In this document: one piece after another, positions 1 through 56,486 of the stretch
Numbering within the stretch: the first letter of the stretch is position 1
How the letters are laid out: every line of letters starts with the position of its first letter
Assembly (NCBI GenBank): GCA_001775055.1
Contig: MFBU01000002.1
Location: 1-56,486 of the forward strand
Length of the DNA stretch: 56,486 bases
Direction: 5' to 3'
Source: Candidatus Curtissbacteria bacterium RIFCSPLOWO2_02_41_11
GTDB taxonomy: Bacteria; Patescibacteriota; Microgenomatia; Curtissbacterales; GWA2-41-24
Position numbers and translations under genes: made by a program
Notes under the pieces: generated by a model
Databases searched by the model: none
The model's input: only the letters and a program-made list of their open reading frames with translations
Told to the model about the DNA's origin: nothing

Positions 1-18
1 ATAACAAGCGAAAGGCAC

Positions 19-61
19 TTTGTCAGCTTTTTGTCAGGCAAAAGTCGGCACAAAGTCAAGC
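19..61. promoter_or_regulatory. four direct repeats with 11-bp period (TGTCAG, TGTCAG, AGTCGG, AGTCAA), Pho-box-like candidate operator
   Basis: GTC cores start at 22, 33, 44 and 55; OmpR/PhoB family proteins bind 11-bp-periodic TGTCA repeats. Confidence 0.35.
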
Positions 62-92
62 AGAAAAGACCAACTACTTTAATAATAGTCGC

Positions 93-281
93 ATGGCAAG
101 ACGCGAGGGCCAACCGCCACCAATGGCGGGAGAATTGGGTTCCCAACACCAACCAACACTGGTAGAGCTAGGCAATGGAAGATTCAAGCGAGAAAGTCCA
201 GTTGGTGGCAGGTCAATCACCATCATTGATCTTCATGGTGAGCTTAAACCTCCCACTGCAGAAAATCCCGAACTAATCTAA
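93..281 (+). CDS. small hypothetical protein (62 aa)
   Basis: ORF with a -10-like TAATAAT just upstream of ATG; its stop overlaps the yebC stop convergently; no recognisable domain. Confidence 0.45.
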   Translation: MARREGQPPPMAGELGSQHQPTLVELGNGRFKRESPVGGRSITIIDLHGELKPPTAENPELI

Positions 282-1030
282 ACGCTTTTTAACAATTCAT
301 CCGGAATATCAAAATTACTCCAGACTTTGACAACGGCATCAAGCTCTTCTAATTTTTCCATTAGATTTAAAATCTTCTTGGCAGTTTCAGAATCGGCGAT
401 TGCAACAGTACTTGTCGGTTTTTTGGCAAGTTCGGCAGTCTCTACTTTTAGTCCCTTCTCAACAAGTGAGTTTTTAACAGATTCAAGCTCACTCGGTTTG
501 GTATAAACCAAAACGCTATTTTGCGCTTCCTCCAAATCTTCGGCGCCTGCCTCAACTGCCAAATCAAAAATTTCGTCAAAACTTTTGCCGTTTTTTAAAA
601 CCGTAACCACTCCTTCATCTGTAAACATCCAAGAAACCGCACCTGGTGAAGCAAAAGCACCACCTGAATGTTCAATTACTCCTTTAATTTCCGCTGTTGT
701 CCGATTGCGATTGTCAGTCACCGCCTGCACCAACAGCGCGACCTTTGCCGGCCCATATCCTTCATAGTTTACCGATTCGATTTGTGCGTCGGCCGTGCCT
801 TTGCCGAGTCCCCGCTCTATTGCCCTTTTTATATTTTCCTTGGGCATGTTGACCGAGCGGGCCTGCTCTATTGCCAGTCTTAACTTGAAGTTGGAAGCCG
901 GATCGCCACCTGCGCCTTCGCGTACTGCTATCGTTATCGCATTGGCCATTTTGGTAAAAGTTTGGCCGCGCTTGATATCCGCCGCCCCCTTTTGCCTTTT
1001 AATTTGCGACCACTTACTATGACCCGACAT
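278..1030 (-). CDS. yebC: YebC/PmpR (TACO1) family protein
   Basis: N-terminus MSGHSKWSQIKRQKG; motifs YEGYGP and TDNRNRT; 250 aa; SD AAGGAGG upstream. Confidence 0.97.
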   Translation of the reverse strand: MSGHSKWSQIKRQKGAADIKRGQTFTKMANAITIAVREGAGGDPASNFKLRLAIEQARSVNMPKENIKRAIERGLGKGTADAQIESVNYEGYGPAKVALLVQAVTDNRNRTTAEIKGVIEHSGGAFASPGAVSWMFTDEGVVTVLKNGKSFDEIFDLAVEAGAEDLEEAQNSVLVYTKPSELESVKNSLVEKGLKVETAELAKKPTSTVAIADSETAKKILNLMEKLEELDAVVKVWSNFDIPDELLKSV

Positions 1031-1136
1031 AAGAAATCCTCCTTGTGGTCGTAAATATCAGAGGAGCGCCGTTGGCACGACGGAGTGTGCCAAGGCGACC
1101 TGCTGATATTTGACTCCACTTCGAATGTCCCGACAT
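1017..1136 (-). CDS. putative 39-aa leader peptide starting with the same 10 residues as YebC (MSGHSKWSQI)
   Basis: ATG at 1136, 9 nt downstream of TGTTATAAT; its stop falls inside the first yebC codons in another frame. Confidence 0.55.
   Translation of the reverse strand: MSGHSKWSQISAGRLGTLRRANGAPLIFTTTRRISYVGS
1053..1111 (-). promoter_or_regulatory. long hairpin in the yebC leader
   Basis: AAATATCAG(1053-1061)/CTGATATTT(1103-1111), CGCC/GGCG, TTGGCAC(1072-1078)/GTGCCAA(1087-1093). Confidence 0.75.
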
Positions 1137-1285
1137 CTTGATCGGATTATAACATTCTGTTGAATAAAAATGGCAATAATTTTTTAAATATTTCTCTTTG
1201 AACACCATGAGTACTCAAATTGTCCAAAATTGTCGCAGAATTTTCACTTATTGACTGTTTTCACTGTTTATCTTAAGTTGATTTC

Positions 1286-1987
1286 ATGCCAAATATAATA
1301 GCGGATTGGCAAAATATCGCCAGTAAGGATGGTTTGAGTCAGTTGGCTATCAAAACAGCGCTTTGTGGCCAGTGGGATGATGCTGTCAAAATCAACAAAA
1401 AAATCCTCAAAATTGATACCACCGATATCAATGCTCTGAACCGGCTGGGCCATGCATATACTAGCCTTGGCCAAAAGACTAAAGCCAAAAAAATTTATAA
1501 GCAAATCCTTGGGATTGATCCTTATAATATAATTGCCCGAAAAAATATGGAGAAAGTTGCCAGGCAAAACGGCCAACCAAACGGCGGCAATGGTAATAGT
1601 CAAAAAGAAACAAATAATCCGTCCGCGGTCTTTCTTTACGAACCGGGCAAGACCAAAATTATTAACCTCTTAAATCTGGCACCGCCGGCAGTTTTATGCT
1701 CCCTAAATTGTGGCGACAAGATTTTATTTAACCCCAAAAAACACGCAATTTCTATTACTACTTCTGATGAAGTCTACTTAGGTGCCCTACCTGATGATTT
1801 AGCCCATAAGCTCTTAACTTTCATTGCCGGCGGCAACAAATACGAAGCATACATTAAATCTGTCGGTTCAAAAATACTAACAATATTTATTAGGGAAATC
1901 TTCCGCTCTGAAAAATTTTTAAATCAGCCCTCATTTAAGGACAAGCGCAACCCCTATTTGCAGGAGAAAGAACACGCCTGGGCTTAA
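1286..1987 (+). CDS. TPR-repeat protein
   Basis: TPR-like segments (ALNRLGHAYTSLGQ...ILGIDPYN) followed by a beta-rich C-terminal domain. Confidence 0.85.
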   Translation: MPNIIADWQNIASKDGLSQLAIKTALCGQWDDAVKINKKILKIDTTDINALNRLGHAYTSLGQKTKAKKIYKQILGIDPYNIIARKNMEKVARQNGQPNGGNGNSQKETNNPSAVFLYEPGKTKIINLLNLAPPAVLCSLNCGDKILFNPKKHAISITTSDEVYLGALPDDLAHKLLTFIAGGNKYEAYIKSVGSKILTIFIREIFRSEKFLNQPSFKDKRNPYLQEKEHAWA

Positions 1988-2003
1988 AAAGCATCAAGCT
2001 TTT

Positions 2004-2375
2004 TCAAACCTCATCTCTGCGAGTCATATCTTTAAGAGAGATTTCGCCCCTTAAATTTTGGGGTGGTGTAGTGTCATCTTGACTTGAAGAAGGCAAATTC
2101 TGACCAGTATCAACTGAGTCCCGCTGCTCCCAGAAAAAAGGTTCGTTTGCCGCGGTTTTTAAATGTTCTTTTTCCTCGCCTGAAGTCTGATTTGAATCGG
2201 CTTTTGGCTGTTTTGAAATTTTTAAACCTGCAGATGAAAACTGACTGTTCATTAACTGTGGCGTATCAGCACTCTGAGGTTGGGGGACATTCCCCTTTTG
2301 CTCACGCGCCAGAGATATAAAAGCGATGATAAACGAAACAACCAATATTAATATACCTAAGGCAAAAAAAATCAC
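2004..2375 (-). CDS. hypothetical membrane-anchored protein
   Basis: N-terminal hydrophobic helix, polar low-complexity tail; abuts the upstream gene. Confidence 0.75.
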   Translation of the reverse strand: MIFFALGILILVVSFIIAFISLAREQKGNVPQPQSADTPQLMNSQFSSAGLKISKQPKADSNQTSGEEKEHLKTAANEPFFWEQRDSVDTGQNLPSSSQDDTTPPQNLRGEISLKDMTRRDEV

Positions 2376-3365
2376 TTAAAAATATTTGGAGGCAAAATCG
2401 TTTCCGATAACTAAGCTAACCTCCTCGTCACTACTGGACGAGCTTTTTATATCACATTTAAAAATATTTGCCAAATAACGCACAGTGTATTTATTTTTGG
2501 CAGAAGTTTGAATAAAAGTTTGGTCAACAAGATTTGGGGCTGTCTCAATCTTAACTATATTAACACCCACGCTGGCTGCAAAATCGGCGGCCAGTTGCCC
2601 GACTCCGGCAATGCCGGAAGCATTGATAACTTTTATTTTTAAATTTTCTTTTGTAACATTTTCATTTTCCAAATATTGGGATATGACTTTGTGTAAAACA
2701 AGATTATCTACTCCCAGTACTTTTTGATCATTTTTATAAACAACATCCTCCTGATATTGCGAAAGATCAATCAATTCTAACTGATTTACACGAACATTTT
2801 TCAGCTGCCACCACAACCTTAATTGATCAATGCGGGTAATATTTGTGTCCTTAATATCATCCCCGATTCTCCCTGTTAAAGTCATAAAAGGTGCCGCCAG
2901 TGACGAATAATTTTTAAACCATTTGGTAACCTCTTCTTTATTAATTTTCTGATCATTTTTAAAGATAACATAATTTTCAATATCGGCCCGAAAAGCAAGA
3001 CTTAGTAAACGAGTAAGACCCCCTCCATAACTTTTATTTATAAGTGAAGAAATTGTTGCGATCGGTTCATTGGGATTACCAGTTGCCAAATAGGTCTTTT
3101 CGTCAATTGTTAGAAAAACCAATCTTTTTGGATCTCCCTGAAGAATCAAAACAGCAAGTGGTGTTGTCGAGAGTACAGCCACAAAAGATGAATTGCTATT
3201 CCAGTTAGAGGTACCTAAATATTTGTTAATGGAGAAAGTTTTAACTAGACCGTTAAAACTTGCCAAAACCAAAATCAAAACAATTAAGAATGCCGACAAA
3301 TTCTTCCATTTTGCCTGAACCTGACGCCTTCTCCATGCTGATCTTCGGGCAGGATAGTCTGTCAT
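2376..3365 (-). CDS. LytR C-terminal domain-containing membrane protein (divergent LCP-like)
   Basis: N-terminal TM; C-terminal IKVINASGIAGVG...VSLVIGNDF matches the LytR_C pattern. Confidence 0.75.
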   Translation of the reverse strand: MTDYPARRSAWRRRQVQAKWKNLSAFLIVLILVLASFNGLVKTFSINKYLGTSNWNSNSSFVAVLSTTPLAVLILQGDPKRLVFLTIDEKTYLATGNPNEPIATISSLINKSYGGGLTRLLSLAFRADIENYVIFKNDQKINKEEVTKWFKNYSSLAAPFMTLTGRIGDDIKDTNITRIDQLRLWWQLKNVRVNQLELIDLSQYQEDVVYKNDQKVLGVDNLVLHKVISQYLENENVTKENLKIKVINASGIAGVGQLAADFAASVGVNIVKIETAPNLVDQTFIQTSAKNKYTVRYLANIFKCDIKSSSSSDEEVSLVIGNDFASKYF

Positions 3366-3420
3366 TTTTAAATATCTGGACTTAACCTGCCTATCTGCCG
3401 TCCCCTTACACTCTAGTTAA

Positions 3421-3558
3421 CTAATGTTTACCCTTTTTACCGAGGATTTCGACTTTAGGAACTGTTTGAATCCTGATAATTTTAGCAGCCTTTTTTTCTA
3501 AAACTTCTTTTTTGGACTTTCGTCTGTCCCCTTTGTAGAATCCACCAAATATACCCAT
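3421..3558 (-). CDS. small basic protein, 45 aa (not in the ORF track)
   Basis: MGIFGGFYKGDRRKSKKEVLEKKAAKIIRIQTVPKVEILGKKGKH; SD GAGGTG upstream of ATG. Confidence 0.7.
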   Translation of the reverse strand: MGIFGGFYKGDRRKSKKEVLEKKAAKIIRIQTVPKVEILGKKGKH

Positions 3559-3625
3559 CGCCAATTCACCTCATCTTAATCTAATTTTAATCAATCAGTA
3601 AGCTGCTTCGCAAGTAAAAAATAGA

Positions 3626-3710
3626 TTCCCACGGCCTAAAGTCCGGGTTCTCTCTTCCTCGTTCAAGATTCGCTTCATCTCCTGCATGAATGCCGACGTT
3701 TTTTCGCTCG
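3626..3710. mobile_element. possible decayed IS200/IS605-type end remnants
   Basis: TTCCCACGGCCTAAAGTCCGGG and GCTTCATCTCCTGCATGAATGCCGACGTTTT resemble the imperfect subterminal hairpins of this family; no transposase present. Confidence 0.3.
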
Positions 3711-3721
3711 GAATAAAGAAG

Positions 3722-5443
3722 CTAAAATATGCGATGAGCAAGAAGTTCTTCAAAATGTTTGCTCTTGGCCTTCTTTATTGCCTTTAAGTTATCCCAATGG
3801 TCCGACAGAATTCTGGCAACATGTTTGCCGCCAATCTCCTCAGGCACTACCACATAATCAGCACCCACCTCATAAAGCTTAATGGCATCATGAAGCCAGT
3901 AAGTAGCGCAGATTACTGGCCCCGCATATCCGTTTTCTTTAGCAAACTTAATAAGATTGATATTGTCTACTAAATCGGGGACAGTAGTTACAATTAACTT
4001 AGCCTCGCTTAATTTTAACTGTTCCAAAACCTCCGGGTCGGAAATATCGCCAAAAATAACATTAACATTACCAGCAATCAGGCTTTCGACGATAGCCGGG
4101 TTAAAATCAACTACAATCAGAGTCTGGTCAGTCTCTTTGATCTTAATCCTCAAAAAATCAAGAATATCACTACCCATTTGTTCGGCCCCAACTAAAATAA
4201 TATGATTTTGCAAATCTTTTTTTGCTATTGCGGTGGTAACTGTTTTTCTTTTTTCAATAATCTTTACTTTGCTGCCAAGTAACCTGTAAATCCTTGATCC
4301 GTTGATAACTAGATATGAAGAAACTGCAATTGTGAAAATTGCCACTGATGAAATAAAAGAAACAACTTCCGAATTAACATGACCAAGTCTTGCTCCGACA
4401 ACCACAATAATTAAAGAAAATTCAGAAACCTGGGCCAGTGCCAGTCCCGACAAAAATGCCACCCGTTTGCCAAAACCAAGCCAACCGAGATAATTGGCAA
4501 TCACTATCGGAGTCACCATAATCACAAACAGCGAAAAAACAAGAATTTCCCAAAACATATTTTTTACAGCTGCAAAATCAATAGAAAGACCCAAAACAAT
4601 AAAGAAAATTATAATGAAAAAATCTCGAATAGGGGCAATGCGCGCAGAGATAGAATAACGGTAAGGCAAATTAGCCAAAGCCACTCCCGACAAAAAAGCA
4701 CCGATTTCAAAAGAAAACCCTAAAAATTTAAAGATGCTGGAAACTCCCAGTGCCCAAGCCATCGTGCATAAAAACAAAAGCTCTAAATTTGAAGCAACGT
4801 AGGCAAAAATCCGCTTTAGGGCATATTTTGAACCAAGCCACAAAGCACCTATTAAAAATGCACCCTTTATAAAAGTGAATATCAGGCCGCGCCATTCAAA
4901 AGGCTGACCGCGAGGACCAATACCTGCAAGAAACATCAAAATAACCACGGCAAACAAATCCTGCAGCAACAAAATGCCAATAGTTAATTTGCCGTAGAGA
5001 GAATTGGTATCTTTTTGTTCGCCAAGGAGTTTAACGACAATCACCGTGGAGGAAAAAATAATAGCCAGAGCAATATAAAAAGAGGCCAGCAGTGTAAATT
5101 TAAATAGTAGCGCAAGAATGAAAGTAGATAAACCAATAACAAGCGCGTGAAATAAGGTCGCCATAAAAACCGGTTTGCCAATATTCTTAAGATCACTAAG
5201 TGAAAGTTCAATACCAACCATAAAAAGAATAAGGGCAATACCGATTTGAGAAAAAAAGCCGAAGGTTTCAGTAGGTGTCGGAATTGCTACAAAATTAGAA
5301 GATAGAAAGCCGATAACCGCTCCCGAAAGAATGTAAGCTAAAATCAATGGTTGGGAAAAGAGCGATGAGACGATACCAATGCCGGCGGCAATGATTAAAA
5401 TAGTTGCCAGAACAAAATAGATTCTTTCGCCAAAATCAGCCAT
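3722..5443 (-). CDS. CPA2 cation:proton antiporter with TrkA-N domain (KefB/KefC-like)
   Basis: many TM helices; FSSTVIVVK, LLLQD and QVSEFS motifs; C-terminal HIILVG..VIFGD Rossmann fold. Confidence 0.93.
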   Translation of the reverse strand: MADFGERIYFVLATILIIAAGIGIVSSLFSQPLILAYILSGAVIGFLSSNFVAIPTPTETFGFFSQIGIALILFMVGIELSLSDLKNIGKPVFMATLFHALVIGLSTFILALLFKFTLLASFYIALAIIFSSTVIVVKLLGEQKDTNSLYGKLTIGILLLQDLFAVVILMFLAGIGPRGQPFEWRGLIFTFIKGAFLIGALWLGSKYALKRIFAYVASNLELLFLCTMAWALGVSSIFKFLGFSFEIGAFLSGVALANLPYRYSISARIAPIRDFFIIIFFIVLGLSIDFAAVKNMFWEILVFSLFVIMVTPIVIANYLGWLGFGKRVAFLSGLALAQVSEFSLIIVVVGARLGHVNSEVVSFISSVAIFTIAVSSYLVINGSRIYRLLGSKVKIIEKRKTVTTAIAKKDLQNHIILVGAEQMGSDILDFLRIKIKETDQTLIVVDFNPAIVESLIAGNVNVIFGDISDPEVLEQLKLSEAKLIVTTVPDLVDNINLIKFAKENGYAGPVICATYWLHDAIKLYEVGADYVVVPEEIGGKHVARILSDHWDNLKAIKKAKSKHFEELLAHRIF

Positions 5444-6239
5444 TGGGCAGTCTCTCTAAAAAATCGCAAGCTTTTACTAAATCATAAGGCAAAGAAACTT
5501 CAAAAACAACACTTTTGGCAAACCTTATTCTTGCCTCTGGCAGCATTTTAAATTCAATACGCCCTGCATGCAAAAACAGCCGAGGACACCAGATAAGATC
5601 AAATTTTAAAAGTTTTTTTGGGCAGTAGATTAAATCAGAAACTACCGGATGGCCGATACTTTTAAGATGAACTCTTACCTGATGAGTCCGACCAGTTTTG
5701 GGATATAGATGAAGTAAAGTGTATTCTTTAGCATGATGATTCAAATAATTAATCCTAGATTTAGTCAATCTTTGTTGATGTATCGATAGATCAAAACGAT
5801 CCGGTTTAAACAAATAGTGTTTTAAAACCTTAAAATCAGTTTCCGATCTCCGACCTTCATCAACCACACCAAATTTACCGAATTTGCCAATCCGACCAAT
5901 AGCACCGGCTATGGATCCTGATTCTTTCCCGACATGACCATGAACTAAGGTAGTATATTCTTTTTTAACAGACCTGTCTTTAAACTGACTCTGAAGAATT
6001 TCAAAGGCTCTTTGGGTTTTAGCAACAACCAAAACACCCGAAGTTTCCCGATCAAGCCTGTGAACAATCCCTGCTCTATCGCCTATTCCCAAATTGTTAC
6101 CAAGTTTAAAATACTCTGATAGTTGATCTTGAAGTGTCGCCTCGCCAACTGTCGCCGACCGATTAACCACTAGACCCGCCAGTTTATCAATAACCAAAAT
6201 CCTTTTATCTTCAAAAATGATTTTTAATTTGCCAACCAT
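5436..6239 (-). CDS. RluA/RluD family pseudouridine synthase
   Basis: VHRLDRETSG, TGRTHQVRVH and LFLHA motifs; no S4 domain. Confidence 0.95.
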   Translation of the reverse strand: MVGKLKIIFEDKRILVIDKLAGLVVNRSATVGEATLQDQLSEYFKLGNNLGIGDRAGIVHRLDRETSGVLVVAKTQRAFEILQSQFKDRSVKKEYTTLVHGHVGKESGSIAGAIGRIGKFGKFGVVDEGRRSETDFKVLKHYLFKPDRFDLSIHQQRLTKSRINYLNHHAKEYTLLHLYPKTGRTHQVRVHLKSIGHPVVSDLIYCPKKLLKFDLIWCPRLFLHAGRIEFKMLPEARIRFAKSVVFEVSLPYDLVKACDFLERLPNG

Positions 6240-6637
6240 TTATAACCTCTCAAAACCTCAAATAGAATCAGTAGAACCCCAAAAGTAATTGCCGCATCTG
6301 CTAAGTTAAAACTTGGCCAAAATCCCACACTGATAAAATCTCTAACGCAACCAACCGTTAACCTGTCAATCAAATTGGCAATTCCCCCACCAATAACCAA
6401 AGACAAACTGAAGCTTAAAAAGTTTTGCTTTTTTTTGAAAAGAAAATAGCCAACCAAAACTAAAACAAAAAGCAAAATCGGCCATGATGCTTCACCCAGC
6501 CCAAACGCAAAACCGAAATTACAAGAAACCTCTAAATATTTTTGAACAAATTCTTTAGAAATCTGATCAAGAATAATTATTAGGAGAATTATTGACGAGG
6601 AAAGAATTAATTTTTTAATAAATTTATCACCTGTCAC
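6224..6637 (-). CDS. lspA: signal peptidase II
   Basis: LDQISK, NFGFAFG, NLIDR, VRDF and FNLAD motifs. Confidence 0.9.
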   Translation of the reverse strand: MTGDKFIKKLILSSSIILLIIILDQISKEFVQKYLEVSCNFGFAFGLGEASWPILLFVLVLVGYFLFKKKQNFLSFSLSLVIGGGIANLIDRLTVGCVRDFISVGFWPSFNLADAAITFGVLLILFEVLRGYKWLAN

Positions 6638-6654
6638 TTGTCAATTGTCAATTC
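6627..6654. repeat. 7-mer tandem repeat
   Basis: TCACCTG TCACTTG TCAATTG TCAATTC. Confidence 0.7.
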
Positions 6655-7006
6655 ACCCTTTTTTTGTCTCAATTTCCTTCAAGCATTTTACGCAATAAAT
6701 AGCCTGAGGTTTAACTTGAAGTCTTGCCAAATCAATTTTTTTGCCGCAGCGCTCACAAATCCCGTAAGTCTTTTTCTTCATTTTCAAAAGAGCCGCCTCA
6801 ATCTCCTTAAGTTCGCGCTTCAGCTGATTTTCCAAAACTACTGCCTGTTCATGACCGTAAAGCTGGGCGGCATCTGTCCCTGGCTCAACAATAAGTGCCC
6901 GATCCGTCGTCGAAAAAGGATCATCTTTGCGAAGACGCTTTATTCTTGCAATAATTACTTCTCTTTGCTTTTCAATTTTAGACTTTACAATTTTAAAATT
7001 AATCAT
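6653..7006 (-). CDS. TraR/DksA C4 zinc-finger protein
   Basis: coiled coil followed by YGICERCG...RL...P.AIYCVKC. Confidence 0.92.
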   Translation of the reverse strand: MINFKIVKSKIEKQREVIIARIKRLRKDDPFSTTDRALIVEPGTDAAQLYGHEQAVVLENQLKRELKEIEAALLKMKKKTYGICERCGKKIDLARLQVKPQAIYCVKCLKEIETKKG

Positions 7007-7024
7007 TTTGTCATTTTTATTTTT

Positions 7025-7903
7025 TTATTTTTTACCTCTGATGACTGTCACCAAATCTACAAATGAAAAGGCAATTTCACGGCCTATTAATTTTACCAAA
7101 ATTAAGATCAAGTTTGCCAAGTAGTAAGGAAAAAGCAAAATCGATCTTGCGACGTTATCTGCTTCCATAATTGATGTAAAAGTCCTTCTTAATTTTAAAA
7201 CCCCCAGTAAAAACAGGGCAAAAAACATCTTTAAATCCTGCCAAGGTCTCCTTTTGGCAAGTAGATACCAAGAAACAATCCCAAAAACCAGAAAAACACT
7301 GGGGATTGCCAATTCGTATAAAAAAAGCCTCGTAATTACCGGATTCCCTTTTAAAACTACAAACAGGACATTTAAAAGCGAAACCGAAACCAGTAAAAAA
7401 CAGGCAAAAAAACCATGATGTCTTTTTTGACGCGCAAGGTTCTTCATAAACCAAAAAATAACCAAATAGCCTAAAAATTTGTATAAACTGAGGCTAAATA
7501 TATTCTTTGATAACAAACCAACTACATAAAAACCAATTGAGCATAAAGCTACTCCAAAAACAATTGGTGCAGAAGCTAAATCGAAAATTTGCCAGAAATT
7601 AATTTTTTGCGATTTTAAATAAATCTGTCCTGAGACTATTGCCCCAAAAAGTGCGCCCCACCAGTTAAAAGAGCCATAGATATTAAAAAAAATAAGACGT
7701 GTTATCGACCATTGATAAATGTTGGCAGAAAGCAAAAAGTCAAAAATTCTGCCAAATATCAAGCCACCCACAAAAGCTATTGTCAACAAATCAAATAATA
7801 TATTTGATTCAAAAAGTTCGTGCCTGCCGGCTCGCCAGTAAAGAAAAACTCCCACAAATATACCTAGAGTAATTATCAGCGGATGAAGATATGGTAAAAG
7901 CAT
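7025..7903 (-). CDS. lgt: Lgt-like prolipoprotein diacylglyceryl transferase (divergent)
   Basis: GGLIFGRI and FDL..APIV pattern; multi-TM; adjacent to lspA; catalytic motifs look degenerate. Confidence 0.65.
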   Translation of the reverse strand: MLLPYLHPLIITLGIFVGVFLYWRAGRHELFESNILFDLLTIAFVGGLIFGRIFDFLLSANIYQWSITRLIFFNIYGSFNWWGALFGAIVSGQIYLKSQKINFWQIFDLASAPIVFGVALCSIGFYVVGLLSKNIFSLSLYKFLGYLVIFWFMKNLARQKRHHGFFACFLLVSVSLLNVLFVVLKGNPVITRLFLYELAIPSVFLVFGIVSWYLLAKRRPWQDLKMFFALFLLGVLKLRRTFTSIMEADNVARSILLFPYYLANLILILVKLIGREIAFSFVDLVTVIRGKK

Positions 7904-7979
7904 GTTTTAACTTTGCCAATTATAACAAGAGGCTAAAATTCTTGCTTAGAGACAAAATGTGTGCTAAGATAATTTGTAC

Positions 7980-8002
7980 AAACCAGAGCTTTCTGGTTTT
8001 TT
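7980..8002 (+). promoter_or_regulatory. 8-bp inverted repeat with T-tract directly before the ATG at 8005
   Basis: AAACCAGA-GCTT-TCTGGTTT followed by Ts, downstream of TGCTAAGAT. Confidence 0.4.
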
Positions 8003-8004
8003 AG

Positions 8005-8490
8005 ATGACTGCAACAGCACACGCTTTAATTGGCGCTTCAATCGCCGTCAAAGTCGTAAATCCCATACTCGGCATCCCCTTGGCTATCATTTCGCATTTT
8101 GTTGCTGATCTGATTCCTCACTGGGATGCTGGTACTAATCACCGTCAAAAATCGCTCATGCGACTGCGAGTTGAGGCTGCCCTTGATGTTCTTCTTGGTT
8201 TCGCCCTAGTTTACTTAATTTTTCGAAATCTAGTTGATCCTCGCTACCTTTTTGTAATGGTTATTGCCGCCCAACTCCCCGATTGGCTAGAAGCACCCTC
8301 TTTTATGTTTAATATCAACGTTCCGCCCTTCTCTTGGCTTGATTGGCTTGGCCACAAAATCCAATCGCGCCTGGCACTGCCTTGGGGGTTAGTTACTCAA
8401 ATCGTCGTCGTCGGATTATTGCTAGTAGCTACAGTCAGCTTTGCCCCAGTTGATAATCTTTTAGCAAGCCTCATCTTCGCCACCAATTAA
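8005..8490 (+). CDS. membrane protein, putative metal-binding hydrolase
   Basis: TAHALIG, SHFVADLIPHWD and LPD His/Asp motifs within TM helices. Confidence 0.75.
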   Translation: MTATAHALIGASIAVKVVNPILGIPLAIISHFVADLIPHWDAGTNHRQKSLMRLRVEAALDVLLGFALVYLIFRNLVDPRYLFVMVIAAQLPDWLEAPSFMFNINVPPFSWLDWLGHKIQSRLALPWGLVTQIVVVGLLLVATVSFAPVDNLLASLIFATN

Positions 8491-8524
8491 AAGGTCTGAC
8501 CCTAAAACGGCTTATTGGAACAAT

Positions 8525-9085
8525 TTATTTTGCCCGCTCGACATATTCGCCGATTCTGGTGTCAACCCGAACAACTTCTCCTATTTTTATAAAAAGTGGA
8601 ACCTTTACCGTCAACCCATTCTCCAAAACCGCATCCTTGTATGTCGCCCCGACTGTATTACCGCGGGCTGAACCACCGGTTTGAGCAACTTTGTATTCCA
8701 GGATTTTGGGGATTTCGATATACAGAGGCTTATCAGCTACGGCAAACAAAGTCAGCTCCATCCCCTCTTTTAAGAATTTTGCCATATCCTCAACCAACCG
8801 TTTATCAACTGCGAATTGATCATAACTGACCAGATCCATCAAATGATAACCCTGGTTGTCCTGATATAAATACTGAACTTTCTTTCGCTCCAGATTTACT
8901 TCTTGGACCCGCGCACCAGTTTGGAAAGTCTTTTCAATTGTAGCACCGGTTGGCAGGTTCTTAACTTTAACTTTGACCGTACCACTACCTCGCCCCATTT
9001 TAATGTGTTCATAAGAAAGGACAAGAAAAACTTGTCCTCGATCTTCAAAAGCAGTGCCAGCACGCAAATCTGTAACAGAGATCAT
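8525..9085 (-). CDS. efp: elongation factor P
   Basis: HIKMGRG loop, QYLY, RGNT, VPLFIKIGE.VRVDTR..EYVER. Confidence 0.97.
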   Translation of the reverse strand: MISVTDLRAGTAFEDRGQVFLVLSYEHIKMGRGSGTVKVKVKNLPTGATIEKTFQTGARVQEVNLERKKVQYLYQDNQGYHLMDLVSYDQFAVDKRLVEDMAKFLKEGMELTLFAVADKPLYIEIPKILEYKVAQTGGSARGNTVGATYKDAVLENGLTVKVPLFIKIGEVVRVDTRIGEYVERAK

Positions 9086-10074
9086 TTTCTTTTCGTTTTG
9101 GAAGTAGACGATTGAGGCTTTAATCGACTAACCCTGATTAATCCTGAAGTTGGGATAACACTGATTCCCTGCCTTTCCAATTCATCCAAGAACAAATTAG
9201 CACCGATTGAATCGGAAACCATGTGTCCGGCAACCACTACATTTATATGATGTTTTTTTGCTTCCTCCCGATGCTCTTCCGAAGTATGCATGGAGATGAT
9301 TGTGCCAACACCCGCATGAGACAGTCTTTCGTAAATCTCCTTGGCTCCTTCTGTTCCGCCGGTAAATTCGGCAACCGCCACGCGGCCAGCCCGATTTTTT
9401 TCACTGCCGGTGTAAAGCATTGGTCCGGCTTTGTACTTAATTGCCTGTTTATACTCTGGAATCGAGCGCAAAATATCCATGACATCGCCAACCATCTCGT
9501 GCTCGCGTTTTTCAAAAATATCGGCCATAAAGCGCCAGCTTAAATTATCCCAAACAGTGTGAATACACATTAAGGGAAAACCCAAAATTCTGGCAGCATC
9601 AACACTACGGTAATGATTAATCGGGCCGATCTTACGCCTAACTTCGCTGATTCGCTCTCGCATCATCCCCTCGGCAACATTAATTGGCACACCGTATGAA
9701 GCCAAAAGATCAACTTGTAAATCCATCACTTCGTGGAGTGAGGACAAAGCACCGCCTGCAGGATGATGGGCAATTAAAAGATCAATCCCCTCGCCTTTTT
9801 CGTTTAATCGATCAGCCAAAACTACCTCACCGGTATCAAAGTCAATACCGGCCATCACTTTATCAACATTTGTCGATGGATCGCCAAACAAAATGCGAGT
9901 GTCAGAATAGGGATTTTTGAGATTTTCTAAATCAAAATCTTCTTTCTTTCGCTCTGGTAGTTCCTCATAGCTCTTCTTTTGTCTCTCAAGATATTTTTGC
10001 ACACCCTTCTTGCCGCGCGGATCAGCGCCAGTTCCCATGTTGATAGCCAGATCATAAATCTCTTGGATCGTCAT
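9082..10074 (-). CDS. NIF3 (NGG1p-interacting factor 3) family protein
   Basis: AGID, IAHHP, IHTVWD and AGHMVSD metal motifs. Confidence 0.85.
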   Translation of the reverse strand: MTIQEIYDLAINMGTGADPRGKKGVQKYLERQKKSYEELPERKKEDFDLENLKNPYSDTRILFGDPSTNVDKVMAGIDFDTGEVVLADRLNEKGEGIDLLIAHHPAGGALSSLHEVMDLQVDLLASYGVPINVAEGMMRERISEVRRKIGPINHYRSVDAARILGFPLMCIHTVWDNLSWRFMADIFEKREHEMVGDVMDILRSIPEYKQAIKYKAGPMLYTGSEKNRAGRVAVAEFTGGTEGAKEIYERLSHAGVGTIISMHTSEEHREEAKKHHINVVVAGHMVSDSIGANLFLDELERQGISVIPTSGLIRVSRLKPQSSTSKTKRK

Positions 10075-10113
10075 GATAAAGGAAATGATATAATAATTGA
10101 GCTTAAAAATCCA

Positions 10114-10131
10114 GCCGATGTGGTGGAATTG
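10114..10131 (+). pseudogene. fragment resembling a tRNA-Leu 5' end
   Basis: GCCGATGTGGTGGAATTG versus the intact tRNA start GCCGAGGTGATGGAATGG 34 nt downstream. Confidence 0.5.
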
Positions 10132-10147
10132 ACACCAGTCTAAATTT

Positions 10148-10232
10148 GCCGAGGTGATGGAATGGTAGACATGTGGGTCTCAAAAACCCATGGGAGTAAA
10201 ATCCCGTGAGAGTTCGAATCTCTCCCTCGGCA
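10148..10232 (+). tRNA. tRNA-Leu (CAA)
   Basis: acceptor GCCGAGG/CCTCGGC-A; D-loop TGGAATGGTAGACA; anticodon arm TGGGT-CTCAAAA-ACCCA; long variable arm; T-loop GTTCGAATC; CCA not encoded. Confidence 0.97.
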
Positions 10233-10281
10233 CAAGACCTATAGTTGATATAAGACCACTATTTTGTTATAATCTTCCTCT

Positions 10282-11184
10282 ATGTCTACGCATAGAGAGA
10301 GGGAAGGCTCCCAAAATCGTGTAGAGGCAAATATTCATCTCCTTGGTGAACTTGTTGCCGAAAAGAACAGGGATTCAAAAGAAAAGATCAAGATGATAGA
10401 AGATCTGAAAATCTTGTCTGCCCCAGATGACGCCCTAATCAAACTTGCCATGCTTCGAATGGATACCCAGCAATTGGTAGATACTCTTCCTGCCAAGCAA
10501 GAAATCATTGCTGATATCATTCGCAGATACGCTATTGAAACCGAAATAGATGAAAATTTTTTAAGACAGATGTTAATTATTGCAGACAGACATTTAAAAA
10601 CCCCTGAAGAGGAAAGAGACGAGGAGTTTTTACGGCAAGAACAGGAAGTGGTCACAAACGTGATAAACAGCTTGAATGACAGAAGAGCCAGAGAAAGACT
10701 TACCAGAGAAAATGAACAAAAACACGAAGTTGAAATAAGCGGTGGACGAGTTTTTAACTTTTTTGTTTCGCAAGACGGAGAAAGTGTTCGAATGGATCTT
10801 CCAATAATAACTGACCCAAACAAAACAAGGGTAGCAATCGGTCCAGAAGCTGTAGTTGAAATACTTGGGGCAAAATTAACCTTTGAAGATTACGACAGAA
10901 TAGCAGAGACTCTACTTTCTTTTAAAGGTGGAGTAGGTAGGGTTATTCGGGCTTACGCTTTTGCTGTAGAAACATGGGCCGACTTATCATCGCAAGGCTT
11001 TGATGCAAGTGAGACCCGCGATAGCAGAAGACTAAGATCTTACGCAATTAGAAAAACCTTTAACGGTGAAGATCCTAAAATTGGGCCTTTCGTCGACATT
11101 CCTCTAAATTCAATATTTACATATGTTACCAAACGATATCCATTAATAGCCCTAAAAAATCCTCCACAACCGTTTAGCGAATAA
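10282..11184 (+). CDS. hypothetical protein (300 aa)
   Basis: long charged ORF downstream of the tRNA; TGTTATAAT 8 nt before ATG. Confidence 0.8.
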   Translation: MSTHREREGSQNRVEANIHLLGELVAEKNRDSKEKIKMIEDLKILSAPDDALIKLAMLRMDTQQLVDTLPAKQEIIADIIRRYAIETEIDENFLRQMLIIADRHLKTPEEERDEEFLRQEQEVVTNVINSLNDRRARERLTRENEQKHEVEISGGRVFNFFVSQDGESVRMDLPIITDPNKTRVAIGPEAVVEILGAKLTFEDYDRIAETLLSFKGGVGRVIRAYAFAVETWADLSSQGFDASETRDSRRLRSYAIRKTFNGEDPKIGPFVDIPLNSIFTYVTKRYPLIALKNPPQPFSE

Positions 11185-11292
11185 TTTTGGATTTAGGCAA
11201 TTTTGAACCCAAAAAGTTCTCATCTTTCATTAAAATTTCGAAGGACAAGTAACATCGTCTAAAAACCGGCAGCAAACTTTGAGAATGTAACT

Positions 11293-12669
11293 TTAGGCTT
11301 CTGCAGTTACGCGCGGCTCGGGGGCTACTAGTTTTTGGCGTTTTTCAACTCCGTAAAACTTAACGCGTTCCGGCCGAAACATCATATCAATTTCACCGGT
11401 TGGCCCGTTGCGGTGTTTCTGAATATCCAATTTTACCTGTTCCATATTATCCGGGTCCGGCCGCCAGATAAACATCACCACATCGGCATCCTGCTCAATA
11501 GCTCCCGATTCCCTTAGATCCGCAAGCTGCGGCTTTTTAGTCCCTCGCTGCTCAACTGCCCGCGACAACTGCGAACATGCAAGAATCGGAATTTTAAGTT
11601 CTCTAGCCAAGTTTTTAAGATTCTGGGAAATTTCCGATACTTCCTGCACTCTGTTTTCCAGATGCCTACCAATAATAAGCTGCAGGTAATCAACGATTAA
11701 AAACGCAAGATTATGTTCCACCTGCAGGCGCCGGGCTTTAGTACGCATTTCCAAAATATTGGAAGCCGGTGTGTCGTCAATAAACAGCGGTGCGTCTGCC
11801 AAAACCCCCATCGCTTCTTGCAGTCGGTCAAAATCGCTATCGTCAAGCTTGCCGGTTTTAAGCTTCCAGGCATCAATTTCCGACTCTGAAACCAAAAGCC
11901 TGTCAACTAGTTCTTCTTTACTCATCTCCAGAGAAAAAATACCCACCGGCAAGCCTTCTTTGACGGCAACGTGGGCAGCAATATTTAAGGCCATCGAAGT
12001 TTTACCCTGCCCGGGACGGGATGCCAAGATTAAAAGATTGGAATTTTGCATGCCGGCAAGTTTACCGTCCAAATCCCAAAAACCGGTGGAAATTCCCCGC
12101 AGTCCCCCGGCCTTTCTGTGAAGCTCGTCAAGTCTGTCAAAACTTTCAGCCAGAGCGTCTTTTAAGGGAATAAAGTTTTGGCGCAAATGCTCCTGAGAAA
12201 GAGAAAAAACCGTCTGTTCGGTTTCATCCAAAATCGACCTGACATCGCCCCTTTCATCAAAAGCCGATTCGGAAATTTTGGCGCTGGCAGCAATTAGCCT
12301 ACGCTTAACAGAATGGTCGCGAACAATCTGGGCGTATTGGGCAATATGGGCGGAAGTCGGTACTGCCGATGCCAGCTGCGCGAGATATGCCGCTCCGCCG
12401 ACATCGTCAAAAGTGCCTCTTTTTTTAAGTTGGGCCGTTAAAGTTACCAAGTCGATTGGCTCGCGCCTCTCGTAAAGCTCCAAAATTGCCAAATAAATAT
12501 CGGTGTGTGCCTGTTTATAAAAATGCTCAGGTTTTAAGGCTTGCGCCACCGAAACGACGGCGTCTTTGTCGATTAAAATTGCGCCGATTATCGACTGCTC
12601 TGCTTCCAAATCTTGCGGTGGCACTCTGCCTGCTCGTCCGGTAAGCGGGCCAGCTGTTTGTTTAGCCAT
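11293..12669 (-). CDS. dnaB: replicative DNA helicase
   Basis: PPQDLEAEQS, SRPGQGKT, IVDYLQL, DLRESGAIEQDAD, KHRNGP. Confidence 0.98.
   Translation of the reverse strand: MAKQTAGPLTGRAGRVPPQDLEAEQSIIGAILIDKDAVVSVAQALKPEHFYKQAHTDIYLAILELYERREPIDLVTLTAQLKKRGTFDDVGGAAYLAQLASAVPTSAHIAQYAQIVRDHSVKRRLIAASAKISESAFDERGDVRSILDETEQTVFSLSQEHLRQNFIPLKDALAESFDRLDELHRKAGGLRGISTGFWDLDGKLAGMQNSNLLILASRPGQGKTSMALNIAAHVAVKEGLPVGIFSLEMSKEELVDRLLVSESEIDAWKLKTGKLDDSDFDRLQEAMGVLADAPLFIDDTPASNILEMRTKARRLQVEHNLAFLIVDYLQLIIGRHLENRVQEVSEISQNLKNLARELKIPILACSQLSRAVEQRGTKKPQLADLRESGAIEQDADVVMFIWRPDPDNMEQVKLDIQKHRNGPTGEIDMMFRPERVKFYGVEKRQKLVAPEPRVTAEA
12628..12650. repeat. short palindrome read in frame in the dnaB 5' end
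   Basis: GCCTGCT...AGCGGGC, encoding GPLTGRAG before RVPPQ. Confidence 0.6.
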
Positions 12670-12680
12670 GTTGATATATC

Positions 12681-13340
12681 TTATTGTTTTTCTAAAACTG
12701 CAATTTCCACTTCTTCAGGTAATTTCTCGAAAGATATAGAAAGTTTGGAAACTGGTTCGATTTTTTCCTTACCCATGACCGTTAAAAATTTTGAAAGGTC
12801 GTCAAGATCAAATTTGAGACCCGCAAGCTTGTAATGCATCGGTATAACAATTTTAGGTTCAATCTGGGCGATAATATCCGGCGCGTCTTTGGCACTTATA
12901 GTGTAAATACCTCCCACCGGAATTAAAAGAACATCGCAAGTTGAAAGAGCCTCGGCCTGCTCCTGTGTCAGTTTTTTTTGGCCTAAATCTCCAAGATGAA
13001 CAATATTAACCTCATCAACAACTACATGATAAATCGTATTTTTGCCGCGTTCCTCTCCGTTTTTATCATCATGGAAACTGTCAATCCCCACAATATTGAC
13101 ACCAGAAATTTCATATTCTCCAGGACCTGAAATGACAAAGGGTGATTGATTATCGGCAGGACCTTGGATAACAGCCTCATTATTGTGATCTTTATGATCG
13201 TGACTTACGCAAACAATATCAGAGTCGATTTTTGGCAGACGAAGGCCTGTGAATTCGCCATCATAAGGATCAAAAACCACACTGGCGTTTTTGCCTTTGA
13301 CCTTAAAACATGACTGACCATACCACCAAATATCAACCAT
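12681..13340 (-). CDS. MBL-fold metallo-hydrolase
   Basis: WYGQSCF, FDPY, SHDHKDH, HLGD and IPMHY motifs; start taken at MVDIWW (13340). Confidence 0.92.
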   Translation of the reverse strand: MVDIWWYGQSCFKVKGKNASVVFDPYDGEFTGLRLPKIDSDIVCVSHDHKDHNNEAVIQGPADNQSPFVISGPGEYEISGVNIVGIDSFHDDKNGEERGKNTIYHVVVDEVNIVHLGDLGQKKLTQEQAEALSTCDVLLIPVGGIYTISAKDAPDIIAQIEPKIVIPMHYKLAGLKFDLDDLSKFLTVMGKEKIEPVSKLSISFEKLPEEVEIAVLEKQ

Positions 13341-13347
13341 TAGTTTA

Positions 13348-13366
13348 TCCTGAACTTGTCGAAGGA
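13348..13366. repeat. REP-like palindrome of the CCTGARC..GTCGAAGG type
   Basis: TCCTGAACTTGTCGAAGGA; related copies at 17545, 34639 and 42963. Confidence 0.75.
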
Positions 13367-13455
13367 CTAAAAAATAATAGCACAATTTCAAAATTGAAAG
13401 AAGAACTAAAATTGCCCAAAATATCCCCCTTGTGCTAAGCTAGGATACTAACTTG

Positions 13456-13560
13456 GAAGTGTGAAGTGTGAAATGAGAAAATAGATAATGAGGTGGGAAG
13501 TTGGAATAATCTCACATCACACTTCGATAATCTAGCTTCTCACTTCTCACATCTCACTTC
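13456..13560. repeat. inverted arrays of 7-mer repeats
   Basis: GAAGTGTGAAGTGTGAAATGAGAA (13456-13479) is complementary at 20/24 positions to TTCTCACTTCTCACATCTCACTTC (13537-13560). Confidence 0.8.
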
Positions 13561-14505
13561 GTGAGAATTATGAAATCCTCTTTGGTCATCAACCGACTCG
13601 CCAAATACCTTGTGATTTTAATTTTGATAGCTTCCTTTCTTCTAGTCCTCTTTTGGCTTTGGCAAAGACAGCCCAAAATTACCAAAGAAAACAGCCAAAA
13701 TTTGACGACTCCTCAAACTAACCAAGAAGAAAAGGCCCAAGAATTTATCAAAAACCCAAAAGACAACTCAATTTTAGCTTCAAACAAAGTCAATATTGAA
13801 GGCCAAGCAGACCCAGATGGCTATGTGGCAATTTTAGCAAGCACTGATCAGGCTGTAGTAATAACAACTAGTGATGGTCAATTTTCAAAAGAAATTGAAC
13901 TTGGTCAAGGTTTAAATTTAGTTGAGGTTATTTCGATCTTGCCAGACTTTAAGCAAGATAAAAAACAGACACTGACCCTTCTGGTTTCTGGCGACAAAAG
14001 CCAAGGTGCAGTTTTTGCCGGTACAGTTAAATCTATTTTTGACACCTACCTGACTATCACGACGCCTACGGGTCAAAAAAACCTACGCAGCCAAAAATCC
14101 ACAAATATTATTCTGCCACCTGCTCCCAAAGATCAAGAAGAGGCTACTTCCCCATCTGGCATTAAGGCAATTAGGGTCGGTGACTATCTTATAGCCGAAG
14201 GAGAAATCTCCTCGCCTGATGAAATGACAACCACTAAAATCGAAGTTCTAAGAGAAGACAAACCTCAAAATAACAAAAAGTTAATGGTTGGCAGGATTTT
14301 AGTTTCCCCGCGTCAAAACCTGTTTTCAGTCAAAGATATAACTAACAGCGAAATCACCGAATTTGCTCTTTTCAAAAATACTCAAATTACAAAAGTTGAC
14401 AAAGAAGCAAAACCCCAGGACCTCACTAAAGACGCAAATGCCATCATCATTTATCACCAAGATGGCGATAAAAATTTGGTTGACTTAATTTATCTTCTAC
14501 CCTAA
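13561..14505 (+). CDS. membrane-anchored extracellular protein (Ig-like and beta-barrel-like domains)
   Basis: N-terminal TM; DGQFSKEIELGQGLN Ig-like motif; beta-rich repeats. Confidence 0.75.
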   Translation: MRIMKSSLVINRLAKYLVILILIASFLLVLFWLWQRQPKITKENSQNLTTPQTNQEEKAQEFIKNPKDNSILASNKVNIEGQADPDGYVAILASTDQAVVITTSDGQFSKEIELGQGLNLVEVISILPDFKQDKKQTLTLLVSGDKSQGAVFAGTVKSIFDTYLTITTPTGQKNLRSQKSTNIILPPAPKDQEEATSPSGIKAIRVGDYLIAEGEISSPDEMTTTKIEVLREDKPQNNKKLMVGRILVSPRQNLFSVKDITNSEITEFALFKNTQITKVDKEAKPQDLTKDANAIIIYHQDGDKNLVDLIYLLP

Positions 14506-14559
14506 TTCCACTAGCCTCAATACCCAAAAACTAAACTCTGTAGTATCATTAAAACAAGC

Positions 14560-15462
14560 ATGCAAAAAGCACCGCCGACACCTAAGGGCTTTCGCGATAT
14601 TGCACCCGACTTAGCCAAAAAACGCCAACAAGTTATTAGCCAAATCGTCAAGGTTTTGGAAGACTTTGGCTTTGAACCAATCGAGACTCCCACCATCGAA
14701 TTTTCCCAAACCTTAAAAGGCAAATATGGCGAAGAGGAAAGATTGATTTACGAATTTAAAGATCGCGGAGGCAGAAATTTAGCTCTCCGCTATGATCTAA
14801 CCGTACCTTTAGCCCGCTATGTGGCAACTTACAACCCGCCTCTCCCCTTTCGTCGCTATCAAATCGGCCAGGTTTTTCGAGGCGAAAATCCTCAACATGG
14901 TCGATACCGCGAATTTACTCAGCTTGACTTTGATTCAGTCGGCTCAGACTCTTTAGAAGAAGATGCCAAAATAATTGCGGCCGCCATCAAAGCTGTCAAA
15001 AAAATCGGCGTTATCAATCCTCAAATGAAAATCAATGACCGCCAAAATTTTGCAGGTCTTGGTAAAAAAGTCATCATCGCTCTCGATAAACTGGAAAAGA
15101 TTGGCGAATCTGCGGTTGTTAGCGAACTTATCCAAAAAGGATTATCCGAAAATAAAGCAGCTGAACTTTTGACAAGTATCAGAAATAAGAAACCGACTGA
15201 TGATCTTGAGAAAATCTTTAAGCATCTGGAAATTTTGGGGGTCGATAAAAAAGAATATGCTTTTGACCCGTACTTAGCTCGAGGTCTTGATTATTATACC
15301 GGAGCAATTTTTGAGCTTAGGGTTCCATCTTATGGAAATTTATCAATTGGCTCCGGCGGCAGATATGACAACTTAATCGGTATGCTTTCTAAAAAACAGA
15401 TTCCTGCAGTCGGCTTTTCCTTTGGCCTGGATCGTCTGATTGAGGCACTTGGTGAAAATTAA
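14560..15462 (+). CDS. hisS: histidine--tRNA ligase, catalytic domain only
   Basis: PKGFRD, LRYDLTVP, FRGENPQHGRYREF, RGLDYYTG, GGRYD and GFSFGLDR; protein ends right after motif 3. Confidence 0.88.
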   Translation: MQKAPPTPKGFRDIAPDLAKKRQQVISQIVKVLEDFGFEPIETPTIEFSQTLKGKYGEEERLIYEFKDRGGRNLALRYDLTVPLARYVATYNPPLPFRRYQIGQVFRGENPQHGRYREFTQLDFDSVGSDSLEEDAKIIAAAIKAVKKIGVINPQMKINDRQNFAGLGKKVIIALDKLEKIGESAVVSELIQKGLSENKAAELLTSIRNKKPTDDLEKIFKHLEILGVDKKEYAFDPYLARGLDYYTGAIFELRVPSYGNLSIGSGGRYDNLIGMLSKKQIPAVGFSFGLDRLIEALGEN

Positions 15463-16342
15463 CTCCGCTTTCTTACTAACCGCTTTCGCTGCTCTTATCT
15501 GGGGTGCCACCGCCCCGATTATGAAACTGACCCTGCAGGAAGTTCCCGTTTTTTCTCTGGCCTTTATCAGAATGAGCTTGGCTTCATTAATCTTGGCATC
15601 GATCATTTTTTCCAAATTGAAGATTAAAAAGCGGGATTTGCCGATGCTAAGTCTTGCTGCCTTAACCGGCGTTACCCTAAATCTAGCCTTTTTCTTCCTC
15701 GGTCTTAAACTTACCCAAGCCATCAATGCTTCCTTTTTGGTTGCCGCAGTTCCCATTTTTACCATCCTAGCTGCCCATTTTTACCTAAAGGAAAAATTTA
15801 ACTCGCGTTTAATTTTGGCCTCACTTATCGCTTTTGCCGGAGTTGCCTTAATTATCGGCAAACCTTATGCAGGAGTGTCATCAAGAGAACTTGTGGGAAA
15901 TTTTTTATTGCTCTTGGCAACTCTTAGCTGGGTCGCCCATGAAATTTTCGCCAAGAAACTCTTAAAAACTTATGACGGTGGTACGGTCGCTTTTTATTCG
16001 ATGGCTATCGGTGCTTTGACCTTTTTGCCCTTGGCTCTTTTAGAATTTGTGAAAAACCCCAACTGGATAAATCAGGTGACTTTATCGGGTTTTATGGGTA
16101 TTCTCTACGGCATTTTCTTCGCTTCGCTTATTGCCTATTGGGCTTGGCAAAAAGGCTTATCCTTATTGCCTGCAGGCCAAGCTGCTTTCTTCTTTTATCT
16201 TGACCCAATTTCAGGAACAATCCTGGCCATCATTCTCTTGGGCGAAAAACTCACACCCCAATTAATACTTGGTGGAATTCTAATTGCAGTTGCAGTTCTC
16301 CTGATCGAACACAAACGCCGCGCCCACTCTTTACATCAATAA
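15452..16342 (+). CDS. EamA/DMT family transporter
   Basis: 10-TM duplicated pattern; IWG and L.EK motifs; GTG start overlaps the hisS end. Confidence 0.92.
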   Translation: MKINSAFLLTAFAALIWGATAPIMKLTLQEVPVFSLAFIRMSLASLILASIIFSKLKIKKRDLPMLSLAALTGVTLNLAFFFLGLKLTQAINASFLVAAVPIFTILAAHFYLKEKFNSRLILASLIAFAGVALIIGKPYAGVSSRELVGNFLLLLATLSWVAHEIFAKKLLKTYDGGTVAFYSMAIGALTFLPLALLEFVKNPNWINQVTLSGFMGILYGIFFASLIAYWAWQKGLSLLPAGQAAFFFYLDPISGTILAIILLGEKLTPQLILGGILIAVAVLLIEHKRRAHSLHQ

Positions 16343-16383
16343 AATTTTGCTAATTTAAGCCTTTTTGATAGAATACATTTATC

Positions 16384-16695
16384 ATGAAAGCGCAAATTCA
16401 TCCAGAGTATTTTGATGATTGTAAGGTTACCTGCGCTTGTGGCAACACTTTTACCACCGGCGCTACTGTTCGTGAAATTCGCGTTGATGTCTGCAACAAA
16501 TGCCATCCCTTCTTCACCGGCGAAATGAAATATGTCGATACTCTGGGCCGAGTTGAAAAATTTGAAAAATCGCGTCAAAAATCAAAAGAGTTAAATCTCC
16601 AAAAACAAAAAGTCCAAAAGGAAAAAATCGAAAGACAAAGACCGACTTCTCTTAAAGAAATGCTCGATCTTGCCAAAAAGCAAGCCTCATCGTAG
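16384..16695 (+). CDS. rpmE: 50S ribosomal protein L31
   Basis: [30 protein letters not shown]; extended C-terminal tail. Confidence 0.97.
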
Positions 16696-16704
16696 GAAAA
16701 TCCC

Positions 16705-16788
16705 AAATTGTTAAATTGCTATATTGTTATATTGAAAAAATTTAATTAACTAATTTAACAATTTAACCATTTAACCATGTAACAATTT
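16705..16788. repeat. inverted arrays of 8-mer AT-rich repeats
   Basis: (AAATTGTT)-like x4 facing (AACAATTT)-like x4 between rpmE and prfA. Confidence 0.75.
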
Positions 16789-16795
16789 AATTTAT

Positions 16796-17713
16796 ATGAA
16801 CGATTACATAAAAAAACAAATCGCAGATATTGATCTCAAAATTGCCGAGGCTCAAAAGCTTTTGGAAGATCCTTCTGTGGCGCAGTTGGCACAAGCAGAA
16901 ATTGAGGAACTTACAAAACAAAAGGCTATCCTTTTATCAGCCAATTCCTCCACCTCCGAGGTGAAAACTCCCTACACCTCGGAGGTATCTCTTGGCAAAA
17001 GCATTATCCTCGAAATTCGCTCCGCAGCCGGCGGCGACGAGGCCGGGCTTTTTGCGGCAGATCTTTACCGGATGTACCAGAAATTCGCCGTAAGTCACAA
17101 CTGGCGCTTTGAAGAGTTGGATCGCACCGAAGGCGGACTTGGCAATATCAAAACTGTCGTTGTTAAAATTTCAGGGCGCGATGTCTTAGAAAAACTAAAG
17201 TACGAATCCGGAGTCCATCGCGTTCAGCGCGTGCCCAAGACCGAAAGTTCGGGCCGAATTCACACCTCAACGGCAACTGTTGCCATTTTGCCGGAAGTCC
17301 CAGCAACCCAAATTGATATTAATCCCGCCGATATCGAATTTGAAGCCTTTCGTTCCGGCGGTCATGGCGGCCAAAATGTCAACAAAGTTTCAACAGCCGT
17401 GCGCATTAAACACAAACCAACCGGCATTATCGTCAAGGCTCAAACCGAAAGATCCCAAGCCCAAAACCGCGAAATCGCCATGCAAATTTTGCGCTCTAAA
17501 ATTTACCAGCTGGAGGAATCTCAAAAACAGTCACAACTTGGCAACCTTCGACAGGCTCAGGTCGGTGCCGGCGACCGCTCAGAAAAAATCCGCACCTACA
17601 ACTTTCCACAGAACCGTGTTACTGATCACAGACTAAATAAGTCGTGGAATAATTTAGATTCTGTAATTGATGGTAAGTTTGAAAAAATCATCGAAGCTTT
17701 AAGCGGTAAATAA
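16796..17713 (+). CDS. prfA: peptide chain release factor 1 (N-terminally shortened)
   Basis: [19 protein letters not shown] (PxT), [18 protein letters not shown]. Confidence 0.96.
16951..16986. repeat. 12-bp perfect inverted repeat read in frame in prfA
   Basis: ACCTCCGAGGTG(16952-16963)/CACCTCGGAGGT(16975-16986), encoding [12 protein letters not shown]. Confidence 0.85.
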
Positions 17714-17767
17714 AACCTAAAATGAAAATTAAAGTTTACGATATCAGCTTTAGTATAAAATAGATTA

Positions 17768-18256
17768 GTGCTTGATTTTGTAGAAAGATTCTCTTATTTA
17801 GGTCTCTTTCTTATTTTGTTTGCCGAAGAAGGCGGTATTCCCCTGCCGATTCCCGGCGACATTTTTATTGCCACGGTTGCGGCTCTACCAAAAACTAATT
17901 ACTTTTTATTGGTTTTAACCGTAGTTACAGCAACCCTTTGCGGATCAACTATTTTATTCACGCTCGCCAGGTTCTTCGGTCACAAATTAATCGTCAAATT
18001 CGGCAAGTACATTAAATTAACCCCGGAAAAAATCAAAAGGATCGAGGCTTGGTTTGAAAAACGCGGAGGACTAGCAATCGTCATCGGCCGCCTGATCCCC
18101 GGCCTTCGCATTATCACACCGGCTGTTGCCGGCATTTTCGAAGTTAGCTACAGGACTTTCTGGCTCTACACCGCCATTGCCGCCTTCATCTGGGCCAATA
18201 TATACTATCTAATCGGTAGATTCTTTGGGGAAGTCTTAAAGACGGTAATTAAATAA
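17768..18256 (+). CDS. DedA family membrane protein
   Basis: E.GIPLPIPGD and GRLIPGLR motifs. Confidence 0.93.
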   Translation: MLDFVERFSYLGLFLILFAEEGGIPLPIPGDIFIATVAALPKTNYFLLVLTVVTATLCGSTILFTLARFFGHKLIVKFGKYIKLTPEKIKRIEAWFEKRGGLAIVIGRLIPGLRIITPAVAGIFEVSYRTFWLYTAIAAFIWANIYYLIGRFFGEVLKTVIK

Positions 18257-18276
18257 GGACTCTTTCGACATTTAAC

Positions 18277-19821
18277 CTACTTATTCCTTGATCTTACAGC
18301 TCTTGATTCTCTAATTCGTCCTCGATAAACTTCACCACACCTTGCCAATACCTGATTAACTAATTCTACATAATCCTCAATCGATTTTCCTTTAGTTACC
18401 ATTTCACAAATTTTTAGAGCAGCAGATTCATTAACATAAAGTTCCAATGCGTCGTCCCCTATTCTTTTGGCTGCCTGATATAAAGGATAATCTGAGTTAA
18501 TCTTCAAAACCTGCCTACCAGTTTCTTGAACAACATCAGCTCGTTTATCAATTGCACCCATTGAGACAGGTTCCCAGCGGTCCAAAGCCCCCCAGCGTCT
18601 GACTGTTTCGCCAACAGTCGCATCCAAAGTCGGGGCAGTCGCCCCAGAAATTGCTTCGGGTGGGCGGTGGGTACCACCAGTTGGCACCTTAGGCTGAACA
18701 ACTCTTTTAGTAGGTGGCCGACGACCAGTTGATTCACCCGGTAATTCTCTTTTAGTAATTAAGCCCGTAGTTGCCAAAACATGTTCAAAGACTCTTTTGG
18801 CTCTTCTGGCAATATCTTTTTCATAACTTTCAACCGGACTTTTCTGTTCAATTCTTAGCTTAGCCAATTTCTCTATCCAGGGATTAAGAACGTCGTGAAT
18901 TCTTTTAGCGGCATTTTCCCATTGGGGACTACTGTGAATAAAGTTGGCTTTATTTGGCAAAACTGGGACAAAGTCCAAGTGGGCTTCCCCGATAAGCCTT
19001 GAAATCTGAGGCATTTGAGCAGGAGTAGGTTGACTAAAGAATTGTTCGTCTTCAATTAATCTGCCGCGGTAGTAACAGCGAATGCCGGGTTTTATTCTTT
19101 GAACTTCGGCAAGTATTCCAACTTTCAATTCTAGCCAATCACCGAATCTGGTCTGAACTCTAAGTATCTGCGGGCGCAAATTTGCCTCATCTTCGGCATA
19201 TTTAATTTCCAAAGGCTCGACCTTCTTGCCATTAAGTAAGATCGTAACCGAGCCATCTAAAAGTAAAGGCCGGTAAATATCGGCCAGTTTGGCTACCAAA
19301 GCTGGTGCATTGACTTCACGTTTGAGATTGGTGACCCTCGCTCTAAAATAACCTTCTTTGGCAACCGCTTTTCTTTCTTCCGGCTCAAACTCTTTCCATT
19401 CTCCTTCTCGTCTTGTTTCCCATTCAGGATCAAAAACTCGATACTCACTATCTGAACCTCTAGCCGAACAAACGACTTCCATACTCCTACCTAAAAACCC
19501 CATGGCTGCCTTACCGCCGACTCCATAAAAACCAATTTGGCCGGTGGTTTTCTCCGATTCACCCCAAGAGAAAAATTTCTCCAATCCTGCGGGATCCAAA
19601 CCCTCACCACCGCGATTAAAAACCACCAATTCATTTTTAGTTACTCTGACCCTGACCTCAAGCGGCTGATTTTCAATCCGGTTGTCGACAGCATTATCAA
19701 TTAATTCCAAAAAAGCCTGTTGAGCATCCCTGTAATTGGACATTAAAGCCTCAATCGCTCTGGTGGCGACCCGTTCTTTAATTGTCCATGGTCCTCGTCC
19801 TAGTCTATCTTCTGGGCTCAT
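18277..19821 (-). CDS. GHKL (MORC/Hsp90-like) ATPase
   Basis: ELIDNAVD, NRGGEGL and GFYGVGGK; S5-like YYRGRLI and PNKANF; C-terminal INSDYPLY. Confidence 0.85.
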   Translation of the reverse strand: MSPEDRLGRGPWTIKERVATRAIEALMSNYRDAQQAFLELIDNAVDNRIENQPLEVRVRVTKNELVVFNRGGEGLDPAGLEKFFSWGESEKTTGQIGFYGVGGKAAMGFLGRSMEVVCSARGSDSEYRVFDPEWETRREGEWKEFEPEERKAVAKEGYFRARVTNLKREVNAPALVAKLADIYRPLLLDGSVTILLNGKKVEPLEIKYAEDEANLRPQILRVQTRFGDWLELKVGILAEVQRIKPGIRCYYRGRLIEDEQFFSQPTPAQMPQISRLIGEAHLDFVPVLPNKANFIHSSPQWENAAKRIHDVLNPWIEKLAKLRIEQKSPVESYEKDIARRAKRVFEHVLATTGLITKRELPGESTGRRPPTKRVVQPKVPTGGTHRPPEAISGATAPTLDATVGETVRRWGALDRWEPVSMGAIDKRADVVQETGRQVLKINSDYPLYQAAKRIGDDALELYVNESAALKICEMVTKGKSIEDYVELVNQVLARCGEVYRGRIRESRAVRSRNK

Positions 19822-22009
19822 GTTTCCTCCTTACCCACTCAACTTCACGACCACTGCCAGAAGGATGATCACGATAAAATTGTCTGACTGAACGGTCAAT
19901 CTCCAGCCTTACCTTGCGTTTAAAGTCTTCAATGTCATAACCTGACCATCTTTGTTGAAGTAATTGGAGCCTTTCCCAAAGCTGCCTTTCTTCGACTGTC
20001 CAAGTTTCTTTCAAATGGGCAATTTCTGCCTCTTCTCTCATTTTGGTAAAAGCTGAGACAAACTTGTCTTTAAGTTCTTCTGCTCGATAGATAAAATAGA
20101 TTTTGTCGCCCAAAACCTGTCTGTCTCTTTCTTTTGAGTAAAGTTCTCTTTGAAGCTCTTCAAAGCGCAATCTGGGATTTACCGAAAGCATTGAAACAAT
20201 TACAGCCAAAAGCCGCGTTTCTTCTTTAGATCTTTTTTCCTCCTCAGTTGGTTCATAAGGTTTAACAATTACTTCAGGTGGTTGAACTTCAGCCGGTTCA
20301 ACAACTGGCACTGCTGCTTCCGGTAAGGGTGCTTCTTCAATAACTAGCGCAACTTCTTCGATTACAGGAGCTTCTTCGCCCGTTGGCACCGCTTCCACCT
20401 GTTTAGTAATTTTTTCCAGATAGTAAGCTCCTAATTCACCTTGAATCCTTTCACCGCCAACAGTATTAACAATTTGCCAATTGAAGGGCTTTAGAAATTT
20501 CCTTAGATTTGACATCATTCTCCAGATCAGCGCTTGGTTTGTTTCGCTATAAACTCCATATAATGCCTCAGATATCTTATCAGTTTGAACTGGATTTTCT
20601 TTTGAAGTCTTAGCTAAACTTTCTAATGCTCTAGCTCTTAATTTACCTCGAATTTCAATAATTTGCCCATCAGGAAGGGTGACTTCAAAAACTTGATGGG
20701 ATTCTTTGTATCTTTTGGTTTTTTCAACTTCACCCACAAACTCAACTTGAGCATTAAGACGGTAGGTGATCTTACCTCCAGGTCGAGAGGAAATTATCAA
20801 TTGTGGGTTTTTGGGATCAAATTCGAGAATTCTCTTTATACTATCAACAACATCTCTAGCAGGGTATTTTGCTTTCGAACCAACTCCTCTGGCAATTCTT
20901 GCAATTTCACTCCAAAGAATATCCTTATTTTGATTCTTTGCCAAATGATTAAACACTTCCCAATTAATGCGGCCACTAATTTTTACGGTTCTTCCATCAA
21001 TTGTCACCTCTCTTGTTTCTTGATCGATTCGCAAGGTTGGTAGTCTCTTTTCAACTTCTTCTACCCTTGAAATGGGTTTTTCCTTAACTGTTTCTGATCT
21101 GGTTTCTTCAGGCCAAACTACATTAACGTTTTGTAGCAAATACCAAGAACCCCCACTTTTATTTCCTGAACTTACTAAAATATCTCCCCATTCGGGTGAA
21201 TTTATTCTCTCTCTTAATCTTTTGACCTTGTCACTTAAGAAAGTTTCGCGTGGAGTCGGATTAGCGAAAGCTTCTTGAGAAAGTCTACGCGTTGGAATTT
21301 TTTGGCCAACACTTCTTGCTAAAACTTGTAAAACTTTCAATTGTTTATCGGCTAGCTTAATTCTTCTCCCGGCAAGTTCAATCTGATTTTGTCCTGTAAA
21401 AAATCTAAGGATGGGTTTTTCAACTTCCTCTACCGCTTGTGGTTTTTCTTCAACCGGCGCCAGATAATATTTAGACTCATTTCCTTTGCGAAACTCACCG
21501 TGTGGCGTTAAATCAACAATTCTCCAACCAGCGTCCTGAAGTTTTCTGCGGATTCTTGAAAGAATAACTGATAGTCTATTTTTGGTTACAGCTATAGAAA
21601 CTTTCTTATCATAAACTGTTTTTGCTATTTCAGAGCTTGTTAATGCTTCATCTGGACTAAAATGAAGTCTTGAAAGAATTTGCTTTTCTTTTGCACTTAG
21701 ATCAGCTACCTTTCCACCATCAGGAAAGACGAAATCTCTCCCAATCTCTACCTCAATTCTTGGTAGAACGGAAGGGATGACAGTTGGCGCTACTGCTTCT
21801 TTTAGTACCGGGGCTCGACGTGCTTGTAGACCTTGAGCAATTTCAGATTCTGACCTTTTTGTCCAAATTTCATCAACCTTGGTTTTGGCAATAGTAATTT
21901 CGACCTCCACGCCTTCTTCCTTGGCTTTCCGCCATTGCCAACGGGTAACAGCTAAATCATGTAAATATTTATCAGCAACGGTTGCAAAAGTTTTTTCTCG
22001 CTCAGCCAT
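19805..22009 (-). CDS. large protein with four OmpR/PhoB-type winged-helix domains and no receiver domain
   Basis: four ~90-aa repeats at about aa 93-183, 200-292, 326-418 and 440-531 (e.g. LSVILSRIRRKL, VKRLRERI, EFDPKNPQLI, MSNLRKFL), each ending in a Y-x-L wing. Confidence 0.75.
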   Translation of the reverse strand: MAEREKTFATVADKYLHDLAVTRWQWRKAKEEGVEVEITIAKTKVDEIWTKRSESEIAQGLQARRAPVLKEAVAPTVIPSVLPRIEVEIGRDFVFPDGGKVADLSAKEKQILSRLHFSPDEALTSSEIAKTVYDKKVSIAVTKNRLSVILSRIRRKLQDAGWRIVDLTPHGEFRKGNESKYYLAPVEEKPQAVEEVEKPILRFFTGQNQIELAGRRIKLADKQLKVLQVLARSVGQKIPTRRLSQEAFANPTPRETFLSDKVKRLRERINSPEWGDILVSSGNKSGGSWYLLQNVNVVWPEETRSETVKEKPISRVEEVEKRLPTLRIDQETREVTIDGRTVKISGRINWEVFNHLAKNQNKDILWSEIARIARGVGSKAKYPARDVVDSIKRILEFDPKNPQLIISSRPGGKITYRLNAQVEFVGEVEKTKRYKESHQVFEVTLPDGQIIEIRGKLRARALESLAKTSKENPVQTDKISEALYGVYSETNQALIWRMMSNLRKFLKPFNWQIVNTVGGERIQGELGAYYLEKITKQVEAVPTGEEAPVIEEVALVIEEAPLPEAAVPVVEPAEVQPPEVIVKPYEPTEEEKRSKEETRLLAVIVSMLSVNPRLRFEELQRELYSKERDRQVLGDKIYFIYRAEELKDKFVSAFTKMREEAEIAHLKETWTVEERQLWERLQLLQQRWSGYDIEDFKRKVRLEIDRSVRQFYRDHPSGSGREVEWVRRKHEPRR

Positions 22010-24084
22010 TATTTTGCCCCCTTATGGTTGTTATTATGACCACCCAAAAATTTCTTCCGTTGTTCAACTGTTGCCCAACGGGGAAGATTGCGCATCAACG
22101 GGTTAATAAATACCCGATGAATATCTTCAAGCATTAACTCATTACCATCAAAGCGGGCAATTTGTGACCAGATTTTCTGCCAGCCTTCGGGTAATCGGGC
22201 AAAAATTGAACTTTGCAAAAAGCGTTGTAAGGTTGGGGCTTTGGTTAGCCGCCATTGGGCTTTCATTTGGTCATAAGCCTTTTGCAGATCACGCCTGATT
22301 CGTTCTTCTTGGACGTCAAGTTGTTTGTTAACGCCACTTTTTGGCCTTGAGTGACGACCAAAGATTGCATGGCGTAGATTATTAATGGCCGGATACATCA
22401 ATTTCCCCCTCTCATCAAAGTTAAATACTTGAGTTAAAGTTTTCATATATCTTTCATTGGCTGCCGAGCCAAACTCTCGATCTTCGCGAATTTCCACCGG
22501 TTTGATCTCGATGGCCTGAGGTGGAGCAGCCTCTTCAGCAGTGGTATCAGTTGAAACAAATTCATCAACATTTCGGATCAAAAAGTCATAAAGCTTTTCG
22601 AGCTGTTCACTACTAAATTGTTCAAGATCAAGCGAAATAGCAAAAGCTTCTATCAAGTGGTCGTGGGCGTTAAGAACTTTATTTAAGTGGCCTTGATCAA
22701 CAACTGTTCTTAATTTAGCCAGAATCTCACGCCTTTGGTTTTCTAAATCAGTTTTTTGTTCCGATGTTAAATTGACAAAATCGCCAGTTAAATCTTTTTC
22801 CAGTTCTTTAAGGCTTGGGAAGTTAATTCTGCCCCTTGAGAGTAGAGCTTTCTTTTGGACAAAATTAGCTGCCAAAATTCTAATTTCCTCATCGGAAAAT
22901 TCAGGGACTGTGACTGCCTCTTCTTCCTTTGGGAAAAAACGCTGGTGAATCCACTCTCGAAACTGCTTGGCATCCGCAATGCCAAATTGCCCAACCACTT
23001 CTTGAGCTTGAAGCCATAAGCTCTCTTCAATGTCAGTTAACGTCTGTTGTTCGGCTCGCCGGTAAAGTTTGGTGATCTGGCCCGTCATCCAAAATTCACC
23101 ACCCCTGACCGTGTAAGGACTGCCATCAGTCTTTGGTCCCATAAATTCAACCCATTGATCAGCGCTTCCCTGAGGGTTTTCCAATAACCAGCGTAGTCCT
23201 TTAACGCTTGGAGCACCAAGAGGAATTGTATCGATTTTTTTGACTACTTCAGAAAAATCGGCATTGATAAAATTTTCCAGTTTGTAAAGGGCACCGTGTC
23301 TTCCGACTCGTCTTAAGAGAAGAAATCTTGGGTTTTTGGGATCAAGTTCTATTTTGCTCCTTAAATTCCAAACAATTGTGTGCAAGGCATACCCGACCGC
23401 TTGAATCTCAGGTTGGCAAATAATTTGCTGTCTTTCAACTTCTTGACCTTGGACATTTGCCAAAATTGTTAATAGGCGCCTTTCAGCTTGATTAAGTTTT
23501 TTTCTTCGGCCGGCAATTTCAACTTGACCTGTTCTTGGATCAAAAAGCAATTGCGGCAGCGCTTCCTCTTCTGGTACCGTCCTAATCTCTAATTTTCTAG
23601 GCGCTTCTTCGATAACTGACGGTTTTTCTTCTTTTTGCTCGCGCTCGGCAATGATTCTCTGGCCTAAAGCGATGTCCAAGTCTTGGTCAGCTTGAGTCAG
23701 GAAAGTTTGGTATTCTTGTTGGCGTGACTTGAGAAGTTGGGAAGGGTAATCACCAGCAGTAGCTGCTCTTTCAAAAAGAGCCAGTCTTTCTTCCCAGAGT
23801 TGCTTTTCGTCATTAAAACGCTTGGCTTTAGCCACCAATTCTTCTTGGCGACTGATTTGATTAATTTTGTCGGTAATTTCCTCAGCTTCAACTATGGAAA
23901 TAATTGAGTGGTCACGTACCCTGGCTTTAAAGTCCAAAATGCGTTCATCCATTGCAATTGATTGACCAAACCTGACCTGACCATCGAATCCTGCTCTGTT
24001 GGCAATAGATTGTCGAGAAGCAATACGCTTATCAAGCTGTTCTCTTCTCTGTTGTAATAGCTGTAAATCTTGTTCTTTTGGCAT
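22009..24084 (-). CDS. large helical protein with one OmpR/PhoB-type winged-helix domain
   Basis: aa ~179-269 FDPRTGQVEIAGRRKKLNQAE...VWNLRSKIELDPKNPRFL...YKL; coiled-coil N-terminus; TAATG coupling to the next gene. Confidence 0.75.
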   Translation of the reverse strand: MPKEQDLQLLQQRREQLDKRIASRQSIANRAGFDGQVRFGQSIAMDERILDFKARVRDHSIISIVEAEEITDKINQISRQEELVAKAKRFNDEKQLWEERLALFERAATAGDYPSQLLKSRQQEYQTFLTQADQDLDIALGQRIIAEREQKEEKPSVIEEAPRKLEIRTVPEEEALPQLLFDPRTGQVEIAGRRKKLNQAERRLLTILANVQGQEVERQQIICQPEIQAVGYALHTIVWNLRSKIELDPKNPRFLLLRRVGRHGALYKLENFINADFSEVVKKIDTIPLGAPSVKGLRWLLENPQGSADQWVEFMGPKTDGSPYTVRGGEFWMTGQITKLYRRAEQQTLTDIEESLWLQAQEVVGQFGIADAKQFREWIHQRFFPKEEEAVTVPEFSDEEIRILAANFVQKKALLSRGRINFPSLKELEKDLTGDFVNLTSEQKTDLENQRREILAKLRTVVDQGHLNKVLNAHDHLIEAFAISLDLEQFSSEQLEKLYDFLIRNVDEFVSTDTTAEEAAPPQAIEIKPVEIREDREFGSAANERYMKTLTQVFNFDERGKLMYPAINNLRHAIFGRHSRPKSGVNKQLDVQEERIRRDLQKAYDQMKAQWRLTKAPTLQRFLQSSIFARLPEGWQKIWSQIARFDGNELMLEDIHRVFINPLMRNLPRWATVEQRKKFLGGHNNNHKGAK

Positions 24085-24120
24085 TTTTCAATCCAATAAA
24101 AATAGACAGGAACAGGGCGC

Positions 24121-24149
24121 ATTTAAACATATTGAGTGGAATTTGTCAA
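24121..24149 (-). promoter_or_regulatory. putative sigma70 promoter of the wHTH/GHKL operon
   Basis: TTGACA-17 nt-TTAAAT with a TG extension. Confidence 0.5.
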
Positions 24150-24171
24150 CCCTATAGTTGAGGAACTCTTA

Positions 24172-25287
24172 TTATTCTCCCGAGGCTTCGCCGAGGGTCG
24201 CGGTAAAATCCAAAGTCTGCCCATCGCGATATACTCGAATTTTAACGCTGTCACCGACCTTTTTATTGCGAATTATTTTATTTAAGCTATTATCATCGGT
24301 TAATTTCTGGCCATCAAATTGAGTCACAATATCACCGACTTTAACCCCGGCGCGCTCTGCAGCCGAACCGGCAACGACCTCGCGCACCAGCTCCCCCTCC
24401 GGAACTTCATTTAAAAGAGCCGTATCGCGCGAAATATGTGTATAGCGAATACCTAAAAACGGCCGGGAAATTTTTCCGCCGGATTTAGTGAAATCTTCCA
24501 TTAACTGTTTGGCGATGTTAACTTTGATGGCAAAACCAATATTTTCAGCGCTGGCTACTGCTGTATTAATCCCAATCACCTGACCGGCAGAATTAACCAG
24601 CGGACCGCCGGAATTACCGGGATTAATCGCCGCATCGGTTTGAATCAGATCCTCAAGCCTTTCGGCAACACCTGTTGCCGGATCAACCGGCGATACCCCC
24701 CGCCCAAGTCCGGAAACTACTCCCGTAGTCACCGTATTCTCAAATTGACCAAGTGCATTACCGATAGCAATCACTTTTTGTCCGACTTTAAGATTATCTG
24801 AATCTCCGATTTCAACCGGTTTTAAATCACCGGCATCGACCCGAACCAAGGCCAGATCGTTAAACGGATCCCGATTAATTTCTTTGATTGTTAGTTTCTT
24901 TTCTGGACCCGAATTTTCCCGAATTATGGCAATATAAGTTGCCCCTTTTTCCGAAACCACATGCTTGTTAGTTAAAATTAGTCCGTCTTTGGAAACAACA
25001 AAGCCTGTACCAATTCCGGATTGTTTTTCCTTCGGTTGTTGCAGCCCAAAAAACGGGTTGAAAAACGGCCGGTTTTCAACGGCTATTGAAACAACCGAGG
25101 GCGAAACTTTCTCTACAACATCAATGACAACCGATTCTTCCTCAATCAATTTTTGCGTCTGCTTAATCTGTTCCTTTTCATTACGTGTCTCGGGTAATTT
25201 CTGACCGATTATCCTGCCCACGGCAATGGCGCTGACTATCCAAAGAGCAATTACTATCAAAATTAGGCTGATTCTTTTAACTTTCAC
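24172..25287 (-). CDS. htrA: HtrA/DegP-like serine protease with PDZ domain
   Basis: LTNKHVV, DLAL, QTDAAINPGNSGGPL; one PDZ domain. Confidence 0.95.
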   Translation of the reverse strand: MKVKRISLILIVIALWIVSAIAVGRIIGQKLPETRNEKEQIKQTQKLIEEESVVIDVVEKVSPSVVSIAVENRPFFNPFFGLQQPKEKQSGIGTGFVVSKDGLILTNKHVVSEKGATYIAIIRENSGPEKKLTIKEINRDPFNDLALVRVDAGDLKPVEIGDSDNLKVGQKVIAIGNALGQFENTVTTGVVSGLGRGVSPVDPATGVAERLEDLIQTDAAINPGNSGGPLVNSAGQVIGINTAVASAENIGFAIKVNIAKQLMEDFTKSGGKISRPFLGIRYTHISRDTALLNEVPEGELVREVVAGSAAERAGVKVGDIVTQFDGQKLTDDNSLNKIIRNKKVGDSVKIRVYRDGQTLDFTATLGEASGE

Positions 25288-26555
25288 TTACTTATGATTT
25301 CTAAGGCTTTATCAAGCTGCGGGTCTTCTTTTTGTTCTTCCTGATCTTGTTGCGGAAATTCAATTATAAAATCAGGTGTAATTCCAACTGCAGAAATTGA
25401 CTTTCCGCGCGGGGTTAGCCATTTGGCAATGGTAATATGCAAGCCCGAACCGCCGGCAAAATCAACAACATCCTGAACTGTACCCTTACCAAAGGTTTTC
25501 TCGCCGACAATTTTAGCGCGATTGGCATCTTGTATTGCTCCGGCAAATATTTCGGAGGCAGATGCCGATCCTGCGTTAACCAAAACCGTAAGCGGTATTT
25601 TCAAAAGTTTGCCTTCATGATCGGCTGCCAAGGGTTCCACATTTCCGTCGGCAAATTCCTGTCTAACTACTGTCCCACGGATAAAATCACTAGCCAGATG
25701 AACTGCTGATGACAAAAGTCCTCCCGGATTATTTCTCATATCAACAACAACTCCCATGACTTTTCTTGCCAGAATATCGGAAACTGCCATGTCCCACTCG
25801 CTGTCTGTCTGGTCACCGAATCTGGTAACTTTAATAACGGCAATTTCTCCTTTTTGCTCATTTTTAAATTCAACTTCAACGCTTTTGACGGAAATTTTTG
25901 CCCTCTCGATTTCAAGCTCTTGCGGTTTTTCTTGACCTTCGTGCAAAAGCTCCAATTTAACGGAAGTTCCGGCCGGACCACGGATCAAATCAACAGCCTC
26001 CGGCAGAGTTAAATCAAAAGTATCCCGCTCATCAATTCTTAAAATCAAGTCTTTGGCGCGAACATTCGCCTTTTGGGCCGGAGTACCGGAAAGTGGTGCA
26101 ATCACTACCAACCGTTTGTCTTTGTTAAATCCAATCTGGATACCTACCCCTTCATAAACACCGGAAAGATCCGCCTTGATCGCCTCGTTTTGTTTGGGAT
26201 CCAAAAAAGCGGTGTAGGGATCGCCAAGCGAGCGAACCATGCCGGAAATTGCTCCGTACAAAAGTTTTTGGCCTTCAAAGGCGCTCTTGTCTATATATTT
26301 TTGAGGTAAAGTTTCAAAAACCTGCCAAAAAAGTGAGAAGTCAATATTTTGATTCTTGGGGGGAAGCTGATTAGTTACGGTAATCTGCGGAACAAAACCC
26401 CTTTTGACAACTTCAATTCGCCTCTGGCCAACAGCAAATCCAATCGCAAAAAAGATAACCGCAATTACCAAAAACTGCAAAAAAAAGTTAAAAATCGGAT
26501 TTTTACTATTTCTAATATTATTTTGAGGGTTGGGTAGGGTTTGGTCTTGAGGCAT
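25284..26555 (-). CDS. ctpA: S41 C-terminal processing peptidase
   Basis: DPYT, DMRNNPGG, SASASEI and KTFGKG motifs. Confidence 0.95.
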   Translation of the reverse strand: MPQDQTLPNPQNNIRNSKNPIFNFFLQFLVIAVIFFAIGFAVGQRRIEVVKRGFVPQITVTNQLPPKNQNIDFSLFWQVFETLPQKYIDKSAFEGQKLLYGAISGMVRSLGDPYTAFLDPKQNEAIKADLSGVYEGVGIQIGFNKDKRLVVIAPLSGTPAQKANVRAKDLILRIDERDTFDLTLPEAVDLIRGPAGTSVKLELLHEGQEKPQELEIERAKISVKSVEVEFKNEQKGEIAVIKVTRFGDQTDSEWDMAVSDILARKVMGVVVDMRNNPGGLLSSAVHLASDFIRGTVVRQEFADGNVEPLAADHEGKLLKIPLTVLVNAGSASASEIFAGAIQDANRAKIVGEKTFGKGTVQDVVDFAGGSGLHITIAKWLTPRGKSISAVGITPDFIIEFPQQDQEEQKEDPQLDKALEIISK

Positions 26556-26561
26556 AAAAAG

Positions 26562-26777
26562 TTATCTTTGGCTAAACGGCAAAAGGGCCATATATCTTGC
26601 CCTTTTAATACTTCTGGTCAAAGCTCTTTGATGCTTGGCACAAAGTCCGCTGATTGCCCTTCCTAAAATTTTACCGCGCTCGGAAATATACTTTCTAAGA
26701 AGCGCTACATCTTTATAGTCAACAACTTGACTTTGCGCACAAATCGGGCACTTTTTAGATCGACGCAATCTTCTCAT
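26562..26777 (-). CDS. rpsR: 30S ribosomal protein S18
   Basis: [15 protein letters not shown]...CAKHQR...IKRAR.MALLP. Confidence 0.97.
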
Positions 26778-26816
26778 ATCTGGACAAAATCAGAGGAGCA
26801 CCATAAATTTTAAAAA

Positions 26817-27413
26817 TTAAAAAGGCAAATCATCAAGATCTATCTTTTCTTCTTCCTCTTTAATTTCGCCGCTTACCTTGCTTTTCTCCTCTTTTGCACC
26901 TTTCGTCTTCTTGGCCGTTTTGCCTCTTGATTTCAAATCCCCCTTCGCCGCTATATCATCCTGGCTCTCTTTCGAAGCGCCACTTGCTTCGTCAACTTTT
27001 GCACCCGCATCAACCGGCGCTTCCGGCACCTGACCAGTAATATCTTCACCCGCAGATGCTTCTTCAAAAGTGCGTCTAGAATCCAGAATTCTCATGTCGT
27101 CAATAACAACTTCCGTTGTCTGGCGGCTCTGCCCGTCCGGTGTTTCCCAGCTTCGTGTTTGCAGCCTTCCTTCCACATAAACTTTTCTGCCTTTGGAAAG
27201 AAGCTGCGAACAAAGTTCTGCCAGCTTATTCCAGGAAACAATCCTTGTAAATTCTGCTTCTTCTTTTTTGGTACCGTCGGAAGCCACATAAACGCGGTTG
27301 GTAGCCAGACCAAACGTACAAACTGCCGCGCCCGAAGGCGTGTAGCGAAGTTCCGGATCGCGAGTCAGATTACCGATTAGTAATACTTTATTCAACGAAG
27401 CCCTTGAAGCCAT
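26817..27413 (-). CDS. ssb: single-stranded DNA-binding protein
   Basis: LNKVLLIGNLTRDPELRYTPSG; C-terminal DDLPF. Confidence 0.97.
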   Translation of the reverse strand: MASRASLNKVLLIGNLTRDPELRYTPSGAAVCTFGLATNRVYVASDGTKKEEAEFTRIVSWNKLAELCSQLLSKGRKVYVEGRLQTRSWETPDGQSRQTTEVVIDDMRILDSRRTFEEASAGEDITGQVPEAPVDAGAKVDEASGASKESQDDIAAKGDLKSRGKTAKKTKGAKEEKSKVSGEIKEEEEKIDLDDLPF

Positions 27414-27896
27414 TTATTTTTTCTTGACTGTACCTTTCACCTTTTTCTTTGCTTCTGTTTTTATCCCTTTTGAATCTTGTGATACTTTTGATACCTGTGA
27501 TACCTTTGTTGCTGTTTTAACAGCAGTCTTAGTTGTGACAATTACTTTCGCCTTTGGTTTTTCTTCTTTAACTTTCTTATCTACAGTTGACTCTTCCGAT
27601 ACTCTTGATACTCTTGATACCCTTGGTACTCTTAATATAAGATACCGCAATATCGCCTCTCTCTCAAGTCTCAACATTTTGGAGATGACATCGATTGCTT
27701 CTGGCGGCGCTTCAAAGTTGAAAAGGACATACTCTCCCTCCTGTTGCTTGGCAATCGGGTAAGCTAAGACCTTTTTGCCAAGCTTTTCGACTTTTAAATT
27801 GGAAGCTTCGGCCTCTTTAACCGATTTTTCGATTTTTGCCAAAATCGGATCAGTACTCGAAACGGCAGTTGTCACCACCATCAATTCATAATTCAT
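27414..27896 (-). CDS. rpsF: 30S ribosomal protein S6 with Lys-rich repeat tail
   Basis: MNYELMVV, LGKKVLAYPI and ILRYL motifs; rpsF-ssb-rpsR synteny. Confidence 0.93.
   Translation of the reverse strand: MNYELMVVTTAVSSTDPILAKIEKSVKEAEASNLKVEKLGKKVLAYPIAKQQEGEYVLFNFEAPPEAIDVISKMLRLEREAILRYLILRVPRVSRVSRVSEESTVDKKVKEEKPKAKVIVTTKTAVKTATKVSQVSKVSQDSKGIKTEAKKKVKGTVKKK
27481..27633. repeat. two 9-mer tandem arrays (GATACTCTT-like) inside rpsF
   Basis: 27481-27508 and 27598-27633, encoding KVSQVSKVSQ and RVPRVSRVSRVS. Confidence 0.8.
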
Positions 27897-27979
27897 AGAC
27901 TTAATCTTACCTCAATCTGACTCACCCTAGCTCTTTCCAAGAAAGGTCGGGGCAATCTGTTGATATTCCAACAATCATA

Positions 27980-28918
27980 TCAGACTCTAAACTTAAACTC
28001 CACAACTTCTCCGTCTTTTACAACTTCATCCCGTCCAGCCGTATGCAACCACCCTTTTTCCCGGGCGTTGTGCCATGATTTGGCTTCAACTAATTTTGAA
28101 AAGTTGCAAACTTCCGCCGTGATAAAACCGCGGGCAAAATCGCTGTGGACTATTTCGGCTGCTTCAATCATTTTGGTGCCGACTTTGACCGGCCAGGCTT
28201 GCACCATCTTGCCTCCGGCAATTGTAAAAAAGGTTATCAGATCCAAAAGTTTGTAAGAAGCGCTAATCACCTGATCCAAACCACTTTTCTCAATACCTAC
28301 TTCCTTTAAATACGCTTTTTGCTCCTCTTCTGACAAATCAGAAAGTTCCGCTTCTAATTTCGCACAGACTGGAATTACCACACCGTCTTGCCCTAAACCC
28401 TTGCTTTTTGACTTGTCAAAAATAAGCTCTCTTATACTCTTGATACCCGCGCTCTCTGTGATACTCTTCTCATCCATATTCAAAACATAAATTGTCGGTT
28501 TTTTAATTTCTGCAAGTTCCAGCTCCAAATTAACAATTTCAATATCCTCTCTAGGGTCAACCTTTCCGGCAACATGGGGAACCTGCGAATTTTCAAACGC
28601 GCGTACCACTTGCAAAATCGCATCAACTTCACGAATGTGGGCCAAAAACTGATTACCTAAACCTTCCCCTTGATGCGCTCCTTTGACCAAACCGGCAATG
28701 TCGATGAATCGAATCGCCGCCGGAACAATCTTTTGTATCGAAAGGCTAGTGGCCAAAAGCGAAAGGCGTTTATCCGGCACCTCAACCACTCCGATATTCG
28801 GCTCGATCGTCGTATAAGGATACTCGGCCACTTGGGCAATCTGCCGTTTGAGAACTGCATTAAATAGCGTAGATTTTCCACTATTTGGCAACCCCACTAT
28901 CCCGATTGACAAACTCAT
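27980..28918 (-). CDS. ychF: redox-regulated ATPase YchF (short form)
   Basis: GIVGLPNSGKSTLFN, DIAGLVKGA..GEGLGNQFL, TGS domain HSDFARGFITAEV. Confidence 0.93.
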   Translation of the reverse strand: MSLSIGIVGLPNSGKSTLFNAVLKRQIAQVAEYPYTTIEPNIGVVEVPDKRLSLLATSLSIQKIVPAAIRFIDIAGLVKGAHQGEGLGNQFLAHIREVDAILQVVRAFENSQVPHVAGKVDPREDIEIVNLELELAEIKKPTIYVLNMDEKSITESAGIKSIRELIFDKSKSKGLGQDGVVIPVCAKLEAELSDLSEEEQKAYLKEVGIEKSGLDQVISASYKLLDLITFFTIAGGKMVQAWPVKVGTKMIEAAEIVHSDFARGFITAEVCNFSKLVEAKSWHNAREKGWLHTAGRDEVVKDGEVVEFKFRV

Positions 28919-29040
28919 CAGAAAAAGTTTACCACACTTCTACTTTAAATCCGTCCAAACACATACCTATTTCAAACGAACAAACTTTGCCTCAAAACAA
29001 ATATCTTGACATAACTCTATCAGGAAAGCATACTAAAGAT

Positions 29041-29568
29041 ATGTCTGCCGCCAAAGGCTTTGTAATAATTTTAGTAGTTTTAGGTGTCGTAGTTATTGCT
29101 GTAGCCGGCGCTGCAGCTGCTGCTGTCGTCGGGCAGGCGCCTATGTGCCCAAACCAAGGCGGTGCGGCTAGAAGCGAAAATGAAATCGGTGATACTCTGG
29201 AGAAATCCTCTGCGGTAACAGTCACAGACAGCGAAGCTACCACCATTGCCCAAAAATATGTAAAAGGTAAGGTTCAAGATGCCAGGGTTTGTTTCACTCA
29301 AGGACTAGGTCATGCTTCAGGAAGCATCACACTCGGACCGGTAAGCCCCACCTTCTATGCATCGACAGGAGTTGATCTTTCTGGTACAACTCCCAAAACT
29401 ACCAATTTGAATGTAAAAGTCGGCGCGCTTCCCAACATGCCTTTTATCTCCGATCAGGTTGGAAAAATAGTTGCAGATTTAATTAATGAAAATCTTGATA
29501 ACATCCAGCTTAAAAGAAAATACTCCGCTCAGTTCTCCGCCGGCTCAGTCACTGTCACCGCACCTTAG
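29041..29568 (+). CDS. hypothetical membrane-anchored/secreted protein
   Basis: ATG at 29041 directly before a hydrophobic helix; TTGACA upstream. Confidence 0.7.
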   Translation: MSAAKGFVIILVVLGVVVIAVAGAAAAAVVGQAPMCPNQGGAARSENEIGDTLEKSSAVTVTDSEATTIAQKYVKGKVQDARVCFTQGLGHASGSITLGPVSPTFYASTGVDLSGTTPKTTNLNVKVGALPNMPFISDQVGKIVADLINENLDNIQLKRKYSAQFSAGSVTVTAP

Positions 29569-29579
29569 AAATAATCCGC

Positions 29580-29846
29580 ATGCGCCTTCAAGTAATTAAA
29601 AGAGATTCGTCAGTTGAAGATTTTGACCAGGATAAAATCGCCAGAGTTGTTACTGCCGCTGGACTAAAGCCGTCTGAGGGTTTAGACCTTGCAATCAGGA
29701 TCGGCCAATGGGTCCAAATCTTGGAAAAATCCCAAATCACAACTTATGCTTTAAGAGAAAAGATTATCGAAGAACTGCAAAAAGTCAACCCGACAGTTAC
29801 CCAGTTTTACAGTCAATACGAAAAGCAAAAAGACGCTAGTTCCTAA
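29580..29846 (+). CDS. stand-alone ATP-cone domain protein
   Basis: VIKRDSSVEDFDQDKI ATP-cone motif. Confidence 0.85.
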   Translation: MRLQVIKRDSSVEDFDQDKIARVVTAAGLKPSEGLDLAIRIGQWVQILEKSQITTYALREKIIEELQKVNPTVTQFYSQYEKQKDASS

Positions 29847-29868
29847 TTATTGTTAAAATTATCCGTTT

Positions 29869-30423
29869 ATGGCTTTAACTCAGTCGCAAAAAGTGGAAAT
29901 TGACTCATCCGCACCTGATTTTAACCTGCCAGCAACCAATGGCCAAAATTATTCGCTTGACTCTTTCAAAAATGCCCACGCTTTAGTTATTGTTTTCACC
30001 TGCAATCACTGCCCTTATGCCAAAGCCGCTTGGCCGCTTCTTGTCAAACTGGCTCAAGAGTTTAAAGAAAAAGGCGTCGCCTTTGTGGCCATTAATCCTA
30101 ATGACGACAAGCAATATCCCGAAGATAGCCTTGAAATGATGAAGCAAAAAGTAGATGAATGGCAAATTAGTTTTCCATATCTTCGCGATGAAACGCAGGA
30201 AGTTGCCAGAACCTACGGCGCGGTCTGCACTCCGGATGTCTTTGTTTTCAACCAAAACCGCAAGCTTTACTATCACGGGCGCATTAATGACAATTGGCAA
30301 GAACCGCAAAAAGTTACCAAAGGAGAATTAAAAGATGCCATCGACGCACTTTTGATGAGTAATCCCCCACCAACTGATCAACATCCCTCTATGGGCTGTT
30401 CGATCAAGTGGAAAACTGGCTAA
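29869..30423 (+). CDS. thioredoxin-like AhpC/TSA family protein
   Basis: APDFNL, CNHCPY, YGAVCTPD and GCSIKW motifs. Confidence 0.93.
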   Translation: MALTQSQKVEIDSSAPDFNLPATNGQNYSLDSFKNAHALVIVFTCNHCPYAKAAWPLLVKLAQEFKEKGVAFVAINPNDDKQYPEDSLEMMKQKVDEWQISFPYLRDETQEVARTYGAVCTPDVFVFNQNRKLYYHGRINDNWQEPQKVTKGELKDAIDALLMSNPPPTDQHPSMGCSIKWKTG

Positions 30424-30515
30424 GTATTAAGCTTATTTTATTAACAATTCAAATTCGCCCCCGTATCTTTTTTGAATTTAAAACTGTTTCATGGTAGAAT
30501 CTTGCCGCCAAAATC

Positions 30516-30857
30516 ATGTCAGCTGAAAGACCTAGAGGACCATCAAAGGGAGCCAGAAAACATATTAGAGAAGTAAAATCACAAGTTCGTCGCGAACTTG
30601 GCCTAACAGCTCAAGTCGATTCACGTATCTGGAATGAAACGGTTGAGATTCTCCGGCTTGAGTTACCGGATTTTGAACAAAAAATTGCCCCCCACCTTGC
30701 AATAATTTACGAATTCTTTGAATTAAGACAGCTTATACGCGAAGGGGGATCAGTCAAAGTAATTGGTGATTTTTACCATAAACATGGTAAGGAGTTAATA
30801 CAAGAACTCGCTCCAGCATTCACTATAGTCAGAAGAACTCTTACGCCTAAAAGATAA
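30516..30857 (+). CDS. hypothetical protein
   Basis: 113-aa ORF with upstream TGGTAGAAT. Confidence 0.7.
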   Translation: MSAERPRGPSKGARKHIREVKSQVRRELGLTAQVDSRIWNETVEILRLELPDFEQKIAPHLAIIYEFFELRQLIREGGSVKVIGDFYHKHGKELIQELAPAFTIVRRTLTPKR

Positions 30858-30868
30858 AAAAGATTGAC

Positions 30869-31513
30869 TCAGCCCCTTTGATACAATCCAATTAAAAGTG
30901 TCTGATCTAAAATATGTCCTTGCATTGCCTCCCCAATGTCCTGCTTTTTGGCAGATGAACCAAGTTCAAGTGTTGTATCCAGGGCATAAAGTTTAAATTG
31001 GTAGCGGTGAGTACCAGAAGGCTCGCCTCGCTGAGACTTTGGCGAAGCGGGCGGGCAAGGACCACCCCAACCAGTTTTACCAAAATCCGTCATTCCTTCA
31101 ACCCCGCCAGTAGGAACTGTTCCTTCGGTAACTTCTGTCATCGCAGGATCAATGTTGAAAACCGTCCAGTGGACCCAATCTCCAGCCGGCGCATCCGGAT
31201 CGTCAACAATTAAAACTAAACCTTGGGCATTTTCGGGAATTTCAGAAATGGTAAGCGGCGGACTGATATTAACTCCATCGCAGGTGTATTTAGCGGGAAT
31301 CGACTGATTATCAGAAAAAGCCGAACTTGCCAATTTCATTTTGCTCTCAACCTTAACCGCACTGGAAGGCTTTGTTATCTGACCAATCGGTTTTGGCCCA
31401 ATCTTCGATTGTCTTAAAAGTATAATACCACCGGCTGCAAGTAGCGCCAAAATCAAAACTGCAATCGCTACCTGTAACGGTTTCATTTCCCTAATTTTAC
31501 CACTAGATTTCAA
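30869..31513 (-). CDS. YbhB/YbcL (PEBP) family protein with N-terminal TM
   Basis: YTCDG.NISPPL, DDPDAP..WVHW, GPCPP...SGTHRY.F.LYALD. Confidence 0.93.
   Translation of the reverse strand: MKSSGKIREMKPLQVAIAVLILALLAAGGIILLRQSKIGPKPIGQITKPSSAVKVESKMKLASSAFSDNQSIPAKYTCDGVNISPPLTISEIPENAQGLVLIVDDPDAPAGDWVHWTVFNIDPAMTEVTEGTVPTGGVEGMTDFGKTGWGGPCPPASPKSQRGEPSGTHRYQFKLYALDTTLELGSSAKKQDIGEAMQGHILDQTLLIGLYQRG
31021..31052. repeat. 30-bp palindromic in-frame insertion in the YbhB-family gene
   Basis: GCTCGCCTCGCT...GGCGAAGCGGGC; adds ASPKSQRGEP between GPCPP and SGTH. Confidence 0.8.
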
Positions 31514-31528
31514 AAAAGAGGTCGGGAT

Positions 31529-32392
31529 TTAAGGGAGGGAAAAGGCAATTTCGGCATCTTCATAAACTAACCTAAAACTTTTTTCAGTCTTTGGAGCAAT
31601 AAAGGACACTCCTCCGATTATTGTTGCGCCGGGCAGAAGTGAGCCGAGTGTTAAGGCTTTATATTCTTTGGAAGCATTGAGCACGGTTTTATACTCCAAA
31701 TCTTGTAAGTCTTTCAATATAAAATCGGTTGGTGTGTAAGAAAGAGCGTTTGACTCTTCATTGGCAAAAGTAACTTGAACATCAACTTGAACTTTATCCG
31801 GCAAAGCAGCTTTACTCTTGGCGTATGCACTATCCAACCAAACTTTATCTAAAGTTAGAGTTAATCCGCTTGCAAGTTTAACTTTATCACCGATTGCAGC
31901 CGGCGATGGTGAAGGTAATGGTGAAGGACTTGGGGTTGGAGGAACATTTACTGCCGGTTGACTACTGGGTGCAGTTGAAGGAAGAATCGTCTTCTGACCT
32001 GTCGAACCCTTACCTAAAAAATAGCCGCCTGTTCCCGAAATGGCAACCAAAAAAATCGCTGCCAAAAATAAACCGATTGGCGATGACTTTGAACCATCTG
32101 TCTTATCTTTTTCCAAATCAGACATTTTTTCTTTAGCAGCAATTGATTCCCCAGAACTAACAGGCATACTCGATAAGGCTTTGGCCTCTTCAAGAAGTTC
32201 TTCTGGTGTTTTGGGTTGTGGTGGCTGCGGAGAAACGGGCTCAGGCGGCGGATCGACTGGCACTCCCTCTAATTCGTTAGTTTCTTTCTTAATGTTAAGA
32301 TTTGGCAAACGAGGATCCTGATCCTCAGGAGGATCTTTGTCAAAATCGGGCATTAAATCAATTGTAAAAGTTCGAGGTGCCTTTGTAAACAA
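31529..32392 (-). CDS. membrane protein with Pro-rich linker and DUF4352-like domain
   Basis: central TM; C-terminal IGDKV..VTFAN..F.LKD..GSLLPG...G.VSF. Confidence 0.7.
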   Translation of the reverse strand: MFTKAPRTFTIDLMPDFDKDPPEDQDPRLPNLNIKKETNELEGVPVDPPPEPVSPQPPQPKTPEELLEEAKALSSMPVSSGESIAAKEKMSDLEKDKTDGSKSSPIGLFLAAIFLVAISGTGGYFLGKGSTGQKTILPSTAPSSQPAVNVPPTPSPSPLPSPSPAAIGDKVKLASGLTLTLDKVWLDSAYAKSKAALPDKVQVDVQVTFANEESNALSYTPTDFILKDLQDLEYKTVLNASKEYKALTLGSLLPGATIIGGVSFIAPKTEKSFRLVYEDAEIAFSLP

Positions 32393-33511
32393 CTAGTTAT
32401 CTTTTCCTATAGCCTGTGAGATATTGCCAAATCCGTCTTTTTTGAGAAGTTTTACCAGCCCTTGATTAATCTCGGAAATAACCTGCGGCCCTTCAAAAAT
32501 CATACCGGTGATAAGCTCAACCAAAGACGCCCCCAGCTTAATTTTTTTGTAAGCATCTTCTGCGCAAAAAACCCCGCCTAAACCAATAATTACAAATTTT
32601 CCTTTTGTTTTACGGTAAATATAACTTATCAAATTATTGGCTAAATCTTCCACAACCTTACCGCTCATTCCTCCCTCTGTTCCGTCAACGCTGTCTTTGA
32701 TCTTCCTATTGTTTCTGTTTTTGGTGAGATTGCTACAAATAAAACCTGCTACCTGATGCTTATTGGAAATGGCAAGAATTCTGTCAATTTCACTCTGACT
32801 TAAGTCCGGCGATAGTTTTAAAAAAATCGGCTTTTTGGTAGAAATCTCGTCAAGTCTTTGAAGAAGTTTATCCAGTCGAGTTGCATCTGTAAACGGCTGG
32901 CCGCCATAGGCATTTGGACAACTGATATTAACCGTAAAATAATCTCCGATTTGGACAAACTCCTTGAATGCCTTAGCATAATCGGCAATGCCGTTTTCAA
33001 CTTTGACTGTATTTGGACTATTAGTCTTGGCAATATTTGTGCCAAGCGGTATTTTAAAAGTTTTCCCCTTCAGACTTTTGGCAATAGCCTCAGATCCTTC
33101 ATTTTTTAAACCGTAATTAACAACCAGTGCCTTTGATTTCTTAAGCCGCCAGAGTCTGGGTTTGAGATTACCAGCACAGGCTTCACCGGTTATTGAACCG
33201 ACTTCGATAAAACCAAAACCAACGCCAGGAAGAGTATCCGTTAGAACTGCATCTTTATCAAACCCCGCCCCAAGGCCAATCGGATTGGCAAATTTAATTC
33301 CCAGAATTTCTTGCGAAAGAGTCTTGTCTTGATAAGAAAAGAGCAGAGAGACTAACCATCGAGTTAAGCTAAACTTGCCCAGAAACCGCCCGACATTGAG
33401 CATCCGGTCATGAATTATTTCCGGATCCTGCAAAAAGAAAATTTTTTGCAAAATTGCCTTATATAAAAAACGAAGAATATAGTTTCTGACAAAAATTACT
33501 TGTTCTTTCAT
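32393..33511 (-). CDS. pyrD: dihydroorotate dehydrogenase, class 2 architecture
   Basis: PE..HD N-terminus, NPIGLGAGFDKD, NISCPN, KLSPDL, GGMSG. Confidence 0.92.
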   Translation of the reverse strand: MKEQVIFVRNYILRFLYKAILQKIFFLQDPEIIHDRMLNVGRFLGKFSLTRWLVSLLFSYQDKTLSQEILGIKFANPIGLGAGFDKDAVLTDTLPGVGFGFIEVGSITGEACAGNLKPRLWRLKKSKALVVNYGLKNEGSEAIAKSLKGKTFKIPLGTNIAKTNSPNTVKVENGIADYAKAFKEFVQIGDYFTVNISCPNAYGGQPFTDATRLDKLLQRLDEISTKKPIFLKLSPDLSQSEIDRILAISNKHQVAGFICSNLTKNRNNRKIKDSVDGTEGGMSGKVVEDLANNLISYIYRKTKGKFVIIGLGGVFCAEDAYKKIKLGASLVELITGMIFEGPQVISEINQGLVKLLKKDGFGNISQAIGKDN

Positions 33512-34182
33512 GTCAGTCTTTTTAAAATTGCATCACTAGTCAGTTCTCGCAGGGCATCAGTTGCAATCCACTTGGCGGTTTTTGAATCGATTTTTATAAT
33601 TTCCTGTGCTGTTCCAATCGCCATTTTATTCAAATTTCTATTGCGTTTTCCGATTTGCCTCAAAGCCCAATTAACCGCCTTTTTGACAAAGTTGCGCTCG
33701 TCGGTTGCAGCCTGTTTGATAAGAGAAAAAAAATGGGAAAATGACTCGTTGGAACTATTCTTATCATGCCATGCCAAGCAGGCCATTAGTGCAAAACCGG
33801 CCCGCTTTTCAAACTCATTATCTCGTCTAGTCCATTCTTTAGCTTTTTGGAATGCATGGGGCGTTTTATCAAAAAAATTCATACAAACCTGATCACAAAC
33901 ATCCCAGGAATCAAAGTCGCTAGTCCACAAATCCATCTGTTTTTCAGAAACCTGTTTTGGATCATCAACCATGCTGGCCAAAATCCGCGCTTCGTGAATT
34001 CCAGAATCCCAAAGTTGTTGGGCAATAGTATGGTTTGTTCCTATTTCTTTGGCTAACTTTCTCAAAATTGGAATAGATATTCCAAGAGTATTTTTAGAAT
34101 TTATCCCAAACTTAACCATCCCTTGCACATTTTTGGGATTGGTCTGCGATTTTAGTTTTCTGAGAACTTCAGCGTACTGCAC
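33508..34182 (-). CDS. DNA alkylation repair protein (AlkD-like)
   Basis: SWDVCD and DERNFVKKAVNWALRQIGK. Confidence 0.92.
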   Translation of the reverse strand: MQYAEVLRKLKSQTNPKNVQGMVKFGINSKNTLGISIPILRKLAKEIGTNHTIAQQLWDSGIHEARILASMVDDPKQVSEKQMDLWTSDFDSWDVCDQVCMNFFDKTPHAFQKAKEWTRRDNEFEKRAGFALMACLAWHDKNSSNESFSHFFSLIKQAATDERNFVKKAVNWALRQIGKRNRNLNKMAIGTAQEIIKIDSKTAKWIATDALRELTSDAILKRLT

Positions 34183-34219
34183 ACCACAACTCTAGCAAGT
34201 TTTTAGTCGGGAGGCAAAA

Positions 34220-35398
34220 TTAACTTTTACTACCAAGACGCTTCAAAGCTTTGTCTTTTTCAATTGGATTGATGTGAGTTTTGCGAACAGCTCCGGATAA
34301 AATAGAAATTGTTTGATCATAAGTCGGCCTGTCAACCGGATATGGCGTCGCATCTTTACCGCCATGGGCAAAAGAATATCTGGCCGGATCCTCATACGAG
34401 GGCTTTGCTCCGTAAATCACCTCGGAAACTAAAGAAAGAGCCCGAATCGTCTTTGGTCCAACCCCAGTAGTTGCCAAAAGCTCCTCATAAGTCTTAGGCT
34501 TGGTGTCTCCAAGTCTATTTAAAATCTTCTCAAGATAACGGCTTTTGGCAAAATCTTCAGCCATAACCGAATGAGAACTAAACTCAGTGTCGGTAAGTTC
34601 AAGCAATGTCAAAGACTCTCCCCGACGTCTCAATGCTCGCCCTGAGCGAAGCCGAAGGGCAATCATTCGGGAAAGTTCTGATGAATGTTTGCGGATAATT
34701 TCAATATCTTTTGCAAACCGGCCATAGCCTAAAGTTGCCAACTGGCGGCTGATCTTTTGATTCTTTTGACTTTCTTTGGCCGTCAGATTTAAAACTGTTT
34801 TTTGTTTAACTTGCGAAGCAATTCCGCTGTGCGGTTCACAAACCAAATCCGTGATCGTATCGGAAAACCAATGATAACGCCTGGCTGTTTGACTAGCTGT
34901 ATTCATCCCCTGCTGAACCACTGCCCAATGACCGTTTTTGGAAAAGAAAAAGCTGTGATGATAGATTTGAAATCCGTCCTGAACCAGGGAACTGTCGACT
35001 TTGGCCGCCATTTTCGAATTGTAAACTAGGTTATTAACATGGCCGGATGATAGATTTAATCTTTCTCCCCAGCCGACAATCTCATCCGGCGTTTTTCTCG
35101 AGGTTTTCCCTTTACCTCCACAGATAAAAATTCCCAAATCGCGCTCTTGATAACGAATTGCCTCTTTCAAAGCTGCCGTCAAAATGGTCGTTAAACCCGA
35201 AGCATTCCAGTCGAAAGCCAAAACTGTGCCCAAGGATTGAAACCAGACCGGATCGGCAATGCGCTTAACAAACTCATCCGGTCCGTACTCGTCAACTAAA
35301 ACCTGAGTCATTTCCCGCCCAAGCTTAACCATCCGCTCAAAAAGCCATCGCGGACATTTCCCGTAATCTAAAGTGAAAGTCGCGACTCCTCGTTGCAT
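34220..35398 (-). CDS. DUF763 family protein
   Basis: P.WLFERM, GGKG, KVD...QDG, VVQQGM, DPARYSFAHGGKD..PYPV. Confidence 0.9.
   Translation of the reverse strand: MQRGVATFTLDYGKCPRWLFERMVKLGREMTQVLVDEYGPDEFVKRIADPVWFQSLGTVLAFDWNASGLTTILTAALKEAIRYQERDLGIFICGGKGKTSRKTPDEIVGWGERLNLSSGHVNNLVYNSKMAAKVDSSLVQDGFQIYHHSFFFSKNGHWAVVQQGMNTASQTARRYHWFSDTITDLVCEPHSGIASQVKQKTVLNLTAKESQKNQKISRQLATLGYGRFAKDIEIIRKHSSELSRMIALRLRSGRALRRRGESLTLLELTDTEFSSHSVMAEDFAKSRYLEKILNRLGDTKPKTYEELLATTGVGPKTIRALSLVSEVIYGAKPSYEDPARYSFAHGGKDATPYPVDRPTYDQTISILSGAVRKTHINPIEKDKALKRLGSKS
34639..34660. repeat. REP-like palindrome read in frame in the DUF763 gene
   Basis: GCCCTGAGCGAAGCCGAAGGGC, encoding ALRLRSGR. Confidence 0.75.
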
Positions 35399-35480
35399 GC
35401 TTTCTCAATTCTAGCATTTTGCGACCCGAAAGAAAACCGAAGATTATTAGGGGGATGTGAAACAGAGTGAAAAGAAGTAA

Positions 35481-35543
35481 ACAGTTAACTGGATTGAAAT
35501 TATCAAATATCCTGAATCAGTTTACCAGAAGTCCGTACAATTA
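35481..35543 (+). repeat. accessory-block direct repeat, copy 1
   Basis: reads TVNWIEIIKYPESVYQKSVQL. Confidence 0.8.
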
Positions 35544-35578
35544 TATTGCAAAACTAAACCGAGATAATGCTGTGTATT

Positions 35579-36478
35579 TTAGATATAGATTAAATAAAGG
35601 CCAAGCATCATTAATAAAATTGACATAACTTTAACACCTAAGACATCTTTACCAAGTTCTTCTTTAAGTATTTTTGGCAACCAAAATGAAAGGAACACAG
35701 CATAGACGAGTACAAATAAACTTTGGAATCCTCTAAATACACTAACTAGAGTAACCGGACCGATAGCTAAAGCCCAAAGGCCGCTTAGCGAGGCTGTGGT
35801 CACAAAAAACATACCTAATATCAGTAGCGTCCAACCTATTGGCTTCAGACCTGAAAGACTTTTAATAAATCTGCTTCTGAAAGATGCTATTAACAAAAGA
35901 AGTAGCGGAGTGGGAAGAAATTCGCCAAAACCAAGGTATACTGTCAAATCCCAAAATGGGTGAGCAACGTATAAAGATTTCAAAATTACTGCATAAATTG
36001 CGTAAATTAAACTGGATAGAACCATCCACCAGAAGGCGACTCTTAACTTAAATACTCCTTTTGTTTTCTGAAGGGAAATTAAGAGACCGCCTAACAAAAT
36101 TAGCACAAAGGCTAAGTAATGGGTCAGTGTTAATACTTCTCCCAAAAACAAAAGGGAAAGTATTAAAACAAAAGGTGGAGTAAACTGAAATAGAGGTATC
36201 ACTCTGGAGATTTCCTCTTTAGATATAGCTTGGTAGAAAGCAAAGACAGCAACTATCTGAAATGCCCCAGCAAATATTACCAGTGCCGCTGGACCAAAAC
36301 CTATCCACCTCAAACCATTAAAGATGATAATGACCAGAGACAGAAGTAACGCAGAAATGCCAGCGATTAATGTGAGAGTGAGAGAATCAGGGAGATATCT
36401 TCCTCTTAAAAGTTTATCGACTATATTATCTGCTGCCCATAGAGCCCTAGAGAAAAGAGAAAAAATCACCCAATCCAT
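35579..36478 (-). CDS. EamA/DMT family transporter
   Basis: 10-TM pattern; EISRVIPL and FLGE motifs. Confidence 0.88.
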   Translation of the reverse strand: MDWVIFSLFSRALWAADNIVDKLLRGRYLPDSLTLTLIAGISALLLSLVIIIFNGLRWIGFGPAALVIFAGAFQIVAVFAFYQAISKEEISRVIPLFQFTPPFVLILSLLFLGEVLTLTHYLAFVLILLGGLLISLQKTKGVFKLRVAFWWMVLSSLIYAIYAVILKSLYVAHPFWDLTVYLGFGEFLPTPLLLLLIASFRSRFIKSLSGLKPIGWTLLILGMFFVTTASLSGLWALAIGPVTLVSVFRGFQSLFVLVYAVFLSFWLPKILKEELGKDVLGVKVMSILLMMLGLYLIYI

Positions 36479-36508
36479 TTAGCTGAAATTATAGCAAAAG
36501 TTCGAATT

Positions 36509-36547
36509 TTAGCTGGGATTCCTCAGTTTGAAATAAGGGAATTTCAC
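36509..36547 (-). pseudogene. 12-codon stub MKFPYFKLRNPS, probably a truncated partner of the upstream gene
   Basis: GTG overlaps the upstream TAG; the frame stops immediately before the ATTCGAAC motif. Confidence 0.4.
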
Positions 36548-36738
36548 TAAGGTGCTATCGGGCCGTAAGATTTTGCGCCTTTCATAAGTACAGGTTTCTT
36601 TTCTCCGTCCGCTCTGGCACGCTCAAGTGCAACCTTAATTGTTCTTCCCCAACCTGCGACCTTTTTATAATCGGACGACAAGGCGATCCATCCGCTCGTA
36701 TAATTTTTGGTGATTTTAGTTAAATCAATAGGTTTCAC
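36547..36738 (-). CDS. DUF5678-like small protein
   Basis: Y..GWIAL...KVAGWG.T...AL..A...GEKKPVL. Confidence 0.7.
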   Translation of the reverse strand: MKPIDLTKITKNYTSGWIALSSDYKKVAGWGRTIKVALERARADGEKKPVLMKGAKSYGPIAP

Positions 36739-36788
36739 AGTATTATTTTAGCATAATGTGTAAATCCTGATTTTAAAAGCTGGCAATT

Positions 36789-36860
36789 TTGGACGATTTC
36801 CGAACTGTTGGTTGAGTTGGACTTATTCCTTATCCTAAATTAGTTTATCAACAATCAAAA
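36789..36860 (+). repeat. accessory-block direct repeat, copy 2
   Basis: reads LDDFRTVG*VGLIPYPKLVYQQSK. Confidence 0.75.
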
Positions 36861-36944
36861 GTTTTTCTGCAACAATAAAGTATCACTTACCGAAAATTTA
36901 TTAAAGTTGAGTACATAACCGACTTTTGCTAAAATTCTGAAACC

Positions 36945-37949
36945 ATGAGAAAAGAAAGTCTAAATGTTCCTATAGTAGATAGATACAAAGGCTGCTTGTT
37001 GGGTGTAGCTGCAGGTGATGCTTTGGGTCAGCCCGTGGAATTCATACCACTCAATGGAAAGGACAAAGCCTTAGAGAGATTTGATGAACCATGGAAAAGG
37101 AAAATTAGAAAGTTTATCAAAGAAATTCAAGAAAAACACGGTGGGGTTATTCGTGAAATGTTACTAAATCCTTTTGGATATTGGGAAAAAGGTGAATATA
37201 CAGATGACACAACTCAAACCTTACTCTTAGCTGATAGTTTTATTGAGAAAGGTAAATATGATCCAGATGATTTTGTTAGTAGATTACTAAAATGGTATGA
37301 CAATGGTAAAGCCAAAGGTATAGGCAGAACCACAGAGCTAAGCCTCGGTTTAATAAATGCAGGTGTTGCTGATTGGAAAAGTGTGGGAAAGTATGTATTG
37401 AAAAATTTTGGTAAGTTTTTCTCTAATGGTTCACTCATGAGAACCTCACCTGTGGGTTTATATTTTAGAGAATACATAGAAGATATTGATCGGGTAGCAG
37501 CTGAGCTTTCGATAATAACTCATGCAGCTGAACCTGCAATTGTGGTTTGTCAAATGGCAAGCCAATTAGTATCACAACTAGTAAGTGGTGTGCCCAAAAA
37601 TGAAGCAGTTGACTTTATCGAGAGGAAGTTTAAAACTGCTTATGAAAATGTCTATAATTCCTATAGCGATTATGAAAAGTATCCGATGAATGCCGATTCA
37701 ACATTCTCAGTTGCTTTAATTTCTTTTGCTAATGCAGATAGTTTTGAAGAAGCTGTGGTTGAGGCGGTCAATAAAGGTGGAGACACAGATACATGTGGCT
37801 CAGTGGCTGGAGCACTTGCGGGAGCTTATTGGGGCGTTGCCCAAATACCTGAAAGATGGGCAAAATGTCTAAAACCACAAAGTGCTCAACAAATTGGTAG
37901 TAAAGCTGAAAAATTGTACCTTCTAAATACTTCTTTACGTAGAAGTTGA
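36945..37949 (+). CDS. ADP-ribosylglycohydrolase (DraG/ARH family)
   Basis: G.AAGDALG, YTDDT, NGSLMR, ITH and GGDTDT motifs. Confidence 0.95.
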   Translation: MRKESLNVPIVDRYKGCLLGVAAGDALGQPVEFIPLNGKDKALERFDEPWKRKIRKFIKEIQEKHGGVIREMLLNPFGYWEKGEYTDDTTQTLLLADSFIEKGKYDPDDFVSRLLKWYDNGKAKGIGRTTELSLGLINAGVADWKSVGKYVLKNFGKFFSNGSLMRTSPVGLYFREYIEDIDRVAAELSIITHAAEPAIVVCQMASQLVSQLVSGVPKNEAVDFIERKFKTAYENVYNSYSDYEKYPMNADSTFSVALISFANADSFEEAVVEAVNKGGDTDTCGSVAGALAGAYWGVAQIPERWAKCLKPQSAQQIGSKAEKLYLLNTSLRRS

Positions 37950-38113
37950 GCTGCTTTAGTTACTAACTTCCTTGAACTTTTGGTCTAATGCAAAGTTAAA
38001 ATTAGAATCCCATGTAAGATTGCACGTTTGCTCTGGTTTTCTGAGGCTAAGAAAAAAGCTGGGTAGGCTAGCCTAAACCATTTCTCTCCTTATACACAAA
38101 ACAGTAACATACA

Positions 38114-38902
38114 CTAGCCATTATCTTTAGGGTTTATTTTAAAAAACGAATCTCGTTGATCACTTTGTGTAATTTTAATTCCCTTTACTGCCATTTCATT
38201 ACTTACACTGTTAGGTAAGTAGACTATAGTTTTTTCTGCAGAATAGTATCTTGCGATGGGAGAAAAATCATAAGTTCCAACGTAAATACCTGTAACGTTT
38301 TTGCCAATAAATTTACCATGAAGTTTGTGATTTGCACCAATTCTAATTAAATCCACCAATTTGTCTGTAATTAACTTTCTATCTCCCTTTTTTTCTCTTT
38401 TCATAAATTTTCTAACTTTTTTGCTTCTTTTGTTAAAGTAATCTTCCTGTGTTGCTGGCAAATACCCATCGCACTTTAGAAATATAGAATCCTCGAGATT
38501 TTTTTTGTCTAAAACGAAACAATTACTATCGACATTGGAAATACTGAAATAAAAACGTTGAAATATATCTTCATAATCACTCCAGCCAATTCCCGTCAAA
38601 ATTAGGTTACCTTTATGGGTATATGTTTCATTCAATTTCTCTCTTAAAAACGTCACGATATCTTCTGGTCCTTTGTTTCCTATTTTATAGTTACTTAATT
38701 CATTTGTTAGCCAGTCATGGACCTTTACATTTTTTATATAAGCCACACCTGTATATGATGTTAGAAAGCAAAAATGGTTTCCTCTAACTTGAGTCTGTTT
38801 AACTGAAAAATCATCGTGTAACTTTCCATTTTGATCGGTAAGTCTCATATCTGAAGTTTGGAACAAACAGTTTTTGTTTGCTGCTGTTATTATTAGTGTC
38901 AT
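38114..38902 (-). CDS. hypothetical protein, possible Ntn-hydrolase (proteasome-beta-like) fold
   Basis: starts MTLII...SDMRLT with Thr2, then YTG; AT-rich. Confidence 0.55.
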   Translation of the reverse strand: MTLIITAANKNCLFQTSDMRLTDQNGKLHDDFSVKQTQVRGNHFCFLTSYTGVAYIKNVKVHDWLTNELSNYKIGNKGPEDIVTFLREKLNETYTHKGNLILTGIGWSDYEDIFQRFYFSISNVDSNCFVLDKKNLEDSIFLKCDGYLPATQEDYFNKRSKKVRKFMKREKKGDRKLITDKLVDLIRIGANHKLHGKFIGKNVTGIYVGTYDFSPIARYYSAEKTIVYLPNSVSNEMAVKGIKITQSDQRDSFFKINPKDNG

Positions 38903-38941
38903 ATTTGGTTTGCAAAAAGTCCTAACATATTTGTGAAGGCA

Positions 38942-39022
38942 CTAGCTAATGATTTCCGAACTGCAAATTGGGTAGAAATTATTAAATATCCAGAGTTAGT
39001 TTATCAGAAATCGTAGCAATTT
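38942..39022 (+). repeat. accessory-block direct repeat, copy 3
   Basis: reads LANDFRTANWVEIIKYPELVYQKS*QF; overlaps the 3' end of the HAD gene. Confidence 0.8.
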
Positions 39023-39601
39023 CTTTCTTAAATCACCAGAATTTGTAAATAATATAGTCTTCATACCCATCTTAGCTGCTGGTTGTAAAAACTGGGGAAT
39101 ATCATCAATGAATATTGCCTCGTTGGCTCTAACGCCAGCCTTTTGTAGTGCTATTCTGTAAATCTTTGGGTTTGGCTTCCTTACTCCTACTTCGTGCGAA
39201 AAGACCCCATCTTCAAACCATGAAATAAAATCATGTTCTTTATTGAGTTTTTCGACCCGTTCTTTAACATTATCTGACAAAAATAGTAATTTATACTTTT
39301 TTGAAAGTTCTTTAATTAAATCTTTGGTTTCCGTTATTAGTTCGTACTGGTTAATCCACTCTGTCTCTAATTTATCTGCATCCTCACTAATACCTAACTC
39401 ATTTAAAAATCTTTCCCAAAATTCATCTCTAGAGATTTTTGACTCTCGATACAAAGAACCTATTTCCCCGTGCATTACCGTATTTACTTTTTCTCTATTC
39501 AGATTGTAAGTTTTAATTAAGTATTTAATGAAGCTCTTTGTACCGTTGGTAAAGAGTACCCCACCCAAATCAAAAATAATTGCTTTGACCATACAAATCA
39601 T
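38996..39601 (-). CDS. HAD family phosphatase
   Basis: IFDLGGV, LSD, KP.P.IY and FIDD motifs. Confidence 0.93.
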   Translation of the reverse strand: MICMVKAIIFDLGGVLFTNGTKSFIKYLIKTYNLNREKVNTVMHGEIGSLYRESKISRDEFWERFLNELGISEDADKLETEWINQYELITETKDLIKELSKKYKLLFLSDNVKERVEKLNKEHDFISWFEDGVFSHEVGVRKPNPKIYRIALQKAGVRANEAIFIDDIPQFLQPAAKMGMKTILFTNSGDLRKKLLRFLIN

Positions 39602-39712
39602 TATACCTAAAGTTCGAATTCACTTCGCGGTTGTTCTGTTTAATACAGTTTTTTGAGGCTAAAAATCCGGGTTCTGTATTAAAACTTCCCGTATAACAAA
39701 TCAATAAATGCT

Positions 39713-39755
39713 TTGGGTGAAATGATTGAACTATCTTGAAATTTTGCCAAAGAAA
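39713..39755 (+). repeat. accessory-block direct repeat, copy 4 (degenerate)
   Basis: TTGGGTGAAATGATTGAACTATCTTGAA versus copy 3 TTGGGTAGAAATTATTAAATATCCAGAG. Confidence 0.5.
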
Positions 39756-39827
39756 GAAGTGCTTTTTAATTTCCCATTGACATAACTTTGCTTTTATCTA
39801 GAATAGAAGTAAGAACAATTTATAAAA

Positions 39828-40460
39828 ATGAGAAGCATCAGAGGACTTCTTTTTCCGCAAGAAGGAATTTTTTTCGAACTTTTGGAAAGTGAAAGCAAAA
39901 ATGTTTTAAAAGGGGCCCAACTGCTTTCGCAAATGGCTACGAAATTTGACAACAACACTAACTTGATACGCAAAAAGATTAAACAGCTTGAACTTGAAGG
40001 AGATAAAATCGTTGCCGAAATCCACCAGCGGCTCAACTCCTCATTTATTACCCCAATTGACCATGAAGATATCGCCAACTTGGCCAATACTTACGACGAT
40101 GTCATTGACGGAATTTATACTTTTGTCAACAGACTGCATATTTACAATATCAAAAAAATAGATGGTGTAATTAAGTCTTTTGCAAAACTGGTCCTTTTAA
40201 CCTGTCAGGAAATTGACAAAGCATTTATTTCAATGAAAAAACTTTCCCAAACGGAAATGGACGCCCGAAGCGATAATGTCAAAAAACTTGAACGAGAAGC
40301 TGATGATCTTTTAGATCATTCAACTGCCGCCTTATTCAAGAATAAAAATTTTGTGGCCATCTTAAAGTATAAAGAGCTTTACGAAATTCTGGAAGGTACT
40401 ACCGATAAATGCATGGATGTGGTTGATATTTTACGCGGTGTTGTTTTAAAACATTCATAG
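39828..40460 (+). CDS. DUF47 phosphate transport regulator
   Basis: LE.EGD, FITPIDHEDI, LEREAD and LE.TTD motifs; upstream of pit. Confidence 0.92.
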   Translation: MRSIRGLLFPQEGIFFELLESESKNVLKGAQLLSQMATKFDNNTNLIRKKIKQLELEGDKIVAEIHQRLNSSFITPIDHEDIANLANTYDDVIDGIYTFVNRLHIYNIKKIDGVIKSFAKLVLLTCQEIDKAFISMKKLSQTEMDARSDNVKKLEREADDLLDHSTAALFKNKNFVAILKYKELYEILEGTTDKCMDVVDILRGVVLKHS

Positions 40461-41467
40461 TGGATTTTACTCTTTTCTCGCTAATCTTTATTATATTTCT
40501 GGCTTTTATCTTTGATTTTATAAACGGTTTTCATGATGCCGCCAATGCCATCGCCACCGTAGTTTCCACCCGTGTTCTTTCCCCCAGAAACGCCGTTGCT
40601 ATGGCTGCTTTTTTTAATTTTATAGCATTTTTAGTCTTTGGTGTGGCGGTTGCCACCACCATTGCCAAAGGCATTGTTGAGCCAACTTCGGTTACCCAAG
40701 AAGTAATTTTTGCGGCATTAATCGGTGCCATCGCCTGGGACTTAATTACCTGGTGGCAGGGGCTACCGACCTCCTCATCTCATGCCCTAATTGGCGGCTT
40801 TGTCGGAGCAGCTGTCACTAAATCCGGGCTAACGGTTTTAATTTTACCCGGACTTCAAAAAATTATAGTCTTTATGTTAATTTCACCAGTTGTCGGCTTT
40901 ATCCTGGCATTCATCTTGATGAGTTTGACCACGAGACTGCTTTTTAAAGTACCGGCGCCGAAAATTAACTGGGCTTTTAGAAAATTGCAATTAGTTTCAT
41001 CTGGATTTTATGCACTTTCCCACGGCACCAATGATGCCCAAAAAACCATGGGTATTGTAGCTATCTTGCTTTTTTCCAAAGGTTATCTGGGTGATAAACT
41101 CTATATACCGCTCTGGGTTGTCTTAATGGCCCATTTGGCAATTGCCTTAGGAACTTTAGCCGGCGGCTGGAAAATTGTCAGAACCATGGGCAAAAGAGTC
41201 ACCCACTTAAAGCCTGTTCATGGATTCAGTGCCGAAACTGCCGGAGGCATGGTTTTATTTTTTTCGGCATCGCTTGGGGTTCCGGTTTCCACAACTCATG
41301 CCATCTCCGGCTCGATTTTGGGAGTCGGCACATCACTTCGGGCAACGGCAGTCCGCTGGATTCTGGCAAGAAGAATAGTCTGGGCTTGGATTTTAACCAT
41401 TCCGGCCAGTGCAACAATTGCCGCACTTACCTATTATTTAGTTTATTTAATTTCAAAAATCTATTAA
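40460..41467 (+). CDS. pit: PiT family inorganic phosphate transporter
   Basis: NGFHDAANAIAT, PTSSSHA, HGTNDAQK and PVSTTH motifs. Confidence 0.95.
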   Translation: MDFTLFSLIFIIFLAFIFDFINGFHDAANAIATVVSTRVLSPRNAVAMAAFFNFIAFLVFGVAVATTIAKGIVEPTSVTQEVIFAALIGAIAWDLITWWQGLPTSSSHALIGGFVGAAVTKSGLTVLILPGLQKIIVFMLISPVVGFILAFILMSLTTRLLFKVPAPKINWAFRKLQLVSSGFYALSHGTNDAQKTMGIVAILLFSKGYLGDKLYIPLWVVLMAHLAIALGTLAGGWKIVRTMGKRVTHLKPVHGFSAETAGGMVLFFSASLGVPVSTTHAISGSILGVGTSLRATAVRWILARRIVWAWILTIPASATIAALTYYLVYLISKIY

Positions 41468-42147
41468 TCTTCGATCAACTTAAGGTTTCTTGGTGCAAGT
41501 TCCTCGCTTATCTTGTCGTACCAGGCACAAAAATCACAATCAGAACTTGCCTTCGGAATTCTCCCTTCCAAAATCTCAATTGCCCTGGCAATTCTTTTGA
41601 CGGTTCTGTCAGGATCGCCCTTAAGCTTGACCAGATGAACAACCATCGGAAATCCCCTATGTAAATATTTACCCAAATCGGGATAAACATAGATTAAGTA
41701 GCCAATATCGGCAACATTTTGTTTTTTTTGCGAAAGTAGATAAATATAGGCATCAATTTGCGCCTGATATGCAGCCAAAGTCTCTTTTTCTCGGGGATCG
41801 GAACTTGACGTTTTAAAATCGATTGGGACCAACTGATTTTGATCGTCTACCAAACATTCATCAAGTTTTCCCCAAAAGCCGTATTTTGCGTCAATGGTCA
41901 CGAAATATTTTTCTTGAAATGGATCTTGCAAACGCCCTTGAAGTTTGCCCTCAACCATCGGCGGCAGATCCGGGCGGTACATATTAAAATAATTTTTCAA
42001 AACCGTATCGAATCGGTTAGCAAGGCGCGACACAATACCTTCCGGCTGTCTTATCTTTCGGCGGTAAGAAAGCCAAAAACAGCGCGGACATCTTTCCAAA
42101 CTCTCAACACCGGTGTGCGATAACCAAACCCGGCCGTCCTTTGCCAT
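41464..42147 (-). CDS. PD-(D/E)XK nuclease, RecB/Cas4-like with four Cys
   Basis: CPRC, GKLD...IDFKT, Q...Y and CDFC motifs. Confidence 0.88.
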   Translation of the reverse strand: MAKDGRVWLSHTGVESLERCPRCFWLSYRRKIRQPEGIVSRLANRFDTVLKNYFNMYRPDLPPMVEGKLQGRLQDPFQEKYFVTIDAKYGFWGKLDECLVDDQNQLVPIDFKTSSSDPREKETLAAYQAQIDAYIYLLSQKKQNVADIGYLIYVYPDLGKYLHRGFPMVVHLVKLKGDPDRTVKRIARAIEILEGRIPKASSDCDFCAWYDKISEELAPRNLKLIED

Positions 42148-42188
42148 GTGGCCAGTTTAATTGCCGTCTTCTTATTCTGTCAAGGAAA

Positions 42189-43235
42189 TTATTGATTCTT
42201 ATTAAATTGCTTTTTGTAAAAATCTATATTGCGACTAACAACCGTAGACCATGAACCTTTGGCAAAATTGTGATCCTCGCCCCCATAAGTAAAATATTCG
42301 ATCTCTTTGCCCAATTTTTTTAATGTTTCATAAAGTTGGTCGGACCACTTAACGGGAACTGCCTCATCCGCTCCTCCCTGGTGCAGCTCTATTGGTGCCT
42401 TAATCCTGTCATAATAATTGGTTAGCGAATATTTTTCTGCGTCATAATCTTTTTCAAAATCGGCAACGACACGCCTAAGCATCTTCCCACGGTCATCAAA
42501 ATCATCAGTATAATAAAGGATAGAATATGGGAACGGTTTGGAAACCGGCGCCCAAAGAACAGTCGGATAACTTTTACTGCTAATTTCCAAAATGGTCAGG
42601 GCAATCTGGCCGCCGTTGCTATGTCCCCAAATTCCAACTTTGCCAATGTCTGCCGTAACACCGCCCTCTTTCCCTAATGCCTGATTTAAATTAGCAAGAG
42701 ACTCTAATAAAGTCATGGAAGCAATATAAGTTTGAAAACGTTCTTCCATGGGATTTTCAGAAGGCATATCCGATTTGCCATAACCTAAAAAATCGGGGGC
42801 CAGGGTGATAAAACCATTTTTGGCGAAAAATTGGCCGGCACGGACACTACCGGCACCGGTTTGATAATTTTCTTTGTCAATATAACCTCTAAACATCACA
42901 ATCACCGAATACACCCCTTCAGCCTTAGGAATATTGATAAGACCACTGACTTTCTTAGCTTGTCCTGAGGCTATCGAAGGATCAACATAGAAATAGAAAA
43001 GTCGGGAGGTAAAATCTGCTGTTTCTTCAAGAATTTCTGAAAGAATTATTTGACTGGCAGCAAACTGGGTTTTCGACAAAGCCTCAATGGTGTATTTAGC
43101 CAAGGGTTTTGGCTTTTCTTCTTGTTGATCTTTAAAAGCAGGGGTTAGGAAATTTGCGCCTGATTTGAATTTTGCAAAATACAATGCTGCTGCAACTGGC
43201 AAAATAATAACTAAAACAATCAGCAATTTTTTCAT
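42189..43235 (-). CDS. secreted alpha/beta hydrolase (S9-like)
   Basis: PDFLGYGKS, GHSNGG, D..VP and DHNF catalytic triad. Confidence 0.9.
   Translation of the reverse strand: MKKLLIVLVIILPVAAALYFAKFKSGANFLTPAFKDQQEEKPKPLAKYTIEALSKTQFAASQIILSEILEETADFTSRLFYFYVDPSIASGQAKKVSGLINIPKAEGVYSVIVMFRGYIDKENYQTGAGSVRAGQFFAKNGFITLAPDFLGYGKSDMPSENPMEERFQTYIASMTLLESLANLNQALGKEGGVTADIGKVGIWGHSNGGQIALTILEISSKSYPTVLWAPVSKPFPYSILYYTDDFDDRGKMLRRVVADFEKDYDAEKYSLTNYYDRIKAPIELHQGGADEAVPVKWSDQLYETLKKLGKEIEYFTYGGEDHNFAKGSWSTVVSRNIDFYKKQFNKNQ
42963..42981. repeat. REP-like palindrome read in frame in the hydrolase gene
   Basis: TCCTGAGGCTATCGAAGGA, encoding PSIASG. Confidence 0.6.
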
Positions 43236-43293
43236 TGACTTTGGGACTGGATTAAACCTTTTACCAATTATATAATGGATTTATAACTTATTA

Positions 43294-44205
43294 ATGCCAA
43301 TTATTAATTGGGCAAAGACCCATAAATTAATAGTCGCCCTTTTTTTGGTAATTGCCTTCCTGCTATTTAGAAATAATATCGTATTGCCTCAAACTTCAAG
43401 TCGCAATTTACCACCAGCAAAAAATTTTACTGGAACTGGCGATCTGTCTGAAATTAGTCCAAGATCACTCTCAACTGCTCCCCAAGAAGAAATTTCCAAG
43501 GTAAGCGAATCCAAAGATCGAATTGTCATTCAAACCTCCAACCTCTCGCTTTTAGTTGGCGATGTGCGTAAAGTCGGCGACGAAATCATCTCGTATGCCA
43601 AAAGCATCAGCGGCTTTATGGTCACAACATCCTATACCAAACCCGACGTTTCACCGTTTGCTACCATCACCGTCAGAGTTCCCACCGAAAAACTCGACGA
43701 GGCCCTTGCCCATTTTCGCCAACTTGCGATTAAAGTCACATCAGAAAATCTTGTCGGCACCGATGTCACCGAAGAATATACTGATATTGAAGCCCGCCTT
43801 GATACTTTGCAGAAAACCAAAACCAAATTTGAAGGAATTTTGGAGAAAGCCCAAAGCGTTTCGGATATCCTTGAAGTTCAGCGTGAACTTATTAACTTGC
43901 AGGAACAAATCGATTCGCTAAAAGGCCAAAAAGAGGCCCTGGAAAAAGGTGCGAATTTAACCAAAATCACCCTTTATCTTTCAACAGATGAGCTGGCTTT
44001 GCCCTACACGCCAGACAAGGTATTTAGGCCCAATGTTATCTTCAAAAGCGCTGTCCGTAGCTTAATTAACACCTTGCAGGCTATTGGCGGTATTCTGATC
44101 TGGGTTGGAGTTTTCGCTGTTATCTGGGTTCCGCTTCTTATAATTTATCTTCTCTACAAACGCGCAAGAGGAAAAAGGTCAAAAGCACAATCTGGGCCTT
44201 CTTAA
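43294..44205 (+). CDS. DUF4349 domain protein
   Basis: ITVRVP, DVTEEYTDIEARL, coiled coil and C-terminal TM. Confidence 0.9.
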   Translation: MPIINWAKTHKLIVALFLVIAFLLFRNNIVLPQTSSRNLPPAKNFTGTGDLSEISPRSLSTAPQEEISKVSESKDRIVIQTSNLSLLVGDVRKVGDEIISYAKSISGFMVTTSYTKPDVSPFATITVRVPTEKLDEALAHFRQLAIKVTSENLVGTDVTEEYTDIEARLDTLQKTKTKFEGILEKAQSVSDILEVQRELINLQEQIDSLKGQKEALEKGANLTKITLYLSTDELALPYTPDKVFRPNVIFKSAVRSLINTLQAIGGILIWVGVFAVIWVPLLIIYLLYKRARGKRSKAQSGPS

Positions 44206-44208
44206 TTC

Positions 44209-44703
44209 TCACCTTGTAACTAAATTACCATTTGCGTCAAGACACTCTGGCACCATGTCAGTGGGGAAATCATAAGGGGCAATTTGGGTACAGGTTGGAG
44301 TCGCCTGTCCGTCGTAAACAATTACCCAGCCGCTTTCTGTTTTGACTGCCAGAAAGTAACCGCCGCCGACCTCTGAAGTCTTTTCTTTTACATTGCCTTT
44401 TGCATGCTTGGCATCCTTTTTGGTAACTTGAACATCCAAATTAGTTTCAGATACTCCCAATTTGGCAGCCAGCGCTGCGGCAATTGCTTTGGCATCATCT
44501 TCCGAAAATTGAGGGGTTGGGGTTGGAGACGGTGTCGGAGAAGCTATAGATTGCTCAACTACAACGGTGGTCGCAACCGGAGAAGTTGTAGCAGTTGAGG
44601 TGATCTGATTAACTTTTTGGGTTTTTGCGGCAAAATAGACAAACAAACCAATAATAACCGCACCCAAAATAATGGCCAAAGGAATCTTATATTTATCTAT
44701 CAC
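44209..44703 (-). CDS. membrane-anchored protein with Thr/Pro linker
   Basis: N-terminal TM, SPTPSPTPTP linker, small Cys-containing domain. Confidence 0.8.
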   Translation of the reverse strand: MIDKYKIPLAIILGAVIIGLFVYFAAKTQKVNQITSTATTSPVATTVVVEQSIASPTPSPTPTPQFSEDDAKAIAAALAAKLGVSETNLDVQVTKKDAKHAKGNVKEKTSEVGGGYFLAVKTESGWVIVYDGQATPTCTQIAPYDFPTDMVPECLDANGNLVTR

Positions 44704-44795
44704 TGCCCCAAAGTCTAGTCCAAACCGCCAAAACTGTCAATTTTTGTTTAAGGCAGTATAAAAGAATAAAACAATGATTAGGGAAAGGTTTTGTT

Positions 44796-45242
44796 TTAGA
44801 AGGAACTGGCGGTCTGCAATTGGGCAAGTTTGTGGGCGGTTCTGACTATCCTAGCCACTCGGAAATAGTCAGTTAATAGTCCATCGGCGAGCTCTAAATC
44901 TAGTGGGTCTTCTGCATCAAATTTGGCTTTTTGGGCAATCAGCAACAGATTTAGGGAAGTCCTTTCCAAATCACTATAATTAACAGATCTTCTAATATAA
45001 TCATTGGGATCTGCCTCTTTCCAAACGGCAAACAAGCGGTTTAAATTTTGCGCTTTCGAGTCAAGATCATCAACCGGCTCTTTCGCAATCCCGCTGGTTA
45101 AAAAATCCAAGATGAGTTCCTCTCTTCTTTCCTTAAAATCAAACGGCGTCTCTGTTACTTGGGGAAAAGAGGGTCGATCAAATTGAATCAGGCGAAGATG
45201 TCGGTGTCTGGTGGTATTAACTCCCTTATCTCTTTCTCCCAC
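44796..45242 (-). CDS. hypothetical protein
   Basis: 148-aa ORF with no recognised motif. Confidence 0.65.
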   Translation of the reverse strand: MGERDKGVNTTRHRHLRLIQFDRPSFPQVTETPFDFKERREELILDFLTSGIAKEPVDDLDSKAQNLNRLFAVWKEADPNDYIRRSVNYSDLERTSLNLLLIAQKAKFDAEDPLDLELADGLLTDYFRVARIVRTAHKLAQLQTASSF

Positions 45243-45369
45243 AGATTAATTTAACCCTCAATTCCATCTTAGCCACCAAAAAAATTTAATTACAAGCCCC
45301 CATTTTAAGCTAGATTGCCTTCTTGATTTTAGATCGCCGATCGGTTAGGCTTATCAGAACTTTTTGAAT

Positions 45370-45777
45370 ATGCCAGCAAAAACAGCAAAAGCCAAACCAG
45401 TTAAGCCAAATGGCCCAAAAGGGTCAATTTTCCAAAAGATCAATCAATCTTTGGCAATAATTTTTTACCTTATGTGGATTGTCATTGGCCTGTTTTTCAT
45501 GCTTTTGATCATTGCAAATATCCACCAAGGGGTATTTAGACAATTATTCGCTCCCCCGCAGCAAGCCCCGCCGCAAGTGCAGACACCGACCGAAACAACA
45601 CTGTCGGGCATCGGCAAAGTCAATATCGAATGTATACAGTCGGCCTTAAGTAATGAAGTAATCGGCAAGATTATCCAGGAAGAGAATACTACTTTCTTAA
45701 CCGATGAGGAAAAAGCCAAACTTGAACCCTGTATTGTCGAAAAAGAAGCAACCCCCGCCCCCTCACCTTCACCGTAA
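45370..45777 (+). CDS. hypothetical membrane protein
   Basis: single TM and a Cys pair; ATG at 45370. Confidence 0.75.
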   Translation: MPAKTAKAKPVKPNGPKGSIFQKINQSLAIIFYLMWIVIGLFFMLLIIANIHQGVFRQLFAPPQQAPPQVQTPTETTLSGIGKVNIECIQSALSNEVIGKIIQEENTTFLTDEEKAKLEPCIVEKEATPAPSPSP

Positions 45778-45810
45778 AACCCTGAGCTAAAAAAGTTATG
45801 GATTTTTAGG

Positions 45811-46548
45811 TTACCCCGACTTTTCTCTAATGATGGCAATTTCTCTAGGTGCCTTGATTACGGATACTAGCTGACGACCGTATTGGGGATCTTTCATAAA
45901 TTTGAAACGGAGGTCTTGGTTAACAACTGAGCAAATAGTGTCAATGCGGACGACGACAATCTTAGTCGATGATTCTCTGCCAGCAATTACTTGTGACAAA
46001 GCCAAACGAGCAAAAGTTTCATTCCAGGTTAACAAGCGCAATCGCATAAAATTACCATTTTTAACATCACCAATTAACAAGGCGCCAAGTTTTTTAACTG
46101 CTAAGACCAAACCGCCAAATCTATCTTTTGACTGCTCAACTATTTGGGGGAATTCTTGATGACGACTAATCAACTCTTCCCTCAGTATCGGTAAATCTCT
46201 AGGAGCATCGATATTAAAGTAAATTCTTTGAAACGGATAAGGCCCTTGCGCCCGCACATGAGCATCAAGATTGATTTCTATACCATTAAGATGATAAGCC
46301 TTAAGAAACATTAAAGTCTGAAGCCGTGGCGGTTTCTCAAGATGGTCGGCAACTTCTGATACGACAAGATTAAACTGCCACTTATTCCAGCGAATCGGCC
46401 GAAATCTCAAGAATTCGCCTCTTGCAAAATCACCGGCAATAAAAGATTCGCAGCCACTGATAACCAGATGCAACCCAGAAATTGGTTGTTCGATTTCGAT
46501 AAAAGTAAGACGGCCTGGCACTTCGCCGGTTCTATCTCTTTCAGACAT
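45811..46548 (-). CDS. hypothetical protein
   Basis: 245-aa ORF overlapping the upstream ORF by 8 nt. Confidence 0.7.
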   Translation of the reverse strand: MSERDRTGEVPGRLTFIEIEQPISGLHLVISGCESFIAGDFARGEFLRFRPIRWNKWQFNLVVSEVADHLEKPPRLQTLMFLKAYHLNGIEINLDAHVRAQGPYPFQRIYFNIDAPRDLPILREELISRHQEFPQIVEQSKDRFGGLVLAVKKLGALLIGDVKNGNFMRLRLLTWNETFARLALSQVIAGRESSTKIVVVRIDTICSVVNQDLRFKFMKDPQYGRQLVSVIKAPREIAIIREKSG

Positions 46549-47062
46549 TATCTTCTTTCATCTCAAAAGCTGCACCAATAATTTGCGAAGCATTTGCCCA
46601 GAAGTCGACATTTTTTCGGTGTTGATGCGCATCAGAGCTCTCTGGCACTGCACGGCCAAAACTTGCCAGGGCAAGCTTAAATCTTTCCTTGGCATGTTGG
46701 GCAAGGTTTTCCAATGTAAGACAAGCTACCATTCGTCTGGCCTCCATTACGGTTATCTTCAATGGCTCGCAAAGTCCCTCCGGATATTCTTTATAATATA
46801 AAAATTGATCTCTAAAATCTCTAGCCAATTGACTGGGTTCACCGACATCCCTAAAACGCTCATTAATTGATTTATCAGGATCAGACCGCACTAACTGGCC
46901 AAAATATACTTCAAGATATTTGGCTTCATACGAATTAACTAGTTCTCCTCGGCGAACTGTTACCCCAGATTCCACTCTAGCATCTTGTAATATTGCCATT
47001 GCTGCTTCAACGACTTCATCTGAACTAGATAAACCCGATTCTCGATCCCTAAATAACGACAT
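46541..47062 (-). CDS. hypothetical protein
   Basis: 173-aa ORF; TATAAT 8 nt before ATG. Confidence 0.7.
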   Translation of the reverse strand: MSLFRDRESGLSSSDEVVEAAMAILQDARVESGVTVRRGELVNSYEAKYLEVYFGQLVRSDPDKSINERFRDVGEPSQLARDFRDQFLYYKEYPEGLCEPLKITVMEARRMVACLTLENLAQHAKERFKLALASFGRAVPESSDAHQHRKNVDFWANASQIIGAAFEMKEDNV

Positions 47063-47173
47063 AGGGCAAGATTATACAAGATCTCAGCCGGATTTTCCCC
47101 TCTTGCACTAAAGTGTTATAATTGCCCCACATCAAAATCTGCCGCAAAACTGCCCACTTAAGATAATTTTTAA

Positions 47174-47707
47174 ATGAGAAATAATTTAAGTTTTGTAGTC
47201 GGCGCAGTTGTTCTGATTATCTTTTTTGCCTTAGTTGCCTTTGCCGCCTCCAAATTTTATCAAAGGCAAAGCGAGAAAAAGCTTTCGCCTTCGCCTAGAC
47301 CAAGTCCTGTCAGCGGTTTTCCGACTGCCTCGCCAAGCCCAGAGACACTCGGTCAGGCTAATGTTCCGGCTGCCCAACCTGAATCCGGCAGTAATACTCT
47401 AGAGGAAAAGAATATTCGAATCTTTATAGAAAACCCTGCTCCTTCAAGTTTAATTTCCTCACCCCTTAAAATAAGCGGTTTGACAAATTTAACCTCAGGA
47501 ATAATTATGGCTCAAGTCAAAGATGCAAATGGCCAACTTTTAGGACAAAACCAAACCAGTGCTTGTACTACTTCAGATTCCTGCAGTTTCCAAACAGAGA
47601 TTGTCCTTGTCAGCCCTCAGACTCAAAGCGGTCTTGTCGAGGTCTTCAATTTGACAGAAGACAACTCAGAAGCTTATCGACAAAGCACCAGTGTCCGCTT
47701 TTGGTAA
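47174..47707 (+). CDS. membrane-anchored Ig-like (Gmad2-like) protein
   Basis: TM, Pro-rich linker, I.IENP....ISSPLKISG...VKDANG. Confidence 0.75.
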   Translation: MRNNLSFVVGAVVLIIFFALVAFAASKFYQRQSEKKLSPSPRPSPVSGFPTASPSPETLGQANVPAAQPESGSNTLEEKNIRIFIENPAPSSLISSPLKISGLTNLTSGIIMAQVKDANGQLLGQNQTSACTTSDSCSFQTEIVLVSPQTQSGLVEVFNLTEDNSEAYRQSTSVRFW

Positions 47708-47772
47708 AAATCCCCAAGCGAATTTCATCTTAAATAATATGATAAACTAAATAACGACTAAACGGTTATTTT

Positions 47773-49287
47773 ATGTCAAAAACGCAAGTTTTAGAAAAAA
47801 TCAGCAAACAGCCTGCCTCGCCTGGCGGCGGTCAAGGCGGGCCAACCGCAATCGTTATTGCCGGTGCAACCGGCGATTTGGCGCGAAAAAGAATTTTTCC
47901 GGCGCTTTTTGAGCTTTTTACAAATAATCTTCTACCTCAAAAACTCAAAATAATCGCTGCCGCCAGAACCAAACATACCGACAAGAGTTTCAGAGAAGTT
48001 TTAAACGAAACACTTAGCCGTAAAAATGAAGAATTTTTAAAATTGATTGATTATTTATCGCTAGATGTTGCCCAAAATATTAATTTAGCAAATCTTTCAA
48101 AACATATTGAACAATTTGAAAAAATCACCAACTCCTGCACCCAGCGAATTTTCTACATGGCCATTGCACCAACAATCTTAGAAAAGGCGGTCGAAAATTT
48201 GGCAAGCAATAACTTACATCTTGGCTGTCCTATTCACCACCAACAAAATACCAAGTCAAGAATTATTATCGAAAAACCATATGGGACCGACTTAAAATCT
48301 GCCCAAAGCTTAGGCCAAAAACTGCTGCAATATTTTAACGAAGACCAAATTTATCGTATTGATCACTATCTTGGTAAAGAAACAGTCCAAAATATTTTTG
48401 CCTTTCGCTTTGGTAACGATATTTTTGAACCAATCTGGAACAAAGACTTTATCGACCATGTCCAAATCACCACTGCCGAAGGTATTGGGGTGGAAAAGCG
48501 CGGCGAGTTCTACGATAAAACCGGAGCCCTTCGGGATATTACCCAAAATCACCTCCTGCAACTTTTGACTCTGACTGCAATGGAGGAACCGGAAAAATTC
48601 GAAACTGAAAGTATCAGAAAAAAGAAATTGGAAATTCTTTCTTCAATCAAGGAGTTAACTTTCGACGAAATCCCCAAGTTTTCAGTTCGCGGCCAATACG
48701 AAGGCTATCTTGCCGAAGAAAAAATTGCTTCCAACTCCAAAACCGAAACTTATGCTTTAATCAAACTCTTTATCAAAAATCAAAGATGGCAGGGTATCCC
48801 TTTTTACTTGCGCACCGGTAAAAAACTGATGGGCAAAGTCACCTCAATTATTATCCAGTTTAAAGAATCAGGCCATAAGCTATATAAGAATTTTCAGGAT
48901 ACAATTCCCAATCACATAACCATCCAAATTCAGCCCAATGAAGGTATCGGTATCAGACTTGCTGCCAAAAAGCCAGGATTAACCACTCAACTGGAACCGG
49001 TTGATATGGAATTTTGTTACAAAACTTCTTTTGATACGCCACAACCGGATGCTTATGAAAGGTTAATTTTGGATGTTATTTTGGGCGATCAAAGTTTATT
49101 TATTTCCCAAGAAGAAGTCGAAGCTTCGTGGAAAATAATTGATCCTATCGAAGAAGTTTGGCAAAGCAGCAAATCAAAACTAACTCTTTATAAACCTGGT
49201 ACCTGGGGCCCCAGCCAAGCCGATGATTTAATAAAGGCTGACAGCCGACATTGGTTGGCTCCACTCTTAACCATCTGCAAAATCTGA
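47773..49287 (+). CDS. zwf: glucose-6-phosphate dehydrogenase
   Basis: GATGDLA, EKPYG, RIDHYLGKE, QNHL, PFYLRTGK and DAYE motifs. Confidence 0.98.
   Translation: MSKTQVLEKISKQPASPGGGQGGPTAIVIAGATGDLARKRIFPALFELFTNNLLPQKLKIIAAARTKHTDKSFREVLNETLSRKNEEFLKLIDYLSLDVAQNINLANLSKHIEQFEKITNSCTQRIFYMAIAPTILEKAVENLASNNLHLGCPIHHQQNTKSRIIIEKPYGTDLKSAQSLGQKLLQYFNEDQIYRIDHYLGKETVQNIFAFRFGNDIFEPIWNKDFIDHVQITTAEGIGVEKRGEFYDKTGALRDITQNHLLQLLTLTAMEEPEKFETESIRKKKLEILSSIKELTFDEIPKFSVRGQYEGYLAEEKIASNSKTETYALIKLFIKNQRWQGIPFYLRTGKKLMGKVTSIIIQFKESGHKLYKNFQDTIPNHITIQIQPNEGIGIRLAAKKPGLTTQLEPVDMEFCYKTSFDTPQPDAYERLILDVILGDQSLFISQEEVEASWKIIDPIEEVWQSSKSKLTLYKPGTWGPSQADDLIKADSRHWLAPLLTICKI
47811..47842. repeat. palindrome read in frame in the zwf 5' end
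   Basis: GCCTGCCT...AGGCGGGC, encoding PASPGGGQGG. Confidence 0.75.
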
Positions 49288-49373
49288 CATCCTAATTTAT
49301 CCAAATTTTTAATCCGAATTTTTTGCGAATATTCGGATTAATTAGAACAAATCCCATTCGGATGCATTCGCAT

Positions 49374-50330
49374 CTACTTCTTCTTCACTTCATGCCCGCC
49401 AAAAGCTTGCCGGAGCGCCGCTACTAATTTGGCAGCAAAAGTTGAGGAGACTTTCGAATCTTGTCTGGACTTAGCCCGATACATCAATGATTCCTCGATA
49501 ATTGGAACCGAAACTTTTTCTCTTTTGGCCTGCTCAACAGTCCATCTGCCCTCTCCCGATTCCTCAATATAGCCTTCAATTTGTGAAAGCTTAGGATCTT
49601 TTTCTAAAGCATCAATTGTCCGCTGCATCATAAAGCCGGAAACCAAAGTTCCCTTTTGGTAAAGTTTGGCAACTTTTAAAAGATCTAAATTATAAGGAGA
49701 TTTTTGCAAGAGCCCAAAGCCCTCTCCGACTGATTGCATGATGCCGTATTCAATACCGTTATGGACCATCTTGACAAAATGGCCGGCTCCGCCTTGGCCA
49801 AAATATTCATGGCCGCCATTGGGTTTTGAAAGTGAATCCAAAATCGGCTTAATATGATCATAAGCGGACTGATCTCCGCCCGCCATCAATGGATAGCCCT
49901 CGCGCGCTGCAATTACTCCTCCCGATACACCAATTCCTAAAAACTTGACAAACTTTTTTCTAAAATGCCTATACCTGCGCTCTGTATCCTCAAAAAATGC
50001 ATTGCCACCATCAATGATGACATCGCCTGACTCAACATACTTTTCGACCTCGTCCAAAATCTCTTCCGTTGCCTCACCAGCAGGCAACATCGACCAGATG
50101 ACCCGGGGTAAATCAAGCTGATTAACCAAATCTTTGACACTACTTGCCACTTTTAAATTTCCCGACCTCGTCTCGACTCGGTCGAGGACGGGTTGAATTT
50201 TGAATTTTGACTTAAGCTCTTCAACTTTGCTTGAAGAGCGATTCCAGACCACCACCTCATGATCTCCCTCAAGCAGCTTTATAACCATCCGACTTCCCAT
50301 CCGTCCTAAACCTATGAAACCAATTTTCAT
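49374..50330 (-). CDS. gnd: 6-phosphogluconate dehydrogenase (short form)
   Basis: GFIGLGRMG, IDGGN, GVSGG, AGHFVKMVHNGIEY, SGEGRWT and FGGH motifs. Confidence 0.97.
   Translation of the reverse strand: MKIGFIGLGRMGSRMVIKLLEGDHEVVVWNRSSSKVEELKSKFKIQPVLDRVETRSGNLKVASSVKDLVNQLDLPRVIWSMLPAGEATEEILDEVEKYVESGDVIIDGGNAFFEDTERRYRHFRKKFVKFLGIGVSGGVIAAREGYPLMAGGDQSAYDHIKPILDSLSKPNGGHEYFGQGGAGHFVKMVHNGIEYGIMQSVGEGFGLLQKSPYNLDLLKVAKLYQKGTLVSGFMMQRTIDALEKDPKLSQIEGYIEESGEGRWTVEQAKREKVSVPIIEESLMYRAKSRQDSKVSSTFAAKLVAALRQAFGGHEVKKK
50161..50192. repeat. palindrome read in frame in gnd
   Basis: CCCGACCTCG...CGAGGACGGG (9/10), encoding PVLDRVETRSG. Confidence 0.75.
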
Positions 50331-50573
50331 TTGTTTTTCCTTATAAGAATTAATAAAGTCTTATAGCCAGCAAATGCTGCCCATAAGGACTCAAGTACCA
50401 AAAACGGCAAGCTATTGATCATAAATGCGTAATAGGCTAAAAAGCTTGCCCCCCCCCAGATTAACAATATTATAAAAAAGTGATTCTTGATTTAGCTTTT
50501 TTAGTAAATTCATTACAAATCCTAAGAGCAACAGAAATAAACCAAATACTCCAATAACAAAGTTAAAATCCAT
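50327..50573 (-). pseudogene. small 3-TM membrane protein (CBU_0592-like), frameshifted in a G9 run
   Basis: with G8 it reads MDFNFVIGVFGL...YNIVNLGGASFLAYY...PFLVLESLWAAF...KNK* and its TGA overlaps the gnd ATG; with G9 it stops after 53 codons. Confidence 0.75.
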
Positions 50574-50580
50574 TTTTTAA

Positions 50581-50622
50581 TTTTTATTTGTATTTTTGAT
50601 TTTTGATATTTGATATTTGAAT
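50581..50622. repeat. 7-mer tandem repeat (TTTGATA-like)
   Basis: TTTTTGATTTTTGATATTTGATATTTGAATT. Confidence 0.7.
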
Positions 50623-51293
50623 TAAATATCAATATCCGTAATCAAATAAGATTTAGTGGTGGTTTTTTTAAAGAAAACCGCCGGATATTTACGCACATCC
50701 AAAAAACCATCTTCGAGTAATTTTTTTAAAACTTCTTTCTTCTCCTGACCGAAAGCCAAAATGATAAAGGCGTTAAAGCGACTCAAGGCTTTAAAAGTCA
50801 TCGTAATGCGTTTGGGAAATTCGTCACTAACCACCTGCGAAACCACATACTTGGGCGAATCGATTGCCAGGCTATTGGCAAAAATCCCCGCCGTGTGCAA
50901 GTCATTACCAATTCCCATAACGGCTACTTTCTTCTCATATTTGACAAAAAGTTCCCTCAGTCTTCTGTCGTAATCAAAAGCAGTCTCCTCAAATTGCAAC
51001 ATCGATAAGACTTTATGAAGTTCGATATTTTTCGCTTTCAAGAAATCCGCCAAACCGCTTCGCTCAATAATCAACTCATTGCTATTTTTATGACCAGATG
51101 GTCCAAAGCGTTCGTCAACCAGACAGGCTGCACCCGGCAAAATGTTACGAGGAACCACAAGCATCTGGTTGTAATTGGGCGATCTGCCGCCGGAAAGCGC
51201 CAAAAGTGTAGCCGAATCAACAAAAATCCTAAGGATTGAATTTGCCCGAAAATTGCCCAGAAGCGGATCTTTAACTTTGATAAGCTGAATCAT
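50622..51293 (-). CDS. pgl: 6-phosphogluconolactonase-like protein
   Basis: LSGG.SP, VDERF...SN, GIGNDLHTAG, RITMT and GQEK motifs; clustered with zwf and gnd. Confidence 0.8.
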   Translation of the reverse strand: MIQLIKVKDPLLGNFRANSILRIFVDSATLLALSGGRSPNYNQMLVVPRNILPGAACLVDERFGPSGHKNSNELIIERSGLADFLKAKNIELHKVLSMLQFEETAFDYDRRLRELFVKYEKKVAVMGIGNDLHTAGIFANSLAIDSPKYVVSQVVSDEFPKRITMTFKALSRFNAFIILAFGQEKKEVLKKLLEDGFLDVRKYPAVFFKKTTTKSYLITDIDI

Positions 51294-51326
51294 TCCGACC
51301 TCAGAAACATCACATTTTCTGATATA

Positions 51327-52673
51327 TCATATTTTGTGATGTTTTTTCTTAATGCTCCATTTCGGCCCCTCCGAGGTGTCCTCAACATAGACTCCCATCT
51401 CCTGCAATTGCTTGCGCAGCCTATCAGACTCTTCAAACTTCCCAAGTCTTCTTAAAGTCTCGCGTTTCTCGATTAACTCCCTTGCTTCTTTTGGCAATTG
51501 GGCTTTCTTGACTTTATCAAGTCCAAGACCCAAAACCTGATCCATCACAATTATTGATTGATGTTTGGCGCTAGTTGGATAATTACTTTTGACCATTGCC
51601 CACATGATTGATAGTGCTTTGGGCATATCAAGATCACTATTGACGGCTTTTTTAAAATCACCTTCAAACTCCGCGCAGCCGATTTTAGGTTCATCCCAAG
51701 TGCTGATTTGACCGCGAAGATTGTCAAGAGCATTTTGGCAAGCCGCAAGTGCTTTCCAGGTAAAATTAAGTTTAGACCTGTAATGGGCGGTTAAGAATAA
51801 ATATCGCAGAGCGAGCGGCTCAAAATTGCGCTTTTTGATATCCTCAAGTGTAAAAATATTGCTCAGGCTTTTGGCCATTTTTTCGCCTTCCACCAAAAGA
51901 TGTTCGCCCTCCAGCCAAAAGTTGACAAATTTCTTGCCGGTTGCTGCTTCACTTTGAGCAATTTCATTCTCATGATGAGGAAATAAAAGATCAACCCCGC
52001 CAGTATGAATATCAATTGTCCGACTCAAATACTTCATGCTCATTGCGCTACATTCAATATGCCAGCCCGGTCTGCCTTTGCCAAACGGGGCATCAAACTC
52101 CGGCTCGCCAGCATTTGACTTTTTCCAGAGCGCAAAATCACAAGGATTATCTTTTTCGTATAAATCGGCGGCGATTCTCGCTCCGACTTTGATTCTTTTC
52201 TTTAAGAGATTAGACAGCTTCCCATAATCTTTAAATTTGGAAATATCAAAATATACGCCATCTTCGGTTTTATAAGCAAAACCTTTCTTAAGAAGCACTT
52301 CAATGATTTGAATCATTGAAGTGATGTGTTCAGTCGCCCTCGGATACTCATCCGCTTTGATTATATTGAGCTTTTCCAAATCATCAAAAAAAGCCTTTTC
52401 ATATTTGGCTGCAATCTCCCTAAACTCTAGTCCCTGATTCCTAGACGCAGCTATGATTTTGTCGTCAATATCAGTGATATTCATCACATGCTTGACTTTA
52501 AAACCGTTAAAAATCAAAACCCGTTTTAAAATGTCCTCAAAAACAAAAGTCCGCCAGTTACCGATATGCACAAAGTCATAAACCGTCGGACCACAGGTAT
52601 AAAGCCCAACCGTTTTGCTAATGGGCCTGAACTCTTCGACTTTTTTAGAAAGGAAATTATACAGCTTAAGCAT
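51327..52673 (-). CDS. cysS: cysteine--tRNA ligase
   Basis: CGPTVY..HIGN, GRPGWHIECS, DL.FPHHENE and KMAKS motifs. Confidence 0.98.
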   Translation of the reverse strand: MLKLYNFLSKKVEEFRPISKTVGLYTCGPTVYDFVHIGNWRTFVFEDILKRVLIFNGFKVKHVMNITDIDDKIIAASRNQGLEFREIAAKYEKAFFDDLEKLNIIKADEYPRATEHITSMIQIIEVLLKKGFAYKTEDGVYFDISKFKDYGKLSNLLKKRIKVGARIAADLYEKDNPCDFALWKKSNAGEPEFDAPFGKGRPGWHIECSAMSMKYLSRTIDIHTGGVDLLFPHHENEIAQSEAATGKKFVNFWLEGEHLLVEGEKMAKSLSNIFTLEDIKKRNFEPLALRYLFLTAHYRSKLNFTWKALAACQNALDNLRGQISTWDEPKIGCAEFEGDFKKAVNSDLDMPKALSIMWAMVKSNYPTSAKHQSIIVMDQVLGLGLDKVKKAQLPKEARELIEKRETLRRLGKFEESDRLRKQLQEMGVYVEDTSEGPKWSIKKKHHKI

Positions 52674-53376
52674 TTAAAAATTTTTCCAACTGTCCTCTTT
52701 TTTGACTAACTTCTGCCAATTTGTCAGTTAAAACGTAATATGGATCTCCCATAAGTTGTGACTCTACCTTTTTATAACTTGAAGTCAAAGCCTTTGTTAG
52801 AAATTGCTCAAATACTTGGGGATTGTCCTTTGCTTCTGAAACCGCATCAAGATAGCCATCACGCCCTTCAACACGCCAATCAGGCAGATAATAACCAAAT
52901 CTTCTTAAGGCAAAATGGATCAAACCTCTTGTCACTCGACCGTTACCGTCAAGAAACGGGTGGATATAAACCATCTCATGAATTTTCCGGCACAATCTCA
53001 CTACCTTAGCTACGTCTTTATGATCTGCGACTGTTTCTTGCCATAGAGCTGATATATCCACTCCAAGCTCTCGCATTAATCTGGGGACGAGGTGATGCTC
53101 CGGATACTCTAAATTCCCTTCGACAACAATAATATTGGTGTTTCGGTAGCTTCTGGTGGATTGACCTAATGGCCGAAATGCTTCCTCGTAAAGATCAGTA
53201 GCCAAAGAAGGCAGGCTAAATGTAACTTCTGGATCAGCTGCTTTCTTCTCCACTAAACTTTCTAAATTAAAAATTCCTTCCAGAGCCCTAACTTCATCGG
53301 GTGTTAAAGTTTCCCTTTCTTTCCAGACAGGGGAGGCTTCAGTCGCAAGATTCACCTCATGAGATAGATCAGCCAC
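52666..53376 (-). CDS. Fic domain protein
   Basis: canonical HPFLDGNGRVTR motif. Confidence 0.92.
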   Translation of the reverse strand: MADLSHEVNLATEASPVWKERETLTPDEVRALEGIFNLESLVEKKAADPEVTFSLPSLATDLYEEAFRPLGQSTRSYRNTNIIVVEGNLEYPEHHLVPRLMRELGVDISALWQETVADHKDVAKVVRLCRKIHEMVYIHPFLDGNGRVTRGLIHFALRRFGYYLPDWRVEGRDGYLDAVSEAKDNPQVFEQFLTKALTSSYKKVESQLMGDPYYVLTDKLAEVSQKRGQLEKFLNA

Positions 53377-53380
53377 AACT

Positions 53381-53602
53381 TTAGCGAGCCTTTCTCGCTC
53401 TGCGTCGCTTGATTTTTACTAGCTCTTCCCTAACAGCAACCTCAACAACTTGCGGATGCTCGATCACAAAGCTATCGACCACCACTTCATCAAGCTGTTG
53501 CTCCTCAATATCAGTTGCAAATTGCTGCGTAAGTTCTTCTGGAGTTCTCGGTTCGCCATGTCGTCTCGATTCTTTTGTCATGATAACTACTGATTTTACC
53601 AC
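53381..53602 (-). CDS. putative Fic antitoxin
   Basis: 73 aa, 4 nt upstream of fic; SFVIEH resembles the (S/T)xxxE(G/N) inhibitory motif. Confidence 0.5.
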   Translation of the reverse strand: MVKSVVIMTKESRRHGEPRTPEELTQQFATDIEEQQLDEVVVDSFVIEHPQVVEVAVREELVKIKRRRARKAR

Positions 53603-53626
53603 GTTACCGCCCTATAGTAAAGTCGG

Positions 53627-54028
53627 CTATTCTGCTCCGTAATTTTTAATTTCGGCGCGGGTTTTTTCAATAGCAGAAATCGGCATGTCTTTTTGTTGTT
53701 TTCCTAAAAGCTCCTCCTGCTTTTCTTTCTGCTCCCCTATTTGCGCTTGCTGCTGTTTTCTGGCCATTTCTTCTTTTTTACGCCGAGCGGCATGTTCCTC
53801 GTAAATTGCCTGGATTCTGGCACGAACCTCTTCTTGAGCTGCATCGCTAAACTTCTTGTCTTTATCCGAAAGCTTGGCCAAATCATCGGTTGTTGGGGTT
53901 TGCGCTTGTCCTTGACCAATTATCTGCGAAACTGCCACCTTACCGATTTTCTTTAACTCTCCTAAAAAAGTCGAGCCAACTTCTCCAGCCGTCTCGGCAA
54001 TATCAGAAACTGCAGACCCATCATCCAT
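53627..54028 (-). CDS. hypothetical coiled-coil protein
   Basis: 133-aa Q/E/K-rich ORF. Confidence 0.75.
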   Translation of the reverse strand: MDDGSAVSDIAETAGEVGSTFLGELKKIGKVAVSQIIGQGQAQTPTTDDLAKLSDKDKKFSDAAQEEVRARIQAIYEEHAARRKKEEMARKQQQAQIGEQKEKQEELLGKQQKDMPISAIEKTRAEIKNYGAE

Positions 54029-54052
54029 ATAATTTAATTGTACAGGAAAAAC

Positions 54053-54110
54053 CGACTAACGACTAAAGACTAATGACTAACGCAATTTGAAATTGGAAAT
54101 TTGAAATTTA
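54053..54110. repeat. two adjacent 7-mer tandem arrays
   Basis: (GACTAAN)x4 followed by (TTGAAAT)-like x3. Confidence 0.8.
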
Positions 54111-54111
54111 T

Positions 54112-54735
54112 TTAGTATTCTTTTCTTCCCTCAAGCGCCCGTCTGAGCGTGACCTCATCGGCGTACTCAATTTCCGCGCCAATCGGAATACCCCGGGCAA
54201 TCCGCGTAGTTTTAATTCCCAAAGGCTTAACCAATCTCTGAATATACATCGCCGTTGCCTCCCCTTCCATCGAAGGATTGGTTGCCAGAATCAGCTCTTT
54301 TAAGGCCAGACCTTGTTTCGGATTATCAGAATAGGATTTTTTTAATCTGGATAATAGCTCGTTTATTCGCAAATCCTCCGGGCCGATATTCTCAAGTGGT
54401 GCAATCACCCCATGCAAAACATGATAAAGTCCACTGTAACTTGCTGACTTTTCGATTGCCCAAACATCTAAAGGATCCTCAACCACGCAAATTATTGACT
54501 GGTCGCGATTCGGGTCCTCACAAACCTCACAAGGATCAACTTCCGTAATGTTTTGGCAAATGGAACAAATTTTAGTTTTGGTCTTTAAATCGCGCGCCGC
54601 CTCCGAAAGTTTTTGGGCTAAATTATCCGGCGCATGCAAAAGATAATAGGTTAAGCGCGCCGCCGTCTTTGGACCAATTCCCGGCAACGCCTCAAACGTC
54701 TCAATTAAATCGGAAACACTTTTAGGGACTCTCAC
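54112..54735 (-). CDS. recR: recombination mediator RecR
   Basis: LPGIGPKTAARL, C4 zinc finger, ICVVE, EGEATA and EYADEVTL motifs. Confidence 0.97.
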   Translation of the reverse strand: MRVPKSVSDLIETFEALPGIGPKTAARLTYYLLHAPDNLAQKLSEAARDLKTKTKICSICQNITEVDPCEVCEDPNRDQSIICVVEDPLDVWAIEKSASYSGLYHVLHGVIAPLENIGPEDLRINELLSRLKKSYSDNPKQGLALKELILATNPSMEGEATAMYIQRLVKPLGIKTTRIARGIPIGAEIEYADEVTLRRALEGRKEY

Positions 54736-54777
54736 TACTTAAGAAAGTATAACAAGCTTGAGAAAGGTTTTGAAGAT

Positions 54778-55071
54778 TTAACTTCCCCCACCGCCGAACA
54801 TGCCTTTGAGGCCTTCGAGTCCTACCATTCCCTGCATCTTCTTGGCCGCCTGCTTTTGGCTTTCTTTAACCGCTTCGTTTACGGCCTCGACAATATCCTC
54901 CTCATTTTTACCGTTTGTTTCAATGGAAATAAATCTTTGAGCCAAAGTCACCTTCACCCTGACTCCCCTTTTTTCAACCTCAACGGTTTCCTCATCCAAG
55001 GTCTTTTGAATGCGCATGGCCTCATCACGCATTTTCTTTAGTTCTTTTAATTGTTGAAGTTTATCAAACAT
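54778..55071 (-). CDS. ybaB: YbaB/EbfC nucleoid-associated protein
   Basis: IQKTL.EE.VEV...VRVKV...IVEAVNEA; directly upstream of recR. Confidence 0.85.
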   Translation of the reverse strand: MFDKLQQLKELKKMRDEAMRIQKTLDEETVEVEKRGVRVKVTLAQRFISIETNGKNEEDIVEAVNEAVKESQKQAAKKMQGMVGLEGLKGMFGGGGS

Positions 55072-55126
55072 CTTATTTTCAAATACTAAATTGTTCTTCT
55101 TCAAAAGTCAAACAAAAAAATCTATC

Positions 55127-56269
55127 TTAAACAAGATCTTTTAGGGATTCTCTTATCCTTCGGCTTTTGAAATGTCCCCGGTGCTCAATCGTAGTGTCAA
55201 TTACTCCCAATGGATTATCGACTCTGGTGATACCGGGGTCATTCACCTTAAGGATATCCATCAGCGAAAGGTAATCAATCAATGCTTCATGTGCTTCTTG
55301 TTTCGAAATATCAAACTCGACCTTCTTGACAACCTCATCGATTGCCACAAACATTTCTTTGGCATAACCACGAGTGACAAAAGCTCGTCTTTGACTATTC
55401 CTTATAAGTTCTGGAGCCTCGTATCCGTGAGGGTACCCCATTAAAATACTTGCTGAGGCATCTCTTGGTGGCTTAAGAATGTTCATGGCCTCCTCAGTTT
55501 TTGAAATTAAAACAGCAGTTCTGCCATCTAACCAGTTTGAATGTGAGAATCGATAACGAGTTACCTCCATCACGCCTTGAAAAAAATCCGTCATCCTCTC
55601 AAAAGGAGCTATTGACGCCATCATCGGTGTTGACAATCTTGCGCCCACCAAAAGCAATGGAATGCCGCCGGCCAGAGCAAGGAATTTTCTCCTTGACATT
55701 CCTCTTCTTTCACCGTCACCTTGAGATCCACGCCTTGATCTTAGTTGTGCCAAAACAATTGCTCCACTAATAAGTGCGGCAGTTGAAACATATGTTGCGG
55801 CCTCTTCCCGTATAAGTTTTAAGACATAGTCTTCTATTGCGCTGTTTTCCAATCGAGCCAACTCATCAGCAAATTGACTTTCTTGTCCAACTTGCCTCCT
55901 TAAAATTCCTTGATAGAGCGGATCACCCATAACCACATAGATACTTTCTCTGCCACTCATTTCCCTCGGAGAAGCTGGCAACCATCTCCAGACATGCGCC
56001 TTCTCGTTTTCACCCCTTACAATATCTGGGTCAAAATCAGAAATAACGGTATCAAGAGCCAACACCTGTGGTGAATACTCTCTCATTCTTCTGGCAATCG
56101 CTGACCCTGCTACCCAATTATGAGCACTCAAATCGCCAGACAAAAATTTCTCCTCTACATCAACTCCCCATTTCCAGAAAAGATGAATTCCTGGCTCAAA
56201 ATGGATGCGGTATGATTCTTTGTTTACCTCGACCTGATTCGCTGATTCGATAAGTTCTTTTCTTTCCAT
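55127..56269 (-). CDS. hypothetical protein with an internal twin-arginine-like motif
   Basis: 380 aa; MSRRKFLALAGG mid-protein between hydrophobic segments. Confidence 0.8.
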   Translation of the reverse strand: MERKELIESANQVEVNKESYRIHFEPGIHLFWKWGVDVEEKFLSGDLSAHNWVAGSAIARRMREYSPQVLALDTVISDFDPDIVRGENEKAHVWRWLPASPREMSGRESIYVVMGDPLYQGILRRQVGQESQFADELARLENSAIEDYVLKLIREEAATYVSTAALISGAIVLAQLRSRRGSQGDGERRGMSRRKFLALAGGIPLLLVGARLSTPMMASIAPFERMTDFFQGVMEVTRYRFSHSNWLDGRTAVLISKTEEAMNILKPPRDASASILMGYPHGYEAPELIRNSQRRAFVTRGYAKEMFVAIDEVVKKVEFDISKQEAHEALIDYLSLMDILKVNDPGITRVDNPLGVIDTTIEHRGHFKSRRIRESLKDLV

Positions 56270-56380
56270 AGCAATAATTGCAAATTGAGCGGTTATTCTA
56301 CTATAGGTCTGATGTTAAGTCAAGGAAGGTGCTGTGATGGTTGTTAGATTTAACTTGTTAATAGTAAAATTAAAAAATCG

Positions 56381-56486
56381 ATGAACATTGTCATCTCCGG
56401 CCCTCATCCTAAAAAAGAACCGCAATTGGAAGAGTACGCCCGCAAAAAGGTCCAAAAGCTTGCCAAGTATCATCCAAAAATTCTTC
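56381..56486 (+). CDS. hpf: ribosome hibernation factor HPF/RaiA (5' part, runs off the window)
   Basis: MNIVISG......LEEYARKKVQKLAKY. Confidence 0.75.
   Translation, partial: MNIVISGPHPKKEPQLEEYARKKVQKLAKYHPKIL

Follow-up and report, generated by a model that had tools for sequence, protein, structure and literature searches.

Small hairpin sequences are tolerated in essential genes: Rickettsia palindromic elements and mobile bypass elements, such as the T4 gene 60 hop and the yeast mitochondrial byps, are either translated in frame or hopped over. In the T4 gene 60 bypass, the take-off and landing codons are identical, and a stop codon follows right after the take-off codon. In the icd gene of Escherichia coli, prophage e14 is associated with a hybrid gene beside an orphan fragment, icdC, with mainly silent or conservative differences; loss of the element recombines the two icd copies, and its excision has been described as a 15.1-kbp deletion (PMC13626634). 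REP and REPIN sequences have been defined as short imperfect palindromes composed of two inverted arms and a spacer (PMC3337134, PMC3116915), with a GTAG/CGTC tag described at one end of the REP (PMC3733652). For the insertion sequence IS608, the target is reportedly recognized through base pairing, which can be re-programmed (PMC5934647, PMC3201880).

The locus described here lies at the start of a yebC gene on contig MFBU01000002.1 of Candidatus Curtissbacteria bacterium RIFCSPLOWO2_02_41_11; the whole stretch of DNA analyzed, 56,486 nucleotides, is referred to as the window. The host lineage consists of tiny groundwater bacteria (CPR). The gene product belongs to the YebC/TACO1 family, with both the N-terminal domain (PF20772, TACO1_YebC_N; 99.4 bits, cut-off 36) and the second and third domains (PF01709, Transcrip_reg; 166.1 bits, cut-off 27), and yebC orthologues were present in 36 of 41 related genomes. 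A second ATG at position 1136, 106 nt upstream of the yebC ATG, opens a copy of yebC codons 1 to 10 (MSGHSKWSQI). This upstream orphan copy (U) and the downstream copy attached to the gene (D) differ at 8 of 30 bases, every one of them synonymous (GGA/GGT, TCG/AGT, AGT/TCG, and ATA/ATT). In these respects the original prediction was accurate in every detail, and the 59-nt hairpin, the 11/12 helix around the Shine-Dalgarno (SD) sequence and AUG, and the upstream open reading frame (uORF) stopping inside yebC were likewise all present. That prediction had read the arrangement as a YebC-specific autoregulatory leader on an RNA switch. The evidence set out below points instead, with a probability of about 60%, to an orphaned yebC start that was left when a block of approximately 106 nt was installed after codon 10, which is close to an alternative that the prediction had also named, namely, the scar of an element that restored the 5' end of its target.

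Table 1. Features at the duplicated yebC start (window coordinates)
Feature	Position	Strand	Description
yebC (YebC/TACO1 family) CDS	278..1030	-	250 aa; from ORF list and Pfam
D copy (downstream, attached), yebC codons 1-10	1001..1030	-	runs on into the gene
U copy (upstream, orphan), yebC codons 1-10	1107..1136	-	last codon ATA overlaps start of element E
TGTTATAAT, extended -10-like box, leaderless-type context	1146..1154	-	9 nt before U ATG; read from sequence
Shine-Dalgarno AAGGAGG	1038..1044	-	7 nt before yebC ATG; within the putative inserted block
Anti segment ATTTACGACCAC	1045..1056	-	11/12 (92%) complementary to D codons 7-10 (1002-1013)
Palindromic element E, REPIN-like (ATATCAGCAGGTCGCC...GGCGCTCCTCTGATAT)	1055..1109	-	from own-genome matches
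Upstream ORF, 39 codons (MSGHSKWSQISAGRLGTLRRANGAPLIFTTTRRISYVGS) + TAG	1017..1136	-	crosses both hairpins

The hairpin (1053-1111) consists of element E plus flanking AAAT/ATTT, with arms at 1053-1070 and 1094-1111, and the final 12 nt of the D copy pair with the anti segment. The uORF ends at a TAG (1019..1017) 14 nt into yebC, and a Pfam search of its peptide returned no match. The spacing from U to D is 76 nt here and 52 to 122 nt in the other lineages with a yebC cassette. The promoter context of U is like that of the native yebC starts of relatives, and cassette-free relatives mostly have a TATAAT-type box 6 to 12 nt before the yebC ATG and no SD; a promoter/terminator consensus scan of positions 900-1300, which requires a -35 box, gave no sites. 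An assembly artefact or a strain chimera, which the hairpin could favor as a repeat at which contigs break, can practically be dismissed: an independent 725-nt contig from another metagenome run spans positions 821-1400 with no differences, contigs from further runs tile the region exactly, and the stretch was present in 20 runs from 13 studies, with no RNA data set listed among its sources. The runs compared consisted of DNA contigs, and only the parts covered by them were used. Furthermore, the layout was found in six further genomes and in five metagenome contigs, so the duplication is not unique to this assembly.

The hairpin proved to be a member of a dispersed repeat family. Positions 28 to 82 of the 106-nt query matched about 20 further places in the same genome (1.08 Mb), which in total contained 23 element clusters and, by pattern and inspection, 24 element sites in which the arms were conserved and the self-complementary centres, of 39 to 88 nt, varied. 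All 24 sites were intergenic, and 16 were co-oriented with the downstream ORF. Of 32 genomes from the taxonomic family, 27 contained this repeat, with identities of up to 93% (gene bodies, approximately 65%), and read depth peaked at 1060-1107 in four metagenome runs. Element E is therefore a multi-copy, extragenic imperfect palindrome with two inverted arms and a spacer, as are REP and REPIN sequences. Its ends read ATATCAG and CTGATAT, and the GTAG/CGTC tag was absent from them. Two RAYT-like Y1 ORFs in the genome, at C25:25719-26348 and C9:43948-44595, had REP_Tyr_transpos as their best match (59.7 and 44.4 bits, under the NCBIfam cut-off of 80); other palindromes flanked these ORFs, none of the 24 element sites adjoined either of them, and a cognate RAYT flanked by the same REPs was thus not found. 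No IS630-type DDE transposase (PF13358) was detected in this genome. Ten further element loci in a relative (G011) had no gene-end duplicate, and most element copies are plain intergenic repeats.

The predicted fold of the 171-nt region was unusually stable (-56 kcal/mol; z = -3.8; 0 of 200 shuffles equally stable). Across seven lineages, 91.7% of the cells of the anti:D helix were paired, with changes on both sides at 6 of the 12 pairs, a level matched by none of 500 shuffles; the helix around the SD and AUG thus covaries. According to the original prediction, a nascent mimic of the YebC N terminus and two competing RNA folds would let YebC set its own translation. The peptide identity, the uORF, and the helix enclosing the SD and AUG are all present, and YebC proteins have been described as acting on stalled ribosomes, with proline-rich stall sites as the relevant motif (PMC12856214). 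However, autoregulation of this kind is very unlikely. The two predicted folds overlap by only 4 nt (1053-1056), and both hairpins occur together in the minimum-energy and centroid structures, so mutually exclusive alternatives were not found. Consecutive prolines were absent from all eight uORF peptides, which also lacked similar stall motifs, and an Rfam covariance-model scan of positions 1-3000 (E up to 10) gave nothing in 1000-1160 and three weak matches elsewhere. In addition, the hairpin is a dispersed repeat, and unrelated genes and 3' ends share the architecture. When the yebC upstream regions of relatives were aligned, covariation of the stem around the SD and AUG was borne out, but the duplicate peptide was patchy: among 401 sampled genomes of the class, the cassette was real in seven of eight pattern hits, all within two families, which is not the conservation among orthologues expected of a regulatory leader.

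Because the same layout recurs at other gene ends, the yebC cassette looks like a miniature mobile element rather than a YebC-specific switch. A peptide 5-mer common to both sides of the element was found at 7 of the 24 own-genome sites. None of 21 unrelated pattern hits had such a 5-mer; among 3000 random positions, 94 had one in a test that, unlike that of the element sites, required at least three different residues per 5-mer. In this genome, duplicated 5' ends were found at the following genes: fusA (U, MTQKQNRLYPLDRIRNI; D, MPDKNSRLYPLERIRNIG), an epimerase-like gene (MTKVILVTGGAGF / MKTILVTGGAGFIGSH), and a gene on contig C23 (MKRIKVIQINIY / MSARVLKFIQINIY). The GAPDH gene and the ORF at C24:7943-8737 had duplicated 3' ends. 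Among relatives, the yebC cassette was present at 6 of 30 loci, fusA duplicates at 3 of 26, and GAPDH 3' duplicates at 7 of 17. Local alignment across the element at the nucleotide level gave scores of 31 to 64, against a 95th percentile of 38.5 for 400 random positions; only GAPDH (1/400), C24 (2/400), and fusA (9/400) stood above random, with yebC at 67/400. The duplicate signal is at the peptide level, and nucleotide scores are not clearly above random overall. Inverted repeats analogous to the anti segment were perfect over 11 to 15 nt at four of the six GAPDH 3' loci looked at. Hairpin F, found at GAPDH 3' ends, matched a single place in each of G004 and G013 and no place in G000, G003, or G027; it is not a dispersed repeat, and therefore the multi-copy element is not the basis of every such cassette.

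A reverse transcriptase gene (C24:5633-6673) lies 2 kb from a 3' duplicate, and a diversity-generating retroelement was considered. The reverse transcriptase scored under every NCBIfam cut-off, and the differences between the copies were not restricted to adenines; the idea was dropped.

Comparison among relatives showed gains and losses of the block at short evolutionary distances. In genus g5, the cassette was present in G004 and absent in G043 and G044, and in genus g16, it was present in G046 and absent in G015 and G047. The upstream DNA and U copy of G004 aligned with the upstream DNA and native codons 1 to 10 of G043 (25 of 30 bases identical, as in the gene body), whereas the D copy of G004 was identical to the native codons of G043 at only 18 of 30. 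Furthermore, G000 and G011 were 84 to 97% identical from the U ATG to about +100, with unalignable upstream DNA and gene bodies of approximately 65% identity; they were the top pair for codons 1 to 33 (88%) and not the closest pair in the gene body, and their organisms co-occur in the same metagenome runs. Parts of the block therefore look horizontally shared. In the type B cassettes (G016, G004, G012, and G025), the D copies diverged from one another about as much as the U copies did, so D does not clearly stand out as a conserved passenger. A single 135-nt contig near G000 connects 1129 with 1022, omits 106 nt, and goes on in D-type codons; this joint is weak, coming from one contig with 22 nt on the short side and 85% likeness. 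It may represent a related strain without exactly the 106 nt, and its bearing is ambiguous, since it would make U the incoming copy or, alternatively, that allele a deletion via the shared ATGTCGGG.

With an installed block, U and D would differ only synonymously because both would derive from yebC starts that were functional in different lineages or alleles, and selection for a mimic peptide is not needed to account for the differences. A rather unlikely alternative is an origin in place, in which the palindrome was inserted with a long target duplication (SD to codon 10), giving a generic selected leader in which both copies were kept because the upstream ORF, as peptide or as codons, was needed for expression of the gene. 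Several observations are consistent with this origin. The distant relative L071 (47% YebC identity) has a young duplication around a different insert, in which about 55 nt, SD region included, are near-identical between the copies (4 differences in the 30 compared), and the SD regions of U and D are alike in L012 and L052. In eight lineages, 77 bases in 44 codons differed between U and D; 42 of these codon differences were synonymous and 2 were not, whereas a long-unconstrained orphan should show more replacements or stops, which argues against the orphan reading as well. The start and reading frame of U were kept in all eight lineages, with the uORF stop at the yebC start in each of them. In addition, Ser2 of D was AGT, giving an ATGA overlap, only where the phase demands it (2/2 versus 0/6). 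Other observations are at odds with an origin in place. Single synonymous steps cannot produce the TCG/AGT serine box switches at invariant residues while the gene stays functional. The difference between D and U in genus g5 (10/30) exceeded that between U and the native start of a congener (5/30), and the congeners lack the cassette. Leader selection cannot explain why untranslated orphan GAPDH 3' ends still keep their frame, stop, and conservative residues, and the fusA U copy of G014 has decayed residues (MAQAKTNSSYSLDRTRN), yet its uORF geometry persists. Decayed U copies were also found at yebC (W7R in G025 and I10K in G012).

Programmed bypassing, an alternative raised in the original prediction, would have ribosomes initiate at U, leave the message at codon 10, pass over about 106 nt, and resume at the matching D codon. 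Matched peptide-coding stretches do flank a stable hairpin that starts at the last U codon. Nevertheless, such a hop is extremely improbable: the take-off codon would be ATA and the landing codon ATT, the codon after U is TCA rather than a stop, the gap is twice that of T4 gene 60, D has its own SD and ATG, which would be superfluous for a hop, and no hop is possible in the 3'-end cases.

The block that we propose was installed at yebC would have four parts, as follows: the REPIN-like palindrome; the 12-nt anti segment; the SD; and an ATG followed by ten synonymously different codons. Its D copy would now continue into the gene, with the resident start left as the orphan U. Transcripts from the native -10 box would begin at or near the U AUG, and ribosomes would traverse the 39-codon ORF, passing through the hairpin and the helix between the anti segment and codons 7 to 10, which would close a 31-nt loop containing the SD and AUG. 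Termination 14 nt inside yebC could then lead to re-initiation, or make room for initiation, at the SD and AUG. In all eight lineages, the uORF stays open across cassettes of 82 to 152 nt in all three phases, and its stop falls at 0 to +14 relative to the yebC ATG, which suggests translational coupling and gives indirect support to the predicted translation of the uORF and its importance for yebC expression; as read from the sequences, the fusA uORFs end at +8, -5, and -10 and that of the epimerase-like gene at -3. Since the uORF would be translated through both hairpins and stops inside yebC, the orphan start is probably still in use as a coupling uORF, and this role would be a generic property of the cassette rather than a YebC sensor. 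From these comparisons, we infer the mobility of the cassette, whether by recombination or by transposition, the identity of the resident copy, and the translational coupling.

The block may have formed through a long target duplication, through template switching at the palindrome, or through guide-directed single-strand transposition. Against mobility of the cassette, no transposase was linked to element E. A further and rather unlikely proposal, which includes guide-directed homing, is that these loci are miniature "gene-end replacement" elements of Curtissbacteria-like CPR, forming a class not described before. On one strand, such a locus would read target segment x, then hairpin, guide (the anti segment), cargo, and a copy of x. 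The cargo would comprise one end of a conserved gene, either its SD, start, and first codons or its last codons and stop, picked up when a UTR hairpin was mobilized along with the adjoining gene end. The guide would pair with x and direct homing to the same conserved codons elsewhere, perhaps by a Y1 HUH enzyme or by recombination; the resident gene end would be orphaned and a foreign, synonymous end joined to the gene. Selection acting on the element itself, for a match to conserved codon positions, would keep both arms coding-like. A literature search of main articles revealed no account of a yebC leader or of hairpin repeats lying between recoded gene-end duplicates.

If the cassette reading is true, small CPR genomes host a population of tiny elements in essential genes (yebC, fusA, and gap), located at the codons that are most conserved, and such elements would be tolerated because each brings in, or gives rise to, a second copy of that gene end. 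They would also give repeats a new way to reshape gene starts, from leaderless to SD-led and uORF-coupled, and would offer a route for swapping short stretches of essential genes between lineages. For annotation, such loci yield spurious "leader peptides," and orphan fragments can be mistaken for regulatory mimicry. The consequences for YebC biology itself are probably small.

Compared with leaders that act by uORF coupling or termination-reinitiation, the yebC uORF likewise ends at or just inside the main gene, with the SD and AUG in a structure that ribosomes could open; unlike theirs, it starts with a copy of the main gene's own N terminus, appears to have been created by insertion, has no sensing motif, and is not conserved among orthologues. 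Unlike genes that carry Rickettsia palindromic elements or bypass elements, yebC is restarted past the element, at a duplicate of its own start. Like REP and REPIN sequences, element E is multi-copy, extragenic, and far better conserved than its surroundings, and the genome encodes two RAYT-like Y1 ORFs; unlike them, it has no GTAG/CGTC tag, and the RAYT-like ORFs are sub-cut-off matches beside other palindromes. The literature search found no report of REPINs between recoded gene-end duplicates. The anti segment, at the foot of the hairpin, pairs with the 12 nt that end the block and more weakly with the flank, which recalls the guide bases of the IS200/IS605 family (IS608); however, the pairing covers 12 nt rather than 4 nt, and the element has just one hairpin and encloses no transposase gene. 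The likeness is a resemblance only, and transposition of the block is hypothetical. As at e14 and icd, an attached hybrid yebC gene lies beside an orphan partial copy, with mostly silent differences. The yebC locus differs in that 76 nt separate the copies, with no integrase and no kilobase-scale recombinase element, in that many genes of one 1-Mb genome are hit, at 5' and 3' ends alike, and in that the replacement copy lies between the arms of an inverted repeat.

The original prediction had placed a second ATG 106 nt upstream of the yebC ATG, encoding the same ten residues, and this was confirmed on the sequence, at position 1136: the upstream, orphan copy and the copy attached to yebC showed 8 differences, all synonymous, two TCG/AGT serine swaps among them. 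The hairpin, the 11/12-complementary segment (anti segment), AAGGAGG, and the stop within yebC were likewise confirmed, and the open reading frame begun at the orphan copy (uORF) ran from its ATG through the hairpin, the anti segment, and AAGGAGG to a TAG 14 nt inside yebC. The yebC start region was predicted to fold far more stably than shuffled sequences (z = -3.8). The two folds had been expected to compete; instead, their helices overlapped by only 4 nt and coexisted in the predicted fold. The layout was spanned or tiled exactly by independent contigs, which ruled out assembly error as its source, and the stretch was found in 20 runs from 13 studies. Further 5' of the orphan copy, a segment (..AGTCAATAAGTGAAAA..TTTGAGTACTC..GGTGTTCAAA..) was also conserved upstream of yebC in three relatives (G044, G015, and G047), although these lack the ~106-nt cassette of hairpin, anti segment, SD, ATG, and ten codons; it is probably a divergent promoter region common to yebC and the neighboring gene (1286-1987).

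Features at the yebC start and at related sites (C numbers, contigs of the same genome unless another genome is given)
Feature	Location	Strand	Remark
yebC	278..1030	-	YebC/TACO1 family membership confirmed
Attached copy, codons 1-10	1001..1030	-	
Orphan copy, codons 1-10	1107..1136	-	
TGTTATAAT	ends 9 nt ahead of orphan ATG	-	read from sequence
Hairpin arms	1053-1070 + 1094-1111	-	inside uORF
Anti segment, 12 nt	1045-1056	-	11/12 complementary to yebC codons 7-10
Conserved upstream segment	1195-1260	-	
ORF with 5'-end duplicate	C23:18364-19158		
ORF with 3'-end duplicate	C24:7943-8737		
Tandem GAPDH 3' ends (locus L174)	G014:C19:11702-15511		
Second yebC-like 3' end	C9:2-112	+	outside the window, at contig edge
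Reverse transcriptase ORF, 346 aa	C24:5633-6673	+	
RAYT-like Y1 HUH transposase ORF, 209 aa	C25:25719-26348	-	below family cut-off
RAYT-like Y1 HUH transposase ORF, 215 aa	C9:43948-44595	-	below family cut-off
Tandem hairpins, examples	C12:22307, C20:36189, C17:9217, C5:93127; G011 loci L263, L268		

The hairpin proved to be a dispersed repeat. The central 55 nt of this element had ~20 further matches in the 1.08-Mb genome, and 24 sites there shared the arms ATATCAGCAGGTCGCC / GGCGCTCCTCTGATAT around centers that varied in length and were themselves self-complementary; all 24 were intergenic, and 16 were oriented like the downstream ORF. Members of the element family turned up in 27 of the 32 genomes examined from the taxonomic family, with identity of up to 93% versus ~65% for gene bodies, and metagenome depth spiked over 1060-1107 in four runs. 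The element looks like a REPIN. No enzyme linked to it was found in the genome, whose two RAYT-like ORFs were each flanked by their own short repeats or palindromes, different from the element studied. The element often stood in tandem with one or two more ATATCAG...CTGATAT hairpins, and in such arrays the last CTGATAT plus A(T)AAT made a TGnTATAAT-like box directly before a gene or tRNA gene, which suggests that the element end may also serve as an extended -10 promoter.

The recoded duplicate was not special to yebC. A peptide 5-mer was common to both translated flanks at 7 of the 24 element sites, compared with 0/21 unrelated pattern hits and 94/3000 random positions. These seven sites were four gene 5' ends (yebC; fusA, MTQKQNRLYPLDRIRNI versus MPDKNSRLYPLERIRNIG; an epimerase-like gene, so called on inspection of its GxGxxG start; and an ORF on C23), two 3' ends (GAPDH and an ORF on C24), and one not assigned. 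Among relatives, 3 of 26 fusA loci carried a duplicate placed at the same codon, and orphan GAPDH 3' ends were found in 7 of 17 loci (a single one recognized by visual inspection); locus L174 carried four to five tandem copies downstream of the gene, each with frame and stop kept and with differing last residues. The orphan GAPDH 3' ends are untranslated and nevertheless retained frame, stop, and conservative residues, a retention that leader-peptide selection cannot explain. Given the repeat nature of the hairpin and the same layout at fusA, GAPDH, and other genes, YebC-specific autoregulation through a self-mimicking leader, as first proposed, was not borne out and has no real weight; ribosome bypassing between the matched codons retains none either. 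The second yebC-like 3' end in the genome (DKETAQKVLNLMEKLEELEAVVKVWSNFDIADNLLEKI*), 78% identical to window YebC residues 213-249, could be an orphan 3' fragment like those of GAPDH, or the contig end may have truncated a second yebC gene. A reverse transcriptase ORF lay ~2 kb upstream of one 3'-end duplicate; its best match, a group II intron RT/maturase, was well below cut-off (149 vs 300 bits).

Among relatives, 6 of 30 loci carried the yebC cassette (a motif search found five, and reading of the sequence added G025), as did 5 of 80 metagenome loci: three identical to that of G011, one with a short hairpin, and one from a distant relative (L071, described below). The pattern "element end, 18-32 nt, yebC start," which would miss degenerate forms, gave hits in 8 of the 401 genomes sampled from the class; the seven real ones all fell in two families. 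Within genus g5 the cassette was present in G004 and absent from G043 and G044, and within g16 it was present in G046 and absent from G015 and G047; the G004 and G046 cassettes were ~85% identical on reading the two sequences. The upstream DNA and orphan copy of G004 aligned to the upstream DNA and native start of G043 (25/30); the attached copy of G004 matched that start at only 18/30, gene-body identity being reached after ~20 codons. G000 and G011, whose organisms co-occur in the same metagenome runs, were 84 to 97% identical from the orphan ATG to about +100, unalignable upstream of it, and ~65% identical in the gene body. The patchy presence and these two comparisons fit a block that would have been gained and lost, in part through exchange between lineages. 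As a caveat, one 135-nt contig near G000 omitted exactly 106 nt and continued, over a weak joint, with codons of the attached type; either the attached copy may be resident there, or a deletion may have occurred through the shared ATGTCGGG. The metagenome contig of the distant relative (L071; 47% YebC identity; annotated start ATA) carried an independent, young ~55-nt duplication of the SD region and first 8 codons, with near-identical copies around an unrelated ~100-nt insert, at the same place in yebC.

Counting against the orphan copy as a relic and the block as a cassette, 42 of 44 codons differing between the copies were synonymous and the orphan start was lost in 0 lineages, both of which favor a long target duplication made in place and maintained by selection. 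In addition, within one cassette type the attached copies varied among lineages as much as the orphan copies, most element copies had no duplicate, and no enzyme was tied to the element. In-place duplication therefore retains real weight beside the exchanged cassette.

Several features appear to be under selection. Pairing of the anti segment with codons 7-10 of the attached copy was kept in 7 lineages, with 91.7% of cells paired and 6 of 12 pairs changed on both sides (reached by 0/500 shuffles). At GAPDH 3' ends, a perfect 11- to 15-nt reverse complement directly followed the stop of the attached copy in 4 of 6 loci examined, matching that copy's first codons and tracking their synonymous spelling. 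As a rule, the replacement copy is thus framed by an inverted repeat. The uORF stayed open through cassettes of 82 to 152 nt in all three phases (8 lineages) and ended at 0 to +14 of the yebC ATG in 8/8. As read from the sequences, the same geometry held for fusA (all three instances) and for the epimerase-like gene but not for C23; in the G014 fusA, the orphan peptide had decayed and the geometry was kept. We take these features to indicate that the orphan start is probably still in use and that the orphan peptide itself is probably not what matters: ribosomes starting there would travel through the uORF and arrive at the real start.

No description of recoded gene-end duplicates laid out around a hairpin was found in the literature searched. 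The element has its form in common with REPINs; the REPIN tag and a cognate RAYT are absent here. The idea of base-pairing at the hairpin foot is shared with IS608, which is a resemblance only. The closest analogue is an integrative element that replaces the end of its target gene, such as e14, which brings a diverged replacement of the end of icd, with an icdC fragment (PMC13626634); the element here differs in having no recombinase, in measuring ~100 nt, and in recurring at numerous genes, at 5' and 3' ends alike.

Follow-up and report, generated by a model that had tools for sequence, protein, structure and literature searches.

Orphan 3' ends of large serine recombinase genes as probable relics of insertion around accessory genes in a Curtissbacteria genome

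Introduction

Bacteria of the candidate phyla make do with tiny genomes, and little is understood of how they acquire genes. In Candidatus Curtissbacteria bacterium RIFCSPLOWO2_02_41_11, a stretch of 56,486 nucleotides (the window) holds, between DUF763 and PhoU_div, a 4.3-kb array in which short same-strand repeats alternate with unrelated genes. What are these repeats, and how did they come to lie around such cargo? We propose, with a probability of roughly 0.7, that they are orphan 3' ends of large serine recombinase (LSR) genes from integrative elements, left as relics of independent insertions around accessory genes.

Repeats and cargo of the array

The array contains the following features.

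35481..35567, + strand: block c1, putative LSR tail relic, canonical 5' part absent (nhmmer, tblastn)
35579..36478, - strand: cargo, EamA-family transporter, 299 aa (Pfam PF00892, E 1.1e-13)
36488..36508, - strand: 21-mer AATTCGAACTTTTGCTATAAT resembling a promoter, shortly before the EamA start (repeat family D9, 90% alike)
36547..36738, - strand: cargo, 63-aa ORF, no Pfam family at E<=0.01
36780..36878, + strand: block c2, putative full-length LSR tail relic with internal TGA (nhmmer, reading frame)
36945..37949, + strand: cargo, ADP-ribosylglycohydrolase, 334 aa (Pfam PF03747, E 4.5e-62)
38114..38902, - strand: cargo, 262-aa ORF, sub-threshold Pfam match only (19 bits, cut-off 31)
38946..39031, + strand: block c3, the best-preserved putative tail relic of the window (nhmmer, reading frames, sequence)
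38996..39601, - strand: cargo, HAD-family hydrolase, 201 aa (Pfam PF13419, E 2.2e-16)
39600..39620, - strand: the same promoter-like 21-mer again, shortly before the HAD start (repeat family D9)
39713..39768, + strand: candidate copy 4, a very degenerate tail remnant if one at all (by-eye alignment alone)

A DNA profile (nhmmer) made from 38 block copies found elsewhere, 2 in the same genome and 36 in relatives, with c1-c3 left out, was run against the 56-kb window and matched c3 at 38938-39029 (E 2.3e-24), c2 at 36779-36876 (E 8.7e-14) and c1 at 35480-35543 (E 1e-12), the next-ranked match having an E of 0.98. The same three places, all on the + strand, were recovered by tblastn. An earlier, sequence-only reading had counted four direct repeats, of which the first three are real and lie where it put them, while the fourth, at 39713, gave no match by tblastn (E<=5) or nhmmer (E<=10). 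By eye, copy 4 is ~60% alike with one gap; it stops where the array ends on the right in the variant contigs (39769-39772).

The retained part of c1, TVNWIEIIKYPESVYQKSVQLYCKTKPR*, has neither stop nor indel, and upstream of it a degenerate 5' part interrupted by an insert may extend as far as ~35447. c2, whose left edge is AAG|CTGGCAATTTTGGACGATTTCCGAAC, reads KLAILDDFRTVG*VGLIPYPKLVYQQSKVFLQQ*, or, written in parts, (K)LAILDDFRTVG*VGLIPYPKLVYQQSKVFLQQ*. c3 reads LANDFRTANWVEIIKYPELVYQKS*QFLS*, given also as (LA)NDFRTANWVEIIKYPELVYQKS*QFLS*, with a TAG after QKS and a 5' part short by ~10 nt. The peptide consensus proposed earlier agrees with these translations. Stops or indels had been ascribed to copies 2-4; they are present in c2 (the internal TGA) and c3 (the TAG and the 5' deletion), and the ascription is unsupported for copy 4. 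As had also been seen, c1 and c3 differ chiefly at third codon positions (10 of 13 differences, over 18 codons). The window copies are 58-71% alike to one another over 66 nt, and c1 and c3 each match copies from other genera (79% and 88%) better than they match one another; the three relics are judged from these likenesses to be of independent origin.

Among the cargo families named before, EamA, ADP-ribosylglycohydrolase and HAD were recovered by Pfam; DUF5678 could not be confirmed because the 63-aa ORF matched no family, nor could 'Ntn-like', because the match of the 262-aa ORF stayed below threshold. The cargo is indeed AT-rich (GC 0.32-0.38 over 36-40 kb, against 0.40-0.43 in four flanking 1-kb bins on each side). 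The EamA gene is convergent on c1, its stop lying 11 nt past the c1 stop, and the 3' end of the HAD gene (last codons and stop) lies inside c3 on the opposite strand, an overlap of 36 nt. TTCCGAACT is present in c2 and c3, and the related TTCGAACT lies on the opposite strand at 36496-36503 and 39608-39615, ahead of the EamA and HAD genes, both as reported earlier. TTCGAACT sits within a 21-nt stretch common to these two genes (19/21 alike), which terminates in TATAAT 9-12 nt ahead of their start codons; the motif TTCGAA-N5-9-TATAAT occurs three times genome-wide, and two of the three are the EamA and HAD boxes. No homology was found for any pair among 13 convergent block neighbours plus EamA and HAD, and the block-adjacent cargo of relatives comprises toxin-antitoxin pairs, transporters and small enzymes.

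Neither a recombinase of any kind (Pfam, 61 window ORFs) nor a tRNA (window array) was found, and tblastn with 30 LSRs and 6 fragments gave tails only and no LSR bodies in the array. This genome has two LSR genes, which are of other subfamilies and both in the cut, integrated state. In two contigs of run X1, perhaps the source sample itself, 35441/35443 is connected to 39769/39772 through 21-25 other letters (joints resting on sides of 21 nt at 90% likeness), at depths of 18 and 33.5 against 108.6 for the main form; variants without the entire 4.3 kb appear to co-occur. The variant-contig site likewise has no tRNA.

The block as a recombinase tail

The block, with the consensus (K)LGVVDDFRTANWVEIIKYPELVYQKSxQFLQ*, has 6 copies in this genome and was found in 34 of 61 relatives, in short frames in every case (20-99 aa across the 61 genomes). 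Its conservation begins at NNG|CT, with unrelated DNA to the left. Column entropy at codon positions 1, 2 and 3 is 1.00, 0.67 and 1.53 (codons 10-31, 42 copies), and the flanks are flat at ~1.9; with variation that follows codon positions, the block is evidently of coding origin. From block codon 1, 21 of the 42 copies are open through a stop 30-45 codons on, and about half carry stops, indels or 21-30-nt inserts. The first codon is no start in most copies (CAG, TGG, AAG, TAG), and some have ATG or TTG at the crossover codon, a few of them after GAGG (L039:4192-4290, L042, L020, L044). Arrays with blocks spaced 1.2-3 kb apart and LSR-free between them recur in relatives (G024:C4, G015:C8, G009:C78, G041:C3, G032:C94, G019:C36), and 138 ORFs lying no more than 2.6 kb from blocks contained no Resolvase/Recombinase domain. 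A single block, C14:105586-105762, keeps ~30 extra LSR codons upstream.

When 19 intact blocks were made into a 33-residue profile and 1.84 billion proteins were searched with it, 327 matches (protein clusters) were obtained at E<=1e-3; the best 150 of the 327 were mostly 30-100 aa, and 20 of them were inspected. By BLASTP, P0014, P0038, P0067, P0092 and P0143 are LSR C-terminal pieces ending in the block, and P0086 matches LSRs through the tail only. P0014, a 228-aa piece in which a Pfam scan gave Zn_ribbon_recom, below cut-off only, is 94% identical to P0157, and the two diverge directly after WL. A search for longer proteins seeded with P0014 returned 112 (425-552 aa, E<=1e-10), of which 108 are listed with PF00239, PF07508 and PF13408, the remaining 4 being short of one. 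Most of them cover 86-88% of P0014 and end at the tail start; coverage is 100% for P0222 and P0230 only. The tail of P0230 is degenerate, and P0222 (517 aa; PF00239, PF07508, PF13408) ends in a well-conserved one, ...WLARWDDFRTANWMEIVEYPDVTLQQTQDLLAISV. The exact V-type tail (VVDDFRTANWVEIIKYPELVYQKS) was not seen on any full-length LSR among these proteins; the full-length examples carry a related W-type tail, and in P0025 (126 aa) a V-like tail is joined to only ~30 additional LSR-like residues. On sequence similarity, then, the block is the C-terminal tail of an LSR family, and the link to recombinase C-termini suggested earlier is borne out by P0222. Membership of an unrelated small protein family, with fixed gene content between repeats, is not what was found: cargo differs everywhere, and the carriers of the block are mostly tiny spurious ORFs.

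The attachment site and the tRNA junction

Where the tail would begin, the LSR ORF runs into an antisense tRNA at 14 of 30 LSR loci of relatives, none of which carries the block, and both LSR genes of this genome likewise continue into an antisense tRNA. The pattern recurs at 38 loci with P0222-like LSRs: in 17, the ORF ends inside an antisense tRNA called by ARAGORN (12 Asn, 3 Arg, 1 Glu, 1 Gln), and 5 more have the signature ...WLP[RH]xDSN... with no called tRNA. In a three-way DNA comparison, blocks show unrelated sequence, then NNG|CTCGC... or NNG|CTGGGAG...; LSR ORFs change to antisense tRNA at TGG|CT; and L123, an LSR with a contiguous tail, reads across the same point (...CGTCAAGCCTGG|CTCGCCCGATGGGATGATTTC). 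In the integrated L092, ...CGTCAAGCTTGG|CTGCGGGAC, the right side is an antisense tRNA-Gln. The LSR frame enters the antisense tRNA exactly at the tail start, and the attachment site should therefore lie inside the LSR gene. The left edge of the block is taken to be the LSR attachment-site crossover, in line with the overlap with an att site suspected earlier, and its exact central dinucleotide is predicted from these alignments. The T-loop likeness that had been remarked on probably reflects a block start resembling the antisense of a tRNA 3' end.

The order of tail, cargo and antisense tRNA is found in contigs C1 and C14 of this genome, with no LSR, and also at L006 and L049. In G041:C3, two tails are followed by 6.8 kb and then by an LSR and a tRNA, and in G025:C3 a tail precedes two LSRs and a tRNA-Asn.

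A model for the array

Under the proposed explanation, each block would be the stranded last ~33 codons, with the stop, of an element's LSR gene. attP would lie inside that gene, with the crossover at ...W|L..., where TGG would be the antisense of the tRNA CCA end. When the element enters a tRNA gene at its 3' end, the LSR body would remain beside the tRNA, its frame reading into the antisense tRNA, and the conserved tail, from G|CT on, would go to the opposite end of the element, abutting the cargo gene that came after the LSR in the circular form. The array in the window would then represent three attL-type junction relics, each with foreign DNA, then the crossover, then the tail, from which the LSR bodies and the tRNA target have since gone and which are decaying, presumably with no present function. 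It may have been built by serial LSR-mediated insertion (accretion) with loss of LSR bodies, or by capture in trans of LSR-less segments.

Random deletion of the LSR bodies should have left remnants of LSR 3' sequence of differing length ahead of the blocks, but most blocks start sharply at the crossover, as would be expected if they had been joined site-specifically to non-LSR DNA; decay fits less well. It should be noted that, to our knowledge, a hybrid site is not normally used again by serine integrases. For repeated insertion at a single tRNA, the outer half-site would have to be relaxed, which counts against the explanation, and the position of the array is left unexplained by a tRNA-targeting model because the variant-contig site has no tRNA.

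Competing explanations

The same sharp block starts with unrelated DNA to the left, the recurrent LSR-free arrays and the lack of recombinase domains near blocks would also suit a live integron-like cassette system, in which the blocks are functional sites and LSR-less segments are moved in trans by an LSR, either one of the genome's own two or one on an incoming element. Cis-mobilizable islands with no integration module have been proposed for a related serine recombinase (PMC3146451), and in run X1 c3 is weakly joined back to c2 (38979 to 36826, depth 2.9). This joint, however, lies in mid-tail, off the crossover, and below the listing threshold of the tool, and run X1 showed loss of the whole array only, with no single-cassette loss or circles. 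In addition, none of the window copies is intact (c1 lacks its 5' part, c2 has an internal stop and c3 a 5' deletion), the DNA left of the blocks has no conserved second half-site (mirror-symmetry scan at best 8.4/24, against a mean of 6.2), and the genome's own LSRs are of other subfamilies and cut. The sequence-only reading had favored such a system with its recombinase encoded elsewhere; on this evidence we consider it unlikely. Its fuller form, in which the tails are working sites of a trans-served serine-integrase cassette system and the tail is also a direction switch, is a shade less likely again. If true, LSR-less cargo would be exchanged, in candidate-phyla bacteria at large, among tail blocks and tRNA ends, and the ~33-residue tail, cut at insertion and restored at excision or the next insertion, would set the direction of the integrase, giving a serine-recombinase counterpart of the integron with directionality control built in.

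Little probability attaches to the blocks being small genes for a ~33-35-aa peptide under selection, for example one complementing or regulating the truncated integrase. The codon-type conservation, the half of the copies that stay open and the occasional ATG or TTG at the crossover codon speak for it, but divergence of the parent LSRs before each insertion explains the codon pattern equally well, most copies lack a start at the first codon, about half are disrupted, and all three window copies are broken. That the blocks are displaced 3' ends of a host target gene, or else a structured RNA or attC-like hairpin, has hardly any probability. The repeats derive from coding sequence, share one strand and finish at a stop codon, as pieces of a host gene could, yet no long host ORF ending in the block exists in the 61 genomes, and LSRs are the only long proteins that do so. 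One copy, C14:171636-171734, folds well as single-stranded DNA (z -5.08), but c2 and c3 fold no better than shuffled sequence (z 0.87 and 0.17), z is below -2 in only 3 of 24 copies, and covariation is absent (of 18 pairs, 11.54 within a copy and 11.53 between copies). Nor is there an Rfam match at the blocks: a scan of seven block loci at E<=1 returned only tRNAs elsewhere in the loci and one chance snoRNA match.

Relation to known systems

The closest known case to the orphan LSR ends proposed here is that of the Dehalococcoides ssrA islands with their CcrB-like serine recombinase DsiB (McMurdie et al. 2011, PMC3146451). These islands are tandem, bounded by direct repeats and beside a tRNA-like target; the DsiB ORF 'always overlaps attL at its 3' end', so that its stop lies outside the island; and many islands are devoid of the integration module, for which either mobilization in cis or fixation through accretion was proposed (PMC3146451). 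The same paper describes the repeat as a 20-bp ssrA piece plus a 15-bp motif, judges the ORF beyond att to be non-functional and divergent, and draws a comparison with staphylococcal SCC (PMC3146451). Both systems carry accessory cargo, whereas the repeat described here is ~90 nt of conserved recombinase coding sequence, a tail shared across many genera; the targets are ordinary tRNA genes, with a putative crossover at the CCA/discriminator end and not in the T-loop; and the window array is away from any tRNA.

Composite SCC islands stack in tandem at one site through the large serine recombinases CcrAB/CcrC, include recombinase-less pseudo-SCC segments, and have as borders direct repeats that derive from coding sequence, namely the 3' end of the protein-coding target gene rlmH. 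The array resembles them in its serine-recombinase islands, coding-origin direct repeats and recombinase-less segments, and differs in that its repeat would come from the recombinase gene and not the target, which is a tRNA instead of a protein-coding gene. Integrons have the tyrosine recombinase IntI, with attI and Pc, beside an array of attC sites, and their cassettes are promoterless and co-oriented; attC is an imperfect palindrome conserved as a folded single strand, not as sequence. A same-strand series of short repeats between unrelated small cargo, including toxin-antitoxin pairs in relatives, is common to both, but here the repeat is conserved as protein-coding sequence and not as a hairpin, the cargo lies in both orientations, and at least EamA and HAD have their own promoter-like box. 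An integron was considered and rejected, as the window has no IntI-type tyrosine recombinase and the blocks, with conservation that follows codon positions, are not attC-like folds; a classical tRNA/tmRNA island was set aside as well, no host gene or tRNA of this genome ending in the block.

Self-disrupting tyrosine recombinases offer another parallel. In myxophage Mx8 IntP/IntX and the SSV-type 'suicidal' archaeal integrases, attP lies within the integrase gene, and integration into a tRNA gene alters or splits the integrase and leaves fragments at the borders, a splitting for which She et al. reportedly used the name 'gene capture'. An attP inside the integrase gene and gene fragments at element borders are features they would share with the LSRs described here, although their chemistry is unrelated, and the SSV type splits its gene near the middle, whereas here ~33 of ~517 residues are removed. 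These systems are mentioned in PMC4383910 and reviewed in PMC8371274, and the review treats self-disrupting integrases as archaea-only.

Significance

Self-splitting integrases are, in textbook accounts, confined to the archaeal tyrosine recombinases (PMC8371274), and serine integrases are said not to target tRNA genes (PMC4383910), a statement already contradicted for tmRNA by PMC3146451. An attachment site within the integrase gene, with removal of the tail on insertion, is of interest for the control of direction in serine integrases. For the bacterium, the tail relics would mark points at which foreign genes were inserted into a small genome. The tail is a simple signature of the DNA of one serine-integrase element family, even where no integrase is present. 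Since this signature outlasts the integrase, a profile of it can map old insertion boundaries and accessory genes across lineages.

Repeat blocks and their coding character

A DNA profile whose 38 source copies all lie outside the window array recovers three blocks in the window, and the next-best match after them has an E-value of 0.98.

Blocks in the window (translation; nhmmer E-value with the 38-copy profile)
c1: 35481-35567, plus strand, TVNWIEIIKYPESVYQKSVQLYCKTKPR-stop, E 1e-12
c2: 36780-36878, plus strand, (K)LAILDDFRTVG-stop-VGLIPYPKLVYQQSKVFLQQ-stop, E 8.7e-14
c3: 38946-39031, plus strand, (LA)NDFRTANWVEIIKYPELVYQKS-stop-QFLS-stop, E 2.3e-24

Four same-strand repeats had been reported in the sequence-only reading; these three stand, and neither tblastn nor nhmmer detects a copy at 39713. 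Over 18 codons, c1 and c3 show 13 differences, of which 10 are at third positions. The genome (25 contigs, 1.08 Mb, 99.8% complete) carries three further copies, on contigs C14 (105670-105768 and, on the minus strand, 171636-171734) and C1 (3077-3148), none of which terminates a long ORF. With a 33-aa query, matches at E<=1 are found in 34 of 61 related genomes and, within the family, matches at E<=1e-3 in 20 of 32; there are mostly several per genome, often spaced 1.2-3 kb on one contig, and the open frames that contain them are 20-99 aa long. The blocks fall into two types, namely the V type, (K)LGVVDDFRTANWVEIIKYPELVYQKSxQFLQ, and the W type, (W)LAGWDDFRTADWAEIVEYPELTLQQTQQLLQL. Over codons 10-31 of 42 copies, entropy at codon positions 1, 2 and 3 is 1.00, 0.67 and 1.53, with both flanks flat at ~1.9; the block has therefore been shaped as protein-coding sequence. 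Stops, indels or short inserts are present in about half of the copies.

In approximately 12 of the 42 copies, the block is interrupted within its first 30 nt by an insert of 21-30 nt. These inserts form one CTGAGTGTAATCGAAG-like family, occur in both orientations and at differing positions, and often form hairpins.

Blocks with an insert (loci of relatives, and one in this genome)
L016; L034; L037:8464; L038:5670 and 7288; L039:55; L041:6276
L043:1993 and 9374; L046; L049; L050; C1:3050-3085 of this genome

Other origins of the block were considered. A host gene with the block as its C-terminus is found neither in this genome nor in the 61 relatives, and the blocks match no Rfam family. Displaced tRNA 3' fragments do not match them either; the only such pieces are 18-23 nt long and duplicate the ends of tRNA-Gln and tRNA-Gly at other places. 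A conserved hairpin, whether attC-like or another RNA structure, is rejected by the folding z-scores of c2 (0.87) and c3 (0.17), by z < -2 in only 3 of 24 copies, and by within-copy pairing equal to between-copy pairing (11.54 vs 11.53 of 18). V-type blocks, for example those at L001:2637-2735 (minus strand), L045 and L047, do have an imperfect dyad (GTAGTTGATGATTTC ... GAAATTATCAAATA[TC]) between the VVDDF and EIIKY codons, which pairs at 13-16 of 18 positions in V-type and 7-12 of 18 in W-type copies, with no covariation; a copy on C14 folds at -18 kcal/mol (z -5.08). The sequence TGAGGCTA, lying left of some blocks, was dropped as a marker, being common in the genome (58 found vs 33 expected).

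The parent protein

A word-based protein search with a 42-aa frame returned only two longer and seven similar-sized small ORFs and no recombinase, missing the large serine recombinases (LSRs) that were found afterwards by full HMMER search. In the latter, a profile of 19 intact blocks matched 327 proteins at E<=1e-3 among 1.84 billion representatives, nearly all of 30-126 aa among the 150 matches listed. Among 20 sequences inspected, the longer ones resemble C-terminal LSR parts, with a zinc-ribbon motif, a coiled-coil stretch, and then ...WLAGWDDFRTADWAEIVEYPELTLQQTQSLLQI-stop. By BLASTP, the proteins P0014, P0038, P0067, P0092 and P0143 are C-terminal parts of LSRs, and P0086 matches LSRs via the tail only. 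P0014 has 112 matches among longer proteins (425-552 aa), for 108 of which Resolvase, Recombinase and zinc-ribbon domains are all listed, the other four being without one of the three; in most, coverage of P0014 is 86-88% and ends at the tail start. P0222 (517 aa) continues past this point, through ...RQLWLARWDDFRTANWMEIVEYPDVTLQQTQDLLAISV, and P0230 covers 100% of P0014 with a degenerate tail. With tail-bearing pieces tied to LSRs by BLASTP and the P0014 search, and with P0222 ending in the tail, the link to serine recombinases made in the sequence-only reading is therefore correct.

LSR genes, antisense tRNAs and the crossover

Neither LSR gene of this genome (loci L053 and L054) has its own stop before the junction; the 3' end of each reads into antisense tRNA.

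LSR genes of this genome
C6:4549 to 6099 or 6110, reading through antisense tRNA-Asn
C9:63873-65564, reading through antisense tRNA-Leu(gag) and tRNA-Leu(cag), which adds ~60 codons

In the 61 related genomes, 14 of 30 LSR loci read into an antisense tRNA, and the block is absent from all 30. At P0222-like LSR loci of public genomes, the ORF ends inside an antisense tRNA called by ARAGORN in 17 of 38 (12 Asn, 3 Arg, 1 Glu and 1 Gln), and five more have the ending ...WLP[RH]xDSN... without a called tRNA. At a single locus of the 38, L123 (a Levybacteria record), the LSR gene is broken and a W-type tail adjoins it directly; a convergent gene stops 10 nt past the stop of this tail.

Three DNA states can be aligned (a slash marks the junction). 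At L123, LSR and tail are contiguous (...CGTCAAGCCTGG/CTCGCCCGATGGGATGATTTC); at the locus L092, ...CGTCAAGCTTGG/CTGCGGGAC... matches antisense tRNA-Gln exactly, starting at the CCA end; and at orphan blocks, unrelated sequence is followed by NNG/CTCGC... or NNG/CTGGGAG.... Moreover, P0014 and P0157, which are 94% identical, diverge directly after WL. These states and this divergence agree, so the predicted attachment site is inside the LSR gene, ~33 codons before its stop, and the predicted crossover is at or adjoining TGG/CT, the CCA/discriminator end of the tRNA. Placing the crossover in the middle of the V-type dyad, or in the T-loop, is disfavoured by the point at which the two proteins split and by the divergence of L092 from L123 at TGG/CT. 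The tail start resembles the antisense tRNA 3' end plus a few extra bases (CTGGGAGTAGTTGATGATTTCCGAACC or CTCGCAGGATGGGACGATTTCAGAAC vs CTGCCGGACTAGGATTCGAACC), from which we infer that the two are related half-sites; this would explain the T-loop resemblance remarked on earlier. The key proposal of the sequence-only reading, a recombinase C-terminus at an attachment site, is borne out, and the observation behind it was itself largely accurate.

Close relatives of P0222 are located at tRNA-Asn or tRNA-Arg ends in public records (L093-L128), with best-segment identities of 45-86%, most 54-82%. These records are labelled Levybacteria, Roizmanbacteria, Saccharibacteria, Dependentiae/Babeliales, Parachlamydiaceae, Alphaproteobacteria and 'Gammaproteobacteria', a spread reflecting either a very wide apparent host range or binning errors.

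Element geometry

Integration of this kind would keep the LSR body next to the tRNA and carry the tail to the element's opposite end, giving the expected order of tail, cargo, LSR (where retained) and antisense tRNA, with tail and LSR co-oriented.

Loci with the expected order
This genome, C1: tail 3077-3148, tRNA-Gln c[5255,5326]
This genome, C14: tail 171636-171734 (minus strand), tRNA-Gln 170681-170752
Loci L006 and L049
Relative G041, contig C3: two tails at 93.5 and 95.6 kb, LSR 102.5-104.1 kb, then a tRNA-Thr-like gene (called at relaxed threshold)
Relative G025, contig C3: tail 17.6 kb, LSRs 8.7-7.1 and 1.8-0.1 kb, tRNA-Asn 54-126

Convergent ORFs of at least 70 aa that end at most ~60 nt from the block's stop accompany 13 of the 26 blocks at 16 loci of relatives. 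The cargo near blocks in relatives consists mainly of toxin-antitoxin pairs, transporters and small enzymes, and among 138 ORFs within 2.6 kb of these blocks there is no integrase. Three relatives have a small stand-alone GIY-YIG nuclease gene (89-103 aa) at 0.2-2.5 kb from blocks (L043:9552-9818, L045:3754-4053 and L050:3129-3437).

In this genome, elements of ~105-165 nt directly follow tRNA-Gln (twice) and tRNA-Phe, at C1:5129-5254, C14:170753-170919 and C19 near 10726-10845 (L003, L001). Each ends in a ~23-nt duplicate of the 3' end of that tRNA and contains a CCCGCCAAAGCGGG-type hairpin; they may be remnants of another kind of tRNA-targeting insertion.

The window array

GC content is 0.32-0.38 over the array vs 0.40-0.43 in four 1-kb bins on each side. 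Of the cargo assignments made from sequence, Pfam confirms EamA, ADP-ribosylglycohydrolase and HAD and finds no family for the 63-aa ORF (taken as DUF5678) or the 262-aa ORF (taken as Ntn-like). The EamA gene ends 11 nt past c1, and the HAD gene overlaps c3 by 36 nt. The array holds no tRNA, no recombinase and, at E<=1, no remnants of an LSR body other than chance-level matches. Mutual likeness of c1-c3 is only 58-71% over 66 nt, and c1 and c3 are nearer to copies from other genera (79% and 88%) than to one another; they were therefore gained separately and did not arise by in-place duplication. No homology is found between the window cargo and genes adjoining 13 other blocks, or among those genes themselves.

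In sequencing run X1, possibly the source sample, 35441/35443 is connected to 39769/39772 through 21-25 other letters in two contig records, at depths of 18 and 33.5 vs 108.6 for the array-bearing form. Co-occurring variants without the whole 4.3-kb array are suggested by these joints, though not firmly, because each side of a joint is matched over just 21 nt, at a likeness threshold of 90. The joints place the left limit of the array at most 40 nt before c1. Among six relatives compared at the DUF763 locus, whose genera are too distant for an empty-site test, S9 hydrolase, DUF763 and PyrD occur together in G011 only; in this distant relative, S9 hydrolase and DUF763 are 1.3 kb apart, and the interval contains two different small genes but no block.

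Several smaller features were observed within the array. At 36511-36520 (TTTTAG/CTGGGATTCC) and 38058-38070 (AAAAAG/CTGGGTAGGC), the crossover and first 6-7 nt of a V-type block are followed by divergence, and these could be either chance matches or additional junction relics of much smaller size. The upstream regions of EamA and HAD have a 21-nt stretch, AATTCGAACTTTNGNTATAAT, in common (36488-36508 and 39600-39620, minus strand), ending 9-12 nt ahead of the start codon, which suggests near-leaderless transcripts; TTCGAA-N5-9-TATAAT occurs only three times in the genome. Within the 63-aa ORF (36573-36715), contigs of runs X20, X19 and X1 omit 141 nt, an indication that related strains have a variant or another sequence at this position.

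How the array formed

The shared orientation of the blocks would be accounted for if elements had inserted one after another at a single tRNA and if the LSR bodies and the tRNA had then been lost. However, this scenario predicts ragged LSR remnants upstream of the blocks, whereas most blocks start sharply at the crossover and ~30 extra LSR codons are found only at C14:105586-105762. Those sharp starts and scarce remnants fit site-specific joining of tails to non-LSR DNA, which would require either relaxed use of the outer half-site or movement of recombinase-less segments in trans, yet no conserved second half-site is found left of the blocks. In the Logan contigs of the sequencing runs, neither excision of single cassettes nor circles are seen; X1 contains one sub-threshold back-joint from c3 to c2 (depth 2.9), positioned mid-tail and away from the crossover.

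Comparison with known systems

Among the accounts consulted, the closest described system to the LSR-tail layout is that of the tandem Dehalococcoides islands at the tmRNA gene, in which the ORF of a CcrB-like serine recombinase overlaps attL in every case (McMurdie et al. 2011, PMC3146451). Many of these islands are without an integration module and have been proposed to be cis-mobilizable or fixed (PMC3146451). The Islander paper states that no serine integrases are known to target tRNA genes and that the Mx8 and SSV integrases reach across attP (PMC4383910). In a review of archaeal tyrosine recombinases, self-disrupting integrases are described as exclusively archaeal (PMC8371274). In the parts consulted of the published accounts, including Durrant 2022 and the tycheposon preprint, we found no description of candidate-phyla serine integrases spanning attP or of orphan tails. 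Orphan tails follow predictably from an integrase arrangement that has one earlier description among serine recombinases. The new points here are that the tail is conserved across many genera, that ordinary tRNA 3' ends serve as targets, and that orphan tails persist as markers dividing recombinase-less cargo.
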